Below are positions 1-64,000 of a stretch of 64,000 nucleotides of DNA, in pieces; positions within the stretch are counted from its first letter, which is position 1; the number at the start of each line of letters is the position of its first letter. Location of the stretch: positions 39,370-103,369 of the forward strand of contig CADBUI010000010.1 in the NCBI GenBank assembly GCA_902797855.1, written 5' to 3'. The DNA is from an uncultured Erysipelotrichaceae bacterium (GTDB taxonomy: Bacteria; Bacillota_I; Bacilli_A; RFN20; CAG-826). The notes beneath the pieces were generated by a model. The model saw only the letters and a list, made by a program, of their open reading frames with translations. It did not search any database and was not told the DNA's origin. The translations under genes and the position numbers were made by a program.

Positions 1-32
1 TTACTATGTAAATAAAAGTTTTTGCATTTTAT

Positions 33-60
33 TTGACAATGAAAAAAATGATACTAGAAT
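33..60 (+). promoter_or_regulatory. candidate sigma-70 promoter
   Basis: TTGACA (33-38), 16-nt spacer, TAGAAT (55-60), upstream of the small ORF at 134. Confidence 0.4.
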
Positions 61-133
61 GTAACCAATCATAGGACGATACCTTGTCCCAAGCAAGACA
101 CTAAACTACTTATTGAAAGGAAGGTATTGTCTA

Positions 134-367
134 ATGAAATATTACGAACTTAACGCTATAGTGAATGGCGAACCAGTCAAACTTAAAAAGTCACTGTTTA
201 GTTCGAGAACTGAAGCAATTGATTATATGTTTCACTATTTCGATGAACACTATCTTTACAGTTTGAGCGTAGAAGATGAGTATGCGATTAATCATAATAA
301 ACATTCGATTGAATATGTTTGTAACTTCCATAATCGCTTTAGAGTTACTAGACTAATCGCAGCGTAA
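134..367 (+). CDS. hypothetical small protein (77 aa)
   Basis: ATG at 134 preceded by GAAAGGAAGG about 9 nt upstream. The track start at 113 is a TTG extension. No family recognised. Confidence 0.45.
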   Translation: MKYYELNAIVNGEPVKLKKSLFSSRTEAIDYMFHYFDEHYLYSLSVEDEYAINHNKHSIEYVCNFHNRFRVTRLIAA

Positions 368-377
368 TCTTAAAAAA

Positions 378-394
378 GTCTGGCATAGCCAGAC
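378..394 (-). terminator. rho-independent terminator between convergent genes
   Basis: GTCTGGC-ATA-GCCAGAC hairpin, followed by U6 on the minus strand just after the stop at 402. Confidence 0.6.
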
Positions 395-401
395 ATAATC
401 G

Positions 402-1670
402 TTAATATAACCTCTTTCTAAGACCTTTTGGATAGAGGTTTTTTAATTGGTTATTCACTAAGTGAGCCACTCCAAGAATTATTCCTTTATAGCTCACAAA
501 ATAATATCCATTATCTTTTATGATATTTGATAATGATTCACCTAAAATATATTTTTTAATGTCTTTTTCATCTAAATCAATGATGTTTTTAGCATCTTTC
601 ACATAATGTGAGTAGTGGTGAGTTGGAATTATTTTATCTTTTATAGATGTAGATATAAATAATCCCGGACGAAGTGATAATTCACTTAATTTTAAGAATC
701 GGTCACTATTTGAAAGGTAATTCTCACAGATAGTTTCTCCACCTTTAGAGATAACTTTGCGGCTTATATTTTTGCTAACATCTTTACTAATAGTAAGTTC
801 ACCAGGTTTTTTAATTAAAGCAATATATTGTCCTTCTCCAGAAAATAATGATGGAAATAAATGAACAGTTTGAGGCATTGAATTATGACGATATTCACCA
901 TTAAAATGAGGAATATTCACTAGTTCAGCATCAGTGTTATCTAATAGATAAGAAACAACTTCTTCGTCTTCTTCATATGAATATGAGCAAGTTGAATAAA
1001 TAAGTGTCCCGCCTTCTTTTAGCATTGAGTAAGCGACTAGAATCAAATCTTTTTGGATAAAGGAATTTTTAATTACTTTTTCCATCGACCAATCTTTCTT
1101 CATCTCTTCACTTTTTCTAAACATTCCTGATCCTGAACATGGAGCGTCTAATATAATCACATCAAAAGTATTTAAATAATCTTTATATATCTTCGAAAAG
1201 TCGAGAGAAGTCACCATGACATTTCCTAAACCTAGTCTTTCGATGTTACTTAGTAGGGTAATCGCTCTAGCTTTAGATAAGTCATTAGCCACTAATATTC
1301 CTTTGTCCTTCATTTTTAATGAGGCTTGAATTGTTTTTCCTCCAGGAGCAGCGCACATATCAAGTACTCTCATACCTTCTTTAATAGGAAGAAAATAGCT
1401 AACAAGCATCGCGGAAGGATCTTGGATATAATAGCAACCTAATTCATGATAGATGTTGTTTCCAAGTTGATATTCATCCTTATCAAAAAGGAATCCATTA
1501 GGAACGACTGGATGAGGTTTTAGATTAGGAAACAAAGAAAGCAGAGTTTCCTTACTCATCTTATTTGTGTTCAAAAATAATCCTTTTTGCTCTTTATTAG
1601 CAAAAGAATCAAATAGATTATCAATTTCTTCTTTAGATAAATATTTTTCTAAGTTTTCTTTTAAATTCAT
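402..1670 (-). CDS. NOL1/NOP2/Sun family RNA m5C methyltransferase (RsmF-like)
   Basis: 422 aa with the SAM-binding DMCAAPGGKT, DAPCSGSGMFRK and TCSYS motifs typical of RsmB/RsmF enzymes, plus a C-terminal extension. Confidence 0.85.
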   Translation of the reverse strand: MNLKENLEKYLSKEEIDNLFDSFANKEQKGLFLNTNKMSKETLLSLFPNLKPHPVVPNGFLFDKDEYQLGNNIYHELGCYYIQDPSAMLVSYFLPIKEGMRVLDMCAAPGGKTIQASLKMKDKGILVANDLSKARAITLLSNIERLGLGNVMVTSLDFSKIYKDYLNTFDVIILDAPCSGSGMFRKSEEMKKDWSMEKVIKNSFIQKDLILVAYSMLKEGGTLIYSTCSYSYEEDEEVVSYLLDNTDAELVNIPHFNGEYRHNSMPQTVHLFPSLFSGEGQYIALIKKPGELTISKDVSKNISRKVISKGGETICENYLSNSDRFLKLSELSLRPGLFISTSIKDKIIPTHHYSHYVKDAKNIIDLDEKDIKKYILGESLSNIIKDNGYYFVSYKGIILGVAHLVNNQLKNLYPKGLRKRLY

Positions 1671-1762
1671 TACGAAATTAATTATACATAGAACGATTTT
1701 TTTCTTAAATAGATTTTATCTATTATGACTTTATGCTATATTTAAAATGAGGTTTTATTTTT

Positions 1763-3067
1763 ATGAGAATGGTTGATATTATTACGAAAAAACGTGATGG
1801 CGGTGAACTTACCGACCAAGAAATCACATTTTTTGTTAATGGATACGTTGAAGGAAAGATTCCTGATTATCAAGTATCCGCATTACTTATGGCAATCCTT
1901 TTTAAAGGAATGTCTCGTAGAGAAATCGTTACGCTTACCGATAGAATGGAACATTCTGGTGATGTAATGGATCTTAGCTCAATTAAAGGAATCAAAGTTG
2001 ATAAGCACTCTACCGGTGGAGTTGGAGACAAGACAAGTCTTGCTTTAGGACCAATGGTCGCTGCTTGTGGCGTTAAAGTCGCTAAGATGAGCGGTCGTGG
2101 TTTAGGACACACTGGTGGAACACTAGATAAACTTGAATCAATCCCAGGACTTAATGTCTATGTAAGTGAAGAAAAATTCGCTGAAGAAGTTAATAAGATT
2201 GGTTTAGCAATCGTTGGTCAAACCGGTTCATTAGTTCCAGCTGATAAGAAGTTATATGCTCTTAGAGATGTTACTGGAACCGTTGAATCTACACCTCTTA
2301 TCGCTAGCTCAGTTATGTCTAAAAAGCTCGCTAGCGGAAGCGATTGTATACTTTTAGATGTTAAATTCGGTAATGGCGCATTCATGAAGAATGCTGAAAA
2401 AGCTGAAGAACTCGCACATATTATGTGCGATATCGGTAACGACTTAGGTAGAGATACCCGTGCAGTCCTTACCGACATGGAACAACCTCTTGGTTTAGCA
2501 GTTGGTAACTCCCTTGAAGTTAAAGAAGCTATTGATACTCTTAAAGGACATGGTCCAAAAGATTTCGAAGAGCTTTGTCTACGTAGTGGTGCAATTATGC
2601 TAGAACAAGCGAAAGTTGTTAAATCCGAAGAAGAAGGTATCAAAATGCTTAAAGGTGTTATCGCAGATGGTAGTGCTTTTGAGAAATTTAGACAACTTGT
2701 CATCGAACAAGGTGGCGATGTCAGCTATATCGATCATCCAGAAAAATTTGAAGTCTCTAAAAATATTATCGAAGTTAAAGCATCTAAAGATGGCTATGTT
2801 AAACGCATTGTCGCTTTAGAAATCGGTGAAAGTGCGATGAGACTAGGCGCAGGAAGAGAAACATTTGATGATGTTATCGATATGTCTGCCGGTATCGTTT
2901 TAAATAAGAAAGTTGGTAGTAAGGTTTCTAAAGGCGATCTTCTTTGCACAGTTTACACAAATAAAGAAGATTACGCTGAAATCATTAAAGATATCGAAAA
3001 AGCCTTCGTTATCGTTGATGAATTTGTACCTGTTCCACCAACAGTACATGCTTATATTCATAAATAA
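1763..3067 (+). CDS. pdp: pyrimidine-nucleoside phosphorylase
   Basis: 434 aa. The N-terminus MVDIITKKRDGGELTDQEITFFVNGY and the HSTGGVGDKTS motif are characteristic of Pdp/DeoA. Confidence 0.93.
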   Translation: MRMVDIITKKRDGGELTDQEITFFVNGYVEGKIPDYQVSALLMAILFKGMSRREIVTLTDRMEHSGDVMDLSSIKGIKVDKHSTGGVGDKTSLALGPMVAACGVKVAKMSGRGLGHTGGTLDKLESIPGLNVYVSEEKFAEEVNKIGLAIVGQTGSLVPADKKLYALRDVTGTVESTPLIASSVMSKKLASGSDCILLDVKFGNGAFMKNAEKAEELAHIMCDIGNDLGRDTRAVLTDMEQPLGLAVGNSLEVKEAIDTLKGHGPKDFEELCLRSGAIMLEQAKVVKSEEEGIKMLKGVIADGSAFEKFRQLVIEQGGDVSYIDHPEKFEVSKNIIEVKASKDGYVKRIVALEIGESAMRLGAGRETFDDVIDMSAGIVLNKKVGSKVSKGDLLCTVYTNKEDYAEIIKDIEKAFVIVDEFVPVPPTVHAYIHK

Positions 3068-3522
3068 TGAAGGTTGTTATTCAAAACGTCATAAACGCTA
3101 GCGTTACAATCTCAGATAAAGTCGTGGGAGAAATATCTCACGGCTTTCTTATCTTGGTTGGTTTTACTTATGGTGATGACATAGAAACCATTAATAAAAT
3201 GGCGGAGAAAATCACTAAGTTAAGAGTGTTCCAAGACGAAAATGGAAAGACCAACTTATCTTTAAAAGATAAATGTGGAGAAATATTGTCTGTTAGTCAG
3301 TTTACTTTATATGCAAGTGTTAAAGACGGGAATCGTCCAAGTTTTATTAATGCACTTGAACCAAAACTAGCGAGTAATTACTATGACATATTTAATGAGA
3401 AACTAAGAGAACTTGGATTTAAAGTTGAAACTGGTGTTTTTGGAGCAGATATGAAAGTTGCTTTGATAAATGAGGGACCATTTACACTTGTGCTTGATAG
3501 TAAGGAATTATTTAATAAATGA
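3067..3522 (+). CDS. dtd: D-aminoacyl-tRNA deacylase
   Basis: 151 aa with the SQFTLYA and GNRPSF motifs. TAATG overlap with pdp and ATGA overlap with mnmA. Confidence 0.92.
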   Translation: MKVVIQNVINASVTISDKVVGEISHGFLILVGFTYGDDIETINKMAEKITKLRVFQDENGKTNLSLKDKCGEILSVSQFTLYASVKDGNRPSFINALEPKLASNYYDIFNEKLRELGFKVETGVFGADMKVALINEGPFTLVLDSKELFNK

Positions 3523-4646
3523 AAGTTTTAATTGGATTATCAGGAGGCGTTGATAGCGCAGTTGCAGCCTATCTACTAAAGAAACAAGGTTACGAAGTAA
3601 TTGGTTGTTTTATGCGTAACTGGGACGCTTTCGCAAATAATGATTTTCTAGGTAATCCAACTGTAAATGATGATCAATGTCCTCAAGAGAAAGATTATCA
3701 AGACGCTCAAAAAGTCGCAAAACAACTTGGTATTGAACTATTAAGAGTGGACTTCATTAAAGAATATTGGGATCATGTCTTCTCTTTCTTTATTAGTGAA
3801 TATCAATCTGGAAGAACACCAAATCCAGATATTTTATGCAATAAATACATCAAGTTTGATGCTTTTTATGAATTCGCTAAATCAAAAGGAATTGATACTA
3901 TCGCTATGGGTCATTACGCCAAAAGAGTAGAAAAAGATGGCCACTATTATTTAGCGAAATGCTATGACGAAAATAAAGACCAAACATATTTCCTTTCTCA
4001 AATTAATGAAGCGCAAATTAAATCCTGTTTATTTCCTTTAGGAGATATCGATAAATCCGAAGTGAGAAGAATCGCTCACGAACTAAATCTAGTTATCGCT
4101 GATAAAAAAGATTCTACTGGGGTGTGCTTTATTGGAGAAAGAAATTTCCGTGAATTCTTAAAAAATTATATCCCTGCTCAAAAAGGAAATATCGTTGATA
4201 TTGATACAAATAAAGTTATTGGAACGCATAAAGGTGTCTATTATTACACGATTGGCCAGCATAAAGGGCTAGGAATCGGGGGAATAAGCGGAGAGACAGC
4301 CTCTGGATGGTTCATTGTCAAAAAAGACGCTAAAAAGAACATTTTATATGTTACTAGAGGTGACACTCAGAAATATCTAATGTCTAATAAATGCATTGTT
4401 AGAAAACTTAATATTATTAATCCTAATGAAATTTTCCCTCAAGAAGTTGGAGTGAAATTCCGTTATCGACAAAAAGATCATCCTGCAACAATAAATAAAG
4501 TAGGGGACGAAATAATCGTCACTTATGACTACTATAAAGCAGTCACAACTGGCCAAGAAGCAGTCTTCTACAATAAAGATGGTCTACTTATCGCAAGTGG
4601 AACAATCGATGAAGTCTATCGAGATGATGAAAGGATTGATATATAA
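3519..4646 (+). CDS. mnmA: tRNA-specific 2-thiouridylase
   Basis: 375 aa with the PP-loop GLSGGVDSAVAAYLL and overall MnmA architecture. Confidence 0.93.
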   Translation: MKVLIGLSGGVDSAVAAYLLKKQGYEVIGCFMRNWDAFANNDFLGNPTVNDDQCPQEKDYQDAQKVAKQLGIELLRVDFIKEYWDHVFSFFISEYQSGRTPNPDILCNKYIKFDAFYEFAKSKGIDTIAMGHYAKRVEKDGHYYLAKCYDENKDQTYFLSQINEAQIKSCLFPLGDIDKSEVRRIAHELNLVIADKKDSTGVCFIGERNFREFLKNYIPAQKGNIVDIDTNKVIGTHKGVYYYTIGQHKGLGIGGISGETASGWFIVKKDAKKNILYVTRGDTQKYLMSNKCIVRKLNIINPNEIFPQEVGVKFRYRQKDHPATINKVGDEIIVTYDYYKAVTTGQEAVFYNKDGLLIASGTIDEVYRDDERIDI

Positions 4647-4649
4647 AAA

Positions 4650-4679
4650 GCATCCATAAAAAATTGGATGCTTTTATTT
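4650..4679. terminator. bidirectional terminator between mnmA and the ABC operon
   Basis: GCATCCA-N8-TGGATGC hairpin with T-runs on both strands. Confidence 0.65.
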
Positions 4680-4693
4680 CAAAGAAATAACTA

Positions 4694-5710
4694 TTATTCG
4701 TTCTCGGCTTTTTTATCAGCTTCATCAAACATTTTTAATAAATCTTCAACGCTGAGTTTTTCTTTTTCTTTACCTTTAACATCAAGGATGATGTGACCTA
4801 GATGAAACATTATTAATCTATCTCCATAAGTCAAAGCGTCTTTCATATTATGAGTGACCATTAATGTTGTCATCTTATTTTCTCTAACAACCTTATTAGT
4901 TAGTTCAAGAACTTTCTTTGCAGTCTTTGGATCAAGGGCAGCAGTGTGTTCATCAAGGAGAAGGATTTGTTTTGTTAGATCAAATTTTTCTCTAATTTGT
5001 CTATCAAATTCATCTTTTGCGTTCCTTATCATTTCTTTTTTATCATTTTTAGAAATAGATGAATCAAGTTTAATTGTTCTAATATGTTCATCTAATATTG
5101 CTTTTTTGGATGAAAATTCTTGATCGAATTCCTTTCGTGCGTCTTCTTCTTTTAGACCACTAAAAAGAATGTAGTCGCGTCTCATCATTTGATAAGTAGG
5201 GTTATTTCTCATAGTGGCCATTAACAAAGTTAATGCTTGTCGTTGTCCACCTGACATTACGCCTACTTTTTGAGATAGTCTATCTTCTAAACCTAAATCA
5301 AATCGCTTTAGTTCATTTATAAAATATTCTTTATGTTTTTCACTAAAACCCCATTTAATTGGAGAATGTCTTCTTCCACGGTTATAGGCTATCTCAAGAT
5401 TTTCAAGCACTGACATATCTCCGGCGGTGCCTTTCATAGGATCTTGGAAGACACGACCAAAATAAGCCGCTCTTTGATATTCTTTAAGTTTAGTAATATC
5501 TCTTCCATTAAGTGTGATTATTCCTGAATCAGGTTTTAAAGAACCAGAAATAATATTTAAAGTAGTGGACTTTCCACTTCCATTACCTCCAATAATAGTC
5601 ACAAATTCACCAGGAGATATCGCTAATGAGATGTTATCTAAGGCGATTCTTTCATCATCAAGTGCGCCAGTAAGGTTAAATTTCTTAGTGACATTTTTTA
5701 ACTCTAGCAT
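4694..5710 (-). CDS. ABC transporter ATP-binding protein (putative Trp/Tyr-type system) with a large internal insertion
   Basis: Walker A GGNGSGKST, signature MSGGQRQ and Walker B ILLLDEHTAALD. It is 338 aa, versus about 260 aa recalled for this family. Confidence 0.9.
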   Translation of the reverse strand: MLELKNVTKKFNLTGALDDERIALDNISLAISPGEFVTIIGGNGSGKSTTLNIISGSLKPDSGIITLNGRDITKLKEYQRAAYFGRVFQDPMKGTAGDMSVLENLEIAYNRGRRHSPIKWGFSEKHKEYFINELKRFDLGLEDRLSQKVGVMSGGQRQALTLLMATMRNNPTYQMMRRDYILFSGLKEEDARKEFDQEFSSKKAILDEHIRTIKLDSSISKNDKKEMIRNAKDEFDRQIREKFDLTKQILLLDEHTAALDPKTAKKVLELTNKVVRENKMTTLMVTHNMKDALTYGDRLIMFHLGHIILDVKGKEKEKLSVEDLLKMFDEADKKAENE

Positions 5711-6703
5711 CTAAATCGCCTCCTTTACTTTCTTTGACTTAATCTTATCAATTAAGTGTTTGATTCCACTTTTTATAAGTGGAAGACATAAAGCTATCGT
5801 GATAAGCACTGCGTATAATAAGCTCTTTAATTCTGTTCTAAGTCCAAGTCTAGTCGCGATATTAACAATTGTGAAATAGATAATTGAGCCAAGGCTAACA
5901 GAGATGAGCCAGTTTTTAAATGAACGCTTACCAAATATTGTTTCTCCAACAATTATTGAGGCTAGTCCAATAACTAAATATCCTGTCGCAGATATAGTGG
6001 ATGCTGTTTTTGATTCTTGAACGACAAGTGCACCCGCTAAAGCAATAAGAGCATTGGAGATTGCAATGCAAACAATAGTGGCAATAGTGGTGTTAATTCC
6101 TTGAGCTTTTGCCATATTCTCGTTCATTCCCGTTGCTCTAATCGCCATTCCATATTTAGTTCCAAAGAAGAAGTAGATTATTAGCATAGCTAATATAACC
6201 ACTCCAAGCATCACAGCAATCTTGATAACATCTCCCCATGGGTTAGGAACAATATAGAAGTCTCCAACTTGCTCCCATGGATAGAATAAAGAATAAATTG
6301 TTTGTTGTGGCGATCCTTTAGTGACTAAATTTGTGAATGATACCTGGGCAGCGAATATATCGCTGTTACCACTTTGTAAACCCATAATAATCATCGAGAT
6401 TGAGCCAGTCGCAGTCATGGTGATAATTCCACTTAATAGCTTAGGAATATTTAATAATCTATTTAAGACACCAGTAATAATTCCACATATCGCGCCTCCA
6501 AGGACTGATACTAAAGTAGCTAGCCAAGGATTCACGCCATTAAATATCATCACTCCACAGATAGAAACACCGATTAGGAAACTACCTTCAGCTGTTAAAT
6601 CTGCAAAATCGAGTAAACGGTAGGTTAAAAAGATACCAAGTGCGAGTAGACAACATGGAAGACCGCTAGAGAATATATTTAGTATAAAATCTAAAAACTC
6701 CAT
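5711..6703 (-). CDS. ABC transporter permease (partner of the PF04392-type binding protein)
   Basis: 330 aa, polytopic and hydrophobic. It abuts the ATPase and SBP genes with gaps of 0-2 nt. Confidence 0.88.
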   Translation of the reverse strand: MEFLDFILNIFSSGLPCCLLALGIFLTYRLLDFADLTAEGSFLIGVSICGVMIFNGVNPWLATLVSVLGGAICGIITGVLNRLLNIPKLLSGIITMTATGSISMIIMGLQSGNSDIFAAQVSFTNLVTKGSPQQTIYSLFYPWEQVGDFYIVPNPWGDVIKIAVMLGVVILAMLIIYFFFGTKYGMAIRATGMNENMAKAQGINTTIATIVCIAISNALIALAGALVVQESKTASTISATGYLVIGLASIIVGETIFGKRSFKNWLISVSLGSIIYFTIVNIATRLGLRTELKSLLYAVLITIALCLPLIKSGIKHLIDKIKSKKVKEAI

Positions 6704-6705
6704 AA

Positions 6706-7695
6706 TTATCCTAAACTAATATCGCGGCACTTAGATGTGACGCTTTCTGGTAAACTAACACCAGCGGCAGCAGCGTTCGCGCTACTCATAACATATTCAC
6801 ATTCTTCTTTAGACATAAAGCCAACTGGAATTTCTCCAGCCTTCTTTTCTTTATTTAAAATAGAGACCGCCATCTTGCCAACTTCTTCACCAAGTTTAGT
6901 GTAATTAACACTGAGTGTTACGCTACCACAATCAGCAAGCATTCCCTCTTCGCCACAAACGACTAAGATACCACTTCCTTGAACAGCACTTTTCACGGCA
7001 TTAGTGTTTTTAGCAATATTGTTATCAGTTGGAATATAGATGGCATCAAGTCCATCAACTGAGGCGAGCGCACTTGCAGCGCTAGAAACATCACTTGGAC
7101 CAGTTGCGGTTTGAACAGATACACTGATACCGCTTGCTTCCAAAGCAGCCTTAGCTTTATTAGCTTGAACGACTGAATTTTGTTCACTTTGAGTGTATAA
7201 AATTCCCACCTTATCTGCAGCAGGATTACATTCTTTAATTAAACTAACTTGATCTTCAACTGGGTTAATATCACTTGTACCAGTAACAAATCCTTTTCCA
7301 TTTTCTAAAGAAGAGACAAGTCCTTTACCAACTGGATCAGTAACAGCGGTGAATAAGACTGGATTAGTGATACCTTTATCAATAGAAGCACTTAAAAGTG
7401 CTGCAGCAGGATCAGTCGCAATTCCTAAAGTCATATCACATCTACCAACGAGATCTTTGCTAAAGGCAACTATATCGGCTGCAACTCCTCCAGCGTTACG
7501 ATAGATAAATTCAACTTTATCTTCGTTATATCCAGCATTTGCGAGAGCTTTCTTAAAGCCTTCGCGAGCGTTATCAAGCGCTGGGAATTCAGATGGTTGA
7601 AGAATGCCAATCTTGATTTTTCCGTTTCCGGAGCATGATGCCATTAAAGTAGAAACTGCCATAATAGCGCCTAGTAATAAGATTTTCTTTTTCAT
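6706..7695 (-). CDS. ABC transporter substrate-binding lipoprotein, ABC_sub_bind (PF04392) family
   Basis: Lipobox LMAS|C. The KIGILQ..ALD..GF and TAVTDPV..GLV pattern is typical of the putative tryptophan/tyrosine transport SBP family. Confidence 0.88.
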   Translation of the reverse strand: MKKKILLLGAIMAVSTLMASCSGNGKIKIGILQPSEFPALDNAREGFKKALANAGYNEDKVEFIYRNAGGVAADIVAFSKDLVGRCDMTLGIATDPAAALLSASIDKGITNPVLFTAVTDPVGKGLVSSLENGKGFVTGTSDINPVEDQVSLIKECNPAADKVGILYTQSEQNSVVQANKAKAALEASGISVSVQTATGPSDVSSAASALASVDGLDAIYIPTDNNIAKNTNAVKSAVQGSGILVVCGEEGMLADCGSVTLSVNYTKLGEEVGKMAVSILNKEKKAGEIPVGFMSKEECEYVMSSANAAAAGVSLPESVTSKCRDISLG

Positions 7696-7719
7696 GTTTC
7701 CTTCTCCTTACATTTAAAT

Positions 7720-7749
7720 AAAAAATCTAGGTATCAGTGGGACACCTAG
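7720..7749 (-). terminator. attenuator terminator in the 5' leader of the ABC operon
   Basis: Minus-strand RNA CUAGGUGUC-CCACU-GAUACCUAG (9 bp including one G-U) followed by A-UUUUUU-A-UUU. It ends about 25 nt before the SBP start codon. Confidence 0.6.
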
Positions 7750-7820
7750 GACAATTTAATTATCTTCGGTGTCTAACACTTAAGTTTCCCACCGAAAATG
7801 TTATTTTTGCGATAGGAAAA

Positions 7821-7886
7821 TTACCTAAAGTAAAAATAATAAAAATAGAAGTATGCATTGAAGTTAACATTTTTAACTTTCATCAT
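7821..7886 (-). CDS. candidate regulatory leader peptide MMKVKNVNFNAYFYFYYFYFR
   Basis: AGGAG (7897-7893) lies 6 nt upstream of ATGATG. The ORF has 21 codons and 10 of the last 13 sense codons are Tyr/Phe. It lies between a candidate promoter and the terminator hairpin. Confidence 0.6.
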   Translation of the reverse strand: MMKVKNVNFNAYFYFYYFYFR

Positions 7887-7910
7887 TTTGCGCTCCTATT
7901 TGTTGAATTT

Positions 7911-7939
7911 ATTTTATCATACCAATATTTCATTACTAG
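7911..7939 (-). promoter_or_regulatory. candidate extended -10 promoter for the leader transcript
   Basis: Minus strand TG-a-TAAAAT (7919-7911) with a weak -35 (CTAGTA/TAGTAA). Confidence 0.3.
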
Positions 7940-8080
7940 AAAAAAATATAAAAATGTCGATAAAATCGCAATTATTCTAATATTTAAGTATTTATAGGTG
8001 CCCTTGCACCCTTTCAAAGAATGATTTACAATATTATTGGTTTGGTGGGAACTAGGTAAATCATCTAGTCCCATCTTTTT

Positions 8081-8197
8081 TTAACCTTGGTGATTACTCA
8101 CTTTGATTAGATAAATCAGGATCAATAATATAACAATATATTCTATTGTTTCTCTCCTTTTACTAGGGGCAAGGGTCCTATAAACAGGATGAAACAT
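8081..8197 (-). CDS. unannotated small membrane protein (38 aa)
   Basis: GGAGG (8208-8204) lies 6 nt upstream of ATG 8197. Product is MFHPVYRTLAPSKRRETIEYIVILLILIYLIKVSNHQG, with one hydrophobic helix. It is below the 60-aa cutoff of the track. Confidence 0.45.
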   Translation of the reverse strand: MFHPVYRTLAPSKRRETIEYIVILLILIYLIKVSNHQG

Positions 8198-8203
8198 TTT
8201 GTT

Positions 8204-8249
8204 CCTCCTATTATATTTATTGGGGTAAAGTTTCTAAAAAAGTTCCAAA
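8204..8249 (-). repeat. conserved ~45-nt element, copy 1 (partner at 12394-12437)
   Basis: Minus strand TTTGGAACTTTTTTAGAAACTTTACCCCAATAAATATAATAGGAGG. It shares a 15-nt exact core, TTTACCCCAATAAAT, and flanking similarity with copy 2. Confidence 0.6.
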
Positions 8250-8287
8250 TTAATAAAGTATTTTCTTATTATTTATAAATAAACCTA

Positions 8288-8317
8288 TTGCAATTATTTT
8301 TTTAGTTGTGTTATATT
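8288..8317 (+). promoter_or_regulatory. candidate promoter of the alaS leader
   Basis: TTGCAA (8288-8293), 18-nt spacer, TG-t-TATATT (8309-8317). Confidence 0.45.
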
Positions 8318-8323
8318 TTGTTT

Positions 8324-8487
8324 ACTCCGATAAAGGAAAGAAGTAATTATTACGGGCCACTCCTTTGGAGTCGATGAAAGTCGACGTAATTCTGCGTTAA
8401 GGATATTAATTAAGAGTGTTATCTATTGATAACAAATAAGGATGGTACCGCGCTAAGTCGTTCCTTAGGGACGATTTTTATTTTTTT
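8324..8487 (+). promoter_or_regulatory. T-box riboswitch leader (Ala)
   Basis: T-box motif AAGGATGGTACCGCG (8438-8452) with a UGGU bulge. Terminator GTCGTTCC-TTA-GGGACGAT (8457-8475) plus a U-run. It lies directly upstream of alaS. Candidate specifier is GCC-A at 8356-8359. Confidence 0.85.
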
Positions 8488-8499
8488 AGGAGGTTAAAC

Positions 8500-11106
8500 A
8501 TGAAATATTTAACTGGTAATCAAATTAGAAACATGTGGTTAGAGTTCTTTAAAGAAAAAGGACACCACGTTGAAAAAGGAGCTTCACTAATTCCATATAA
8601 TGATCCAACTTTATTATGGATTAACTCAGGTGTTGCAGCCTTAAAAAAATATATGGATGGTAGTGAAGTACCTCCAAGTAGAAGAATCACTAACGTTCAA
8701 AAATCCATTCGTACAAATGATATGGATAACGTTGGCTATACCGCTAGACACCATACATTCTTTGAAATGCTTGGATGTTTCTCTATTGGAGACTATTTTA
8801 GAAAAGAAATTATTGAGTGGGCATTTGAAATTCTTACTAGTAAGAAATATTTTGATATGCCAGTGGATAAACTATATTTCACCTATAACCCAATTGATCA
8901 AGAAACTCATAAACTTTGGCTTAAGCAAGGTGTTAAAGAAGATCATTTAATTCCTCTTGAAGGAAACTATTGGGAAATCGGTGAAGGTCCAGCTGGACCA
9001 AACACTGAAGTCTTCTTTGATAGAGGAGAAAAATATGATCCTAAACATTTAGGAGTCACTCTTCTAAAAGAAGATATGGAAAATGACCGCTATATTGAAA
9101 TATGGGGAATTGTTTTCTCTCAATATAACGCTCAACCAGGAGTTCCTAGAACTGAGTATAAAGAACTCCCAAGTAAAAATATCGATACAGGTGCAGGACT
9201 AGAAAGATTCGCTTGTGTTCTTCAAGAAGCAGACAGTAACTTTGAAACAGATTTATTCTTCCCATTAATTAAAGAAACAGAAAAATATGCTTCTGTTCCT
9301 TATAAAGAAGATACAAAAACTCCATACCGTGTTATTGCTGACCATATTAGAGCTGTCACATTCGCACTTTGTGATGGTGAAACTTTCTCAAATGAAGGAA
9401 GAGGCTACGTACTACGTAGACTTGTCCGTCGTGCGATGAGATACGCCAAAAAGATTGGTATTGAAGGAGCTTTCTTATATAAGCTTGTGGATATCGTTAC
9501 TAAAATCAATAAAGATTTCTATCCAGAATTATCTACAAAAGCTAAAGAAATCTCTAATAGTGTCAAAATTGAAGAAGAAAAATTCCTCAAAACACTTTCT
9601 AGTGGTGAAGCAATTCTTCGTGACTTATTAGTGAATAAGAAAGAACTTAGTGGAGAAGAAGCTTTTAAACTTTATGATACCTTTGGTTTCCCACTTGATT
9701 TAACAAAAGAAATCTGCTTAGAAAACGGCGTTAAAGTTGATGAAGAAGGTTTCCTTAAAGAAATGGAAAAACAAAAACAAAGAGCTAGAGACGCTAGAAG
9801 TGATGAACAAAGCATGCATAAACAATCTAAAGATTTATTAAATTTCACTATGAAAAGCGAATTCACTTATGATGACACTCCTATAAAGAGTAAAGTAATT
9901 GCTTTGTTTAAAGATGGAGAAAAAGTAGATTCAATATCCTCTGAAGGAGAAATCATCTTTGATAAAACTAATTTCTACGCTGAAAGCGGTGGTGAAATCG
10001 CCGATAAAGGTGAAATTAAATCTAAAGATGTGCTCGCTAGTGTGCTTTCCGTTCAAAAAGCACCTAATAAACAACATCTTCACTTTGTGAAACTTCTTAA
10101 AGGAAGCATCAAAGTTGGTGATGAACTTGAATTAGTAGTGGATCATACTTCTCGTGAATTAATTAAAAGAAATCACTCCGCAACTCACTTACTACAATCC
10201 GCACTTGATAAAGTCCTTGGTGATCACATTAAACAGATGGGTTCATTTGTAAGTGATGAATATCTACGTTTTGACTTCACTCATAACGCTAAGATTAGTG
10301 ATAATGAACTTCGACTTATCGAAGAGGAAGTTAATAAATTAATTGCTTTAGCAATTCCAAGCGATATTAAAGTTCTTCCAATCGCAGAAGCTAATAAACT
10401 AGGCGCGAAAGCATTCTTCTCTGAAAAATACGGAGATGAAGTTAGAGTTGTCCGCTTTGGTGATGTCTCCATCGAATTCTGTGGTGGTTGTCACGTCGAA
10501 AACACAAAGGATATTGGTGTATTTGCTATTGAAAGCGAAGAAAGTGTCGCTAGTGGAGTGCGTCGTATTCAAGCGCGTGCATCTATAGGTGCGTATAAAT
10601 TATTAAAAGAAAAAGAACTTTTACTTAATGATGTAAGAGATCTTTTAGGAGCTTCTTCAATCCTTGAGATCAAAGATAGATTAAATGCAAAGCTATCCGA
10701 AGAAGATAGTCTTAAGAAAGCTTATGAAAAAGCAAACGACCTCCTTGCTAGAGCAAACGCAAATTCACTTAAAAATGACTTCAAAGAAGTCTCAGGCTAT
10801 AAAGTGCTCGTAAGCTATCTAGAAGGCGCTAAAATCGCTGATTTAAATAAGATTGGTGACATTTTAAAAGTTGTCCACACTGATAGCGTTGTTATTTTAG
10901 TTGGTGGAAACGATAATGATTTACCAATTTCAATCTTTGTTAGTGGTAAAGCCTTAAATAATAACAAAGCTGGAATGCTAGTTAAAACTCTATCTAATAT
11001 GCTAGAAGGCTCTGGTGGTGGTAGAGATAATATGGCAAACGGAAAAGGTAAAAATAAATCTAAATTAGCGAAAGCGCTAGATGATATTATTACTTTCATT
11101 AAATAA
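8500..11106 (+). CDS. alaS: alanine--tRNA ligase
   Basis: 868 aa. Class II AlaRS N-terminus, HSATHLL/CGG.H editing-domain motifs and a C-terminal DHHA1-like region. Confidence 0.96.
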   Translation: MKYLTGNQIRNMWLEFFKEKGHHVEKGASLIPYNDPTLLWINSGVAALKKYMDGSEVPPSRRITNVQKSIRTNDMDNVGYTARHHTFFEMLGCFSIGDYFRKEIIEWAFEILTSKKYFDMPVDKLYFTYNPIDQETHKLWLKQGVKEDHLIPLEGNYWEIGEGPAGPNTEVFFDRGEKYDPKHLGVTLLKEDMENDRYIEIWGIVFSQYNAQPGVPRTEYKELPSKNIDTGAGLERFACVLQEADSNFETDLFFPLIKETEKYASVPYKEDTKTPYRVIADHIRAVTFALCDGETFSNEGRGYVLRRLVRRAMRYAKKIGIEGAFLYKLVDIVTKINKDFYPELSTKAKEISNSVKIEEEKFLKTLSSGEAILRDLLVNKKELSGEEAFKLYDTFGFPLDLTKEICLENGVKVDEEGFLKEMEKQKQRARDARSDEQSMHKQSKDLLNFTMKSEFTYDDTPIKSKVIALFKDGEKVDSISSEGEIIFDKTNFYAESGGEIADKGEIKSKDVLASVLSVQKAPNKQHLHFVKLLKGSIKVGDELELVVDHTSRELIKRNHSATHLLQSALDKVLGDHIKQMGSFVSDEYLRFDFTHNAKISDNELRLIEEEVNKLIALAIPSDIKVLPIAEANKLGAKAFFSEKYGDEVRVVRFGDVSIEFCGGCHVENTKDIGVFAIESEESVASGVRRIQARASIGAYKLLKEKELLLNDVRDLLGASSILEIKDRLNAKLSEEDSLKKAYEKANDLLARANANSLKNDFKEVSGYKVLVSYLEGAKIADLNKIGDILKVVHTDSVVILVGGNDNDLPISIFVSGKALNNNKAGMLVKTLSNMLEGSGGGRDNMANGKGKNKSKLAKALDDIITFIK

Positions 11107-11543
11107 TGGAAAAGATTATTGGACTAGATTTAGGCACGAAGACTTTAGGAATATCTATTTCTGATTCTTTAGGTATTGTTCATGGATACGAAAACTATGT
11201 TTTCCCTGAATTTTACTATAAGAAAGCTCGTGAAAGAGTGCTAGAAATAGCCTCTAAAGAAAACGTCAATAAATTAGTGCTTGGATATCCTCTTCATATG
11301 AATGGAGAAATATCTGAAAGAGCTAAATCGTGTCTAAGATTTAAAGATGATCTACTTAAAGATAATCCTAATCTAAGTATTGAAATGATTGATGAAAGAC
11401 TCACAACTGTTGAGGCGAACGAAAGAATGATCGAAATGAATCTATCTTCTAAAAGAAGAAAAGAAATCATCGATATGATGTCAGCAGTGGTTATCTTAGA
11501 AACTTATATTAATAAATTTGGGGGACAAAAAAATGATAAGTGA
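11106..11543 (+). CDS. ruvX: Holliday junction resolvase-like / pre-16S rRNA nuclease YqgF
   Basis: 145 aa with the IIGLDLGTKTLGISISD N-terminus. Its position after alaS matches Bacillus. Confidence 0.9.
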   Translation: MEKIIGLDLGTKTLGISISDSLGIVHGYENYVFPEFYYKKARERVLEIASKENVNKLVLGYPLHMNGEISERAKSCLRFKDDLLKDNPNLSIEMIDERLTTVEANERMIEMNLSSKRRKEIIDMMSAVVILETYINKFGGQKNDK

Positions 11544-11799
11544 CGATGAAATTATTATTAGTGATGAATCTGGATTAGAAAAAGTCATGAAGATTCTTTT
11601 CACCTACGAAAACGAAGAAAGAAATAAAAATTATGTCTTCGTTTACGAAGAAGGAAATGAAGATGATGTTATGGCGTTCATCTATAATGAAGATAATAAA
11701 TCATTAGAAGAAATCGAGGATGATGAAGAATATGGGGAAGTAGAGGAAGTCTTTAATGCTTTCCTTGAAGACCCAAAATTTAACGAAATAAAGAAATAA
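11533..11799 (+). CDS. DUF1292 family acidic protein (YrzB-like)
   Basis: ATG 11533 preceded by GGGGGA. The protein is acidic, rich in YENEE and NE motifs. It occupies the position of yrzB after ruvX in Bacillus. The track start at 11518 is less likely. Confidence 0.7.
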   Translation: MISDDEIIISDESGLEKVMKILFTYENEERNKNYVFVYEEGNEDDVMAFIYNEDNKSLEEIEDDEEYGEVEEVFNAFLEDPKFNEIKK

Positions 11800-11862
11800 C
11801 TTACTAGACAAATACTTTTAGTATGTTAAACTCTTATTTGCTTTTTAAGGAGAAAATGACTT

Positions 11863-12336
11863 ATGGAAAAAATTGAACTTACAAAACAAGGAATTGAAGA
11901 TTTAAAAGCTGAACTTGATGATTTAGTAAACGTTAAACGTGAACAAGTTCTTGAACAAATTAAAGAAGCTAAAGCTTTAGGTGATCTTTCTGAAAACGCT
12001 GAATATGACGCAGCAAGAGAACGTCAAGGCGAAATCGAATCTCGTATTAAAGAAATTCAAACCATTCTTCAAAACGCTAAAGTTATCTCTGATAAACCAC
12101 GCAATACAAAAGCTGTCTCTTTAGGCGCATATGTAACTATTTTAGATTTATCTGATAACACAGAAGAAACATATAAAATTGTTAACACTGTTGAAGCTAA
12201 ACCATTTGAAGGTTCAATTTCTGATGAATCCCCTCTTGGAAAAGCTTTAATCAATAAAAGCGTTAATGACGTTGTGAGAGTTAAAGCTACTCCAGAATAC
12301 GAAGTTAAAATCCTTAAAATTGAATTCGCTAAATAA
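11863..12336 (+). CDS. greA: transcription elongation factor GreA
   Basis: 157 aa. Coiled-coil N-terminus with GDLSENAEYDAA and a GreA C-terminal domain. Confidence 0.94.
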   Translation: MEKIELTKQGIEDLKAELDDLVNVKREQVLEQIKEAKALGDLSENAEYDAARERQGEIESRIKEIQTILQNAKVISDKPRNTKAVSLGAYVTILDLSDNTEETYKIVNTVEAKPFEGSISDESPLGKALINKSVNDVVRVKATPEYEVKILKIEFAK

Positions 12337-12355
12337 TTAAATGAACGAATAGAAG

Positions 12356-12379
12356 ATGGAGACTTTGTCTCCATTTTTA
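12356..12379 (+). terminator. greA terminator
   Basis: ATGGAGA-CTTTG-TCTCCAT hairpin followed by TTTTTATTTTT. Confidence 0.75.
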
Positions 12380-12393
12380 TTTTTCTAAACATT

Positions 12394-12437
12394 TTTGGAC
12401 TCTTTTTAAGAATTTTACCCCAATAAATTATTAGGAG
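12394..12437 (+). repeat. conserved ~45-nt element, copy 2 (partner at 8204-8249 minus)
   Basis: TTTGGACTCTTTTTAAGAATTTTACCCCAATAAATTATTAGGAG. About 36 of 45 positions align with copy 1. Confidence 0.6.
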
Positions 12438-12464
12438 AGAAAAAAGAGAACTCCTGGAGGGAAT

Positions 12465-12641
12465 ATGAAAAGAGAACTAACAAACAATGAACTAAAACAA
12501 AAAGAAACAGGCGCTGTTACTTTAACTGCGGTTATGGCGATTGTTGCAATCGCTGTTGCTGCGGTGGTGGTCTATAAGCTATTCATGTCAAACAAAGGAA
12601 GCACAAACATCCCTGGTGGATGGAAATTTACTTGGAATTAA
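12465..12641 (+). CDS. unannotated small membrane protein (58 aa)
   Basis: GGAGGG lies 4 nt upstream of ATG 12465. Product is MKRELTNNELKQKETGAVTLTAVMAIVAIAVAAVVVYKLFMSNKGSTNIPGGWKFTWN. Its stop TAA overlaps the radC ATG (TAATG). Confidence 0.55.
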   Translation: MKRELTNNELKQKETGAVTLTAVMAIVAIAVAAVVVYKLFMSNKGSTNIPGGWKFTWN

Positions 12642-13321
12642 TGGGAAGAATTAGTGATATCCCTATTAGTAATCGCCCTAGAGAAAGAGCGCTTAGATTC
12701 GGTGTTAAACTACTTTCTGATAACGAACTAATTGCTTTAATAATTGGAAGTGGAATTAAAGGAAAATCAGTCCTAGAAATATCTAATGATATCTTTAATT
12801 CATATAAAAATCTTTCTAATTTATCTAAGGATAATTTAAAGGGACTAATGAATAATGAAGGTATAGATGAAATCAAAGCCATCACCCTTTTAGCGGTCTT
12901 TGAAATTCATGAAAGACTCCTTAAAAACGAGTACGCTTTACCTGATCTTGTGAACACTCCAAGTGAAGTACTTAATAGATATAAATATTTAAATGATACT
13001 AATAAAGAAAACCTTATTATTTTGATGTTAAATTATCATCGAAAAATCATCAAAGAAGTGAATCTCACAAGTGGAAAAAGGAACAAAATTGATATTTCTT
13101 TTACCGATATTTTAAAAGAACTTTTGATTGCAGATGCAAAGTGTTTTATCCTCATCCATAACCACCCATCTGAAACATATTTTCCTAGTCAAGAAGATAT
13201 ATTTACAACCATAAAATTAAGAGAAGAAAGTAAACATTTTGACATCACTTTACTAGACCATATTATCATTACAAATGAGGGCTATTTTTCATTTGTTGAA
13301 AGCGGAAAAATAAAACTTTAA
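12641..13321 (+). CDS. radC: RadC-family JAMM protein
   Basis: N-terminal SNRPRERA...LSDNELIALIIGSG and the JAMM motif HNHPSE. Start chosen at 12641 to match family N-termini; the alternative is ATG 12620. Confidence 0.88.
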   Translation: MGRISDIPISNRPRERALRFGVKLLSDNELIALIIGSGIKGKSVLEISNDIFNSYKNLSNLSKDNLKGLMNNEGIDEIKAITLLAVFEIHERLLKNEYALPDLVNTPSEVLNRYKYLNDTNKENLIILMLNYHRKIIKEVNLTSGKRNKIDISFTDILKELLIADAKCFILIHNHPSETYFPSQEDIFTTIKLREESKHFDITLLDHIIITNEGYFSFVESGKIKL

Positions 13322-13496
13322 AACATCAGAAATTCGAAAAATAAATTTTATGAAAACGCTTACATTTATATGTCGATTTAACTTTAGTTAAAGAGTCAAT
13401 GAAAGCGGAAAAAATAGATCATTTTTAAATTTTTTGTTGCAACTTCACTCAATTATATTATTATAATTACAACTTTTTACGAAAGGAGAACTTATT

Positions 13497-15311
13497 ATGA
13501 ATAAAAAGTTTTTAGGCTTAACTGCTTTAGCTGCTTTGATTCTAGCTGGATGTGGTGAAAACAAACCTACACCAGAACCTACACCAGAACCACCAGCACC
13601 AGAGCCAACACCTACTGATCCTACAATTGCTGACTTAAAGGCTCGTTTTGAAGCTTTAGGAAATTCTGTTCTCGGCGATTTAGTTATTTCAGGTGAAGTA
13701 TTTGGATTAAGCGCTGATGACGTTTTAGAATCCAAATTATATCAAAACAACAAATATAGTTACGTTAGAGATATCGGTGGCGTTGCTGCTTTCCAAATTG
13801 ATAGTAATCTAGGTTACTATATGGTTGAAACAACAGATACTGATCCATCTAGTTACGCTTTCTCCGCTGATTGGGGAAAAATGTATTCAACATTGCAAGA
13901 ATACCAAAACGCAGAATTAGTAAGTGGATTCGCATCTGAATTAGTAGATGGAGTTCAAGGTGTTGTTTATAGAAAGGCCAAGAATTTATTTACTATCACT
14001 AACGATGATTTACTTTCTTCTTTAGCTGCAAGAACAGGCTACGCACTTACAATTGGCGCAGATCCAGAATGGGCTGAAGTTAGTATTGCTGACACTTCAA
14101 AAATTGTTGTCAAAGCATACGCATCACAATTAGACAGCAAACCAACCGCTACTGCAGAACTTAGTGCAAGTGAAGAAACAACATTTTCACAACTTGAATC
14201 ATATCTTGATTCACAAACAGAATTCCCTGCCGCACCATACACTGCAACTCAATTACTCCAACAAAAATTCACTGATGGTAAGAACTTTACACGCAAATCT
14301 TTAATTACCAGCGGTGGCAGTTACGTTGGCTACGAAAACACTTATACAACTGTGAATAGTCAAACAATTGCACGTGATGAAGGTTGGGAAGGCACTTATG
14401 CTCAATATAAGTATTTCTATTCATTATTTAATTTTGACGCACAAACAGGTACCGACCACAATACAGGTATCTACAGATCCTTCTCATACAATAGCGTTGA
14501 TCCAGCAGTTATTGCAGGATGGGCTGATACTGATTTCCCAAATGCTAAAGGTGGATATGCTCCATATTTCTATGCTCCAGCAGACTATCAATCAATGTGG
14601 GTAGATGACAACTTCGTTAATGAAACATTAGGTGCGTCTTTCGGTAGTTATGCACCAGATGCATACACTAAATTTGGTCAAGGATTTAGTGTTAACCCAG
14701 CTCTTAAATTCCCAGATGGCACAACACTTATCCAATATTATTCCGAAATGTTCGGCGACCTAGTTGAAGTTGCTGACCACACTAAAGGATATCCAGGATA
14801 TGATGTTACTTCATGGAATGGTTTCTATTTCCTTCCAGTCGATAGTTCAGATGAAACCGCAGAATCCTTAGCGGATGTCGATTCAATTTATGTAGTATGC
14901 GAATTCACTGGTTCTTATTGGAACGGTGAAGAATCTGGTGAAGTTGGTGACTATTACGAAATTGCACAATACACCAGTTTCGGTACAACTGTTGATCAAA
15001 TCGGTGCTGCATTAATTACCAGAGAATCTGGTAAAGAAAGAGCTGTTAAAGTAGTTTTAGACGAAACAACTATCAATGTTACAGCTGGCACAGCATTTGA
15101 TCTTGCTACAATCGCACATGTTGTCTATTCTGATGACGAAACAGCAGCTGAAGTCGGACTCACAATTACCCCAGCTTCAGAAGATGCCGATAAATTCACA
15201 ATCGAAGGTACCAGCATTACTGTTAGTGCAGCCGGTACATACACAATTAGCTTAAGTGCTAATGGTGGTACAGCTGTAAGTCTCACAGTTGTTGTTGCAC
15301 CTGCTGAATAG
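13497..15311 (+). CDS. lipoprotein, unknown function, with Pro/Thr/Glu linker and C-terminal Ig-like region
   Basis: Signal peptide with lipobox LAG|C, followed by the linker PTPEPTPEPPAPEPTPTDPT. 604 aa. Confidence 0.8.
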   Translation: MNKKFLGLTALAALILAGCGENKPTPEPTPEPPAPEPTPTDPTIADLKARFEALGNSVLGDLVISGEVFGLSADDVLESKLYQNNKYSYVRDIGGVAAFQIDSNLGYYMVETTDTDPSSYAFSADWGKMYSTLQEYQNAELVSGFASELVDGVQGVVYRKAKNLFTITNDDLLSSLAARTGYALTIGADPEWAEVSIADTSKIVVKAYASQLDSKPTATAELSASEETTFSQLESYLDSQTEFPAAPYTATQLLQQKFTDGKNFTRKSLITSGGSYVGYENTYTTVNSQTIARDEGWEGTYAQYKYFYSLFNFDAQTGTDHNTGIYRSFSYNSVDPAVIAGWADTDFPNAKGGYAPYFYAPADYQSMWVDDNFVNETLGASFGSYAPDAYTKFGQGFSVNPALKFPDGTTLIQYYSEMFGDLVEVADHTKGYPGYDVTSWNGFYFLPVDSSDETAESLADVDSIYVVCEFTGSYWNGEESGEVGDYYEIAQYTSFGTTVDQIGAALITRESGKERAVKVVLDETTINVTAGTAFDLATIAHVVYSDDETAAEVGLTITPASEDADKFTIEGTSITVSAAGTYTISLSANGGTAVSLTVVVAPAE

Positions 15312-15330
15312 TAATTGTTAATTTAAATAA

Positions 15331-15361
15331 AGCGATTTGGAGAAATCCGGATCGCTTTTTC
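15331..15361 (+). terminator. terminator of the lipoprotein gene
   Basis: AGCGATTTGGA-GAAA-TCCGGATCGCT hairpin followed by TTTTT. Confidence 0.75.
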
Positions 15362-15390
15362 TTTACATAAAATTAATATTATGTAATAAT
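15362..15390 (+). promoter_or_regulatory. candidate promoter of the rplU operon (leader of about 110 nt follows)
   Basis: TTTACA (15362-15367), 17-nt spacer, TG-t-AATAAT. The structured leader 15391-15490 may correspond to an L21-type ribosomal leader, but this was not verified. Confidence 0.45.
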
Positions 15391-15501
15391 ACTTATCGTT
15401 GTTGGCCTCACAAGCTACAACCGCATAGAAAAGGTAATCAACTTATTACTTTGTAATAGACCTTAATAGCGAGTCATTAGTGAGATATAGGAGGTGCACA
15501 T

Positions 15502-15813
15502 ATGTACGCTATTATTGAAACTGGTGGAAAACAAGTCCGTGTTGAAGTTGGACAAAAGATTTTCGTTGAAAAACTTGACGCTAAAGAAAACGAACAAGTC
15601 GTACTCGATAAAGTCTTACTCGTCTCTGACAAGGCTCTTAAAGTTGGTACACCATATGTAGAAGGTGCAAAAGTTTCTGCTAAAGTTGTTAAAAACGGCA
15701 AAGGCAAAAAGCTTCACATCTATAAATACAAAGCAAAACATAACTCTGCACGTAGAAGTATTGGTCATAGACAACCATATACATGCTTAGTTATCGAAGC
15801 TATTAATGCTTAA
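15502..15813 (+). CDS. rplU: 50S ribosomal protein L21
   Basis: 103 aa beginning [11 protein letters not shown], preceded by an AGGAGG RBS. Confidence 0.96.
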
Positions 15814-15814
15814 T

Positions 15815-16126
15815 ATGATTCGCATTGAAATCACAAGGATAAATGGAAATATTAACCACTTATCCATCAAAGGGCACGCTAATAGTGATGAATTTGGAAA
15901 AGATCTAGTATGTGCTGCAGTAAGCGCAGTTATTACTGGAGGACTTAATTCCTTAGAGAATCCAAAATCATTTGGAATCATCTTCGAAGAAGGAAATGTA
16001 GAAGTATCATCATTAAGTGGCGTCTCCAAAAACGATTATCACACACTTGAAGTTATCCTAACTCAATTAAGAACAATTGAAGAAGATAACAAAAAGTATG
16101 TCCGAATAATCGAGAAAGGAAATTAG
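15815..16126 (+). CDS. prp: ribosomal-processing cysteine protease Prp (YsxB)
   Basis: GHA...[10 protein letters not shown] motif and position between rplU and rpmA. Alternative start at 15806. Confidence 0.88.
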
Positions 16127-16128
16127 TT

Positions 16129-16410
16129 ATGTTATTTAAATTAAATTTACAACTCTTCGCCTCCAAAAAAGGTGTTGGATCTACTAAAAACGGCCGTGAT
16201 AGCGAATCAAAAAGACTCGGTGCTAAGAAGTCCGATGGACAAGTTTGCACTGCAGGAAGCATTCTCTATCGTCAAAGAGGAACAAAGATTCTTCCAGGCG
16301 TTAACACCAAACGTGGTGGAGATGATACAATCTTTGCTCTTATCGATGGTGTTGTTAAATACGAACGTGTCGGTAAAAACAGAGTTCGTGTTAGCGTTTA
16401 CGCTAAATAA
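16129..16410 (+). CDS. rpmA: 50S ribosomal protein L27 with N-terminal propeptide
   Basis: [11 protein letters not shown]|[14 protein letters not shown], the Firmicutes-type extension cleaved by Prp. Confidence 0.96.
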
Positions 16411-16426
16411 GTAGAATTATTAGATT

Positions 16427-16450
16427 AGACCACATTATTTGTGGTCTTTT
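16427..16450 (+). terminator. terminator after rpmA
   Basis: AGACCACA-TTATT-TGTGGTCT hairpin followed by TTTTCTT. Confidence 0.7.
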
Positions 16451-16483
16451 CTTATTGCCTGTACGCGTGTATAATTAAAATGT

Positions 16484-17755
16484 ATGTTTATCGATAGAGC
16501 TATAGTCGAAGTTAGAAGTGGCAAAGGTGGAGATGGCATGATTGCCTTTCTTCATGAAAAATATATGCCATATGGTGGCCCTAGTGGGGGAAACGGTGGA
16601 AGAGGAGCTTCCATTATTTTCCGTGCGAATAAATCAATAAATACTTTATATAATTATCGTCATTCAAAAGTAATCATCGGTAGAGATGGCGAAAAAGGTC
16701 TCACTAAAAATAAATATGGTAGAGGCGCGGATGATGTAATTGTTGAAGTTCCAGTTGGAACAGTTATATATGAAGAAAAAGACCACGTCTTCTTAGCGGA
16801 CCTATCAAAAGATGGTCAAACTGTAATGGTCGCTAAAGGAGGAAGAGGTGGTAGAGGTAACGCTGCATTTAAAAGCGATAAAAATAGAGTTCCTCGCATT
16901 GCTGAAAATGGATTACCTGGAGAAACTAAAAGATTAATTTTAGAATTAAAATTACTCGCTGATGTCGGTTTAGTAGGTTTACCAAATGCTGGTAAATCAA
17001 CTTTACTTAGTGTAGTTAGTAACGCTAATCCAGAAATTGCTGATTATCCATTTACAACAATTGAACCTAATTTGGGTGTTGTAAATGTTTCTAAATATGA
17101 ATCATTTGTTATGGCGGACCTTCCTGGACTTATTGAAGGCGCTCATTTAGGTAAAGGACTTGGACTCACTTTTTTAAGACATCTTGAAAGATGTAGAGTT
17201 ATTGTTCATCTTGTATCCATGGAAAGCGATGATCCATATAATGATTACAAAATTATTAAAGAAGAAATTAAATCATATGGATTAGGACTAGATAAACGTC
17301 CAACTATTATTGTTGCAAGTAAAGTTGAAGATGAAGAAACAACTAAAAAATATCTTTCTTTTAAGAAAAAACTTAAAAAAGATGTCATCGCTATTAGTTC
17401 ACTCACTCATGAAGGAATTAATGAACTTATAAATAAATGCCAAGAAATATTATCAGTCACTGATATCTTTCCTCTTGAAGAAGCTTCTAATAAAGTTCTT
17501 TCTAGAGTTTATGACGCTCATAAAGACATAGAAAAGATCTTTGAAATTGTTAAAGAAAAAGATCATGTTTACCGTATTCAAGGTAAATCAATTGAAAGAA
17601 CTTACTCTTTAATTAATATTTCCACAGATGAAGGACTTATGAGATTAATTAACTATCTACGAAAAGTAGGAGTGGAAGAAGAACTTAAAAATAAAGGTGC
17701 TGTAAGTGGAGATAGTGTCTACTTATGTGATTTTGAATTTGAATATTTGGAGTAA
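16484..17755 (+). CDS. obg: GTPase Obg
   Basis: 423 aa. Glycine-rich Obg fold (GGDGMIAF, GGPSGGNGGRG), G-domain GLPNAGKST and a C-terminal OCT domain. Confidence 0.95.
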   Translation: MFIDRAIVEVRSGKGGDGMIAFLHEKYMPYGGPSGGNGGRGASIIFRANKSINTLYNYRHSKVIIGRDGEKGLTKNKYGRGADDVIVEVPVGTVIYEEKDHVFLADLSKDGQTVMVAKGGRGGRGNAAFKSDKNRVPRIAENGLPGETKRLILELKLLADVGLVGLPNAGKSTLLSVVSNANPEIADYPFTTIEPNLGVVNVSKYESFVMADLPGLIEGAHLGKGLGLTFLRHLERCRVIVHLVSMESDDPYNDYKIIKEEIKSYGLGLDKRPTIIVASKVEDEETTKKYLSFKKKLKKDVIAISSLTHEGINELINKCQEILSVTDIFPLEEASNKVLSRVYDAHKDIEKIFEIVKEKDHVYRIQGKSIERTYSLINISTDEGLMRLINYLRKVGVEEELKNKGAVSGDSVYLCDFEFEYLE

Positions 17756-17758
17756 ATA

Positions 17759-18502
17759 ATGAAATTAGAAGAATATTTAATTGAAATTGAAAATTTCCTA
17801 AAGGAATATCTAGAGTCCAGCCATATGAAGGCTTATGTTTTAGGTCTTTCTGGTGGGGTTGATTCTTCTTTAGTAGCAGCAATCGCTAGAAAAGCTGTTG
17901 GTAAAGATAAATTATTTTGTTATTCTCTTCCAATTGATTCAAGTATCGATGATGAAAATGACGCAGTTAGAGTCGCTAAACAATTAGATTTAAATCTAAA
18001 AGTAGTGAATCTATCTAATACATATCATTCTTATTTAAAAGAAATTAATGGCGAAGAATTCTCTAGATTAACTAAAGCTAACTTAAAAGTTAGAATGAGA
18101 ATGGTAGCCTTATATGCCTACGCACAAGAACATAACGCTCTTGTTTTAGGCACCGATAACTGGGATGAAAGTTATGTCGGTTATTTTACTAAATATGGTG
18201 ATGGTGGAGTCGACCTCCTCCCAATCGTTAGACTAACTAAAGCTGAGGTGAGGAAAGCCGCTAAAATCTATGGAGTAAGTGATGATTTAGCGAACAGAGT
18301 CGCTTCAGCAGGTCTATTTGAAGGACAAACAGACGAAAAAGAAATGGGTGTGCTTTATAAGGATCTTGATGCTTATCTTCTCGGAGAAGAAATTGATGAA
18401 GCTAGTAAAGCTAGAATTGAACATCTTCATAAAATAAGTGAGCACAAAAGAAATCCTATTCCAATGGCCAAGCCATTTATTAGAGACAAGGAGGAAAGAT
18501 GA
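17759..18502 (+). CDS. nadE: NH3-dependent NAD+ synthetase
   Basis: 247 aa with the PP-loop GLSGGVDSSLVAAIA. Confidence 0.92.
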   Translation: MKLEEYLIEIENFLKEYLESSHMKAYVLGLSGGVDSSLVAAIARKAVGKDKLFCYSLPIDSSIDDENDAVRVAKQLDLNLKVVNLSNTYHSYLKEINGEEFSRLTKANLKVRMRMVALYAYAQEHNALVLGTDNWDESYVGYFTKYGDGGVDLLPIVRLTKAEVRKAAKIYGVSDDLANRVASAGLFEGQTDEKEMGVLYKDLDAYLLGEEIDEASKARIEHLHKISEHKRNPIPMAKPFIRDKEER

Positions 18503-18597
18503 GCGATAAAAGAATTAGTAAAGTCCTAATATCATCCTTATTAGCATGTCTAATATCTTTGATATTTATTATTCTATTTATTTTGCTATATCATTAA
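18499..18597 (+). CDS. unannotated small hydrophobic protein (32 aa)
   Basis: ATGA overlap with the nadE stop. GGAGG (18490-18494) lies 4 nt upstream. Product is MSDKRISKVLISSLLACLISLIFIILFILLYH. It ends 3 nt before ruvA. Confidence 0.45.
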   Translation: MSDKRISKVLISSLLACLISLIFIILFILLYH

Positions 18598-18600
18598 TTT

Positions 18601-19155
18601 ATGTATTTCTCATTTAAAGGTATTATCACTCATAAAGAAAAAGACTTTGTTGTCATTGAAGTTAATGACATCGGTTATCAAGTTTATGTCCCTCACCCAG
18701 AATCTTTTTCACTTAATGAAAAGACAAAGATTTATTTATATAACGTCGTAAGAGAAGACGAGCAATATCTCGCTGGATTTTCTTCATTAGAAGAAAAAGA
18801 AGCTTTCATTTCTCTTATATCCGTTAAAGGTATCGGACCAAGAACGGCCTTAAATGCCTTAAGTGCAACAAGCGCTAAAGAATTATTTAACGCAATCGCC
18901 GCTAATAATGTTACTTATTTAAAGAAACTTCCAGGTATTGGAGGAAAAGCTGCTTCTCAAATTATCCTTGATTTAAAAGGACATTTAACTACAAGCGAAG
19001 CTAATCCAAATCAATATGATGAAGTTAGAACTGCTCTTAAATCTTTAGGATTTAAAGTTAAAGATATAGATACTATCTTATCAACAATAAATATTCCAGA
19101 CGCTACTAACGAAGATATTCTTCGTGAAGCGCTTAAAAAACTAGGAAAGAAATAA
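18601..19155 (+). CDS. ruvA: Holliday junction DNA helicase RuvA
   Basis: 184 aa with HhH motifs ([19 protein letters not shown]). Confidence 0.93.
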
Positions 19156-19156
19156 T

Positions 19157-20188
19157 ATGGCTAGACTAGTAGACGCAAATAAGCTAAAAGAAGATGACTC
19201 AGATGTATCACTTCGTCCTAGTAAACTAAGTGAATATGTTGGCCAAGAAGAACTTAAAAGAAATTTAAGGGTTTTTATTGGCGCAGCTAAACACAGAAAC
19301 GAAACTCTTGATCACGTTTTACTTTATGGCCCACCTGGACTAGGAAAAACAACACTCGCACATGTTATCGCTCATGAAATGAAAGGTAATATCAGGGTAA
19401 TTAATGGTCCATCCATTGAAAAAGCTGGTGATTTAGCTTCAATTTTATCTACTTTAGAAGCTGGAGATATTTTGTTTATCGATGAAATCCATAGATTACC
19501 TAGAGTAGTGGAAGAAGTGCTTTATGGAGCGATGGAAGATTTCCAACTTTCCATCATCATTCCTCGTGAAGGAGGAGCAACTTCTTTAAATCTAGATTTA
19601 CCTCCATTTACTTTAGTGGGAGCAACTACTCGTGCAGGAGATTTAACCGCTCCTCTTAGAGCACGTTTCGGTATTACCGAAAAAATTAACTATTACACTG
19701 AAAAAGAAATTGAACAGATTGTTAATCGAACAAGTAAAGTCTTTAAAACCACAATTGATGAAGGCGCTGCTAAACTAATCGCTCAAAGAAGTAGAGGAAC
19801 TCCTCGAATTGCTAATAGAATTTATCGAAGAGTTCGTGATTTTGCTAACTTTGAAGGAAAAGATCACATCACTAAAGAAGATGCAATTAATGCCTTAAAA
19901 GCTCTTAGAGTCGATTGTCTAGGTCTAGATGAAGTTGATGTTAAATATTTAGAAACAATTATCGACCGCTTTAATGGTGGTCCAGTTGGATTAGAAACAG
20001 TCGCTAGTGCTATCGGAGAAGAAGTCATGAACCTCGAGGATGTTTATGAACCTTATCTACTCCAAATTGGAATGATTAACCGCACTCCAAGAGGTAGAGT
20101 AGTAACCGAGAAAGCCTATCAGCATCTTGAAAAATATCATGGAAGAAATCTACTAAAAGTAGATTCAGTAAAATTATTTGATGAATAA
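19157..20188 (+). CDS. ruvB: Holliday junction DNA helicase RuvB
   Basis: 343 aa with Walker [17 protein letters not shown] and RGTPRIANR. Confidence 0.96.
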
Positions 20189-21425
20189 TAGAGTTTTTGT
20201 TTGTCTATTATTTGCTTGTTTTTCACTATCAGCGTGTGCTTCTTTTGATATGTCTCGTTTATCAAATGATGCTTCTAATGAAAGTGGATCTACTCCAGGA
20301 GAAACTCCAAAAGATGATTCATATATCGATGATGGTGTAGTAGGAACAAATACACTTACTATAAATTCGGATACTTTCACAAATATAGGAAATTATTCAA
20401 CTGGTAATTACACGAATGTGTATAGTGCTTCAGAAATAAATACAATTGATGAAATTAGTTTTATGCATTACCGCGCCGTTAGAGAAAGTGGATATGCTAT
20501 GAAGCTTCTTCCATATATTGAGTCAAATACAGATGGAACTAGACCAGGAGCGATATATAACTCAATAGATACTCCAATTAAAGGAATAACCGATATTGAA
20601 ATTACCTATAAAAACGTTGGTTCTTCATCAAGTGGATTATCTTTAAAACTTGGACAAAATAGAATTTATAACGATGAGTTTACAATTGTAGGTGAATATG
20701 TTTCAGGTTCGACTCAAAGTAAGAATTTTAGAGTGAGAAAATATGACCCATATTATTTCCAAATCGAAAGTGCTGGAAGTAGTTTATATATTGAATCTAT
20801 TAGTATTAAATATACTAATAAAGGTGAAGATAGAGCCACTACTTATAATAATAGTGGAGCAGGAAAAATAAGATCAAAAATTACTAAGCAAGTTTCTCTA
20901 ATTGATGGTTCAACTAGTGGCCAAGCTAAAGATAAAAACGGTCAATTAAAAACTTATACATATTATTCGTATTCGTATTGTCAGAGTAATCCAGAAGTAG
21001 CACCTAACGCTGTTCAAACTGATCCAGTTGATGTTTCAAATTATTACCTTCTTTTTGGATGTGCTCCTGCTAATTATGGTTCATCAACAAGTGCGACTTC
21101 TTCCGTATTTGGAAGTGATTCAAGGCAAGTATCGAATTACTACAGTCGCACGGATGGATATGTACAGGCATTTGCAGGTGGCGTAAGTTCTCCTAAATAC
21201 ATTGAACTCGATATAGGTGTCGGTGGACAATATAACGGTCGAGGAGTAGGACGAGTTGTCGTCTTTGAAAAAGGAATTAATGGTTATGACTCATTTATGG
21301 CTGTTTACACTGATGATCACTACGCTACATTCCAAGAATATTTAAATGATGGAACATTTTCAGCTAGATTTAACGCTCAATGTCCAGTTACTAACTACAT
21401 TCATTCCTTACCTACTATGACTTAA
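20178..21425 (+). CDS. lipoprotein with C-terminal barnase/RNase Sa-family ribonuclease domain
   Basis: Lipobox LSA|C. C-terminal YIELDI...[10 protein letters not shown]...YTDDHYATF matches the catalytic Glu/Arg/His context of the microbial RNases barnase and RNase Sa (YYTGDHYATF). Confidence 0.75.
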
Positions 21426-21566
21426 TAACTATTTTTAGTAAATACTAGAAATAGAGATGATTTTCCGCTATCTACTTTTTCGTTGCATTACTTATAAATA
21501 AGTAGTATTCTTTATTTCGGTACACACTGTTACTTTTAAATTTTTATATAGAAACGGAAACTAAAT

Positions 21567-24233
21567 ATGAGAAGATTAATTGGTTATATCTTATTAGCCC
21601 TCACTATGCTTGTGTGCGTGGGCGTAGCATTCACGCCTGTTTTCACTTCGATGAATCCAGGAAGAGAATATTCAAGCGGTAATGAAATTGTCTATCAACT
21701 TAAAAGTGTTGAAACTGATGATGAAGGAAATCATTTAGATATTAGTGAAACTGATACTGGAATTGATAAAGTCGTCACCGAAATGAAAAGCCGTCTTGAA
21801 GATTATGGTGTTGAAGACTATTCAGTTAAAGTGGAAGGAAATAATTCCATCCGTGTTAGTGTTTCCGTTAAAGATAGTAATGAACTCTCATATATCCGTC
21901 GCTATTTAGCCTTCTCAGGAAAAGATTTTTCCCTCACTAACTCAAAAGACGCTCGTGTTGATCAAGCTGATTTAATTGGAGATAAGAAAGCATATATTGT
22001 TCGTGAACAAGACGTTTTCCCATATTTAATTATTCCAGTAAATAACACCGAAAAAGTCAGAACTTTAGTAGATGATGTCTCTACTGAGACAAATAAAGAA
22101 GAAGCTATTAGAAGAGTTCTTCCTCACCGCGCTGAAGGAGAAGGAGAAGCAACTCCAGTCATCTATTTATGGTCAAACATCGATGATGATGCTCCTAGCT
22201 ATGAAGAAGCAAGCAAAGATAATGTTTATATTCAAAAACATTTAATCCGTTCTTTCGTCGCTAATAATTTCTGGTATGAGAAATCAAGCGAAGAAAAAAC
22301 AGAGATTGCTATCTTATTTGGTCAAAAAGAACAAGATAGTGAAAACTATGACACTACTAAACTAGAAGCTGCTAATAAAGAAGCAAATTATTATCTTCAT
22401 TTATTAAATGCAACAAGTTATGAATATTTCGTTGAAGATCTATTCGTTACTGAATCAAGTGAAGGCATTACCTATAATTCAATCGTTTCAAAAGCAAGTT
22501 TAGAAAATCTTCTCAACTTCTCTAGCGATGTTAACGTTGCAATTTCATTGACTTTAATTTCAACTCTAGTTGCTATTGGAGTTGTTAGCTTAATTCTTGT
22601 CTTATTCTATCGCTTAAGTGCTTTAGGAATGGCTGCAAACACTATTTCAAGTGTCTTTTTAACATACTTATTATTTAGCTTAATGCATTCAACATTTAAT
22701 ATTGGCGCAGTAGTGGGAGGAGTCTTACTTGCTATTTCCTCTTTAGCTTTAGAGATCTATTACGCTAATAAATTTAAAGAAGAAGTTTATAAAGGTCGTA
22801 GCTTAAAGAAAGCTAACCAAGAAGCTACTAAGAAAATTAATTTAATTTCAATCGATGTTGCTGTTGTTACTGCATTTATTGGTTTAATGCTTTATTTCCT
22901 TGGTGGAAACGCTCTTAAATCAATGGGTGTTATTCTCTTCTTTGGTGCAATTGTTTCATTACTTATGAACCTTGTAGTCTTTAGACTACTTAATTGGTTA
23001 CTCACTAATGAAACACATCTACAAAAAGAATATCGCATGTTTAACATCGATGAAAAGAATGTTCCAAGCGTTAGTGATACTTCTGAAAAGAAGAACTATG
23101 AAGGAGCTTACCAAGATAAAGACTTCACAAAACATAAAAAAGTCGCTGGTATAATTTCTGGTGTCCTTTTACTTGCCTCAATTGTTGGATTCTCCGTTTT
23201 TGGAGCGCTTAATGGTTCAGCCCTTAATACATCAAGTGTCCAAAGCGATTCCACAATTGTTTATGTTTCAATTAAAGCTGATAACCCAGAACTTGATTCC
23301 ACTGATACATTTAAGAAAGAAGTTCTTTCCCAAATCGAAGTTAAAGGCGAAAAACTTATCATCGTTAATGAAGATGGTACCTTTAAAGCAAATCAAGGTG
23401 TTGATGTCACAAGTGAAAAACGTGCCACTTATAATAGTGAAACTACAACAACCACAAATTATAACTACTTTGTAGTTACTCTTGATACTAAGCTCACAAG
23501 TGAAGAACTTAACCTAGTTCAAGAAAGTTTCCAAAGTGTCGTTGAAACTATCGAAGTTAAATCTGATCAAGATATCGTTGTCAGCGCTAAAAACACTCAC
23601 GAAACAGTTAATACTCCATCACAAATGTGGGTTGCTGTTGCAACTGCAGTTGGTATTGCTGGAGCAGCACTTTATGTTGCCTTTAGATATAAACCATCAA
23701 GAGGTCTTGCTTTACTTCTTACTAGTGCATCTAGCTCAGCCATCACCTTTGGTGTCTTAACTCTTGCAAGAATTCCAACAAGTGCGATTACTTCATTAGT
23801 AGTTCCAACTGTTGCCTTACTTTCTATTCTTGGTTCGCTATATTTCTTCTCTAAACAAAAAGATATGCTTAGTGAAGAAAAGAGCGACATTGATTTGGCT
23901 CGTAGAAACGAAATTATGAAGAAAGCAGTCGCTATTAGCGCATCTCCATTAATTATCTTCTCAATCGTTAGTGGATATATTTCTATTAACTACTTCGGAT
24001 TTGGACCTATCTCTTTAGCGGTCCTATTTGGAGGAATGCTTTTAGGAGTAATTATCTCACTTATCTTAAATCTCATCATTCTTGGACCATTATCAAGTGT
24101 CTTTGAAAAGATGTTTAAGAAGATTAAACTTCCAAAATTCACACGTAAACCAAAAAGAGAAAAGATTAAACTTCAAGGTAAGAAGAATTCAAGCGAACCT
24201 GAAGAAACTATCTTTATTGGTATTAATGACTAA
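21567..24233 (+). CDS. secDF: protein translocase subunit SecDF (fused)
   Basis: 888 aa with two six-TM blocks, each preceded by a large extracytoplasmic loop. Its position upstream of recJ matches Bacillus. Confidence 0.88.
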   Translation: MRRLIGYILLALTMLVCVGVAFTPVFTSMNPGREYSSGNEIVYQLKSVETDDEGNHLDISETDTGIDKVVTEMKSRLEDYGVEDYSVKVEGNNSIRVSVSVKDSNELSYIRRYLAFSGKDFSLTNSKDARVDQADLIGDKKAYIVREQDVFPYLIIPVNNTEKVRTLVDDVSTETNKEEAIRRVLPHRAEGEGEATPVIYLWSNIDDDAPSYEEASKDNVYIQKHLIRSFVANNFWYEKSSEEKTEIAILFGQKEQDSENYDTTKLEAANKEANYYLHLLNATSYEYFVEDLFVTESSEGITYNSIVSKASLENLLNFSSDVNVAISLTLISTLVAIGVVSLILVLFYRLSALGMAANTISSVFLTYLLFSLMHSTFNIGAVVGGVLLAISSLALEIYYANKFKEEVYKGRSLKKANQEATKKINLISIDVAVVTAFIGLMLYFLGGNALKSMGVILFFGAIVSLLMNLVVFRLLNWLLTNETHLQKEYRMFNIDEKNVPSVSDTSEKKNYEGAYQDKDFTKHKKVAGIISGVLLLASIVGFSVFGALNGSALNTSSVQSDSTIVYVSIKADNPELDSTDTFKKEVLSQIEVKGEKLIIVNEDGTFKANQGVDVTSEKRATYNSETTTTTNYNYFVVTLDTKLTSEELNLVQESFQSVVETIEVKSDQDIVVSAKNTHETVNTPSQMWVAVATAVGIAGAALYVAFRYKPSRGLALLLTSASSSAITFGVLTLARIPTSAITSLVVPTVALLSILGSLYFFSKQKDMLSEEKSDIDLARRNEIMKKAVAISASPLIIFSIVSGYISINYFGFGPISLAVLFGGMLLGVIISLILNLIILGPLSSVFEKMFKKIKLPKFTRKPKREKIKLQGKKNSSEPEETIFIGIND

Positions 24234-24239
24234 TTTATA

Positions 24240-24263
24240 GGGTGCTACGCACCCTTTAATTTT
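24240..24263 (+). terminator. hairpin/terminator after secDF, abutting the recJ start
   Basis: GGGTGC-TAC-GCACCC followed by TTTAATTTT and then ATG 24264. Confidence 0.55.
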
Positions 24264-25832
24264 ATGAACTTTTTAGATAAACTCTTAAACTATTATTCTT
24301 TAACTAAAGAAGAATATGAATATATGTCTCGTCCTCTTAGTGAGGTCACTTTAATTAACGCTAAAAAGATTAAAGGAATAGAAAAAGTCACTGATCGAAT
24401 TTTTAACGCTATTTCAAGTAAAGAAAAAATCATTATTTATGGCGATTATGATTGTGATGGTATAACTGCCACCTCAATACTTGTTAAGACATTTAAAAAG
24501 CTTAATTATGAGGTTTCATATTATATTCCATCTAGATATATTGATGGATACGGATTAAATGTCACTAACGTTAGAAAAATTAAAGATGCTGGATTTAATT
24601 TAATTATTGCGGTGGATAATGGAATAGCCGCGCATGAAGCAATCAATGAAGCAAACAAGTTGGGAATGGATGTTTTAGTAGTGGATCATCACGAAGTTCC
24701 AAAAGATTTACCTTTGGTAAACGCAGTAGGAATTCTTCATCCTATTGTTAGTGAAATCTCTCCCTATTATGAATCTGCTGGATATCTATCAGCGATTCTA
24801 TCAAGTGCATTGCTAGGACAATATGATCCTTATTTAGTGACTCTAGGTGGACTAAGTGTAATCTCTGATTTAATGGAATTAAAGGGGATTAACCGCGATG
24901 TTGTTAGAATTGCGATAAATAATCTAAAAAATGATAAATATCTTCAATTAATGCTTCTTTTAGATTCACCAGTTATAAGTGAAAAATCATTTTCAATGGA
25001 AATCGCTCCGAAGATAAACGCTATTGGTAGATTAATCGAGGATAAAAACGTTAATTTAATCGTTAAATATCTCACTAGTGAAGATAGAGATGAAATTATT
25101 AGATATCATTCCTGGATTAATAATATTAATTTAGAAAGAAAAGAACTCACTAAAGAAGTAGTGGAGTCTCTTCCAAAAGAAGAATGTGAAAGTGATGGTA
25201 TTGTCTTAAAACTTGACGTTAAAGAAGGATTAATTGGATTAATCGCGAATAGACTTCTTGGAGAATATAATAAACCAACCATTATTTTTACTTCTGATAG
25301 TAATGATCCTTCTATTTTAAAAGGTAGCATTCGTTCAAAAGAAGGCTTTAATGTCACCAAAGCTTTTGCTTCACTAGATAAATATCTCCTTACAGGAGGA
25401 GGTCACGCTTTAGCGGGTGGACTTTCTATTAAGGCAAGTAATTTCGAAGCTTTTAAAGCAGATTTTAACGCTTTAGCGAAAGAATATAAAATAATCGAAG
25501 TAGTGGAAGAATCTATTCCTCTTGAATTAAACGAGATAAATACAGAAAATTATAAGATTTATCGCTCTTTAGCCCCTTATGGAATGGGCTTTAAGGAACC
25601 TTTATTTAAAATTAATCATTTACCAACTAGATCATTAACCTTTATTTCTGAAGGTAAACATTTATCCACTCCATTAACTATTAAGACAAAGTTGCTTGGT
25701 TTTAATATGTCGGAAAAAGAAGTTAAAGCGCTTAGATATATTAATTTATATGGGAATTTAAATTTATCCTCTTTTAATAACAAAGAAACAATTGAATTTA
25801 GAATAAATAAATATGAAGAATCAATAAATTAA
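24264..25832 (+). CDS. recJ: single-stranded-DNA-specific exonuclease RecJ (short form)
   Basis: 522 aa with DHH motifs (YGDYDCDGITA, DNGI, DHH) and DHHA1 GGGHALAGG. No SD is visible at the start. Confidence 0.88.
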   Translation: MNFLDKLLNYYSLTKEEYEYMSRPLSEVTLINAKKIKGIEKVTDRIFNAISSKEKIIIYGDYDCDGITATSILVKTFKKLNYEVSYYIPSRYIDGYGLNVTNVRKIKDAGFNLIIAVDNGIAAHEAINEANKLGMDVLVVDHHEVPKDLPLVNAVGILHPIVSEISPYYESAGYLSAILSSALLGQYDPYLVTLGGLSVISDLMELKGINRDVVRIAINNLKNDKYLQLMLLLDSPVISEKSFSMEIAPKINAIGRLIEDKNVNLIVKYLTSEDRDEIIRYHSWINNINLERKELTKEVVESLPKEECESDGIVLKLDVKEGLIGLIANRLLGEYNKPTIIFTSDSNDPSILKGSIRSKEGFNVTKAFASLDKYLLTGGGHALAGGLSIKASNFEAFKADFNALAKEYKIIEVVEESIPLELNEINTENYKIYRSLAPYGMGFKEPLFKINHLPTRSLTFISEGKHLSTPLTIKTKLLGFNMSEKEVKALRYINLYGNLNLSSFNNKETIEFRINKYEESIN

Positions 25833-25845
25833 TACAATATTAATA

Positions 25846-25873
25846 TTGTATTATATACCACACATGATATAAT
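25846..25873 (+). promoter_or_regulatory. strong candidate promoter overlapping an 18-bp palindrome
   Basis: TTGTAT (25846-25851), 16-nt spacer, TG-a-TATAAT (25865-25873). The palindrome TACAATATTAATATTGTA spans 25833-25850. Confidence 0.55.
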
Positions 25874-25922
25874 GTTATTGGTATGGATTAAAGTGAAAAA
25901 ACGTAACTGAAAGGAGTAAAAT

Positions 25923-26258
25923 ATGGTTACAAAATATTTTTCACAATGTCCACAATAATCCTGTGGAAGTGCATTTTATCAAGGGAGAAAATGCATTTTA
26001 TTTGTCTCAAAATGATATTGCGACTTTATTTGAGAAATCCCAACAATCCATTTCAAAACAGCTGCAAAATGTTTTGATGAGCGAAGAAGACTTATCAGTC
26101 CAAAATGGTTGTAAGATGCTACCTGTTGTTACAACTAATGGCCGAAAAGTTAACAAAAATGTTACAACATTTCCTTGCTTCGACTAATTGCTAAACCAGC
26201 TAATTTAGCAAATGTTGAATCACTCGAACAATTCATCGAAAAAGAATTTGGAAGGAGG
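25923..26258 (+). pseudogene. decayed RhuM-like N-terminal gene copy
   Basis: RBS plus ATG 25923 opens an 11-codon frame. Homology to the downstream gene (AFYLSQNDIATLFEKSQQSISKQL vs IWLSLNQIASLFERDKSVISRHI) continues in a second frame and stops at the YNLD position. A residual LIA...QF trace appears in a third frame. Confidence 0.6.
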
Positions 26259-27140
26259 ATGGAAAATAAAGGTGATTACGAGATTTTACGATATAATCGT
26301 AATAACTTTAGTTTAGACGTTAGAGTATCTCCAAAAGACGAAACAATTTGGCTTTCTTTAAATCAAATTGCTTCATTATTTGAAAGGGATAAATCTGTCA
26401 TCTCGCGTCATATTAAAAACATTCTTTCTGACAAGGAAGTCGATGAAAAACAAGTTGTTGCAAAAAATGCAACTACTGGTTGTGACAATAAAGAATATGA
26501 TGTTACTTATTATAATCTCGACATGATATTAGCAGTCGGTTATAGAGTGAATTCATCAAAAGGTATTGAATTTAGAAAATGGGCAAACCAAGTCTTAAAA
26601 GAATATTTATTGAAAGGATATGTTCTTGACAATAATAGAGCTATTATCACACATGAGAATTATTCTAATTTAGTGCAAAGGGTCATTAATCTCGAAAACA
26701 AACTTGAAAAGTACGAAAAAGAATTCGACTACACAAAAGAGAGATTCTTTAAAAAGAAAGAACAATTTGATGCATACGTTTATATTCAAGAATTAATGAA
26801 AAGCGCCACAAAAGAACTAGACATAATTGATCCTTATTTTGATTTAGAATCACTTGGTTCATTAACAAATATTCCTTCTAATATCACTATCAATGTGTAT
26901 TTATCTTCTAATCCAGTCGTAAGGATGAGTGAAATACGTCGTTTTGTTGAACAATATCATAATATTAATGTTCACAAAACCAACAAATTCCATGATAGAT
27001 TTATCATTATTGATAAATTAGTCGCATATCATTTAGGAACTTCACTTAATCATCCAGGAAAAAGATCATTCATGATTAGTAAAATTGAAACCGAAGAAAT
27101 AACTTCACAAATACTAAAATTAATAGAAATAGATGAATAA
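26259..27140 (+). CDS. RhuM-like N-terminal domain fused to a PLD-like (HDR motif) C-terminal domain
   Basis: N-terminus WLSLNQIASLF...YYNLDMILAVGYRVNS..G.EFRKWANQVLKEYLLKGY is RhuM-family-like. The C-terminus has DIIDPYF...FHDRFIIID...HLGTSLNHPGKR. Alternative TTG start at 26175. Confidence 0.7.
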   Translation: MENKGDYEILRYNRNNFSLDVRVSPKDETIWLSLNQIASLFERDKSVISRHIKNILSDKEVDEKQVVAKNATTGCDNKEYDVTYYNLDMILAVGYRVNSSKGIEFRKWANQVLKEYLLKGYVLDNNRAIITHENYSNLVQRVINLENKLEKYEKEFDYTKERFFKKKEQFDAYVYIQELMKSATKELDIIDPYFDLESLGSLTNIPSNITINVYLSSNPVVRMSEIRRFVEQYHNINVHKTNKFHDRFIIIDKLVAYHLGTSLNHPGKRSFMISKIETEEITSQILKLIEIDE

Positions 27141-27152
27141 TGAAAACAAAAA

Positions 27153-27181
27153 AAGGAGCCATCAGTAGTTGAAGGCTCCTT
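27153..27181. terminator. bidirectional terminator between convergent genes
   Basis: AAGGAGCC-N13-GGCTCCTT with T-runs on both strands. Confidence 0.75.
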
Positions 27182-27196
27182 TTGTGAATTTACCAA

Positions 27197-28423
27197 TTAA
27201 ACCGCTAAATTAACAGTGATTGTTTTGATATATTGTGCTCTTGAATAGCTATTGGCTAATTTGAAGTAATTAAGTTCGGTAGATGTAGGTGTAACTGTAT
27301 ACTTGGTTGTACCTTTTACAGTTGTAATTGTGTGTGATTCTTCTGCTGTAGTAGAAGCAAGTGAACCATCAGCCAACTCAACTTGAAGTGTGTTACCATC
27401 ATAAGCCATTGTTCTAAATTCAATAACAATACTAGAAATTGCATTTGGGAATGCATCACTATTTAATAAAGTACCCTCACTATTAGCTTTGAATTGTATT
27501 AATTCAAGGTTTGGATCTTTATTGGCTTGCATGACATTAGAAGTCACAAATGTAATTCCTTCAACTTCATGTTCGCCATCATTATCGGCATAACTCTTCT
27601 TGCTTAATCCAAGTGAAGTGAATGTTAATTCAACATTTGGAAGGCTATCAGTTACTCTAACATTAACTGTAGATGTAATAGATGGGTTTGTTGTAGATGT
27701 AGCAGTAACAGTAGTGGTTCCTGCGTGAGCGCCGTGGAGGACGCCTGTGCTTGAAACTGTCGCAACAGCTGGATCTCCAGTTGTATATGAAACAGTTGGC
27801 ATCTTAGCATCACTTGGTGTTAAAGATAAAGTTAATTGTTTATCTTTTCCGGTCTGCATAACGATATCATCACCAAGATCAATAGCAGTGGCTTCAGGTT
27901 GGACATATTCATGTCCGCCTTCAACACTTAAGATTGTTGGTGAAACAGCTTCACCTGTTGGAGATTTTGTCTTAGTGAGATAACCAATTTCATAAATAAT
28001 TGGTTTTCCTTCTGATTCACGATAGAGTTGTGGATAACCACAAACAACAACTGTTGCTCCGTCAAGACATCCGTCTCCGCGATAGTTTTTGATAACAGAT
28101 GAATCCATTTGAGCGGAATAAATTTGAACAGGTTTTTCAGCTGAAATATCGTGTCCATTAGCATAACCGGACCATGACGTATGAGCGGTATCATAAGTGG
28201 TGCCTGTGCCGAAGGTGAGCTTGACATAATACTCTTCAGAGTCAACATCACCAACATCGAAGGCTGCCATGTGTGCAATTAATTCATCAGCGGAAAATGC
28301 GGTTTCGATACTCTTACCATCATTTCCAGTTGGACCTGGAGCAGGTTCTGGTGTAGGTTCATTACCGGGACAACCAGCTAATAAAAACATTGCAATAGGT
28401 AATAAATAAAATGTTTTCTTCAT
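27197..28423 (-). CDS. lipoprotein with OB-fold-like N-terminal region, Big_2 Ig-like domain and uncharacterised C-terminal domain
   Basis: Lipobox LAG|C plus an EPTPEPAPGP linker. Big_2-like segment QLTLSLTPSDA...VSYTTGDPAVATVSSTGVLHGAHAGTTTVTAT. Confidence 0.8.
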   Translation of the reverse strand: MKKTFYLLPIAMFLLAGCPGNEPTPEPAPGPTGNDGKSIETAFSADELIAHMAAFDVGDVDSEEYYVKLTFGTGTTYDTAHTSWSGYANGHDISAEKPVQIYSAQMDSSVIKNYRGDGCLDGATVVVCGYPQLYRESEGKPIIYEIGYLTKTKSPTGEAVSPTILSVEGGHEYVQPEATAIDLGDDIVMQTGKDKQLTLSLTPSDAKMPTVSYTTGDPAVATVSSTGVLHGAHAGTTTVTATSTTNPSITSTVNVRVTDSLPNVELTFTSLGLSKKSYADNDGEHEVEGITFVTSNVMQANKDPNLELIQFKANSEGTLLNSDAFPNAISSIVIEFRTMAYDGNTLQVELADGSLASTTAEESHTITTVKGTTKYTVTPTSTELNYFKLANSYSRAQYIKTITVNLAV

Positions 28424-28472
28424 AATTACTCTCCTTACTATTTATTATAAATAGATAGCAAAGATAAATAAA

Positions 28473-28504
28473 CAATAAAAAAGAGCATTCCCTAAGAAAT
28501 GCTC
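28473..28504 (-). terminator. terminator of the upstream (minus-strand) lipoprotein gene
   Basis: Minus strand GAGCATT-N8-AATGCTC followed by TTTTTTATT. Confidence 0.7.
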
Positions 28505-28525
28505 AATTTATTAATTTTTTTATAA

Positions 28526-29311
28526 TTAGCCTTGAACAGCAGTGATTGTTTCACCAGCCATTAATTGGTTAGAGACTGGGGAACCGGAAGTTTTATCATA
28601 AGCGGTTGTAACTAAACCACTAATTGTAACAACATCACCTTCGGTAAGAGCGTTAATTAATGTCTTAGTACCTTCATCACAAGCAGCAAAGCCCCACTTA
28701 TCAAGTTTGATTTTAACATCTTCAACTTCGTTGCCGTTATTTAAAGCTTTGCCATCTAAGAATGGTGAATTACTGGCAGACCATTCACCTGATAAGCTTG
28801 TAACTTTTAAGGTTACTGAGACTCTGATGTTTTGTCTTAATTGTGCTAATTGACCAGCGCCACAAACCTTAATTGAAGCTTCTGGAGTTGCTTCACCTGT
28901 AATGCTGGCTGCACTAATAGTTTTGGTTTCAAGACATCCGCTATAGTTTTGAAGAGTTGATGTAACTGAAACAGTTTTTCCGACAGCTAATCCATCAAGT
29001 GCCTTGTTATAAACATACATTCCAGAATATCCGTTTTGAACAAACCAGCTATTGCCTGATTTAGCAACAACAGTACCACTGAAAGTATATGCATCAGTTG
29101 TAACACCACCTTTAGCTAAAGCTGCCGCTGCATCATAAGCAGTTTTCAAATCACAATCTGTGACAGTTGGAATAACAACTGCTTCTGGTTCTGATGGTGT
29201 AGGAGTTGGTGTTGGACCTGGTGTAGGTTCTGGATTAGTTCCGCCGCCATTTCCGTTACAACCTGCTAAAGCAAGGATTGCAATTGGTAATAGAAATAAT
29301 GTTTTTTTCAT
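28526..29311 (-). CDS. lipoprotein with OB-fold-like repeats
   Basis: Lipobox LAG|C plus the linker NPEPTPGPTPTPTPSEPE. The pattern FSGTVVAK..NSWFVQNGYSGMYVYN....GKTVSVTSTLQNYSG resembles OB-fold modules of extracellular nucleases. Confidence 0.75.
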   Translation of the reverse strand: MKKTLFLLPIAILALAGCNGNGGGTNPEPTPGPTPTPTPSEPEAVVIPTVTDCDLKTAYDAAAALAKGGVTTDAYTFSGTVVAKSGNSWFVQNGYSGMYVYNKALDGLAVGKTVSVTSTLQNYSGCLETKTISAASITGEATPEASIKVCGAGQLAQLRQNIRVSVTLKVTSLSGEWSASNSPFLDGKALNNGNEVEDVKIKLDKWGFAACDEGTKTLINALTEGDVVTISGLVTTAYDKTSGSPVSNQLMAGETITAVQG

Positions 29312-29369
29312 TTGTAATAAATTTCCTCCTTTTCTAATACCTAATTTATATTAATCAGGTTTAATGAGA

Positions 29370-29381
29370 TCGTACGTTTCT
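29370..29381 (+). repeat. 12-nt direct repeat TCGTACGTTTCT, copy 1
   Basis: Exact repeat of 29490-29501, 120 bp away, in a divergent intergenic region. Confidence 0.6.
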
Positions 29382-29489
29382 CACTAATCTGTTAATATCA
29401 AAAAAAATAAAAAGATTGCACTAACGCAACCAAGCGAAAAGAAGAGATCTAATAACTGTAGTTTCTAAATTAGTAGTAAACATAACAAG

Positions 29490-29501
29490 TCGTACGTTTC
29501 T
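29490..29501 (+). repeat. 12-nt direct repeat TCGTACGTTTCT, copy 2
   Basis: Exact repeat of 29370-29381. Confidence 0.6.
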
Positions 29502-29617
29502 TTCCACGATTTATATAATAAATTAGTGTGTAAGCGTTTTCAAGTAATAAACTTTGAAAAGTTATTATTTCTTTAATTGAAATTGTTAATTAAATTCATT
29601 TTTTATACAATATTGCC

Positions 29618-30463
29618 ATGTATATTTCTTTAACATTATTAATCTTATCTATCATCGGTAGTGGACTAACATATTATTTCACGGGTCTATATGAGAAATT
29701 AATCTATATTGTTTGGTTTCCTCTACTTTTAGTAGTGGCCTACTATATTATCCTACTTGCTTTATGGCTAATAGGACTAATTATCATCTCTAGATTTTAT
29801 TCAAAGAAGGCTCCTCAAAAAAAGATTAGAGGCGCAGTGCTTTGGCCAATAAAAGAAGCTGCCTGGATTATTAAAACTTTCTTCTTAGTAAGAGTAAAAG
29901 TTTCTAATAAGAAAGAAATTAATAAATTAAGAAATAAAAACTGTTTTATTGTTTGTAATCACACCTCTAATTTTGATCAAATAATCGTTTGGTCAACTTT
30001 TAAACATTTTAAAATGACAACATTATCTAAACCTGAACTAGAGAATATGCCTGTAATAGGTAGATTTATGCATAGGTCAGGGATAGTAACAATAGATAGA
30101 GATTCTCCAATGAAAGCTATTAGAGCAATTTCTACATCTATTTCTTTATTAAAGAAAGATAAGCACGCCTGTATGTGTGTGTATCCAGAAGGCACTAGAC
30201 ATAAAGATGGAATCCCACAAGAATTTCATAGCACTCCATTTTTAATTCCATCTAAACTTGAATGTCCGTTAGTGATCATCTCTATGCAAAACGCAAATAA
30301 GATAAAAGAAAGAAGATTTAAAAAGATTACTAGAGTATATTTAGATGTCATTAAAATCTACACAAGTGAAGAAGTTAAAAAGATGACTCCAGAAGATATG
30401 GCAAATATCTCCTTTAAGCTAATAAACGATAATCTTAACGCCCACAAAGATAGAAATTATTAA
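29618..30463 (+). CDS. plsC: 1-acyl-sn-glycerol-3-phosphate acyltransferase family protein
   Basis: 281 aa with two N-terminal TM helices, the HX4D motif NHTSNFD and YPEGTR. Confidence 0.8.
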   Translation: MYISLTLLILSIIGSGLTYYFTGLYEKLIYIVWFPLLLVVAYYIILLALWLIGLIIISRFYSKKAPQKKIRGAVLWPIKEAAWIIKTFFLVRVKVSNKKEINKLRNKNCFIVCNHTSNFDQIIVWSTFKHFKMTTLSKPELENMPVIGRFMHRSGIVTIDRDSPMKAIRAISTSISLLKKDKHACMCVYPEGTRHKDGIPQEFHSTPFLIPSKLECPLVIISMQNANKIKERRFKKITRVYLDVIKIYTSEEVKKMTPEDMANISFKLINDNLNAHKDRNY

Positions 30464-30523
30464 TCTTACTAACTCTAATTATTTATAAAATAAAAAGAGG
30501 ATGTGGTACACTTATAGATAATT

Positions 30524-32719
30524 ATGGTGAACACAGGCGATTATTCTAACTCCAATAAACTCCACACTTTTGAAGAAGTTCAAGAGAAATATTTTGTTTA
30601 TATCACAAATAAAGAATCACGTGAAAAAATTTTAAAAGCTTATGAATTCGCCAAAGAGAAACACAAGAATCAATATCGTAAAAGTGGTGAACCTTATATT
30701 CATCATTTAATTGAAGTTGCCTATATTCTTTCTGAACTACAATGTGGACCATCTACCTTAGTAGCGGGTCTACTTCATGATGTCGTAGAAGACACGAATA
30801 CATCTTTAGATGATATAAGAGAAATGTTTGGTGAAGACGTCACCATGATTGTTGATAGTTTAACCAAAATTCAAAGAATGAAACTTTCCCATAGAAAAGA
30901 GGAAGATTTCGTCGCTGAAGATCATCGTAAGATATTCCTTGGAATGGCGAAAGATGTCCGCGTTATTTTAATTAAACTTGCGGATAGACTTCACAACATG
31001 AGAACTCTTGATTCTCTTTCTAAAGAAAGACAACACGCTTTAGCGAAAGAAACTCTCGAAGTATTCGTACCGATCGCTCATAGACTTGGTATTAATACTA
31101 TCAAAAGTGAACTAGAAGACCTATCACTAAAATATCTAGAACCAGAAAAATATAACGAAATAACTCGTCTACTTGATGAAAGAACAAAAAATAGAGCGAA
31201 ATCCCTTGAATCACTTCAAAAAAGAATCGCTGATATTTTGTTTGAACATAAAATACCTTTCACCATCTCTAGTAGAGTTAAATCAATATATTCTATTTAT
31301 AGAAAAATGTACCAAAAGAATCATAAATTCGATGAGATTTATGATGTTTTAGCTCTTAGAATTATCACTGATAGTGAACTTCGCTGCTATGAAATACTTG
31401 GTATTATTCACGCGACATATTCTCCAATTCCAGGAAGATTTAAAGACTATATCGCAATGCCAAAACCAAATATGTATCAATCTCTTCACACTTCAATTAT
31501 TTCCGGTGACGGAAATGTCTTTGAAGTTCAAATAAGGACTAAAGAGATGGATGAAGTCGCTGAAGGTGGTGTCGCTGCCCACTGGAGATATAAAGAAGGC
31601 AGTAACTATAATCCAAAAGCCGAACAAAAAGAAATTGAATCTAAACTTCATTGGCTAAGAGACTTAGTGACTCTTTCAGAAGAAGATTATGATGCCAAAG
31701 AATACATGAGTTCATTATCTCATGATATTTTTGAGGCAAATGTCTATGTATTTACCCCAATGGGTAAAGTAGTGGATCTCCCAGCAGGAGCAACACCTCT
31801 AGATTTTGCCTATAAAATTCACACTCGCGTTGGAGATCAAGCTGTCGGAGCAATTGTAAATGGCACAATGGTGTCTCTTAACACCGTTTTAAAAACAGGG
31901 GATGTCGTAGAAATCAAAACTCAAAAAGATAGTGAACCTAACGAAGGTTGGTTAAAGATTGCGACAACTAACTTTGCGCTTGCTCATATCCGAAAAGCTC
32001 TCGCGAAAAAGAACGCTGACTTTGTCAAGGATCAAAAAATCGCTAAAGGTAAACAAGCTTGCGAAGAAGGTTTTAAAGCCTACAATATCGGTCCAGGAGA
32101 GATGGAAAAATATATTAATGACGAGAAAGTATTCTCTCATTTTGGAGTTGAAAATTTAGATCAACTCTACATCATGATTTCTAATAAAAACCCTACTCCA
32201 GGAGCAATTATCGAATTCTTAAATATCAAGCCAAAAAAAGAATTTGTTCTTCAAAAAGTTCGCAAAGATGATTCTAAATCACCAGTCTATGTTGAAGGAG
32301 CAGGGAAGATTGCAATTACTTTAGGTAGTTGCTGCACTCCTATCCCTGGAGACGAAATAGTTGGCTATATTACCAAAGGTAAAGGTGTCACTGTTCACAG
32401 AAAAGATTGTCCAAATGTCGCTAATTTAAAGACTAGACTTATCCCAGTTCATTGGAAAGATAATTTAGCGGAATCCACCTATCCAGTTGATTTAAAAATA
32501 GATGCAAGTGACCGTAATAATTTACTCGCAGATATAATTTCAGTCTTCAATCAAAAGAAGGCTCCATTAACGGCGATTAACGCTCACTATCATTCATCAA
32601 CACTAACCACAACTGTCACAGCGACAATATATGTTAAGAATGCTGATAATCTTAGAGATATCATAGATTCAGTGAAGAATGTTAACTCTGTTCTTTCTAT
32701 TGAAAGAGTCACTCACTAA
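30524..32719 (+). CDS. relA: bifunctional (p)ppGpp synthetase/hydrolase RelA/SpoT homolog
   Basis: 731 aa with an HD domain (HDVVEDT), synthetase domain and TGS and ACT regions. Confidence 0.95.
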   Translation: MVNTGDYSNSNKLHTFEEVQEKYFVYITNKESREKILKAYEFAKEKHKNQYRKSGEPYIHHLIEVAYILSELQCGPSTLVAGLLHDVVEDTNTSLDDIREMFGEDVTMIVDSLTKIQRMKLSHRKEEDFVAEDHRKIFLGMAKDVRVILIKLADRLHNMRTLDSLSKERQHALAKETLEVFVPIAHRLGINTIKSELEDLSLKYLEPEKYNEITRLLDERTKNRAKSLESLQKRIADILFEHKIPFTISSRVKSIYSIYRKMYQKNHKFDEIYDVLALRIITDSELRCYEILGIIHATYSPIPGRFKDYIAMPKPNMYQSLHTSIISGDGNVFEVQIRTKEMDEVAEGGVAAHWRYKEGSNYNPKAEQKEIESKLHWLRDLVTLSEEDYDAKEYMSSLSHDIFEANVYVFTPMGKVVDLPAGATPLDFAYKIHTRVGDQAVGAIVNGTMVSLNTVLKTGDVVEIKTQKDSEPNEGWLKIATTNFALAHIRKALAKKNADFVKDQKIAKGKQACEEGFKAYNIGPGEMEKYINDEKVFSHFGVENLDQLYIMISNKNPTPGAIIEFLNIKPKKEFVLQKVRKDDSKSPVYVEGAGKIAITLGSCCTPIPGDEIVGYITKGKGVTVHRKDCPNVANLKTRLIPVHWKDNLAESTYPVDLKIDASDRNNLLADIISVFNQKKAPLTAINAHYHSSTLTTTVTATIYVKNADNLRDIIDSVKNVNSVLSIERVTH

Positions 32720-33153
32720 TGAAAACAATTATTTTTGTATGCCATGGAAATATATGTCGTTCTCCATGCGCAGAAGTAATCGCTAATACACTTATAAAGA
32801 AAAATAACTTAGAAGGTAAATATCGCGTATTTTCACGCGCACTTTCCTACGAAGAAATTGGTAACGATATCTATCCTCCAATGAAAAGAGTGTTAAGCGC
32901 TCATAATCATGTTTATAGTACACATCACGCAGATATATTAAAAGAAGACGAAGTCGTTAATGCTGATATTATCTATTACATGGATAGATCAAATTATTCA
33001 CTAATTAAATGGAAATTTGAAAAATATTTATCTAAGTTTCATCTATTAACTGAAAAAACCACAAATAAAGACATCGAAGATCCTTGGTACACTGATAGAT
33101 TTGAATTAGTGTATTGTGAGATAGAAGAAGCGGTAAACTCGATTATATACTAA
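32719..33153 (+). CDS. low-molecular-weight protein-tyrosine phosphatase
   Basis: P-loop CHGNICRS near the N-terminus and a DPW(Y) loop. TAATG overlap with relA. Confidence 0.88.
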   Translation: MKTIIFVCHGNICRSPCAEVIANTLIKKNNLEGKYRVFSRALSYEEIGNDIYPPMKRVLSAHNHVYSTHHADILKEDEVVNADIIYYMDRSNYSLIKWKFEKYLSKFHLLTEKTTNKDIEDPWYTDRFELVYCEIEEAVNSIIY

Positions 33154-33168
33154 TAAATCTTATTATTG

Positions 33169-33189
33169 GGACACATAGTGTCCTTTTTT
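33169..33189 (+). terminator. terminator after the phosphatase gene
   Basis: GGACAC-ATA-GTGTCC followed by TTTTTT. Confidence 0.7.
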
Positions 33190-33195
33190 ATTTCT

Positions 33196-33224
33196 TTGCA
33201 AGAAGCAAGTGATATTTATACAAT
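33196..33224 (+). promoter_or_regulatory. candidate promoter of lipoprotein module 1
   Basis: TTGCAA (33196-33201), 17-nt spacer, TACAAT (33219-33224). Confidence 0.55.
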
Positions 33225-33273
33225 AAAATTACCAAAGCAATTAAAGTTGCATAAATTTCATGGAGGTATATTA

Positions 33274-34239
33274 ATGAAATTAAAAAGACTTTTACCACTT
33301 GTTTTAATTGCTCCACTTTTAGTTAGTTGTAGTGGAGAAAAAGTTAACGAACCAAAGTTCGAAAGCTATTCAAACAAAGTGGAATACGCCTCTTATAAAG
33401 AAGCGTTAACTAACGCTATTAGTAGCGTCAATGTATTAAAGGTAGATGCCAGTCTTAACTCTTCAGAAGTAAGCATGCGAAACACCTATGAACACAGCGC
33501 AAAAGCAAATTTCCAATGTAATGTCGATATTTATGAATTCGGAAAAGAAGAGGAAAAATATGAATATGATGCAAATAATCATCTTGCCAAAGAACTTACT
33601 ATATTCGAAGAAGAAGCTTCAGTTAAACTAGGTGATGATTATGATTCATATAAACACACATATACTGAATTTGAATCTCATTATCAAAATGAGACTGTTG
33701 AAGAAGTAAACTCAATCGCTAGACTAGACGCCAAGAGTCAAACATATGATGTTATTAGCCCAGTCACCGCTGATTACGCGAAAGAATTTGGAGCTCTCGC
33801 ACTTTTAGCTGTAAGAGGAATGCTCAATTTTGAAGACATAATGCGTTCTGATTACGAAACTCTTCCAGATGAAGAAAAAGCTAGATTTAGCTTTTATCAA
33901 GATGACAAAGTGTTCACAGTCATTTATGAGAATAAGACGGAAGAAAAGATGTTTGATACAAGCGATCCAACCAAGGAAATCGGTGTTCAAAAAAACGATG
34001 CAATCATAAAAATTCAAGGACGTTTAGAAGAATCTAAAGTCGAACTTAGATATTATTCAGACGCCACACATATAAGAGAATATTCCGCTAGTGGATCAGT
34101 TAACATCATGGGTGATGATATCGCTTATAAAGCTGGAGAAACTTATGAAATTCGCCAAAAAGTCGCTAGCGAAGTTAAATTCGAAGAAAAAGATGTTTCT
34201 CTTTCTGAAGAAGACATCTCAAAATATGTTTTAGCCTAA
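33274..34239 (+). CDS. paralogous lipoprotein A (module 1, gene 1)
   Basis: GGAGG RBS and MKLKRLLPLVLIAPLLVS|C lipobox. The family motifs PKFESYSNKVEY and FSFYQDDKVFTVIY are shared with the three neighbours. The track start at 33166 is rejected. Confidence 0.85.
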   Translation: MKLKRLLPLVLIAPLLVSCSGEKVNEPKFESYSNKVEYASYKEALTNAISSVNVLKVDASLNSSEVSMRNTYEHSAKANFQCNVDIYEFGKEEEKYEYDANNHLAKELTIFEEEASVKLGDDYDSYKHTYTEFESHYQNETVEEVNSIARLDAKSQTYDVISPVTADYAKEFGALALLAVRGMLNFEDIMRSDYETLPDEEKARFSFYQDDKVFTVIYENKTEEKMFDTSDPTKEIGVQKNDAIIKIQGRLEESKVELRYYSDATHIREYSASGSVNIMGDDIAYKAGETYEIRQKVASEVKFEEKDVSLSEEDISKYVLA

Positions 34240-34256
34240 TATAGGAGAACTTAGTT

Positions 34257-35213
34257 ATGAAAATTAAAAGATTATTACCACTTGTTCTAATTGCTCCACT
34301 TTTAGCTAGTTGTGGTGGAAATTCAATCAATTATCCAAAACTCGAATCATATTCAAATAAGGTCGAATTTAGTGCCTTCAAAGAAGAAATGGATAAACAA
34401 AACGCAGTAGAAACTGGAAAATGTCCTTTCTATAATGGTGGAGAATTACCAACATTTGAAGGTGAACTTAAAGGCGAATCTGAAGAAATTAAATCTATAG
34501 AAAGAAGCGGAAAGAAAATTTACGAATCAAATAGTTTTTCTCGCCATAATGCCGCGCTTAAATATGACGCTACAAAATCCATTATCATTCAAGAGGACAA
34601 ACAAGAGTCGTCTTTAACTACAAAAAGCGATAATGGCGAAGAAACTAATGAACAAAAATATAACACTAAGATTCAATCTCAAGAAGCAGAAATCGAATCC
34701 GAAAAACACATTGTTGAAATTAACACTTCCCATGGTACTTATAATGTGGGTGATCTAATTGCAGATACTACCATTGCTGCACAGGCAGCCTATTGCATAT
34801 TACTCATGACTCCAAACTCAGTTGTTCCATGGTATTATTACGAAGATTTCTCTGACGAAGAAAAAGCAAATTCTTCCTTCTATATTGATGGGGATATATT
34901 AACCTTCACCTTTATAGAAGAAAGCGACATACCAGACTATCAAACTGATGCCGAAGATAAAGTACTTGCCTCAGCGCATATTAAAACCGAAAACAAGTAT
35001 CAATTAACCTTTAAAGAAGACTCACTTAAAGTCGCACTCATCTATAATAACGATTTAAAAGTTAACGCAATTGAAAAATGTAAAGTTTCTGGTAAGTCAC
35101 TTGTAAAAGGCGATATCTATCAAGAAAATAGACATCAAGGAAGAGAATTTGAAATCAAGACAAGTCAAATCTCATTAGAAGCACTTGATTTATCAACTCT
35201 TGTTAAGGCTTAA
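34257..35213 (+). CDS. paralogous lipoprotein B (module 1, gene 2)
   Basis: MKIKRLLPLVLIAPLLAS|C, PKLESYSNKVEF, AHIKTENKYQ. Confidence 0.85.
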   Translation: MKIKRLLPLVLIAPLLASCGGNSINYPKLESYSNKVEFSAFKEEMDKQNAVETGKCPFYNGGELPTFEGELKGESEEIKSIERSGKKIYESNSFSRHNAALKYDATKSIIIQEDKQESSLTTKSDNGEETNEQKYNTKIQSQEAEIESEKHIVEINTSHGTYNVGDLIADTTIAAQAAYCILLMTPNSVVPWYYYEDFSDEEKANSSFYIDGDILTFTFIEESDIPDYQTDAEDKVLASAHIKTENKYQLTFKEDSLKVALIYNNDLKVNAIEKCKVSGKSLVKGDIYQENRHQGREFEIKTSQISLEALDLSTLVKA

Positions 35214-35233
35214 TAAGTAGTTAGTTTAATAAA

Positions 35234-35262
35234 GGATGTAGCACTAGCTATGTCCTTTTTTT
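35234..35262 (+). terminator. terminator after module 1
   Basis: GGATGTAGC-ACTA-GCTATGTCC (two G-U pairs) followed by TTTTTTT. Confidence 0.65.
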
Positions 35263-35378
35263 CATATAAAGACACACATAGTGTGTCAGCAAATTCTTTT
35301 TGTATGTATTATCTATAATTGGTAAAATTAAGTTATCAAGGCAACAAATGTTGCAAAAAATTTCATGGGGGTAAAATA

Positions 35379-36350
35379 ATGAAATTAAGAAAAATTTTAC
35401 CACTTGTGTTAGTAGCTCCTCTTTTAGCGAGCTGTGGAAGTGGTCTTAAGGTCGAAGAACCTTCTTTTGACGCTTACGCTAACAAAGTGGAACACGCTGC
35501 ATACGTTGAAGCACTTCAAGCAGCGATGAATGAATCAGTCTTTGTCAAAGCTGATAAAATTGGCTCGTTAGAAGCAAAAGTCACGCTTGGAAGGAAGATT
35601 GATTACAAATATGATGGGGTTGAAAATGCACCAAAAATTTATATGGCTTCTTTGGAAGATGATGTTCTTAAGTATGACTCCGTTAATTTAATCCTTCAAT
35701 CAAGCAGGGAAGCATCCAGTGAAAGTGAAATCGCTGGCTTTGGTTCTTCTAATGTTACTAACAGCAAAACAGTCGATAAATACCAAGCTCAAAAAGACAC
35801 TGTTAAGGAAGTTGAATCATCAGTCGCTTACAATCTAGAAGCTGGCACATATTATGTTCAAGCTCCAACTGTTGATTGGGCAAGCGAATTAGACACTATG
35901 GTTAAAGGCCAAATCGTCAGTCAAATCGATTTATTAGAACTTTCAGTGTCAAACTATGACACAATGAGCGATGAAGAAAAAGCAAAATATAGCTTCTATC
36001 AAGATGACAAAGTTTTCACTGTTGTTTATGAAACAAGTTCTGAAAATAAAATGCATGATGCCGGAAGTGAAGAAAAAGAAATTGGCAAATTTGTAGAAAA
36101 GGAAGTTAAGAAATTACAAATTAATCTTTCTAGCAGCAATATGAGATATGTCACTTCAAATGTTTCTACTAATTCTGGCGAAATTACCGCTGATGGTAAA
36201 TTATATTCTGAAGTAGGCGTTCTTAATGTCAAAGCCGGAAACAAAATCGAAGCTAAACAAGAAGAATATAAAGAAACAAAAGTTGAATTTAAAGATGTCA
36301 GCATTGAAAAATTAGACATCACTAAATTCGTCGATGAAAAGGCTGAATAA
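35379..36350 (+). CDS. paralogous lipoprotein C (module 2, gene 1)
   Basis: GGGGG RBS, MKLRKILPLVLVAPLLAS|C, PSFDAYANKVEH, YSFYQDDKVFTVVY. The track start at 35319 is rejected. Confidence 0.85.
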   Translation: MKLRKILPLVLVAPLLASCGSGLKVEEPSFDAYANKVEHAAYVEALQAAMNESVFVKADKIGSLEAKVTLGRKIDYKYDGVENAPKIYMASLEDDVLKYDSVNLILQSSREASSESEIAGFGSSNVTNSKTVDKYQAQKDTVKEVESSVAYNLEAGTYYVQAPTVDWASELDTMVKGQIVSQIDLLELSVSNYDTMSDEEKAKYSFYQDDKVFTVVYETSSENKMHDAGSEEKEIGKFVEKEVKKLQINLSSSNMRYVTSNVSTNSGEITADGKLYSEVGVLNVKAGNKIEAKQEEYKETKVEFKDVSIEKLDITKFVDEKAE

Positions 36351-36368
36351 TTACAAGGAGAAAAGAAA

Positions 36369-37316
36369 ATGAAAACTAAATTATTACCATTACTTCTTGT
36401 CGCACCTCTTATCGCAAGCTGCGGTATGAACCACGATATTGGCCAAGCCAAATTTGAATCATATTCAAATAAAGTTGAATTTGCTGCTTTTAGTGAAGAA
36501 CTTGCGAAGGCAAGAGCAGCATCCTTTGTTGAAGCAGAATCACTCGAATCACTTTCAATTAAATCTTTCCAAGATTCATATGAAGAACATAAGATCAAAA
36601 GAGGCGATAAAGAAATTAGAAATTATTCAGAATTCTTCTCAACTGAAGGTGAAGGTGGATACGATAAGAATAACCACGTCTATTATTCAACCGGAAAATT
36701 AGAAAGTTCCGCTATCAATAATGAAGGCGATAGTGAAACTAGCGAGGTCACTTCTCAAGAATTAGCACAATCCGTTCAAGAAACCAAAATTAACGAAGTT
36801 AATACACTTGTAATGGTTAACGAAAAACAAGGTATATATCGTGCAATGGCCCCAGTTTCAGAAATGGCGAATCTTGAGGTAATGCTAAAAAAGAATGTAT
36901 TTGGTCATTTACCAAACACAATCAGTGCTTGGGAAGATTATAACGAATATGATGATGCTGAAAAAGCAAGATTCAGCTTCTATCAAGATGAAAAAGTCTT
37001 CACAGTTGTTTACGCTGGAGAATTTGATGTCGAAGATTTCGAAGTTGATTTAGACAATAATCCAGCCGCTAAAGCACATATTAAGGCCGAAGAAAAATTC
37101 CAAGTTGTCTGCAAAGATGATGTCTATAGAATTTCTCATCAATATAAATTCGAATACAAAATCGAAGCTCTTAAGGCAACTACAGCCTTTAAGATGCCAT
37201 TATTAAAGGGCGATGTTATGGAAACTTTAAAAGAAGGTGCCGCACAAAACGATGCGACCAAAGGTTATGAACACGCCCAACTTGATTTAGCAAACTTTGT
37301 TGAGGGTATGTATTAA
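36369..37316 (+). CDS. paralogous lipoprotein D (module 2, gene 2)
   Basis: MKTKLLPLLLVAPLIAS|C, AKFESYSNKVEF, FSFYQDEKVFTVVY, AHIKAEEKFQ. Confidence 0.85.
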   Translation: MKTKLLPLLLVAPLIASCGMNHDIGQAKFESYSNKVEFAAFSEELAKARAASFVEAESLESLSIKSFQDSYEEHKIKRGDKEIRNYSEFFSTEGEGGYDKNNHVYYSTGKLESSAINNEGDSETSEVTSQELAQSVQETKINEVNTLVMVNEKQGIYRAMAPVSEMANLEVMLKKNVFGHLPNTISAWEDYNEYDDAEKARFSFYQDEKVFTVVYAGEFDVEDFEVDLDNNPAAKAHIKAEEKFQVVCKDDVYRISHQYKFEYKIEALKATTAFKMPLLKGDVMETLKEGAAQNDATKGYEHAQLDLANFVEGMY

Positions 37317-37335
37317 TCTCTAATAATCTAAAGAG

Positions 37336-37363
37336 GGTATGGCTTATGCCATATCCTTTTTTT
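37336..37363 (+). terminator. terminator 1 after module 2
   Basis: GGTATGGC-TTAT-GCCATA(T)CC followed by TTTTTTT. Confidence 0.7.
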
Positions 37364-37366
37364 ATC

Positions 37367-37388
37367 GACCAACTTTGTTGGTCTTTTT
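37367..37388 (+). terminator. terminator 2 (tandem)
   Basis: GACCAAC-TTT-GTTGGTC followed by TTTTT. Confidence 0.7.
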
Positions 37389-37438
37389 GCTATATACGCT
37401 ATTATTAGTGAACTAAATAAATACGTTGTTTTATTTAA

Positions 37439-37467
37439 TTGAATAAATAATATCAAATATATATAAT
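37439..37467 (+). promoter_or_regulatory. candidate promoter of hisS-aspS
   Basis: TTGAAT (37439-37444), 17-nt spacer, TATAAT (37462-37467). Confidence 0.6.
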
Positions 37468-37495
37468 ATATTCGGTTATTACGGAGATTTTTACT

Positions 37496-38830
37496 ATGGA
37501 AATTAATCCTGTTAAAGGCACACACGATATTTATCTAAAAGAAGCTAATGAATATCAATTAATTGAAAATACTGCTAGAGCAGTAGCAGAACTTTTCTCA
37601 TATAGTGAGATTAGAACACCTATCATTGAACACACTCCACTTTTCCTTAGATCAGTTGGAGAAAGTAGTGATATCGTCTCTAAAGAGATGTATACATTTG
37701 ATGATAAAGGTGGTCGAAGCATCACCCTTCGTCCAGAGATGACAGCGGGGGTTCTTCGTTCAGTTGTATCTAATAAGTTATACGCAACGCCAGATTTACC
37801 ACTTAAGTTATATTATCTTGGTCCTTGCTTTAGATATGAAAGACCTCAAGCTGGTAGATATCGTCAATTCCATCAATTTGGTGTTGAGGTTCTTGGTAAT
37901 CCAAATTATCACCTTGATAGTGAAGTTATTGCCTTAGGTCACCGTATCTTAATTTCCTGTGGTTTAACTAATGTTGAAGTAAAAATCAATTCTCTAGGAG
38001 ATGAAACTTCAAGAAATAACTATCGTGAAGCACTTAAAAAATATTTCGCTGATAAAGTCGATAAGATGTGCGAAGACTGCAAAAGACGTTACGAAGTAAA
38101 TCCTCTCCGTATCTTAGATTGCAAAGTCCCTGAAGATATAGAAATCGTTAAAGGTGCACCTAAGATGAGTGATTTCCTCACTCCTGAAGCAAAAGCTAAC
38201 TTAAATGACATCATTGCTGATTTAAAAAGTATCGGCATCGAAGTTAGTCTAGATGATAATTTAGTCCGCGGACTTGATTATTACACTGGTGTGGTCTTTG
38301 AATATCACGTTAAAGACGAAAACCTCGTTGATGTTGGTGCGATTGGAGGTGGAGGTCACTACGCAAATCTACTTAAAGAACTCGGTGGCCCTGATTTAGA
38401 AGGTGTTGGAATGTCTATCGGAGTAGAAAGACTTCATTATGTTGTTAGTCAGCTTACCACTCCTGAACTAATGCCAAAAGGACCAGATGTATATCTTATG
38501 GGCACAAGCGAATATATCATCGAACAAAATGTCGCTTTTGCCGATATGCTCCGCAGTTCTGGCTTTGCAACCATGATGAATTACGAAGTAAAATCGCTAA
38601 AATCACTCTTTAAGATCGCCAGTAGAAATAACGCTAAGCTAGCGGTTATTATCGGTGAAGATGAATTAACTAAGAATACTCTCACCGTTAAAAATATGCT
38701 TACTGGAGAACAAACTTCTCTTAAAAAAGAGAACTGGGAGAATGTCCTCTCCGATTTACTTAAAGAATATGTTGAGACTTACTATTCCAAAGTCCTAGCA
38801 ATATCTAAAGAAGAAAAAGAAGGTAATTAA
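37496..38830 (+). CDS. hisS: histidine--tRNA ligase
   Basis: 444 aa with class II motifs (FRYERPQAGRYRQF, GGGGHY). Confidence 0.95.
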   Translation: MEINPVKGTHDIYLKEANEYQLIENTARAVAELFSYSEIRTPIIEHTPLFLRSVGESSDIVSKEMYTFDDKGGRSITLRPEMTAGVLRSVVSNKLYATPDLPLKLYYLGPCFRYERPQAGRYRQFHQFGVEVLGNPNYHLDSEVIALGHRILISCGLTNVEVKINSLGDETSRNNYREALKKYFADKVDKMCEDCKRRYEVNPLRILDCKVPEDIEIVKGAPKMSDFLTPEAKANLNDIIADLKSIGIEVSLDDNLVRGLDYYTGVVFEYHVKDENLVDVGAIGGGGHYANLLKELGGPDLEGVGMSIGVERLHYVVSQLTTPELMPKGPDVYLMGTSEYIIEQNVAFADMLRSSGFATMMNYEVKSLKSLFKIASRNNAKLAVIIGEDELTKNTLTVKNMLTGEQTSLKKENWENVLSDLLKEYVETYYSKVLAISKEEKEGN

Positions 38831-38831
38831 A

Positions 38832-40553
38832 ATGGAAAGAAGTTGTTATTGTGGTGAACTATCACTTAAAGACTTATCTAAAGAAGTCACTTTATGTGGA
38901 TGGGTCGCTAAAAGAAGAAATCTTGGTAGTCTACTCTTTATAGATTTAAGAGATAGAACAGGAATCGTTCAAATCACTGTTAGAGAAGATGTTAAAGTTC
39001 CTGATGTTCGTAATGAATACGTCATCTCTGTTAAAGGAAAAGTTAGTAAAAAAGACGTTCCAAACAAAAATCTAAAAACCGGAGATATCGAAGTTCTCGC
39101 AAGCGAGATTAAAGTTCTTAGCAAAGCTAAAACTACTCCTTTAATCATCGCGGATGATACTGATGCTCTTGAAGATGTTCGTTTAAAATATCGTTATTTA
39201 GATTTACGTAGACCACTCTTACAAGAAAATCTTCGTAAACGCGCTCATATAGTTAGATGCGCTCATGAATATTTTGATGCAAATGGATTTATAGAAGTAG
39301 AAACCCCATGCCTAATTCTTTCAACACCTGAAGGTGCTAGAGACTATATCGTACCAAGTAGAATTTCCCATGGTTCATTCTATGCTCTTCCTCAATCTCC
39401 TCAACTATTTAAGCAACTTCTCATGATCGGTGGATTCGATAGATATTATCAAATCGCAAGATGCTTTAGAGATGAGGACTTACGTCAAGATAGACAACCT
39501 GAATTTACTCAAATTGACTTAGAGATGTCCTTCCTTGACCAAGATCAAATCCTCACAATTATGGAAGGATACCTTAAAAAGGTATTTAAAGATGTCATTA
39601 ACGTTGATATTAAAACTCCACTTCGTAGAATGGATTATTCAGTGGCAGTGGATGTCTATGGTAGTGATAAACCAGATACTAGATTTGACTTAAAACTTAT
39701 TGAAGTAAGTGAAATCTTAAAGAAATCCGAATTTAATGGATTTAAAGAAAATGAAACTGTTAAGGCTATCTTGATTCCAGGAAAGGCTAGTGAAACTTCT
39801 CGCAAAGTTATCGATAACTTAACTTTAGAAGCTAAGAAATTTGGTCTAAATGGATTAGGAGTCTTTAAATTTATAAATGGTGAACTAGAAGGTTCGCTAG
39901 TGAAATTCTTATCCGATAGTGTTAAGAAAGAATTTATTAACAAAGTTAATCCAAGTGAAGGAGACCTCATTTTAGTCGGTGCTTCCTCTCATGATAGATG
40001 TTGTTTTGCCATGGGCGCACTACGTAGTAGATACGCTCGTGAACTAGGCTACATCAAAGAAGGTACATACGATTTACTTTGGGTTGTTAACTTCCCATTA
40101 TTTGAGAAGAAAGATGATGGTAGCTATGCTGCTCTTCATCACCCATTCACCCGTCCAACTCCAGAAACTGAACATTATCTATACACTGATCCAAGCAAAG
40201 TCTTATCAGCTGCATACGATATTGTCATTAATGGATATGAAGCTGGTGGTGGATCCCTTCGTATTTATGATGAAGACATGCAGAAGCAAGTCTTTAATAT
40301 CCTTGGATTTACTAACGAAGACATCAAACGCAAATTTGGATATTTCGTCGATGCCTTCCAATACGGCACCCCACCTCATGGTGGTATCGCCTTTGGACTT
40401 GAAAGATTATCTATGATAATTTGTGGAACCGATAACATCCGCGATGTCATCGCTTTCCCAAAAAATCTCAAAGCTGCATGTCCAATGAGTAACGCCCCTC
40501 AAAGAGTCGATGAACAACAATTAATCGACCTTGGAATTAAAATCGACGAATAG
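38832..40553 (+). CDS. aspS: aspartate--tRNA ligase
   Basis: 573 aa with an OB anticodon-binding N-terminus, QSPQLFKQLLM, FRDEDLR and GGIAFGLERL. Confidence 0.96.
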   Translation: MERSCYCGELSLKDLSKEVTLCGWVAKRRNLGSLLFIDLRDRTGIVQITVREDVKVPDVRNEYVISVKGKVSKKDVPNKNLKTGDIEVLASEIKVLSKAKTTPLIIADDTDALEDVRLKYRYLDLRRPLLQENLRKRAHIVRCAHEYFDANGFIEVETPCLILSTPEGARDYIVPSRISHGSFYALPQSPQLFKQLLMIGGFDRYYQIARCFRDEDLRQDRQPEFTQIDLEMSFLDQDQILTIMEGYLKKVFKDVINVDIKTPLRRMDYSVAVDVYGSDKPDTRFDLKLIEVSEILKKSEFNGFKENETVKAILIPGKASETSRKVIDNLTLEAKKFGLNGLGVFKFINGELEGSLVKFLSDSVKKEFINKVNPSEGDLILVGASSHDRCCFAMGALRSRYARELGYIKEGTYDLLWVVNFPLFEKKDDGSYAALHHPFTRPTPETEHYLYTDPSKVLSAAYDIVINGYEAGGGSLRIYDEDMQKQVFNILGFTNEDIKRKFGYFVDAFQYGTPPHGGIAFGLERLSMIICGTDNIRDVIAFPKNLKAACPMSNAPQRVDEQQLIDLGIKIDE

Positions 40554-40571
40554 TTCATAAGGAGAAAAAAC

Positions 40572-42545
40572 ATGGAACAAAAAGAACTCGACAAATTATC
40601 AATCGCCACGATTCGTTCACTTTGTATTGATGAAATCAATAAAGCCAATAGTGGACACCCAGGAATGGCTTTAGGTAGCGCGCCTATTTTATACACATTA
40701 TTCACTCGCCACCTAAATGCAAATCCTCTTGATCCAGAATGGTTTAACCGTGACCGCTTTATTCTTAGTGCAGGTCACGCTTCAGCATTACTTTATTCAA
40801 TGCTTCACTTAAGTGGATATCCTCTTAGCATGGATGATATTAAATCATTCCGTCAACTTGGTAGCCTCACTCCAGGACACCCTGAATATCATCACACCAA
40901 AGGTGTTGATGCAACAAGTGGTCCTCTTGGACAAGGTATTGCCCAAGCTGTTGGTGTTGCTCTTGCTGAAAGAGCTGTCCAAGGACAATATAAAAATGGT
41001 GAAGTCCTTTGTAATCACTATACATATTGCTTATGCGGAGATGGTTGTTTACAAGAAGGCTTATCTCAAGAAGCTATCTCTTTAGCAGGACACCACAAAT
41101 TAAATAAGTTAATTCTTATTTACGATAGCAACAATGTCACCCTTGATGGTGGTCTTGATCTCTCATTTAGTGAAGACGTTAAGAAAAGATTCCTCGCTAG
41201 CGAATGGAATGTTCTTGAAGTTAGTGATGGAAATGATGTTGAAGCTATCTCAAAAGCTATTAAGAAAGCTAAAAAGAGTGTAGAAAAACCAACACTTATT
41301 ATCGTTAAAACCACGATTGGATTTGGAAGTGCTAAAGCAGGTACATCAAAAGTCCATGGTAGCCCACTAGGAGAAGAAGATGGTGAAGCTGCTAAAGCAA
41401 GTTATGGTTTTAAACATGAAAAATTCTTTGTTCCAGAAGAAGTTTACATTAACTTTGAAAATACATTTAAAAAACGTGGCTTAAAGTTGTGGAGAAAATA
41501 CCGCCGCAATGTTAAAGCCTACAAGAAAGAAAACCCAGAAGAATATAAAATCTTCGAGGCTGCTTTAAAAGGAGACGTCGATAAATTTAGCTTTGCTAAA
41601 GAAGTTGAATTTGCTCCTGATTGCACTGATTCATCTCGTGCTGCAAGCGGAAAAGCACTCAATAAACTTCATAAAGAAATCCCATTCCTTATCGGTGGAA
41701 GTGCTGACGTCGCGGGTAGTGTTATGACCAAAATTGATGGAGGAGTGAATTTCTCCAAAGAACACCCAGAAGGCAGAAACATCAATTTCGGTATTCGTGA
41801 ATTCGCAATGGCAAGCGCTCAAAACGGTATGCTTCTCCATGGAGGTCTGAAGACCTACGTTGGTAGCTTCCTTGTTTTCTCTGATTATATGAAGAGTGCA
41901 GTAAGAATGTCTGCTTTATCTAAACTTCCAGCGATTTATTTATTCTCACATGACTCGGTCGCTCTTGGTGAAGATGGTCCAACCCATCAGCCAATCGAAC
42001 ACCTTGCAATGCTTAGAAGCATTCCAGGAGTGAATGTCATTCGTCCATGCGACGCTAGAGAAACTTATGCTGCTTGGCAAATTGCTTTGGAAAGCAAATT
42101 TGTTCCAACTTGCTTAATTCTTTCTAGACAAAATCTTCCTCTCTTAGCATCAAAATATAATGAAGTTAAGAAAGGTGCTTATATCATAAGCAAAGAAGAA
42201 GGTAAACTCGATGCGATTATTATCGCAACCGGTAGTGAAGTTAAACTCGCTATCGATGCTCAAAAAACTCTTAAAGAACATGGTAAACACGTTAGAGTTG
42301 TCTCAATGCCTTCAACCGAACTATTTGATGAACAATCTGAAAGCTATCGTAAGAGCGTTCTAAGTCTACCAAAAGATAAAATCTTCGCTGTTGAAATGCT
42401 TTCAACCTTTGGTTGGTATAAATATGCTGACCATGTTATGGGTATTGATTCATTTGGAGCAAGTGCACCTGCTAAAGATGTCATCGCCAAATTTGACTTT
42501 AATAGTGATAGACTTACCAGACTCGTTTTAGAAAACCTTAAATAA
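40572..42545 (+). CDS. tkt: transketolase
   Basis: 657 aa with SGHPGMALG, GDGCLQEG and the THQPIEHL ThDP motifs. Confidence 0.96.
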   Translation: MEQKELDKLSIATIRSLCIDEINKANSGHPGMALGSAPILYTLFTRHLNANPLDPEWFNRDRFILSAGHASALLYSMLHLSGYPLSMDDIKSFRQLGSLTPGHPEYHHTKGVDATSGPLGQGIAQAVGVALAERAVQGQYKNGEVLCNHYTYCLCGDGCLQEGLSQEAISLAGHHKLNKLILIYDSNNVTLDGGLDLSFSEDVKKRFLASEWNVLEVSDGNDVEAISKAIKKAKKSVEKPTLIIVKTTIGFGSAKAGTSKVHGSPLGEEDGEAAKASYGFKHEKFFVPEEVYINFENTFKKRGLKLWRKYRRNVKAYKKENPEEYKIFEAALKGDVDKFSFAKEVEFAPDCTDSSRAASGKALNKLHKEIPFLIGGSADVAGSVMTKIDGGVNFSKEHPEGRNINFGIREFAMASAQNGMLLHGGLKTYVGSFLVFSDYMKSAVRMSALSKLPAIYLFSHDSVALGEDGPTHQPIEHLAMLRSIPGVNVIRPCDARETYAAWQIALESKFVPTCLILSRQNLPLLASKYNEVKKGAYIISKEEGKLDAIIIATGSEVKLAIDAQKTLKEHGKHVRVVSMPSTELFDEQSESYRKSVLSLPKDKIFAVEMLSTFGWYKYADHVMGIDSFGASAPAKDVIAKFDFNSDRLTRLVLENLK

Positions 42546-42555
42546 GGAGGAAGTT

Positions 42556-42915
42556 ATGGCTGACTACGTAAATATTGAAAACTATTCAAAAAACGGAAAG
42601 CTAGCTATCTCTAGACGTGTCTTTGAAAAGATCGCGACTGACGCAACCAATAATGTCACTGGAGCGAAAGTTAAATCTAGAGAAGTTAAGAATAAAAAAG
42701 GCATTTCCAAAGTCGTCTTCGACCTCTTTAAACCTATTAAGATTGCTTTTAAAAGCAATGGTCAAGTTGATGTCAACATCGATATCACCCTTTCTAAAGG
42801 TAGTAACGCTAATGAAGTATGCTTAAAGATTCAAGAAGAAGTTTCTAACGCATTACTTGCCTACACTGAAAGTGTTCCTTTTAGAATCAACATCAAAGTT
42901 GCCGAGGTTAAATAA
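42556..42915 (+). CDS. Asp23/Gls24 family envelope stress protein
   Basis: 119 aa. Its position upstream of nusB matches yqhY in Bacillus, and it has the Asp23-like pattern (ISRRVFEKIA...V.I.I). Confidence 0.75.
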   Translation: MADYVNIENYSKNGKLAISRRVFEKIATDATNNVTGAKVKSREVKNKKGISKVVFDLFKPIKIAFKSNGQVDVNIDITLSKGSNANEVCLKIQEEVSNALLAYTESVPFRINIKVAEVK

Positions 42916-43529
42916 TGAAAAGAAAGGCTAAAAGAGAAATTGGTTATGTCGCTGCTCATAATAGAGCAGTGAACCTCTATAAAAAGACATCCACATTTCT
43001 TCTTTGGGCTGGTGTTTTAAACGTTTTTAGCGTCATTATCGGAATTATTCAGATGATGGCGAACTCAAATTTGGTCGTTAATGAACAAGCTTATAACTGG
43101 CCAAGAAGTGGATTCGCTCTTTCCTTTAGCCTTCAAATCTTTCTAAATAGCCTATTAATCAACAATCTAGACAAAGTTTTAGCGGATGTCTTAATTATAC
43201 TCATCGCACTATCTTTAGGGGCCTTATTCGCCTTCTTTGGTGTATTTGCCTCCAAAGGTAAATTATTATTTCTTGTCGGTGGAAGTGTAATTTATCTACT
43301 CGACTTTGTCGCAATGTTTTTTGTCTATAACATGTTTATGGTTCCTGAACTTCGAACATGGACAAATTACGCATTCACTTTAGCAAGTCATGTCGTCATC
43401 TTAATTGCGATGACTATTGCTATAGCAATGTATCTAACTGTTATTGAGATAGAAAAGAAATATAAAGGTGAATCTAGCCTTAATGTTAATGAAGAAAATG
43501 AAGTAGAGGAGATCGCTCATGGAGAATAA
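42915..43529 (+). CDS. membrane protein, unknown function
   Basis: 204 aa with about 4 predicted TM helices. ATGA-type overlap with the Asp23 gene. Confidence 0.6.
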   Translation: MKRKAKREIGYVAAHNRAVNLYKKTSTFLLWAGVLNVFSVIIGIIQMMANSNLVVNEQAYNWPRSGFALSFSLQIFLNSLLINNLDKVLADVLIILIALSLGALFAFFGVFASKGKLLFLVGGSVIYLLDFVAMFFVYNMFMVPELRTWTNYAFTLASHVVILIAMTIAIAMYLTVIEIEKKYKGESSLNVNEENEVEEIAHGE

Positions 43530-43932
43530 TCTAAGTAGAAATAAAGAACAAGAATTAATCATGATTAGCATCTATGATGCTCTTATTTACATTACTTCCG
43601 ATATGGAATTCTCATTAGAAAAAATCGTTTCTAGTGTCTATGAATGTTCATATAGTGATGTTCCTCTTTTTTCAAAAGAGGTCATCATTAAATCTCTCTC
43701 TAACTACAACACTATTGTTCCTATCTATCAAGATAAGATGCCTAAATGGAAATTTGATCGCATCAATAATATTTCTAAAGCCATTCTTCTTATGGCATAC
43801 GCTCAAAATAAACTTATCAAAGATAAGACTGATAAATCAGTTGTTATCGATGTTTCAGTTAGACTCGCCAAAAAGTATCTAGAAGATAAAGACTATAAAT
43901 TTATTAACGCTATTTTGGATAATGTATTATGA
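43519..43932 (+). CDS. nusB: transcription antitermination factor NusB
   Basis: 137 aa, an all-helical NusB-like sequence in the conserved position before xseA. Confidence 0.75.
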   Translation: MENNLSRNKEQELIMISIYDALIYITSDMEFSLEKIVSSVYECSYSDVPLFSKEVIIKSLSNYNTIVPIYQDKMPKWKFDRINNISKAILLMAYAQNKLIKDKTDKSVVIDVSVRLAKKYLEDKDYKFINAILDNVL

Positions 43933-45134
43933 ACGAAATCTATTCCGTCAGTAGTTTAAATTCATATATCAAATCTAGATTTGATAATGATTTTGCGCTT
44001 AAAGGAATTAGACTTCGAGGTGAAATATCTAATCTAAAACGTTATCCAAGCGGACATATCTATTTCTCACTTAAAGATGAAACTAGTCAAATTAAAGCTG
44101 TGATGTTTAGTGAATTCACTAGATTTATGCCTAGTTCCATTAAAGATGGAGATGAAGTAGTCGCGTTAGGATATGTTGGTGTATATGTCGCTCGTGGAGA
44201 ATATCAATTCTACGCGCAGGCGATAGAGTTAAGTGGAAAAGGAGCAGAACTCCTTAAGCTTGAAGAACTTAAACAGAAACTCTTCAAAGAAGGATTATTC
44301 GATGAAGCTAGAAAGCGCCCGATTAATCTTTTCCCAAAAACAATTGGGATTATTAGCGCTCCTAATAGTGCTGCTTTAGCAGATATTAAGAAAAATCTTC
44401 TTAGAAGATATCCAATTGTAGAGCTTAAAATATTCCCAAGCTTAGTCCAAGGTGAAGATGCACCTAAAGAGCTACTAAAAGCTCTAAAAGAAGCCGCTAA
44501 AAGCGATATTGATACTCTCATCATCGGTCGTGGTGGTGGAAGTAACGAAGACTTAAGTGCTTTCAATGATGAAACGCTTGTTAGAGAAGCCGCTAAATTC
44601 CCAGTGCCGATTATATCGGCAGTTGGTCATGAAATTGACTTCACTCTCATTGATTATGTCGCCGATAAAAGAGCGTCTACTCCAACAGGAGCCGCCGAAC
44701 TAGCGACGGTTGATAAAAGGGAAATATATCAAAGGCTCGATCAATATAGTGATGAAGTCGATAACCGAATGAATAATATAATTAAAAATTATAAATTCAA
44801 AATTGATTCGTTATCTAGCCGCCCATTATTTAAGTCCCCAGCTAATATTTATAAAGATAAGATTGAAAAACTCGTTAATATAAATAAAAAGCTTGATATG
44901 ATTATGTCTCATCTCATAGAGATGCATAAGAAAAATCTAGCCTCTTATAAAGATGAACTAGAAGCCATCTCACCTAATAATGTTCTTAGTAGAGGATATT
45001 CGATGATGGTGAATGAAAAAGGAAATGTTATCACAAGCCTTAAACAAATCGAAGTTAACCAGATGGTTAAAGTATCACTTAAAGATGGTGTCGTAAACTC
45101 TAAAGTAATAAGTAAGGAGAAAATAAATGGATAG
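43929..45134 (+). CDS. xseA: exodeoxyribonuclease VII large subunit
   Basis: 401 aa with an OB-fold N-terminus (SGHIYFSLKD) and GRGGGS motif. Confidence 0.94.
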   Translation: MNEIYSVSSLNSYIKSRFDNDFALKGIRLRGEISNLKRYPSGHIYFSLKDETSQIKAVMFSEFTRFMPSSIKDGDEVVALGYVGVYVARGEYQFYAQAIELSGKGAELLKLEELKQKLFKEGLFDEARKRPINLFPKTIGIISAPNSAALADIKKNLLRRYPIVELKIFPSLVQGEDAPKELLKALKEAAKSDIDTLIIGRGGGSNEDLSAFNDETLVREAAKFPVPIISAVGHEIDFTLIDYVADKRASTPTGAAELATVDKREIYQRLDQYSDEVDNRMNNIIKNYKFKIDSLSSRPLFKSPANIYKDKIEKLVNINKKLDMIMSHLIEMHKKNLASYKDELEAISPNNVLSRGYSMMVNEKGNVITSLKQIEVNQMVKVSLKDGVVNSKVISKEKING

Positions 45135-45315
45135 TAAACAAATAAATTTCGAAGAATCTCTGAAGAGATTAGATGAAGTGGTAAACCGTATCGAAAACGA
45201 AACTCTTCCACTTGAAGAAACCCTTGCTTTATATGAAGAAGCAAAGAAACTTATCAAGTTACTTGAGGGTGCACTTAAAGATGCAGAGAAAAAAGTAGAG
45301 GAACTACAAAAATAA
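45127..45315 (+). CDS. xseB: exodeoxyribonuclease VII small subunit
   Basis: 62 aa with the FEESLKRLDEVV motif. It overlaps xseA. Confidence 0.9.
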   Translation: MDSKQINFEESLKRLDEVVNRIENETLPLEETLALYEEAKKLIKLLEGALKDAEKKVEELQK

Positions 45316-45371
45316 TTACTTTGTAATTAAAAATAGTTTATAGTATATATTTAGTAGTTTATTAGTAGGTT

Positions 45372-47237
45372 ATGAAAAAAGACGTTAACAAAGTTAAATC
45401 TATCAAAGTTAGTGAGATTAAAAACCCACAATTTTTAGCTACTTTAAACTATAAAGAACTCGATGAACTCGCTCATCAAATACGTAATGAAATCTTGCGC
45501 GTTACATCTAAGTATGGTGGACACTTATCAAGTAACCTTGGAGTAGTGGAAGCAACTATCGCTCTTCATAGAGTGTTCGACTTCTCTAAAGATAAAATTA
45601 TCTTTGATGTTGGCCATCAATGCTATACACATAAAATTTTAACTGGTCGTAGTCTTGAAGGACTCCGCACTAAAGATGGAATAAGTGGATTCCAGAAGAT
45701 GGATGAATCACCATATGATCACTTTGAATGCGGTCACTCATCCACCTCAATAAGTGCTGCTAATGGCTTTGCCATCGCTAGAGATTTAGCCCACGATAAT
45801 TATGAGGTCGTCGCCTTTATTGGAGATGGCTCTATCGCTAGTGGACTTGCTTTTGAAGCCTTAAACAACATCGCTCACTCTAATCACAAAGTGATTGTCG
45901 TACTTAATGATAATGAAATGTCTATTTCTCGTCCTGTTGGAGGCTTAGGTAGAGCCTTCGCTAATATCTCTGTAAATAAGGGATATAACAAGATGAAAAA
46001 GAGATATGTTTCATCTGTTTCAAAATCAAAATTTGGACGCTTTATTTATAGAATAACTAGATATCTTAAAAACAAGATTAAGACGATTTTAGTCCCTCCA
46101 ACTATCTTTGATACTTTAGGACTTGCCTTTATTGGCCCAATTGATGGGCATAATATCAAAGATATGGAGAAAGCTTTTAAGAAAGCTAAAAACATAAACC
46201 GCAGTGTCGTTATAGATATCTGCACAATTAAAGGAAAAGGTTATAGCTTCGCTGAAAGCGATAGAACTGGCTATTGGCATGGTGTCTCTCCATTTGACAT
46301 CAAAACTGGTAAACCTCTTGATGCTCATGAAGGATATATATCCTGGTCGCATCTTATGAGTGATATCACTCTTGAAGAGATGGATAAAAACGACAAGATT
46401 GTTTTAGTTTCTCCAGCCACCTTAAAGGGTAGTGGACTAGAAGATATATTTGAAAAATATCCTGATCGTTGTTTTGATGTTGGTATTAGTGAAGAACACG
46501 CAGCGACTATGTCGAGCGCGCTCTCTCTTGGTGGATATCATCCAGTCATCTCAATTTATTCAACATTCATGCAACGCGCTTATGACGAAATCTCACATGA
46601 CGTTGCTAGACTATACGCAAATGCAACCTTCCTAGTTGATCGTAGTGGTCTAGTCGGTGCAGATGGCGATACTCATCAAGGCATCTACGATGAAGCCATC
46701 TTTAGTGCGACTCCTAATTGCGTTATTACAATGCCAAATAACAAAAGCGTTGCAAAAGCCTTATTCAAAGAATCACTTAATAATCATGGACCATTCTTCA
46801 TCCGTTATCCTCGTGACTATATCGCTAAAGATGAAGTGGAAGAAGACATTAGTCTTGGATTTGGTAAATGGCTAATAGAAAAAGAAGGCAAAGGAAAAGT
46901 GGCCTTAATTGGTGTTGGACCTCTTCTTAACAAAGTTAAAGAATTAGTGAATCAAGAAAAATTAGATGTTTCAATCTATAACGCCGTCTATCTATGTCCA
47001 ATCGATAAAGAATGCTTAGATAAGATGATGAAATTTAACAAAATCGTCATCTATAATCCATATTCCACCAAAGGTGGCATGGTAAATAATGTCATCTCTT
47101 ATCTAGTAAGTACGGGATATAAAGGAGAAATTATTTCTCTAGCGATTCCAAACAAATTTGTGAAGCAAGCAACAATTAAACAGCAGCTAGAAGAATTTAA
47201 CCTTCTTCCTGAACAGATAATTTCTTATCTGAAGTAA
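45372..47237 (+). CDS. dxs: 1-deoxy-D-xylulose-5-phosphate synthase
   Basis: 621 aa with GGHLSSNLG, GDGS..(S)GLAFEALN and EEHA motifs. Confidence 0.94.
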   Translation: MKKDVNKVKSIKVSEIKNPQFLATLNYKELDELAHQIRNEILRVTSKYGGHLSSNLGVVEATIALHRVFDFSKDKIIFDVGHQCYTHKILTGRSLEGLRTKDGISGFQKMDESPYDHFECGHSSTSISAANGFAIARDLAHDNYEVVAFIGDGSIASGLAFEALNNIAHSNHKVIVVLNDNEMSISRPVGGLGRAFANISVNKGYNKMKKRYVSSVSKSKFGRFIYRITRYLKNKIKTILVPPTIFDTLGLAFIGPIDGHNIKDMEKAFKKAKNINRSVVIDICTIKGKGYSFAESDRTGYWHGVSPFDIKTGKPLDAHEGYISWSHLMSDITLEEMDKNDKIVLVSPATLKGSGLEDIFEKYPDRCFDVGISEEHAATMSSALSLGGYHPVISIYSTFMQRAYDEISHDVARLYANATFLVDRSGLVGADGDTHQGIYDEAIFSATPNCVITMPNNKSVAKALFKESLNNHGPFFIRYPRDYIAKDEVEEDISLGFGKWLIEKEGKGKVALIGVGPLLNKVKELVNQEKLDVSIYNAVYLCPIDKECLDKMMKFNKIVIYNPYSTKGGMVNNVISYLVSTGYKGEIISLAIPNKFVKQATIKQQLEEFNLLPEQIISYLK

Positions 47238-47240
47238 AAT

Positions 47241-47260
47241 GAGTGCAAAGCACTCTTTTT
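47241..47260 (+). terminator. dxs terminator
   Basis: GAGTGC-AAA-GCACTC followed by TTTTT. Confidence 0.75.
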
Positions 47261-47321
47261 ATTTATCTATTTGGTTAACATAATAATTGAAATAGATTTC
47301 TCCTTTCTATAACATAGAAGC

Positions 47322-48533
47322 GTGAGCAAAATAATTTTACATATTGATCTCAATGCTTTCTTCGTTAGATGTGAAGAAATCCGTAATCCCTCTTTAGAAG
47401 GTAAACCAGTTATCATTGGTCACTCCGGTCGTAGAGGAGTTGTTTCAACTTGTTCATATAAGGCTAGAGAATATGGTGTTAGAAGTGGGATGCCTACTTT
47501 TATGGCACTTGAAAAATGTCCAGACGCCATCATCATCCATGGAGACTATTCATATTATGAAGAGATGTCGAATAAGTTCTTCAAATATCTAGAACGCTAC
47601 TCAAAAATTATTGAACCTGCAAGCATTGATGAAGGATATATTGATTTAACTACTTATTTAAAAAATAAGAGTAATGCATATAAAGAGATAAAAGCTATTC
47701 AAGATGGATTATATAAAGAAACGTCTTTAATGTGCTCTATCGGAGTGGCTCCAACTAAGTTTTTAGCCAAAATGGCTAGTGACATGAAAAAGCCAATGGG
47801 AATCACCATCTTAAGACGAAAAGATATCAAGGAAAAACTATATCCTCTTCCTATTGAAGACTTCTATGGGATTGGTAAAAAGACCACTCCAGAACTTAGA
47901 AAGATGGGTATTAACACCATCGGCGACCTCGCTGATAAAATCAATAACACTGAAGAATTAAATCACTTCTTTGGAAAATTCTACTATGTAGTAAAAGACT
48001 GGGTGAACGGTTTTGGTAGTGACATAGTCGACACAACTCCATTTGATCCAAAGTCCATCGGCAATAGTAGAACGCTTATGAAGGACACAAATGATATTGA
48101 AGAAATAAAAGTCACACTTAAAGAACTCTGTAAAGAGGTCAGTGAACGCGCTATAGCTCAAGATAAGATTGGTACGACAGTGCAAATTGTCTTAAAAGAC
48201 AACCAAATGATTAATGGCAGTTTTAAAACCATCAATCGTTCCGTTAGCTTTGAACGTCCAATAAATGATTTTAATAATATTTATTTTTATGCGTGCTCTC
48301 TTTTAGAAAAACACTTAGGGGAACACACCATAAGACTTATTGGAGTAACTCTACAAAACCTCATCGATAAAGGTGAAGAAAAAGTGCAATTATCAATATT
48401 TGATAACTACGATGAAATCAAAGAGGAATATGCAACTAAATTATTAATTGCAGACTTAAATCGCAAGATGAAAAAAGATGTCTTTAAGACTGCTAGAGAA
48501 AACCTCGTGGAGAAGAAATATGGAGTTAAGTAA
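47322..48533 (+). CDS. dinB: DNA polymerase IV
   Basis: 403 aa with a GTG start, ILHIDLNAFF and the SIDEGYIDLT Y-family motifs. Confidence 0.92.
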   Translation: MSKIILHIDLNAFFVRCEEIRNPSLEGKPVIIGHSGRRGVVSTCSYKAREYGVRSGMPTFMALEKCPDAIIIHGDYSYYEEMSNKFFKYLERYSKIIEPASIDEGYIDLTTYLKNKSNAYKEIKAIQDGLYKETSLMCSIGVAPTKFLAKMASDMKKPMGITILRRKDIKEKLYPLPIEDFYGIGKKTTPELRKMGINTIGDLADKINNTEELNHFFGKFYYVVKDWVNGFGSDIVDTTPFDPKSIGNSRTLMKDTNDIEEIKVTLKELCKEVSERAIAQDKIGTTVQIVLKDNQMINGSFKTINRSVSFERPINDFNNIYFYACSLLEKHLGEHTIRLIGVTLQNLIDKGEEKVQLSIFDNYDEIKEEYATKLLIADLNRKMKKDVFKTARENLVEKKYGVK

Positions 48534-49398
48534 AGCTGAAGAACTCTTCTTTCGTTATCTAAGAGTAGAAAAAGGTGTCTCTAACGAGACAATTAAGTCA
48601 TATCATTACGACTTAGTGCAATTTTTCACTCTCATGAAGAAAGAAACCACAGATGATTTACTTCCAACTGATATTGTTGATTTTGTCCGTATCCAATCTA
48701 GGAAGATGCGTTCAGTATCCACAATTATTAGAAGAATATCTACCACTAAAAATTTCTATCTTTTCTTAGAAAGCGAAGGATATATTTCAGAAAGTTTATC
48801 TCCAGTAGAGACTCCTAGATCAACTAAGAAACTCCCAAGAGTGCTTTCAATTGAAGAGGTAGAAAGACTTTTGGACGCTCCAGATACATCTAAACCAGAA
48901 GGGCTTAGAGATAAAGCGATGATGGAACTTATGTATTCAAGTGGACTTCGTGTCAGTGAGCTTCTTTCTTTGAAAGTTTCTCAAATAAACTACGAAAAAG
49001 GGATTATTAGAATTATCGGTAAAGGAAACAAAGAAAGAATTGTCCCAGTCGGAGAGTTCGCGATGGAGTATGTCGCTAAATACGTAACAACTGCTAGAAA
49101 GAAAAACAAAGGTAGAAACTCACAAACTCTATTTTTAAATAGATATGGTGAACCTCTTTCAAGAGTCTACTTCTTTCTCCAAATTAAAAAATACGCTCTT
49201 GAAGCAGGGATTGATAAAGAGATTAGCCCTCACACAATTAGACACTGCTTCGCGACCCATATGCTTGAAAACGGAGCAGAACTACGTGCTATCCAAGAAA
49301 TGCTTGGACACTCCAGTATCGCGACCACACAGATATACACAAATATATCTAGTAGGCGCATTCTTAGCGCATATGATTTGTATAGCAAACGAAAATAG
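48520..49398 (+). CDS. xerD: site-specific tyrosine recombinase XerD-like
   Basis: Start at ATG 48520 (MELSKAEELFFRYL). Catalytic R...HTIRHCFATH...GHSSIATTQIYT. 14-nt overlap with dinB. Confidence 0.85.
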   Translation: MELSKAEELFFRYLRVEKGVSNETIKSYHYDLVQFFTLMKKETTDDLLPTDIVDFVRIQSRKMRSVSTIIRRISTTKNFYLFLESEGYISESLSPVETPRSTKKLPRVLSIEEVERLLDAPDTSKPEGLRDKAMMELMYSSGLRVSELLSLKVSQINYEKGIIRIIGKGNKERIVPVGEFAMEYVAKYVTTARKKNKGRNSQTLFLNRYGEPLSRVYFFLQIKKYALEAGIDKEISPHTIRHCFATHMLENGAELRAIQEMLGHSSIATTQIYTNISSRRILSAYDLYSKRK

Positions 49399-49431
49399 AA
49401 TAAAATGATTTCGCTTTGAAAGGATAAAATT

Positions 49432-50628
49432 ATGAAATTTAAAAGAGTATTCGTAATCGTTATTGATAGTGTTGGTATCGGTGAAGAACCTGATGCTGAC
49501 AAGTTTGGTGATGTTGGCACAAATACACTTGTGCACACTTCAGAAAAATGCGGTGGACTAAAAGTCCCAGTCATGAATTCCTTGGGTTTATATGATTTAG
49601 ATAATCACATCTTAGGAACTTCAAAAGTAAATCACCCAAATGCATATTGTCTTAGACTAAGAGAAATGAGTGCTGGTAAAGACACCATGACTGGTCACTG
49701 GGAAATGATGGGTATTTATACCACTAAACCATTCCAGACATTTACAGACACTGGTTTCCCAGAAGCTTTAATCAAAGAACTCGAAGAAAAGACAGGTCAC
49801 AAAGTGATTGGTAATTACGCTGCTAGTGGAACTGAGATCTTAAAAGAGCTTGGTGAACAGCAAAAACGCGATAATTCTCTTATCGTATATACATCCGCTG
49901 ATAGCGTGCTTCAAATTGCTGCACACGAAGAAACAACTGGTGTTCAAGAACTTTATCGTTGTTGTGAAATCGCTCGTGAAATCTGTTTACGTCCAGAATA
50001 TCTACTAGGTAGAGTTATTGCTCGTCCATTTATTGGTGAAGACAAAAATTCTTTCAAACGTACTCCTAATAGACACGACCTTGCTATGTCTCCAACAGGC
50101 ATTACTGCTATGAACATCCTTAAGGATAATGGCTACATGGTGAGCTGTGTTGGTAAAATCGGCGATATCTTCAATATGGTTGGAGTGAGCAAAACTCAAA
50201 AGACAGTCTCAAATATTGATGGTATGAATAAAACAATCGAAGAAGCTAAGAGTCATGACTTCACTGGCTTATGCTATGTCAACTTAGTTGAATTCGATAG
50301 TGAATATGGTCATAGAAGAAATCCACTTGGTTATGGGAAATGCTTAGAAGAGTTCGATGAGAAACTCGGTGAACTCCTCAAAGTAGTGAAAGATGATGAT
50401 TTAGTCATGGTTACCGCTGACCACGGAAATGATCCAACCTGGACAGGAACTGACCACACAAGAGAAAAAGTCCCTCTACTTTGCTATAGCAAATCATTCA
50501 AACATGGTCGCTATTTAGATGAACAAGATACATTCGCTGTTATCGGTGATACTATCTTAACTAACTTTGGACTTAAGAAAGACCCAACCATGATTGGTCA
50601 CACTTTAGAGGAACTTTTAAATGATTAA
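49432..50628 (+). CDS. deoB: phosphopentomutase
   Basis: 398 aa with VIVIDSVGIGEEPDA and TADHGNDP. Confidence 0.95.
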   Translation: MKFKRVFVIVIDSVGIGEEPDADKFGDVGTNTLVHTSEKCGGLKVPVMNSLGLYDLDNHILGTSKVNHPNAYCLRLREMSAGKDTMTGHWEMMGIYTTKPFQTFTDTGFPEALIKELEEKTGHKVIGNYAASGTEILKELGEQQKRDNSLIVYTSADSVLQIAAHEETTGVQELYRCCEIAREICLRPEYLLGRVIARPFIGEDKNSFKRTPNRHDLAMSPTGITAMNILKDNGYMVSCVGKIGDIFNMVGVSKTQKTVSNIDGMNKTIEEAKSHDFTGLCYVNLVEFDSEYGHRRNPLGYGKCLEEFDEKLGELLKVVKDDDLVMVTADHGNDPTWTGTDHTREKVPLLCYSKSFKHGRYLDEQDTFAVIGDTILTNFGLKKDPTMIGHTLEELLND

Positions 50629-51574
50629 AAAAGTTGCTACTTTACTTCTTAGCGCTTTATTCCTCGCTAGCTGCTCAAAAGAGGTCTTCACTGGAGAAAT
50701 TAAATGGGTGTCACCTTTAGGTGCTCCTTCAATTGCTTTCTACGATCAATATGATAACTCTAACTGGGTATCCCAGGCTGCAAGTTTAATGCCAGCGGAA
50801 CTGCAAGGTAATATGTATGATGCAGTTGTTTATGATAGCATCACTGGACTTGAGAGTATCAAGATGAATGACTCAGACTTTGCTTTAGCAAGAGTCATTA
50901 CCGGGGGAAACTTTTATCTTGTTGGAATTAATCACACTGAGATGCCAACAAGCACCTCTAAGATAGTTGCTTTCCAAAAAGACAAAGTCCCAGACAAGGT
51001 CTTTAAAAAAGTCGCAAGTGATCGTTGGGGATTAGATACTTCTAACGTTAAGTACGTTAAAGACGCAAGTGAAACTGCTCCAATCTTAAAAACTGGTAAA
51101 TATCAAAGCGAAGATATCGACTATGTTTTAACAGCCGAACCAGTCTTTAGTGCAAATAAAAGCGCAGCTCAAGAAGCTGGTATTACACTCACAGAACTAA
51201 AAGTTCTTAGAGATGAGTGGAGAGAATTAACAGGACAAAACATTATTGTTCAAGCTGGTATTTTTGTTCGTAAATCAATCATAGATTACAAGAAAGATAA
51301 ACTTAACGAATGGTTTACTCGTTTAGATACTAGACTTGAAAACCTCATTAGTAACAACCCAATTGTAGGGGATGAAATGAATGAATATGGAGACGCTAAA
51401 CGTCAACAAGGTAGATATGGCGTTGCCTATCCAATCGTTAATGTCGTCCAAAAAGAAGGGGCAAACCGTTTAGGTTTTGTCACTAAAGCAAATAATGAGG
51501 AACTTAGCGTTAACGCTTTCCTAACTGCTTTAGGACTATCTACCTACGAAGATTCCTACTTTGCAAAATTCTAA
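50621..51574 (+). CDS. lipoprotein, probable ABC substrate-binding protein
   Basis: Lipobox LAS|C. It overlaps the deoB stop and is immediately followed by an ABC permease gene. Confidence 0.65.
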   Translation: MIKKVATLLLSALFLASCSKEVFTGEIKWVSPLGAPSIAFYDQYDNSNWVSQAASLMPAELQGNMYDAVVYDSITGLESIKMNDSDFALARVITGGNFYLVGINHTEMPTSTSKIVAFQKDKVPDKVFKKVASDRWGLDTSNVKYVKDASETAPILKTGKYQSEDIDYVLTAEPVFSANKSAAQEAGITLTELKVLRDEWRELTGQNIIVQAGIFVRKSIIDYKKDKLNEWFTRLDTRLENLISNNPIVGDEMNEYGDAKRQQGRYGVAYPIVNVVQKEGANRLGFVTKANNEELSVNAFLTALGLSTYEDSYFAKF

Positions 51575-51578
51575 ATAA

Positions 51579-52343
51579 ATGAAAACCTTCTGGCGAAAAT
51601 ATCGAATCATCTTTTATACGATATTAGGTATCGCTGGGGTTTTTCTTTTATGGCTAATTATCGCAAGTTGTTTAAAGACAACTTTATTCCCTGGACCAGT
51701 TGAGACATTCGCTCATTTATTTACTCTTTTAGGGAAAAGCACAACTTATGAAGCAATCGGAAAGACGATTTTAAGCCTATTAATTTCAGTGGCTATATCA
51801 TTCCTCGTTGGAGTGCTTTTCGGCGTTTTTGGGGGTGTTTTTGAGCCGTTTAGAGCATTTTTTAAACCGTTCATCACCGTCACAAAAACAATTCCAACAG
51901 CAGCGGTGGTATTTATCCTCGTCGTTTTGCTTAAACCGATGTATGCGGCGATTATCGTTAGCTCACTTATCACCTTCCCAATTATCTATGAAGCGGTGGT
52001 CACTGGCTTTACAAGTTTAGACACTGAAATAGTGGAAGCAATGAAGGTTGATAACACTCCTTTGATCTTACAAATTTTTAGAGTTTATCTGCCTCTTTCT
52101 TATCGACACATCCTTTTAGGATGCGCGCAGATATTTGGACTAGGAATGAAAGTTACAATTATGGCGGAAGTATTAACTGCGACAGGTACAGAAATTAATA
52201 TAGGAGCGATGATATATTATCATTATCAATTTGCTGAAATGCTTCCAATATTTGCCTACTCTTTAATAGCGATTTTCCTAATCGGAATCACCGACATTGG
52301 ATTATATTTTGCTAAAAAGAAACTGAAAGAAAATATCAAGTAA
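51579..52343 (+). CDS. ABC transporter permease (BPD_transp_1 / TauC-like)
   Basis: 254 aa with 6 TM helices and an EAA-like loop EAMKVDNTP...FRVYLP. Confidence 0.8.
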   Translation: MKTFWRKYRIIFYTILGIAGVFLLWLIIASCLKTTLFPGPVETFAHLFTLLGKSTTYEAIGKTILSLLISVAISFLVGVLFGVFGGVFEPFRAFFKPFITVTKTIPTAAVVFILVVLLKPMYAAIIVSSLITFPIIYEAVVTGFTSLDTEIVEAMKVDNTPLILQIFRVYLPLSYRHILLGCAQIFGLGMKVTIMAEVLTATGTEINIGAMIYYHYQFAEMLPIFAYSLIAIFLIGITDIGLYFAKKKLKENIK

Positions 52344-52364
52344 GAAAAGACAAAGAATCAAAAT

Positions 52365-52390
52365 AGACGCTCATAGGGGCGTCTTTAATT
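52365..52390. terminator. bidirectional terminator
   Basis: AGACGCTC-ATAG-GGGCGTCT followed by TTTAATTTTC; on the minus strand it is followed by ATTTTGATT. Confidence 0.65.
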
Positions 52391-52494
52391 TTCTTTTCGT
52401 CGTTTTTCTTTTTGGTGGTGGATTTTTAAAGAAGAAACAAGAAATTATTAGATTTAGAAATCATTTATCATTTCAGTTGCCCACATATAACGCA

Positions 52495-53082
52495 TTAATC
52501 ATCATCCGGATTAATTGGTCGAGTGAGTTTATAACCCGCTAAATCGAATAGTAGGGCAGATACCAAAAATAATAATGCGCATGCGAGATTATAGTAATTG
52601 AGGGTTAGTCCAGCACCTAATAGCAAAACGAATCCAGAAAGGATCGTCATTGGGGCAGGAATCTTTTCAATAAGTTCAAATTGATATCTAGCTTCATTTC
52701 CATGCATCCAAAACATAATCCACACTATAAAATAGAGGGACACCCCAATAGTTGCGAGTATCATATACACGAAAAATAAACCTAACATGTGGAAGTCCTG
52801 AGAGAATATTACTGCAAGCACGACATACGTAATACTAGAAAGAAAACTAAGGATAAAGAAAGTTAGATTTCGTCCCTTAAACATCTTTGATCCAAGTAAA
52901 GCTTTCCCTCTAAAGAGAAAATATAGTAGTCGTGGAAGAGTGACCACAAACGAGAAAACTGCAACTAAGATTCCGGTTGTTAAACCAGCAATATTAATAT
53001 CCATAAGACATAAATAGACTAACCCATAATGACACTCACCGATAGAAAAATTTATAGTGGTGAAGAGAAAGTAATATTTCAA
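52495..53082 (-). CDS. membrane protein, unknown function (start uncertain)
   Basis: Hydrophobic ORF with about 5 TM helices. The TTG start at 53082 lacks an SD. An internal ATG at 53004 (MDINIAG) is the alternative. Confidence 0.5.
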   Translation of the reverse strand: MKYYFLFTTINFSIGECHYGLVYLCLMDINIAGLTTGILVAVFSFVVTLPRLLYFLFRGKALLGSKMFKGRNLTFFILSFLSSITYVVLAVIFSQDFHMLGLFFVYMILATIGVSLYFIVWIMFWMHGNEARYQFELIEKIPAPMTILSGFVLLLGAGLTLNYYNLACALLFLVSALLFDLAGYKLTRPINPDDD

Positions 53083-53317
53083 ATTAGTAGTTTTTTAGTA
53101 GTTTTGAGTTAACTAATCCACTGTGGAAAAGTCGCTTTTTGACCAATTTTTCAATTTCTTGATTATTATTGAGATTTCTATTTTCTTACGATTGTATCGT
53201 GTTTTTATTGTATTTGGTTAACATAATATACATTATACGAAGTTAATATATTCTAAGATTTTATATAGAAAAAGAGGAAACTGCAAATCTCTACTCTATA
53301 AGTCTATAAAAATAAAA

Positions 53318-53351
53318 AGAACGCCCGCGTATATATACGTGAGCGTGTTCT
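53318..53351. terminator. GC-rich hairpin terminator after rsfS
   Basis: AGAACGCCCGCGTA-TATA-TACGTGAGCGTGTTCT, an imperfect hairpin with T-runs on both sides. Confidence 0.65.
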
Positions 53352-53366
53352 TTATTATTATATATT

Positions 53367-53693
53367 TTATTTACGAGACAAAACTTCTTCTAAGGAGATT
53401 CTTTCTCTTTCCTCTTTTGAGAAAATATTAACGATCACTTGATGAGCGTCAATTAAGATCCAACCTGATTCTGGTCTACCTTCAATATGACCAACATGAA
53501 TTTTATTGTTCTCAAGTTCTTCCTCGACGAGTTCTTTTAAGGCATTGAGTTGTCTAATGTTTCCAGCTGTAGCAAGAACATAATAATCAGCAAACGGAGT
53601 TCTATCTCTAACATCAATAGTTACAACGTCACTTGCCTTATGGTTATTTAAACAGTCTTCAACAATTTTTACGACTTTATCTTTTCTTGGCAT
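53367..53693 (-). CDS. rsfS: ribosomal silencing factor RsfS
   Basis: Start at MPRKDK (53693). DYYVLATAGN..Q and WILIDAHQVIVNIF motifs. The track start at 53768 would overlap yqeK by 92 nt. Confidence 0.9.
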   Translation of the reverse strand: MPRKDKVVKIVEDCLNNHKASDVVTIDVRDRTPFADYYVLATAGNIRQLNALKELVEEELENNKIHVGHIEGRPESGWILIDAHQVIVNIFSKEERERISLEEVLSRK

Positions 53694-54804
53694 TCTTTTT
53701 CTCCTTAGGTAAATACATATTAAAACATTCATCAGTAAGTTTATTGGTGATGTCTTTATTATGAGCAAGTAAATATTTCTTGTTGTCCACTAAAGTGTCA
53801 ACAAAACCTTGATGATAATTCTTGATGCATGAATTAATGAGCCATCTAGAATCAAATCCTCTAGTAGGTTCAATTTTATCCGCTGCATAAATGATTTGTC
53901 CTAGCGTAGACATATTCTTAGCGCCTGTACAATGATATTTAATAGCGTTTAATATATCTTCATCACTAATCTTAAATAATTCTTTAGCAAGATAAACACC
54001 AATAAATTGGTGATAACTAAATGATGGTAAGTCTAAATGCTCTGGATAATTCTTTTTCATAAATGAAATTTGATCATCTCGAGTGTATTTAGTGGTCTTT
54101 CCTAAATCATGAAGAAGCCCTGCTATATAAGCTTTTTCTGGATTATCAATTTTATTCTTAATAGCGATTAAATAAGCAAGATTAGCGACTTGAATAGAGT
54201 GATTTAGCCTATTCTCATCAAGATACTCTTCGAGTATAGAGAAGAAATATAGACGATTATCTTCGATATATTTTAAGACTGCTGGAGGAACATCAACGTT
54301 CTTTAAAGTTCTAAAATCAGTTGATGAAATATCCCCACTTTTAGAAAATCTTAATGATTTCATGTGGTATGTAGAGATAATCTTTTTATCAAGTTCATAA
54401 TTTGGTCGTTCAACATAGACAATGGTCGCCAAAGAAGAAAGCTCTTCTGCGCTTTTCCATTCACTAAAGCGATTAACTTGGTCCGCTCCAATAATCAAAA
54501 AGAGATTATCTTCTGGATATTTCTTCTTGAAATATTTCACTGTATCAATTGTATAATTGATATCAGCTTTGCTATTTAGTTCAAATTCATCAATTCTTGA
54601 TCCGCTTGGACAAGAGGTTTTAATAGCAAGCTTAAGCATATTTAGTCTATGCTTTGCGCTTGAAATTGGATTTTTCCATCTTGGTGAACGAGCCGGAACG
54701 AAAATTATGTCAGCGTTAAGTCTAAGAGAGGCTGCCATAGCAATTCTCATATGACCGTTATGAACTGGGTCAAAGGTTCCACCAAAGATGACGTAATTAG
54801 CCAT
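53677..54804 (-). CDS. nadD: fused nicotinate-nucleotide adenylyltransferase NadD / HD-domain hydrolase YqeK
   Basis: N-terminus FGGTFDPVHNGH (NadD). The C-terminal half has H...HDLGK and YHCTG motifs (YqeK). Single 375-aa frame. Confidence 0.88.
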   Translation of the reverse strand: MANYVIFGGTFDPVHNGHMRIAMAASLRLNADIIFVPARSPRWKNPISSAKHRLNMLKLAIKTSCPSGSRIDEFELNSKADINYTIDTVKYFKKKYPEDNLFLIIGADQVNRFSEWKSAEELSSLATIVYVERPNYELDKKIISTYHMKSLRFSKSGDISSTDFRTLKNVDVPPAVLKYIEDNRLYFFSILEEYLDENRLNHSIQVANLAYLIAIKNKIDNPEKAYIAGLLHDLGKTTKYTRDDQISFMKKNYPEHLDLPSFSYHQFIGVYLAKELFKISDEDILNAIKYHCTGAKNMSTLGQIIYAADKIEPTRGFDSRWLINSCIKNYHQGFVDTLVDNKKYLLAHNKDITNKLTDECFNMYLPKEKKNAKKR

Positions 54805-55964
54805 TATTTTGCCTTTTTACTTGCGATTTTATTGCTTGATAAGGTGATAGAAACACCTTTTGGAACATAGATTCTTAGTTTCTCTCCATGTCCTAAATAA
54901 GATATCCATCCAAGACCTTGGATATTGATATCTCTAGAAAGTTTATCATTCGCATCTACTCCGTAGATATCTAAATCTTTAATTGATTTAATGGATTTAA
55001 GAGATGGGGTGAGACTACCTTTAGAAATAGCTTTAATAAAGCCTTCTTCAACTTTATGGTTCACTACTTTCTTTAAGTCCACCGCATCATGGAAATAACA
55101 TGAAAGCGCAAAGCGATGTTTTTTATTATCTTTAACTAAAGATACCATTGCGATTCCACCGATGAATAAGGCTGATACTTTAGATAGATAGACAACTCGT
55201 TTTTCAACTGGTTTAGTAAGATAAATCTTACGGAGAGTTGATTGATCTAGATTATGGAGGATGGAATTATTATCATCAATACCTGGAACATCATAGATTG
55301 TTTCATTTTTATTTAATGGAATTCTCATGACTCTAATATCAGTACCAGGATATCTATCCGTAACTATGTTACGGTTTGATAAATTCTTATATACTTTTAA
55401 GAAGGCATTTAAGAGTGTTGTCTTTCCGGAGAGCTTTGCTCCAATAACATAGACATCTTTATCACCTTTAAGTTCATATACTTTACTGCCAAAAGCTCTA
55501 ATTGCTTCATCATCAAAGGCCGATTCAATTAAGATATTGGCAAGTTTGACTTTAAGTCCACTAGTCAAAAATCTATGAGCAACATATTTTTTAACGTGGC
55601 TTGGATCTGTTCCTTCAGGAAGAAGGTCAAATTTAGAGGCCACCACTAAGATATTTGTGTCAGAAAGAATTTCGTTAATTTTGCTAGAGAAGGAAGCTTC
55701 AAAAGAAACAAGGTTTACTACGTAAACAATAAGAGCGTTTTTCTTTTTCGCATCTCTTATTAATTTAAGTAAATCTTCTGAAACATCAGGTTCATTAGAA
55801 TGCTGGTGATATTTTTCTTTTCTAAAACATTCTTCACAAAAATAGAAAGGTTGGAATTCACTTTCAAGTAATTCCTTTTTAATGTAACCAGGCTGAGAAG
55901 GATCATCACATTGGAGAATGCTTCCACAGTTGTAACATTGTTTGACTTCTTTAATTTGAGCCAT
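54804..55964 (-). CDS. yqeH: ribosome biogenesis GTPase YqeH
   Basis: N-terminal zinc knuckle CYNCG...CEEC and a circularly permuted G-domain (ASKFDLL...GAKLSGKTT). Confidence 0.9.
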   Translation of the reverse strand: MAQIKEVKQCYNCGSILQCDDPSQPGYIKKELLESEFQPFYFCEECFRKEKYHQHSNEPDVSEDLLKLIRDAKKKNALIVYVVNLVSFEASFSSKINEILSDTNILVVASKFDLLPEGTDPSHVKKYVAHRFLTSGLKVKLANILIESAFDDEAIRAFGSKVYELKGDKDVYVIGAKLSGKTTLLNAFLKVYKNLSNRNIVTDRYPGTDIRVMRIPLNKNETIYDVPGIDDNNSILHNLDQSTLRKIYLTKPVEKRVVYLSKVSALFIGGIAMVSLVKDNKKHRFALSCYFHDAVDLKKVVNHKVEEGFIKAISKGSLTPSLKSIKSIKDLDIYGVDANDKLSRDINIQGLGWISYLGHGEKLRIYVPKGVSITLSSNKIASKKAK

Positions 55965-55968
55965 ATTC

Positions 55969-56484
55969 TTAACCTACTTCCTTTAATAAATTCTTTCTTT
56001 TTAAACTTCTTCTAATTGGTCTATCAAATAGACGGTTGAAATGTGTGGTTGGTTGGTCCTCTTTAACAATCTTGTCTGTTAATATGCTTCTAAGCCCACT
56101 TAGATTAGCGGAGCATATATCAGTGACCGTTTGGTCCCCTACCATAATAACATTATCTTTATCTAAAGATAATTCCTTAAGAGCTTTCTTGATATTCTTT
56201 GAGAATGGCTTTCCAATTGAAGGAATAAATCTCACACCTAACTTAGAGGCGTATGGTTCCACTCTTTTTTTAGTATTATTAGAAACAATAATAAGTTCTA
56301 TGCCCGCCTCATCATATAGTTCTTTTAAGACAAGCGCGGAATTACTTGGAGATTTGCTTCTATATGAATCAAGAGTGTTATCAAGATCAACAAGCACGGT
56401 TGTCACGTTTATCGATTTAAGAAAAGCAATTGGAACATCATAAATCGATTTTGCATGATAAGTCGGAATGTATCTCTTAAGCAT
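55969..56484 (-). CDS. yqeG: HAD-family phosphatase YqeG
   Basis: Start at MLKRYIPTY (56484), matching Bacillus YqeG. DLDNTL and VSNN motifs. The track start at 56577 is rejected. Confidence 0.88.
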   Translation of the reverse strand: MLKRYIPTYHAKSIYDVPIAFLKSINVTTVLVDLDNTLDSYRSKSPSNSALVLKELYDEAGIELIIVSNNTKKRVEPYASKLGVRFIPSIGKPFSKNIKKALKELSLDKDNVIMVGDQTVTDICSANLSGLRSILTDKIVKEDQPTTHFNRLFDRPIRRSLKRKNLLKEVG

Positions 56485-56567
56485 ATAATTATTATACTGA
56501 AAACTCTTACAAAAGATAATTCTTTTGAAAGAAAATGAGTATATATTAGATATAGACATAAATTTAC

Positions 56568-56610
56568 GTGTTGACAATGTGTTGACAAACGCAACATTAA
56601 TAAAGATAAT
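56568..56610 (+). promoter_or_regulatory. promoter/operator of the dinJ-yafQ module
   Basis: Tandem GTGTTGACAA repeats (56568-56577, 56579-56588). The second TTGACA is followed by a 17-nt spacer and GATAAT (56605-56610). Confidence 0.55.
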
Positions 56611-56628
56611 ATTTATGAGGTATCATCT

Positions 56629-56892
56629 ATGGCAAATGTCAACGTTAGAATCGACCAAAATCTCAAAGAAGAAGCTGAAGAGATTTTTTCTAAACTTGGT
56701 ATCACTGCTTCCACTGCTATTAACTTGTTTTACAAACAAGTAATTAGAGAAAATGGCATTCCATTTGAACTAAAACTTGATGTTCCAAATAGAAAAACAG
56801 TCAAAGCAATCAAAGAATCAGAAAAAATGGCTAAAGATGGTAAAAAAGGGTGTGACAATATCGAGGAGCTCAAAAAAGAACTAAATGTATGA
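56629..56892 (+). CDS. dinJ: type II antitoxin, RelB/DinJ family
   Basis: 87 aa. The N-terminal RHH segment NVRIDQNLKEEAEEIFSKLGITASTAINLFYKQV is typical of DinJ. Confidence 0.88.
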   Translation: MANVNVRIDQNLKEEAEEIFSKLGITASTAINLFYKQVIRENGIPFELKLDVPNRKTVKAIKESEKMAKDGKKGCDNIEELKKELNV

Positions 56893-57179
56893 AATTGTCA
56901 ATTAGGTTCACATCCCAATTCAAAAAAGACCTAAAACTAGCACAAAAACAAAACAAAGACCTTTACAAACTATTTGATATCATTGAAAAAATTGCTAATT
57001 GCGAACCATTACCAGAAAAATACAAAGACCATTGTCTTTCTGGTCAATATTCAAATTGCAGAGAATGCCATATAGAGCCAGATTTTCTTATGATTTATAG
57101 AATAGAAAAAGATTTAGTAATGTTAATGTTGCTAAGACTAGGTTCTCATTCTGAATTATTCAAAAAACACAGTCGTTAA
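56889..57179 (+). CDS. yafQ: type II toxin, YafQ/RelE family mRNA interferase
   Basis: 96 aa with FKKDLK, KDHCLSG...RECHIEPDFLMIY and RLGSHSELF. ATGA overlap with dinJ. Confidence 0.88.
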   Translation: MKLSIRFTSQFKKDLKLAQKQNKDLYKLFDIIEKIANCEPLPEKYKDHCLSGQYSNCRECHIEPDFLMIYRIEKDLVMLMLLRLGSHSELFKKHSR

Positions 57180-57191
57180 TGGCTGTGTTTT
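57164..57191. terminator. bidirectional terminator between yafQ and parC
   Basis: AAAACACAG-N10-CTGTGTTTT with A/T runs on both sides. Confidence 0.7.
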
Positions 57192-57198
57192 TGTTTGC

Positions 57199-59844
57199 TT
57201 ATTTATCATCTAGGAAGTCATCGTCGAAGATTGATATTTGAGTATAGGTTTTTTCTTCCTCGACTTTTTCTTCTTTTTCGTTAGGAATTTCTGGGGTGAT
57301 ATCCTCTAAAACTTCTTCGCTATTTTCCTCGACTTTTTCCACTGGTTTTACGTAATGACTGACAGTGTCTTTTCCGATGCGTTTTTCACCAGTTTGATAG
57401 ACGACTTCAAGCACCGATTTTCTTGGTAAAGTAACGTTAGATTTTGCGTACTTATCAATAGGTGTAACATGGTAGTCATCAATCTTGATTTCGATAGTCG
57501 ATTTTAGTGAGGTTAACACTCTTAAGAGTGTTGGATTATCTTTATCCTCAACTTTTTCAACGTGAATTAAGAGGTGCTTGTCGCTCTTAAATGAACGGAA
57601 AATTTCGTTTTGTTTTCCAAGTCGATTTACCACTGGAGTATTCGCTACATCATAGATACGAGTACAACCCTTATCTGTGAGTAAAATTACCTTACCTTTT
57701 GTCGCGTCTTTTTCATAGGCTAAAATTCCGCTAACAAGGGCACCATTCATCTTGGATAAGCCTTTTACTCCACCACCCTTTAATGAGGCGTTAGGAAGGC
57801 TATTTTCATTGAAGGCAGTTGATCTACCATCATCAGTGAATAAGACGATGTTAGAATCTCCAGTTGTGAACACTGCATCAACAAGTTCATCATCACTTAA
57901 TAGCTTCATGCATGTAAGTGCCTTGCTATATCTAATAACAGAGAATAATGAGGTTGGTAATCTCTTGATTTGTCCAAAGTGAGTCACAAGTGTAAAGAAT
58001 AAATCATCTCTAAAGCTTTCAAGTACGTATGCGCGCACTATCTTTTCATTAGGATTAAGCGAGACTAGATAGTTGATGTGTTTACCTTCTTCTTTCCACT
58101 TATTTTCCATTGTTTCATGCACTGGAATATGTAAGAAGTTACCTAAATTTGTAAAACAAATTAGGTAATCAGTAGTCATTGCTGGGCCTGCAAAAACAAG
58201 AGCGTCGCCTTCTTTAAGTCCTGGGAGAGGATTATCTCCACTACTACGATATGACTTAACAGTTGAACGTTTAATATATCCATCACGAGTGACCGCTAAA
58301 TAAACTTCTTCTTTTGCGATTAAGTCACGTTTATCAATGGTCGTGGATTCACCACTCTTATCCTCAATAAGAGTTTTTCTATCTTGACCGAATGTTGAAG
58401 CAATATTCTTTAAATCAGAAACGATAACTCTATCAAGTTTCTTTCTATCGGAAAGAATTCCTTCTAGTTTTTCAATTGTTTTTTCTAACTCTTTCTTTTC
58501 GTTAACAAAAACGGTGACATCAGTGTTAGATAATTTGTAAAGTTGAAGCATAACGATTGCTTCACTTTGAGGTTCACTGAATCCGAACTTACTTTGTAAG
58601 TTAAGTTTTGCGTCCGATTTATCTTTAGAACTTCTAATCGTATGAATTACTTCATCGACAATTGAGACTGCTCTAATTAAACCATCAACGATTTCTAGTC
58701 TTGATTTTGATTTATTTAAATCAAATTTAGAACGTCTAGTAATTACATCTACTTGGTGATCAATATAGCTATCAACAAAGTCGAGAATATTCATGGTTTT
58801 TGGTGAACCATTCACAATTGCGACCATATTTGGTGAATAAAATACTCTTAATGAAGTTTTACTCATTAAATATTTGTAAATTGCATCAACATTTGCTTCT
58901 TTTTTAAGATCGATTGCGATTCTAATTCCAGTATAGTCAGATTCATCTCTAACTTCTTGGATACCATTAATAACCTTATCATGTCTAATTTTGTCTATTT
59001 CATAGACAGCTTGGTTTTTAATAACTCCAAAAGGAATCTCATGAATGATAATTTGTTTAGTTTTACCATCATCAATAATTTCAGTTTTTGAACTTACTTC
59101 AATTCTTCCTCGACCTTTTAAATATGTGTCGATAAGTCCTTGAGAACGATAAATAATTCCACCAGTTGGGAAATCTGGACCAGGAATAAATTTTAGTAAA
59201 TCTTCACATGTCACGTTAACGTGACAAATACGGTAGATGATTGCATCAATAACTTCTCTAAGGTTATGAGGAGGAATATCTGTTGCCATAGCAACAGCAA
59301 TACCTTCTGTACCATTAACAAGTAAATTTGGGAAACGAGATGGCATGACCACTGGCTCATAAGCGTGGTCATCAAATGTGAGCGACATATCAACTGTGTC
59401 TTTATCGATATCTCTCACCATTTCTTCAGCGATTAAAGAAAGTCTGGCTTCAGTATATCGATACGCGGCTGGACTATCTCCATCGATAGAACCATTGTTA
59501 CCTTGGAAGTCAATTAATGGACAATTATTCTTCCAAGATTGGCTCATTCTAACAAGAGCTTCGTAGATAGATGAGTCACCATGTGGATGGTATTCACCCA
59601 TAACCCCACCTACGGTGTGGGCGCATTTTCTTGTTGGTTTATTGATAGTATTGCCATTTTTATACATGTAATAAATGATTCTTCTTTGGACAGGTTTAAG
59701 TCCATCACGAGCATCAGGAATTGCACGATCTTGAATGACGTATTTAGCGTAGATTGCATAGCGGGTACCCATGATTTCTTCCATGGTTTCGCTATGAATA
59801 TTTTCAACAATCTCTTCGACGAGTTCTTCTTTTTTCTTAGCCAT
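57199..59844 (-). CDS. parC: DNA topoisomerase IV subunit A
   Basis: 881 aa. GyrA/ParC N-terminus (DGLKPVQRRI, active-site AAYRYTE) with no GyrA-box. plsY-parE-parC context as in Bacillus. Acidic C-terminal tail. Confidence 0.85.
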   Translation of the reverse strand: MAKKKEELVEEIVENIHSETMEEIMGTRYAIYAKYVIQDRAIPDARDGLKPVQRRIIYYMYKNGNTINKPTRKCAHTVGGVMGEYHPHGDSSIYEALVRMSQSWKNNCPLIDFQGNNGSIDGDSPAAYRYTEARLSLIAEEMVRDIDKDTVDMSLTFDDHAYEPVVMPSRFPNLLVNGTEGIAVAMATDIPPHNLREVIDAIIYRICHVNVTCEDLLKFIPGPDFPTGGIIYRSQGLIDTYLKGRGRIEVSSKTEIIDDGKTKQIIIHEIPFGVIKNQAVYEIDKIRHDKVINGIQEVRDESDYTGIRIAIDLKKEANVDAIYKYLMSKTSLRVFYSPNMVAIVNGSPKTMNILDFVDSYIDHQVDVITRRSKFDLNKSKSRLEIVDGLIRAVSIVDEVIHTIRSSKDKSDAKLNLQSKFGFSEPQSEAIVMLQLYKLSNTDVTVFVNEKKELEKTIEKLEGILSDRKKLDRVIVSDLKNIASTFGQDRKTLIEDKSGESTTIDKRDLIAKEEVYLAVTRDGYIKRSTVKSYRSSGDNPLPGLKEGDALVFAGPAMTTDYLICFTNLGNFLHIPVHETMENKWKEEGKHINYLVSLNPNEKIVRAYVLESFRDDLFFTLVTHFGQIKRLPTSLFSVIRYSKALTCMKLLSDDELVDAVFTTGDSNIVLFTDDGRSTAFNENSLPNASLKGGGVKGLSKMNGALVSGILAYEKDATKGKVILLTDKGCTRIYDVANTPVVNRLGKQNEIFRSFKSDKHLLIHVEKVEDKDNPTLLRVLTSLKSTIEIKIDDYHVTPIDKYAKSNVTLPRKSVLEVVYQTGEKRIGKDTVSHYVKPVEKVEENSEEVLEDITPEIPNEKEEKVEEEKTYTQISIFDDDFLDDK

Positions 59845-59845
59845 C

Positions 59846-61792
59846 TTATTTCACCTCGTCCATGAAGGAGTCAACTTCGTTGAAGTTCACATTTTCCTCC
59901 ACCCATTTTCTTCTAATCTGGGTATCATTACCCATTAAAACATTCACTCTTTGTTCTGCTAAAAGAGGGTCTTCAATGCTAACTTTTAAAAGTTGTCTTG
60001 TCTTTGGATTCATGGTGGATTCCCAAAGTTGGAAATCGTTCATTTCACCAAGACCTTTATATCGGTTAACTTTATAACCTGGACCAATTTCTTTCTTGGC
60101 TTTTTCTAAGTCGACATCATCCCAAGCATAACGATAATTAATCTTATGATTAACTTCTTTCCAAACACGGTATAAAGGTGGCATCGCCACAAAGAGTTTA
60201 CCTTTCAAAATTAAAGGTTTCATATAGTGATAGAAGAATGTTAAAAGTAGTGTTTGAATATGTGCACCATCAGTATCAGCATCAGTCATGATGATAACTT
60301 TTCCATAGTGAGAATTATCTGGATTAAAGTCTTCACCAACACCTGCTCCGATCGTAGAAATGAGGGTTGCGAATTCTTCATTTTTAAGCATTCTATCTTT
60401 TGTAACTACTTCAGTATTAAGTGGTTTACCACGAAGTGGTAATATTGCTTGGTGAATTTTATCACGTCCACTTTTTGCAGTTCCTCCAGCCGAATCACCT
60501 TCAACGATAAATAATTCGTTATGATCATAGTCTTTTGATTGAGCAGGAGTGAGTTTATCCGAAAGAATCATTTCGGATTTACTCTTTTTATTATTTGAAC
60601 GTGCTTCATCTTTAGCTTTTCTAGCAGCAATACGTGCCGTTTGAGAATCAACACATTTTCTAATTAAATTAACCGCGAATTCTTTATGTTCGTTTAAATA
60701 GTATGTGAAATTTGTATAAATAAAGTTATTAACTATAGTTAAAGCTTCAGGAGTACCAAGTTTATGCTTGGTTTGACCTTCATATTCAATCTTCTGTTCA
60801 GGTATCTTTAAGGAGATGATTGCAGTTAATCCTTCGCGTATGTCTCCTCCTTCAAGCTTTGCTTTTCCTTTGAGAAGGTTATTTTCTTCAGCGTAATCAT
60901 TAACTGCTTTAGTAATACCAGCCTTGAAACCAGATTCATGAGTACCACCATCACGTGTTCTAACGTTATTGGCGTAGCTATAAATGGTCTCAGAGTAGTC
61001 TTTATAGGCATATTGAATTGCAAATTCCATTTTGATTGAGGATTCTTCTCCTTCAAAGAAAATAATATCTCCCATAGGAGTTTTATTTGCATTAAGAGTA
61101 CTTAAGTACTCTTTGATACCTTCTTCATAGCAATATTCAACTTTTTTGCCTTCTCTTTCGTCGATGACGATGAATTTTACGCCTTTTAATAGGAAGGCTG
61201 ATTCTTGCACATGAGCACAAATAGTGTCGTATTTAAATTCGACACTAGAGAAGATTTTTGGATCAGGTTTAAAGCGAATAAGTGATCCGTGCTTCTTAGT
61301 TGTGCCAAGTACTTCAAGAGGAGTAACAAGCTTACCACCATCTTCGAAACGAAGATGGTTTATCTTCCCATCACGGAAAATTGTGACATCGCAATATAAG
61401 CTAAGAGCATTGGTAACTGCACTACCAACACCATGTAAACCAGCACTTGATGTATAAACCTTGTTTGAGAATTTACCACCAGAGTGAAGTGTTGAGAATA
61501 TTAATTGAACGGCTGGCATATGTGTTGACTTATGCATATCAACTGGAATACCACGTCCTTCATCTAAAACTGAGAGAGAACCATCCTTATGGATGGTAAT
61601 CACAATAGTTTTTCCATAACCACTTAAAGCTTCATCGACAGCGTTATCAACAATTTCCCACACTAAATGATGAAGACCATTTAAGTTGGTTGATCCGATA
61701 TACATTGCAGGTCTTTTTCTGACACCAGTAAGGCCTTCCAAAATCTCAATATCCGCCGCTGTATATGATGTTTTTGCGTTATTTTCTGCCAT
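59846..61792 (-). CDS. parE: DNA topoisomerase IV subunit B
   Basis: 648 aa with a GHKL ATPase (LHHLVWEIVDNAVDE), Toprim EGDSAGG and PLRGK. Confidence 0.85.
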   Translation of the reverse strand: MAENNAKTSYTAADIEILEGLTGVRKRPAMYIGSTNLNGLHHLVWEIVDNAVDEALSGYGKTIVITIHKDGSLSVLDEGRGIPVDMHKSTHMPAVQLIFSTLHSGGKFSNKVYTSSAGLHGVGSAVTNALSLYCDVTIFRDGKINHLRFEDGGKLVTPLEVLGTTKKHGSLIRFKPDPKIFSSVEFKYDTICAHVQESAFLLKGVKFIVIDEREGKKVEYCYEEGIKEYLSTLNANKTPMGDIIFFEGEESSIKMEFAIQYAYKDYSETIYSYANNVRTRDGGTHESGFKAGITKAVNDYAEENNLLKGKAKLEGGDIREGLTAIISLKIPEQKIEYEGQTKHKLGTPEALTIVNNFIYTNFTYYLNEHKEFAVNLIRKCVDSQTARIAARKAKDEARSNNKKSKSEMILSDKLTPAQSKDYDHNELFIVEGDSAGGTAKSGRDKIHQAILPLRGKPLNTEVVTKDRMLKNEEFATLISTIGAGVGEDFNPDNSHYGKVIIMTDADTDGAHIQTLLLTFFYHYMKPLILKGKLFVAMPPLYRVWKEVNHKINYRYAWDDVDLEKAKKEIGPGYKVNRYKGLGEMNDFQLWESTMNPKTRQLLKVSIEDPLLAEQRVNVLMGNDTQIRRKWVEENVNFNEVDSFMDEVK

Positions 61793-61841
61793 TTTTAAGT
61801 ATTTTTCCTAAATTTCAAAGTTGATTATATCAAATAAAAAG

Positions 61842-61869
61842 TTGAAAAGTAAAATCTATTTTATATAAT
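61842..61869 (+). promoter_or_regulatory. candidate plsY promoter
   Basis: TTGAAA (61842-61847), 16-nt spacer, TATAAT (61864-61869). Confidence 0.55.
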
Positions 61870-61896
61870 AGATACGTTGTCTCAGGGGGAATTTAT

Positions 61897-62679
61897 ATGG
61901 ATATTATTTTATATAATATATTGGTCGGATTTTGCTCATTACTTTTAGGCTATCTTTTTGGTTCAATCCCTACTGGAGTCATCTTTGGAAAGATCTTTTT
62001 TAATAGTGACGTAAGGAATTTTGGTTCAAAAAACTCAGGTGGTACAAACGTTGCAAGAGTCTATGGAAAAAAGTATGGAATCATTGTCATCTTGCTCGAT
62101 ATGGTCAAAGTCGCGATCCCATTAATTGCTGTCTGGGCTATTTTTAAATTCTCATCCCTCCAAGCCTTCTTTGCTGATCAACTCGGAAAAGAAATGTGGA
62201 ATCCAGTATTATATATCTACCTTGCACCTTTAGGTGCATCCCTTGGACATTGCTGGCCATTATATGCTGGATTTAAAGGTGGAAAAACTGTTTCAGTCTT
62301 CTGCGGATTTGCAATTGCTACTAACTGGTTGCTCTTTGTAACTGGTGCAGCTACGTTCTTCATCACTCTTAAAAAGACTAAATTTGTCTCTATCTCAAGC
62401 ATGCTTACCGCGACAGTCGCATCTATTCTTGCGTGGGTCCTATTTATTCTTAAAATTACTCTTCTAGCTAACCAACCAGTTTGGCTCCAAGAATTAACAA
62501 TGTGGGGTGCTGGAAACTATGTTGTTTGTGGCTGGGAATACGCCTCAGTTATAACAATCATCGCCGCGCTATTAATTGTCCGTCATAAAGCCAATATTGT
62601 CCGACTTTTAAACGGTACAGAATTACCAGTTGGAAGTAAGAAAAATCAAGGTAACTCATCGGAAGAGATTAGTAGGTAA
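61897..62679 (+). CDS. plsY: glycerol-3-phosphate acyltransferase PlsY
   Basis: 260 aa with GSIPTG, FGSKNSGGTNV and HCWPLYAGFKGGK motifs. It is longer than the ~200 aa I recall as typical. Confidence 0.9.
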   Translation: MDIILYNILVGFCSLLLGYLFGSIPTGVIFGKIFFNSDVRNFGSKNSGGTNVARVYGKKYGIIVILLDMVKVAIPLIAVWAIFKFSSLQAFFADQLGKEMWNPVLYIYLAPLGASLGHCWPLYAGFKGGKTVSVFCGFAIATNWLLFVTGAATFFITLKKTKFVSISSMLTATVASILAWVLFILKITLLANQPVWLQELTMWGAGNYVVCGWEYASVITIIAALLIVRHKANIVRLLNGTELPVGSKKNQGNSSEEISR

Positions 62680-62955
62680 TTAGTAGTTTTTTAGTTAATA
62701 TTAGCACTGTTAATAACTTGTCCACTTAATCCAAATATCTCAAAAATGTTTCGATTAAATGGACATTTTTAATTGACGTTTTTTGATTTATCCACATTCA
62801 CCACTTCTATAGCGCTATAAAAAGTATGGTGCTATTTTCTAACCTTCATTTTAGACTTAAATTTTGCTTAAATTGGATTTAGTTTTTTCGTCCACTACCA
62901 CCACTGTTATCATCGTCATTTTGTCTTTAATTTCACCCTAATTTTGATAAGAAAA

Positions 62956-62977
62956 AGCGCCCAAATTTATGGACGCT
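62956..62977 (-). terminator. terminator after the UPF0154 gene
   Basis: Minus strand AGCGTCC-N8-GGGCGCT followed by TTTTTCTT. Confidence 0.65.
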
Positions 62978-62999
62978 AATTCGAGTTGATTTTAAGTGA

Positions 63000-63221
63000 T
63001 TATTGATTGCGCTTCATTGAGTTCATAACTGCTCTAACTTGAGCTTCAGAAGGCTTGCGGCCCATCTGCATGAACATCGCGCGAATCATGTTTTCATTAA
63101 CTGGTGGATTCTTTTCGAGCTCTTTCTTGAAGAACCATCTTGCTAGGAAGAATCCAACAACTGCGCCTACGAGTAAGACGCCTACTAAAGCAAGAATAAA
63201 TGCCCAAATTTCAATTGTCAT
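63000..63221 (-). CDS. UPF0154 (YneF-like) small membrane protein
   Basis: 73 aa with an N-terminal TM helix followed by NPPVNENMIRAMFMQMGRKPSEAQV, typical of YneF. Confidence 0.85.
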   Translation of the reverse strand: MTIEIWAFILALVGVLLVGAVVGFFLARWFFKKELEKNPPVNENMIRAMFMQMGRKPSEAQVRAVMNSMKRNQ

Positions 63222-63232
63222 GTTCTTGCCTC

Positions 63233-63793
63233 TTATTTGTTAGCACGGCCATCGTATTCGCCATTATCTGTACGAACAAGAATGGTTTCACCATTATTGA
63301 TGAATAATGGGACTCTAAGTTTATAACCTGTTTCAACAACTGCGTTCTTCATAGCCTTGTTAACGGTGTCGCCTCTAACAGCTGGTTCACAATCAGTGAT
63401 TTGAAGTGAAACGCTGCTTGGAAGAGTGATACCAAGGATTTCTGATTCATAGAATAAGATATCGATTTCAAGGTTTGGAGTAAGGAAATTCATTTCCCAT
63501 TCGAGTTTGCTTTTAGCAATTTCGATTTGTTCATAGGTTGAGTTATCCATAAAGACAAGGTTATCACCAGCATCATATAGATAAGCCATTTTTTTCTTAT
63601 CTAAGATAGCTTTTTCAACATCATAACCAGAGTTACGAGCAAGTTCGGTAATAGCACCTGTACGCATGTCTTTGGCTTTAACTTTTGCAACCATCTTACG
63701 CATTGCAGTTTTGTTTAATAAGATATCTAAAACTTGATAAAGTTTTCCTTCATCAATGAAATAGTTACCAGGTCTAAGTTCTGTAACGTTCAT
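63233..63793 (-). CDS. efp: elongation factor P (non-canonical loop)
   Basis: 186 aa. It aligns without gaps to Bacillus EF-P (RTGAI, YLYDAGD..VFMD..TYEQIEI, RGDT...VETG..L.VPLFI), but the KPGKG loop reads NKTAMRK. Confidence 0.88.
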   Translation of the reverse strand: MNVTELRPGNYFIDEGKLYQVLDILLNKTAMRKMVAKVKAKDMRTGAITELARNSGYDVEKAILDKKKMAYLYDAGDNLVFMDNSTYEQIEIAKSKLEWEMNFLTPNLEIDILFYESEILGITLPSSVSLQITDCEPAVRGDTVNKAMKNAVVETGYKLRVPLFINNGETILVRTDNGEYDGRANK

Positions 63794-64000
63794 TACAATT
63801 TCCTCCTTAAATCAGCAATAAGTATTATAGTGATTATTCACTATTTTATCAATTATTATAATATAACTCTATATTTCCTAGCGATAGCCTTCCTTTGTTT
63901 CTATCACCCACAGGATTATTGGATAATTGAATCTTTATTCCGTAGTACTGATCATCAGTTGGAAGATAAAATACATTAGTTGCCAGGTCTTCAAAAGAAT

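Follow-up and report, generated by a model that had tools for sequence, protein, structure and literature searches.

What would switch on an ABC importer of the PF04392 family whose gene for the binding protein is preceded, in place of a T-box, by a short reading frame crowded with Tyr and Phe codons? The question is raised by an operon on the minus strand of the window, i.e., the whole 64-kb stretch of DNA analyzed here, which originates from an uncultured low-GC lineage of Bacilli. The first-pass annotation had proposed a leader-peptide attenuator of an aromatic amino acid importer at this locus, and its proposal is supported by the conservation of the leader, the choice of reading frame, covariation in the RNA, folding calculations with the ribosome at successive positions and the residues of the binding pocket. 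In all likelihood, the element is a ribosome-mediated leader-peptide transcription attenuator that would activate the genes of a tyrosine ABC importer once the supply of charged tRNA-Tyr, and probably that of charged tRNA-Phe, runs short.

Organization of the Leader and of the Operon

The operon consists of three genes on the minus strand, coding for a substrate-binding lipoprotein (PF04392, 187 bits in Pfam; 6706..7695) with its own SD AAGGAG at 7709-7704, a permease (PF02653 by Pfam; 5711..6703) and an ABC ATPase (4694..5710). On the same strand, a leader ORF of 21 codons plus stop (7821..7886), which encodes MMKVKNVNFNAYFYFYYFYFR, is led by the SD AGGAG (7893..7897) located 6 nt 5′ of ATG ATG. 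Tyr or Phe accounts for 10 of its last 13 sense codons. Nine of these are consecutive and make up the putative regulatory run YFYFYYFYF (7827..7853; 5 Tyr, 4 Phe); a further Phe codon precedes the run. Across all six frames of the window no other aromatic run is as long, the runner-up reaching 6. Downstream of the leader ORF, a hairpin with a 9-bp stem formed by CUAGGUGUC (7749-7741) and GAUACCUAG (7735-7727) is followed by A-U6 (7726-7720), with the U6 tract at 7720..7725; it passes the terminator scan, and 25 nt separate the end of the U-run from the ATG of the binding-protein gene (7695). The SD, the leader ORF, the aromatic counts and the terminator hairpin had been placed correctly by the first-pass annotation, down to every coordinate. 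The combination of an SD-led intergenic short ORF, an amino-acid run and a downstream terminator is unique in the window. The whole leader element measures about 170 nt.

A putative extended -10 promoter, TGgTATGAT, can be read at 7916..7924 on the minus strand and would place the start of transcription at about 7909, just upstream of the leader SD. This -10 element is unchanged across three near-identical strains, despite a 289-bp insertion about 65 nt upstream of it, and in four related loci (L086, L088, L089, L090) a TTGACA-16-TAGATT lies directly 5′ of the leader SD. A role in the regulator was considered for the 400 bp that precede the leader and rejected, the 289-bp insertion found there being strain-specific.

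Several hallmarks of an attenuator are thus found together: the 5′ leader of the operon contains a short ORF with an SD and a start codon, codons for an amino acid tied to the regulated genes are clustered in it, and a predicted intrinsic terminator separates it from the first structural gene. A further one, i.e., mutually exclusive terminator and antiterminator helices with a choice set by the position of the ribosome, was found by computation.

Conservation of the Leader among Relatives

Within the subgroup to which the locus belongs, 15/15 loci combine a short ORF that has an SD and a Tyr/Phe run with a terminator; their binding proteins are 49-97% identical, and GC-richer genomes are among them. 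Among reference-genome relatives, an aromatic-run short ORF occurs in the orthologous upstream region of 37/76; the reverse complements give 4/76 and dinucleotide shuffles 2.2%. Among AT-rich loci, the proportion is 37/49. The p-values of the comparative analysis are optimistic because related sequences are not independent. A hairpin followed by a T-run lies upstream of the gene at all 43 leader-bearing loci examined (43/43), 18-71 nt before the assigned start codon in 40/43, the widest spacing being 116 nt. The recurrence of the aromatic run and of the hairpin near orthologous transporters, which the first-pass annotation had named as a check, is therefore borne out. A few relatives, e.g., L005, have no counterpart of the leader, and a metagenome scan with a single protein returned only relatives of 31-33% identity and added nothing. 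Taken at the level of sequence, the leader is kept in dozens of uncultured gut-type Bacilli.

The reading frame itself is marked in these relatives. An SD-like 4-mer precedes an ATG in the Tyr/Phe frame in 36/47 distinct related loci, whereas an SD with an ATG occurs in the other two frames in 0/47. A leucine reading of the run, as in a “leu/phe”-type leader, was considered because (UAY)n reads as Leu in the +2 frame; it was rejected, no SD with ATG being found in that frame at any locus.

A Predicted Four-Helix RNA Switch

Past the stop codon, the RNA is modeled as a relay of four helices, A:B, B:C, C:D (antiterminator) and D:E (terminator), a multi-helix arrangement that resembles the A:B through E:F series of the Escherichia coli his attenuator. 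All five segments are on the minus strand. Segment A (UUUCCUAUCG, 7810..7819) starts 2 nt past the stop codon and would be masked by a ribosome standing there. Segment B (UUUUCGGUGGGAAA, 7785..7798) can pair either with A, through 7794-7785, or with C, through 7798-7790. Segment C (AGUGUUAGACACCGAAGA, 7763..7780) can pair either with B, through CACCGAAGA (7771-7763), or with D, through 7780-7777 and 7773-7768. Segment D (7736..7749) unites the 5′ arm of the terminator with its loop CCACU (7740-7736), and segment E (7727..7735) is the 3′ arm. In the predicted antiterminator, AGUG/GACACC (7780-7777, 7773-7768) pairs with GGUGUC/CACU (7746-7741, 7739-7736). The computed energies are -11.7 kcal/mol for A:B, -13.9 kcal/mol for B:C, -15.7 kcal/mol for the C:D antiterminator and -10.9 kcal/mol for the D:E terminator.

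Comparison of the 15 relatives supports these helices to different degrees. Folding of the stalled state shows A paired with B, and the A:B helix is mostly conserved with little covariation, its core stem being 96% paired and its extension 76%. In a MAFFT alignment that was not fitted to the helix, pairing in B:C reaches 91%, with 5 compensatory pairs; one of these pairs, AU in 5 sequences, CG in 5, GC in 3 and UA in 2, is unpaired in none. The covariation score of B:C is 0.241 vs. 0.107 for shuffles, and 0/500 shuffles reach it. The core of C:D is 94% paired with 3 compensatory pairs, and A:B and C:D taken together are 85% paired vs. 45-58% in slid controls. Column 74 of the alignment, which lies in C, covaries with both its B and its D partners, the triple reading GG-A-UG / CA-U-CC / GG-A-UG in L089, L090, and L094. 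In sister strains, the substitution A7747G preserves pairing (A-U to G-U). The support for the terminator helix is locus by locus, with no covariation, because MAFFT aligns the terminator poorly.

Folding the leader for alternative terminator and antiterminator structures, as the earlier proposal implied, thus yielded mutually exclusive helices that depend on the position of the ribosome. The three pairings that had been found by hand in the first-pass annotation are all complementary, and they fared unequally. The pairing of UUUUCGGUG with CACCGAAGA is real and covarying, and corresponds to helix B:C. The other two do not appear in the predicted folds and are not kept in relatives: the complementarity of CGGUGGGA and UCCCACUG arises because B and D are alike, both pairing with C, and in place of the UUUAGG/CCUAGG pairing the end of the leader pairs with the 3′ arm in some states. 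The actual antiterminator, C:D, was missing from that list.

Position of the Ribosome and Proposed Mechanism

In equilibrium calculations with an assumed ribosome footprint, the probability of the terminator is 0.00-0.06 while the ribosome occupies any of the first seven or eight codons of the aromatic run, i.e., it stays at or below 0.06 for an A site on the codons from 7850 to 7835 (7847 to 7835 at the shortest footprint tested), and rises to 0.77-0.99 once the last Phe codon, the Arg codon or the stop codon is reached, with 0.99 at the stop. In the window, the switch point coincides exactly with the last aromatic codon, and shuffled spacers give -0.01. Of 42 loci across the family, 18 show the predicted switch with a change above 0.2 and 1 is reversed, while about half show no switch in this equilibrium test. 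A second equilibrium test, in which truncated transcripts were folded to ask whether D is already paired before E exists, gave the right direction for 16/42 family loci vs. 0; for the window it revealed no difference, GACACC:GGUGUC still winning at equilibrium.

The following course of events may be proposed. Transcription would start a short distance 5′ of the SD. The 21-codon leader would be translated by a ribosome and would be followed by segments A to E with their four mutually exclusive helices. On the one hand, with Tyr and Phe in good supply, the ribosome would reach the Arg and stop codons and cover A; B would then pair with C, leaving D free to form D:E, and transcription would terminate 25 nt before the binding-protein gene. 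On the other hand, under a shortage of Tyr or Phe, the ribosome would stall in the nine-codon run, 10-30 nt further upstream, leaving A free; A:B would form and release C, which would pair with D before E is transcribed, and the RNA polymerase would read through into the genes of the binding protein, permease and ATPase. Termination in this four-helix logic would need completed translation of the leader, and the default without translation would therefore be ON. The predicted probability of the terminator without a ribosome is only 0.02-0.16, i.e., read-through, which departs from the textbook trp case.

Specificity of the Transporter and Nature of the Signal

By sequence, the binding protein belongs with CD0873, the tyrosine-binding lipoprotein of Clostridium difficile (PDB 6HNI), to the PF04392 fold family (E 1.2e-34), although as only a distant relative; in a phmmer alignment its pocket residues Glu249 and Tyr265 fall on Glu-263 and Tyr-279 of CD0873, and both are invariant in 42 homologs. 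In CD0873, the Glu forms a hydrogen bond with the hydroxyl of Tyr and the Tyr excludes Trp (PMC6816091). The Ala/Gln pair of a Trp-type pocket, at the positions of Ala-268 and Gln-284 of SP1069, is absent, these positions being Glu249/Tyr265 in the window, and the TrpX equivalog NF041285 scores 210.6 bits, below its cutoff of 390. Judged from these residues, the pocket is of the tyrosine type and CD0873-like. The first-pass annotation had suggested a Tyr/Phe substrate; the pocket agrees with the first half of this suggestion, and the substrate is most likely tyrosine specifically, not both.

The same attenuator could nevertheless respond to Phe, or to the general supply of aromatic amino acids, with the Tyr codons contributing little. 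Phe codons make up about one third of the run family-wide and nearly half of it here, with the additional one upstream; limitation of Phe alone, and not the supply of Tyr, affected the Phe-Tyr-Phe leader of Corynebacterium glutamicum aroR (PMC11802643); and loss of a related C. difficile transporter lowered the uptake of both Tyr and Phe (PMC5951980). The leaders and pockets of the family nonetheless point to Tyr. Over 47 distinct loci, the core residues of related leaders comprise 236 Y, 131 F and 0 W, several leaders being pure or near-pure Tyr runs, such that Tyr is the dominant and best conserved leader residue across the family. The Glu/Tyr pocket, with its Glu bonding the Tyr hydroxyl, is found in 46/46 loci with Tyr-rich leaders, and the one leader found with a pure Phe run (L081) is followed by a binding protein with an Ala/Tyr pocket, as in the Phe binder VC_1101. 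CD0873 was stabilized only by Tyr among 20 amino acids (PMC6816091). A signal consisting mainly of Phe, or of aromatic supply in general, is accordingly unlikely.

Far less probable is a generic sensor of translation stress akin to the ermC, bmrCD, and vmlR leaders, in which stalling of any kind would suffice for read-through, with no particular role for the aromatic codons. In the model, a stall anywhere upstream of 7832 does lead to read-through, and antibiotic-stalled leader peptides control ABC transporters in Bacillus subtilis (PMC4191407). However, the Tyr/Phe run is the sole feature of the peptide kept across divergent subfamilies, it matches the residues that set the transporter's amino acid specificity, and the regulated genes code for an amino acid importer, not for an exporter or an ABC-F protein.

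An equally slight chance attaches to a regulator made of RNA only, whether a riboswitch or a tRNA- or protein-binding structure of segments A-E, with the short ORF an untranslated by-product of a U/A-rich sequence. It could appeal to GGUGGGAAAC and the other segments, which are well conserved inside the subgroup, and to the “trpB motif,” a riboswitch candidate found upstream of uncharacterized amino acid ABC transporters in Firmicutes (Narunsky et al., 2024). Against it, the RNA segments are wholly different between subfamilies and the SD-led Tyr/Phe ORF is their common denominator; no Rfam family matches the leader at E ≤ 10; the SD and ATG accompany the Tyr/Phe frame only; GC-richer relatives retain the aromatic residues through TTC/TAC codons; and the predicted switch point is the end of the codon run. 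The least credible alternative, in which the ORF would encode a Tyr/Phe-rich micropeptide with a function and a terminator of its own and the transporter would be transcribed independently, would fit the good SD and start codon followed by a terminator, but no promoter-like site was seen anywhere from the leader to the binding-protein gene, including the 25 nt that follow the terminator, the N-terminal sequence and length of the peptide vary among relatives while its C-terminal residues track the RNA pairing (AGG/CCU here, CCAAG/CUUGG or AAUCAAUAA/UUAUUGAUU in other subfamilies), and the element is linked to a PF04392 transporter at every locus.

Relation to Known Regulatory Systems

The ribosome-mediated attenuator favored here was compared with the systems that it most resembles. 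In the control of PF04392 transporters by T-boxes, as for trpXYZ of Streptococcus suis (PMC9382623) and at L032 and L066, the transporter family, the logic, in which an uncharged tRNA or a hungry codon brings about antitermination, and the position 5′ of the binding-protein gene are the same, but the sensor is a tRNA-binding RNA, whereas in the window it would be a translated ORF. The first-pass annotation had pointed to such T-boxes in other Firmicutes, rightly so given the Trp T-box of S. suis and those upstream of L032 and L066. A T-box-bearing ortholog reads UAC (Tyr) at its specifier position; the specifier of L066 is ambiguous, GAA-GUU-C or GAAG-UUC-C. The S. suis locus L051 is probably not trpX itself because it has no T-box match at E ≤ 0.001 and its pocket residues are unlike those of SP1069. 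On the minus-strand leader of the window, cmscan found no match to the T-box family RF00230 at E ≤ 10; the sole T-box is at 8321-8468 on the plus strand, where one had already been assigned to alaS.

The leader families of Rfam 15 likewise gave no match over 7400-8700 at E ≤ 10. The only overlapping Rfam match, to the “Avalong thermometer,” scores 19.5 bits against a threshold of 154 bits, which is chance level. As described, the trpB motif, or SRC-39-1, consists of two covarying hairpins, the second being a terminator, and occurs upstream of trpB or of an uncharacterized amino acid ABC transporter in Firmicutes and Fusobacteria (Narunsky et al., 2024); if included in Rfam 15, it is unmatched by the leader.

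The proteobacterial leaders trpL, pheL, hisL, leuL, and thrL share with the window an SD-led ORF with clustered regulatory codons and exclusive terminator and antiterminator helices read out by the position of the ribosome. They differ in that the leader of the window would sense mainly Tyr codons, precedes an importer instead of a biosynthetic operon, belongs to an uncultured low-GC Bacilli lineage, has no sequence or Rfam similarity with them and, if untranslated, is predicted to allow read-through where theirs terminates.

Closer in lineage are the His-leader attenuators of the Bacillus cereus group, Peptostreptococcaceae and Erysipelotrichales (PMC2965389, PMC9413887). These are also amino acid leader peptides in place of T-boxes, predicted solely by comparative genomics, and Erysipelotrichales carry both His and Tyr leaders; unlike the leader of the window, they contain 3-5 consecutive His codons and precede his biosynthesis operons. 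The uORFC-13-1 motif of Acholeplasma, a Phe uORF upstream of aroF (Brewer et al., 2021; PMC8632094), is likewise an aromatic-codon uORF beside an intrinsic terminator, in an Acholeplasma-type lineage and in aromatic amino acid metabolism. Compared by description, it precedes a biosynthesis gene and its U-run codes for at least one Phe with no Tyr run; the leader falls outside this motif by its location, the downstream gene being PF04392 and not aroF. Finally, the aroR leader of C. glutamicum (Neshat et al., 2014, as summarized in PMC11802643) is a ribosome-mediated attenuator with mixed Phe-Tyr-Phe codons and the sole experimentally studied leader known to contain Tyr codons; it is actinobacterial, has three such codons vs. 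nine or ten here, controls biosynthesis (aroF) and responded to Phe, not Tyr. The earlier view that a leader peptide is unusual in a low-GC Gram-positive was hence overstated: the class of mechanism has precedents, among them those of Erysipelotrichales (His) and Acholeplasma (Phe), and what is added is a tyrosine version, of which a literature search found no published description.

Implications for Tyrosine Uptake in Gut Bacilli

A broader reading, towards which we lean only slightly, is that the locus represents the first tyrosine-specific class of leader-peptide attenuators, widespread in gut and rumen Bacilli (uncultured Erysipelotrichales-, Acholeplasmatales-, and RF39-like MAGs) and in a few Clostridia, replacing the T-box, ON by default, and with a codon run and a binding pocket that change together. 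The pairing in question would be of Tyr runs with Glu pockets and of Phe runs with Ala pockets; if run and pocket do change together, the specificity of a transporter could be read from its leader.

The finding leaves paradigms unchanged. With it, tyrosine would join the few amino acids for which sensing by leader-peptide attenuation is known or predicted, and a leader peptide would stand, in a poorly studied and mostly uncultured clade of host-associated Bacilli, where better-known Firmicutes have T-boxes. At about 170 nt and with a very sharp predicted switch, the element may therefore offer a tractable test case for transcription-translation coupling in Firmicutes-type bacteria. It also provides an independent assignment to tyrosine, read from nucleotides and residues, for a large PF04392 subfamily that databases label vaguely as “tryptophan/tyrosine,” and the uptake of tyrosine is relevant to gut metabolism, e.g., to the production of p-cresol by C. 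difficile (PMC6816091, PMC5951980).

Leader ORF and importer operon

The importer operon lies on the minus strand of the window, which derives from an uncultured metagenome-assembled organism, and comprises genes for a PF04392 substrate-binding lipoprotein (6706-7695), a BPD_transp_2 permease (5711-6703) and an ABC ATPase (4694-5710). The binding protein is similar to the TrpX model, but its 210.6 bits lie below the cutoff (390 bits), and it is thus not a TrpX equivalog. In the ATPase (338 aa), the ABC domain match is split (approximately residues 1-170 and 246-320), which implies a putative insertion of about 75 residues within the nucleotide-binding domain.

The first-pass annotation had placed a Shine-Dalgarno (SD) sequence, a leader ORF, an aromatic codon run and a terminator ahead of this operon, and all four were found there on the minus strand: AGGAG (7897-7893), 6 nt ahead of ATG ATG; the ORF (7886-7821; product MMKVKNVNFNAYFYFYYFYFR); nine consecutive Tyr/Phe codons (7853-7827); and, by terminator scan, the hairpin CUAGGUGUC/GAUACCUAG followed by A-U6 (7749-7741 with 7735-7727), with 25 nt left to the start codon of the next gene (ATG, 7695). 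Tyr or Phe make up 10 of the last 13 leader codons, and the run of nine is the longest aromatic run of the 64-kb window in all six frames, the runner-up having six. A window-wide scan for SD-led intergenic short ORFs with an amino-acid run and a downstream terminator returned this leader as its sole case. No Rfam family matched the leader, even at E<=10, and no promoter-like site was found between it and the binding-protein gene. Roughly 20 nt ahead of the SD sits a putative extended -10 element, TGgTATGAT (7924-7916, minus strand), which does not vary among sister strains; in relatives, TTGACA-16-TAGATT occupies the same place.

Conservation among relatives

The leader was compared across 80 related loci from species-representative genomes and 14 loci of closer relatives from metagenome assemblies; the window's relatives bear the labels Bacilli, Erysipelotrichaceae, Acholeplasmatales or Mollicutes MAGs. 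Retention of the aromatic run and hairpin upstream of orthologous transporters, which had been proposed as a check, was observed: in the window's subgroup (binding-protein identity 49-97%), short SD-led ORFs that close with a Tyr/Phe run (e.g., GFFFYYYFFR, FGFYYFYYFL, SFYYYYFGYFR, GYFYFYYFYYR) occur in 15/15 loci, of which some, from GC-richer genomes, use TTC and TAC codons. Enough upstream DNA was available for 76 reference loci; an aromatic-run short ORF lies within 300 nt upstream in 37 of them, vs. 4/76 on the reverse complement and 2.2% in dinucleotide shuffles; for AT-rich loci alone, the corresponding values are 37/49, 3/49 and 4.2%. The runs of more distant subfamilies are almost purely Tyr (e.g., FYYYYYYYS, SYYYYYYPRKIV and VSYYYYYYYYLRE), and Trp is absent from every leader examined (core composition Y 236, F 131, W 0). 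A hairpin with a T-run precedes the binding-protein gene in all 43 leader-bearing loci of that analysis, 18-71 nt from the assigned start in 40 of them and 116 nt at the widest.

Because (UAY)n reads as Leu in another frame, the reading frame was tested: of 47 distinct loci, 36 have an in-frame ATG behind an SD-like motif for the Tyr/Phe frame, and no locus has one for either of the other frames. A leucine reading of the run is ruled out by the absence of such signals from the Leu frame in all 47.

Several loci depart from this pattern. L005, one of the comparison loci, is without a leader, none was found in actinobacterial relatives, and some Clostridia-type relatives bear T-boxes in its place. 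The leader of another, L015, is degenerate (MFNFIGKFSFYSINVLVIPSIF, 142-73 nt upstream of the binding-protein start), its Tyr run lost and its terminator kept; its binding protein carries Lys in place of the Glu that binds the tyrosine hydroxyl. In this locus, the substrate may have changed and the attenuator may have decayed or been retargeted along with it.

A predicted RNA switch

Folding with ribosome-covered RNA masked divides the minus-strand transcript after the stop codon into five segments: A (UUUCCUAUCG, 7819-7810), B (UUUUCGGUGGGAAA, 7798-7785), C (AGUGUUAGACACCGAAGA, 7780-7763), D, the terminator 5′ arm and loop (7749-7736), and E, its 3′ arm (7735-7727). The search for terminator/antiterminator alternatives suggested initially yielded mutually exclusive C:D and D:E helices. 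A ribosome at the stop codon would cover A, leaving B:C and the terminator D:E to form; one stalled in the aromatic run would allow A:B, so that C would pair with D as antiterminator (AGUG:CACU plus GACACC:GGUGUC). The helices have predicted energies of -11.7 (A:B), -13.9 (B:C), -15.7 (C:D) and -10.9 kcal/mol (D:E).

In equilibrium calculations, the predicted probability of the terminator helix is 0.00-0.06 with the A site on codons 7850-7835 (for the smallest of the footprints tested, 7847-7835), 0.06-0.77 at 7832, varying with footprint, 0.77-0.99 at the last Phe (footprint of at least 13 nt), Arg and stop codons, and 0.02-0.16 without any ribosome; shuffling the spacer abolishes the ribosome-position effect. 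Family-wide, a shift above 0.2 occurs in the predicted direction in 18/42 loci and in the opposite one in 1/42. For transcripts truncated before E, the equilibrium version gives no discrimination for the window's own leader; across the family, 16/42 loci follow the predicted direction vs. 0 against.

The 15 sequences of the subgroup were aligned with MAFFT without fitting. In this alignment, helix B:C has 91% of cells paired and both sides changed in 5 pairs, one of which occurs as AU 5, CG 5, GC 3 and UA 2 times and is unpaired in none. The core of C:D (94% paired) has 3 pairs changed on both sides, and the core stem of A:B (96%) is mainly conserved with little covariation. The B:C-containing state has a covariation score of 0.241 vs. 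0.107 for shuffles, a value reached by 0/500 shuffles, and its slid controls are 39-46% paired; A:B and C:D are jointly 85% paired vs. 45-58% in slid controls. One C column covaries with both its B and D partners (GG-A-UG / CA-U-CC / GG-A-UG in L089, L090 and L094), as would be expected of alternative pairing. The terminator, whose length is too variable for MAFFT, finds its support locus by locus; in three sister strains the sole stem change, A7747G, turns A-U into G-U and keeps the pairing. Of three pairings drawn by hand in the first-pass annotation, UUUUCGGUG/CACCGAAGA corresponds to helix B:C; the other two are neither conserved nor predicted by folding.

Other subfamilies differ in sequence and share the switch logic. 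RNA pairing turns out to explain the conserved tails of their leader peptides: CUUGG directly past the stop codon pairs with Pro-Arg or Gln-Glu codons (CCAAG, CAAGAG), Asn-Gln-stop (AAUCAAUAA) pairs with UUAUUGAUU, and the conserved Arg codon of the window's subgroup, AGG, pairs with CCU flanking segment A. Right past the leader stop, CUUGGNCUUUU is kept in L006, L008, L009, L014, L053, L067 and other Erysipelotrichaceae- or Acholeplasma-type loci, where it is able to pair with CCAAG from the Pro-Arg (or Gln-Glu) codons directly after the Tyr run. The small hairpin and U-tract there are a possible RNA polymerase pause site, which would synchronise translation with transcription.

Substrate of the importer

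Solved homologs of the binding protein are 3LFT, 6HNI and 3LKV. Bradshaw et al. reported ligands and two specificity-setting residues for CD0873, the C. difficile tyrosine-binding lipoprotein (Tyr; Glu-263 and Tyr-279), VC_1101 (Phe; Ala and Tyr) and SP1069 (Trp; Ala and Gln) (PMC6816091). In the window's protein, the two residues are Glu249 and Tyr265, both invariant in 42 homologs, and a Glu/Tyr pocket accompanies Tyr-rich leaders in 46/46 loci. The sole pure-Phe leader, FFFFFFF in L081, goes with an Ala/Tyr pocket, a phenylalanine-type signature that marks this locus as the apparent Phe counterpart of the Tyr system. L081 comes from a Leptolinea sp. MAG (Chloroflexota), and its run (…HSFFFFFFFATPHK…) and strong terminator lie approximately 190-70 nt upstream of the binding-protein start. 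The T-box of the ortholog L032 has UAC (Tyr) at its specifier position; that of L066 is ambiguous. From the pocket, its match with the leader and the L032 specifier, we infer that the window's transporter is a tyrosine importer. The Phe codons may add Phe sensing; as a less likely rival, they may dominate the signal over Tyr, as in C. glutamicum aroR, where only Phe had an effect (PMC11802643).

Neighboring features

A 289-bp segment (8275-7987) is missing from three near-identical strains (L098, L099 and L100), and is therefore a strain-specific insertion that does not belong to the regulator. It contains a 38-aa ORF (MFHPVYRTLAPSKRRETIEYIVILLILIYLIKVSNHQG; 8197-8081, minus strand) with an SD and a hydrophobic C-terminal half, a promoter-like site (8238-8210) and two hairpins (~8072-8047 and 8010-7997). 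TAAATA occurs at both junctions, and a 53-nt stretch of 81% identity lies at 12394-12445. The insertion may be a small mobile element or toxin-like cassette. The only real Rfam match in the leader region is the alaS T-box (8321-8468, plus strand), which scores 60.4 bits vs. a gathering score of 93; about 66 distal stem I model positions are replaced by 11 nt, pointing to a strongly shortened stem I. Across the whole window, the sole Rfam family above threshold is the ribosomal protein L21 leader (RF00559; 15409-15487, plus strand; 40.2 bits, gathering score 36).

Comparison with known systems

The mechanism class is classical leader-peptide attenuation. Such control had been regarded at first as unusual for a low-GC Gram-positive, a view that goes too far, since amino-acid leader peptides are already documented or predicted in Firmicutes: His leaders in the B. 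cereus group (PMC2965389; PMC9413887), Peptostreptococcaceae and Erysipelotrichales (PMC9413887), and a Phe uORF ahead of aroF in Acholeplasma (PMC8632094). C. glutamicum has a Phe-Tyr-Phe leader (PMC11802643). In S. suis, control of the importer's family falls to a Trp T-box (PMC9382623), whereas the predicted sensor in the window is a Tyr/Phe leader ORF. A literature search that took in few subscription journals, with the “trpB motif” riboswitch candidate (Narunsky et al.) outside its comparison, turned up neither a tyrosine leader peptide nor a case of the importer under leader-peptide control.

Conservation, covariation and folding thus support the original Tyr/Phe attenuator reading, with its RNA model corrected by the loss of two pairings and the addition of the C:D antiterminator. 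The element is very likely an attenuator that senses tyrosine through its leader peptide and controls a tyrosine ABC importer, with functional steps that we infer, and, judging from the genomes compared, the predicted attenuator is conserved over a broad set of uncultured Bacilli.
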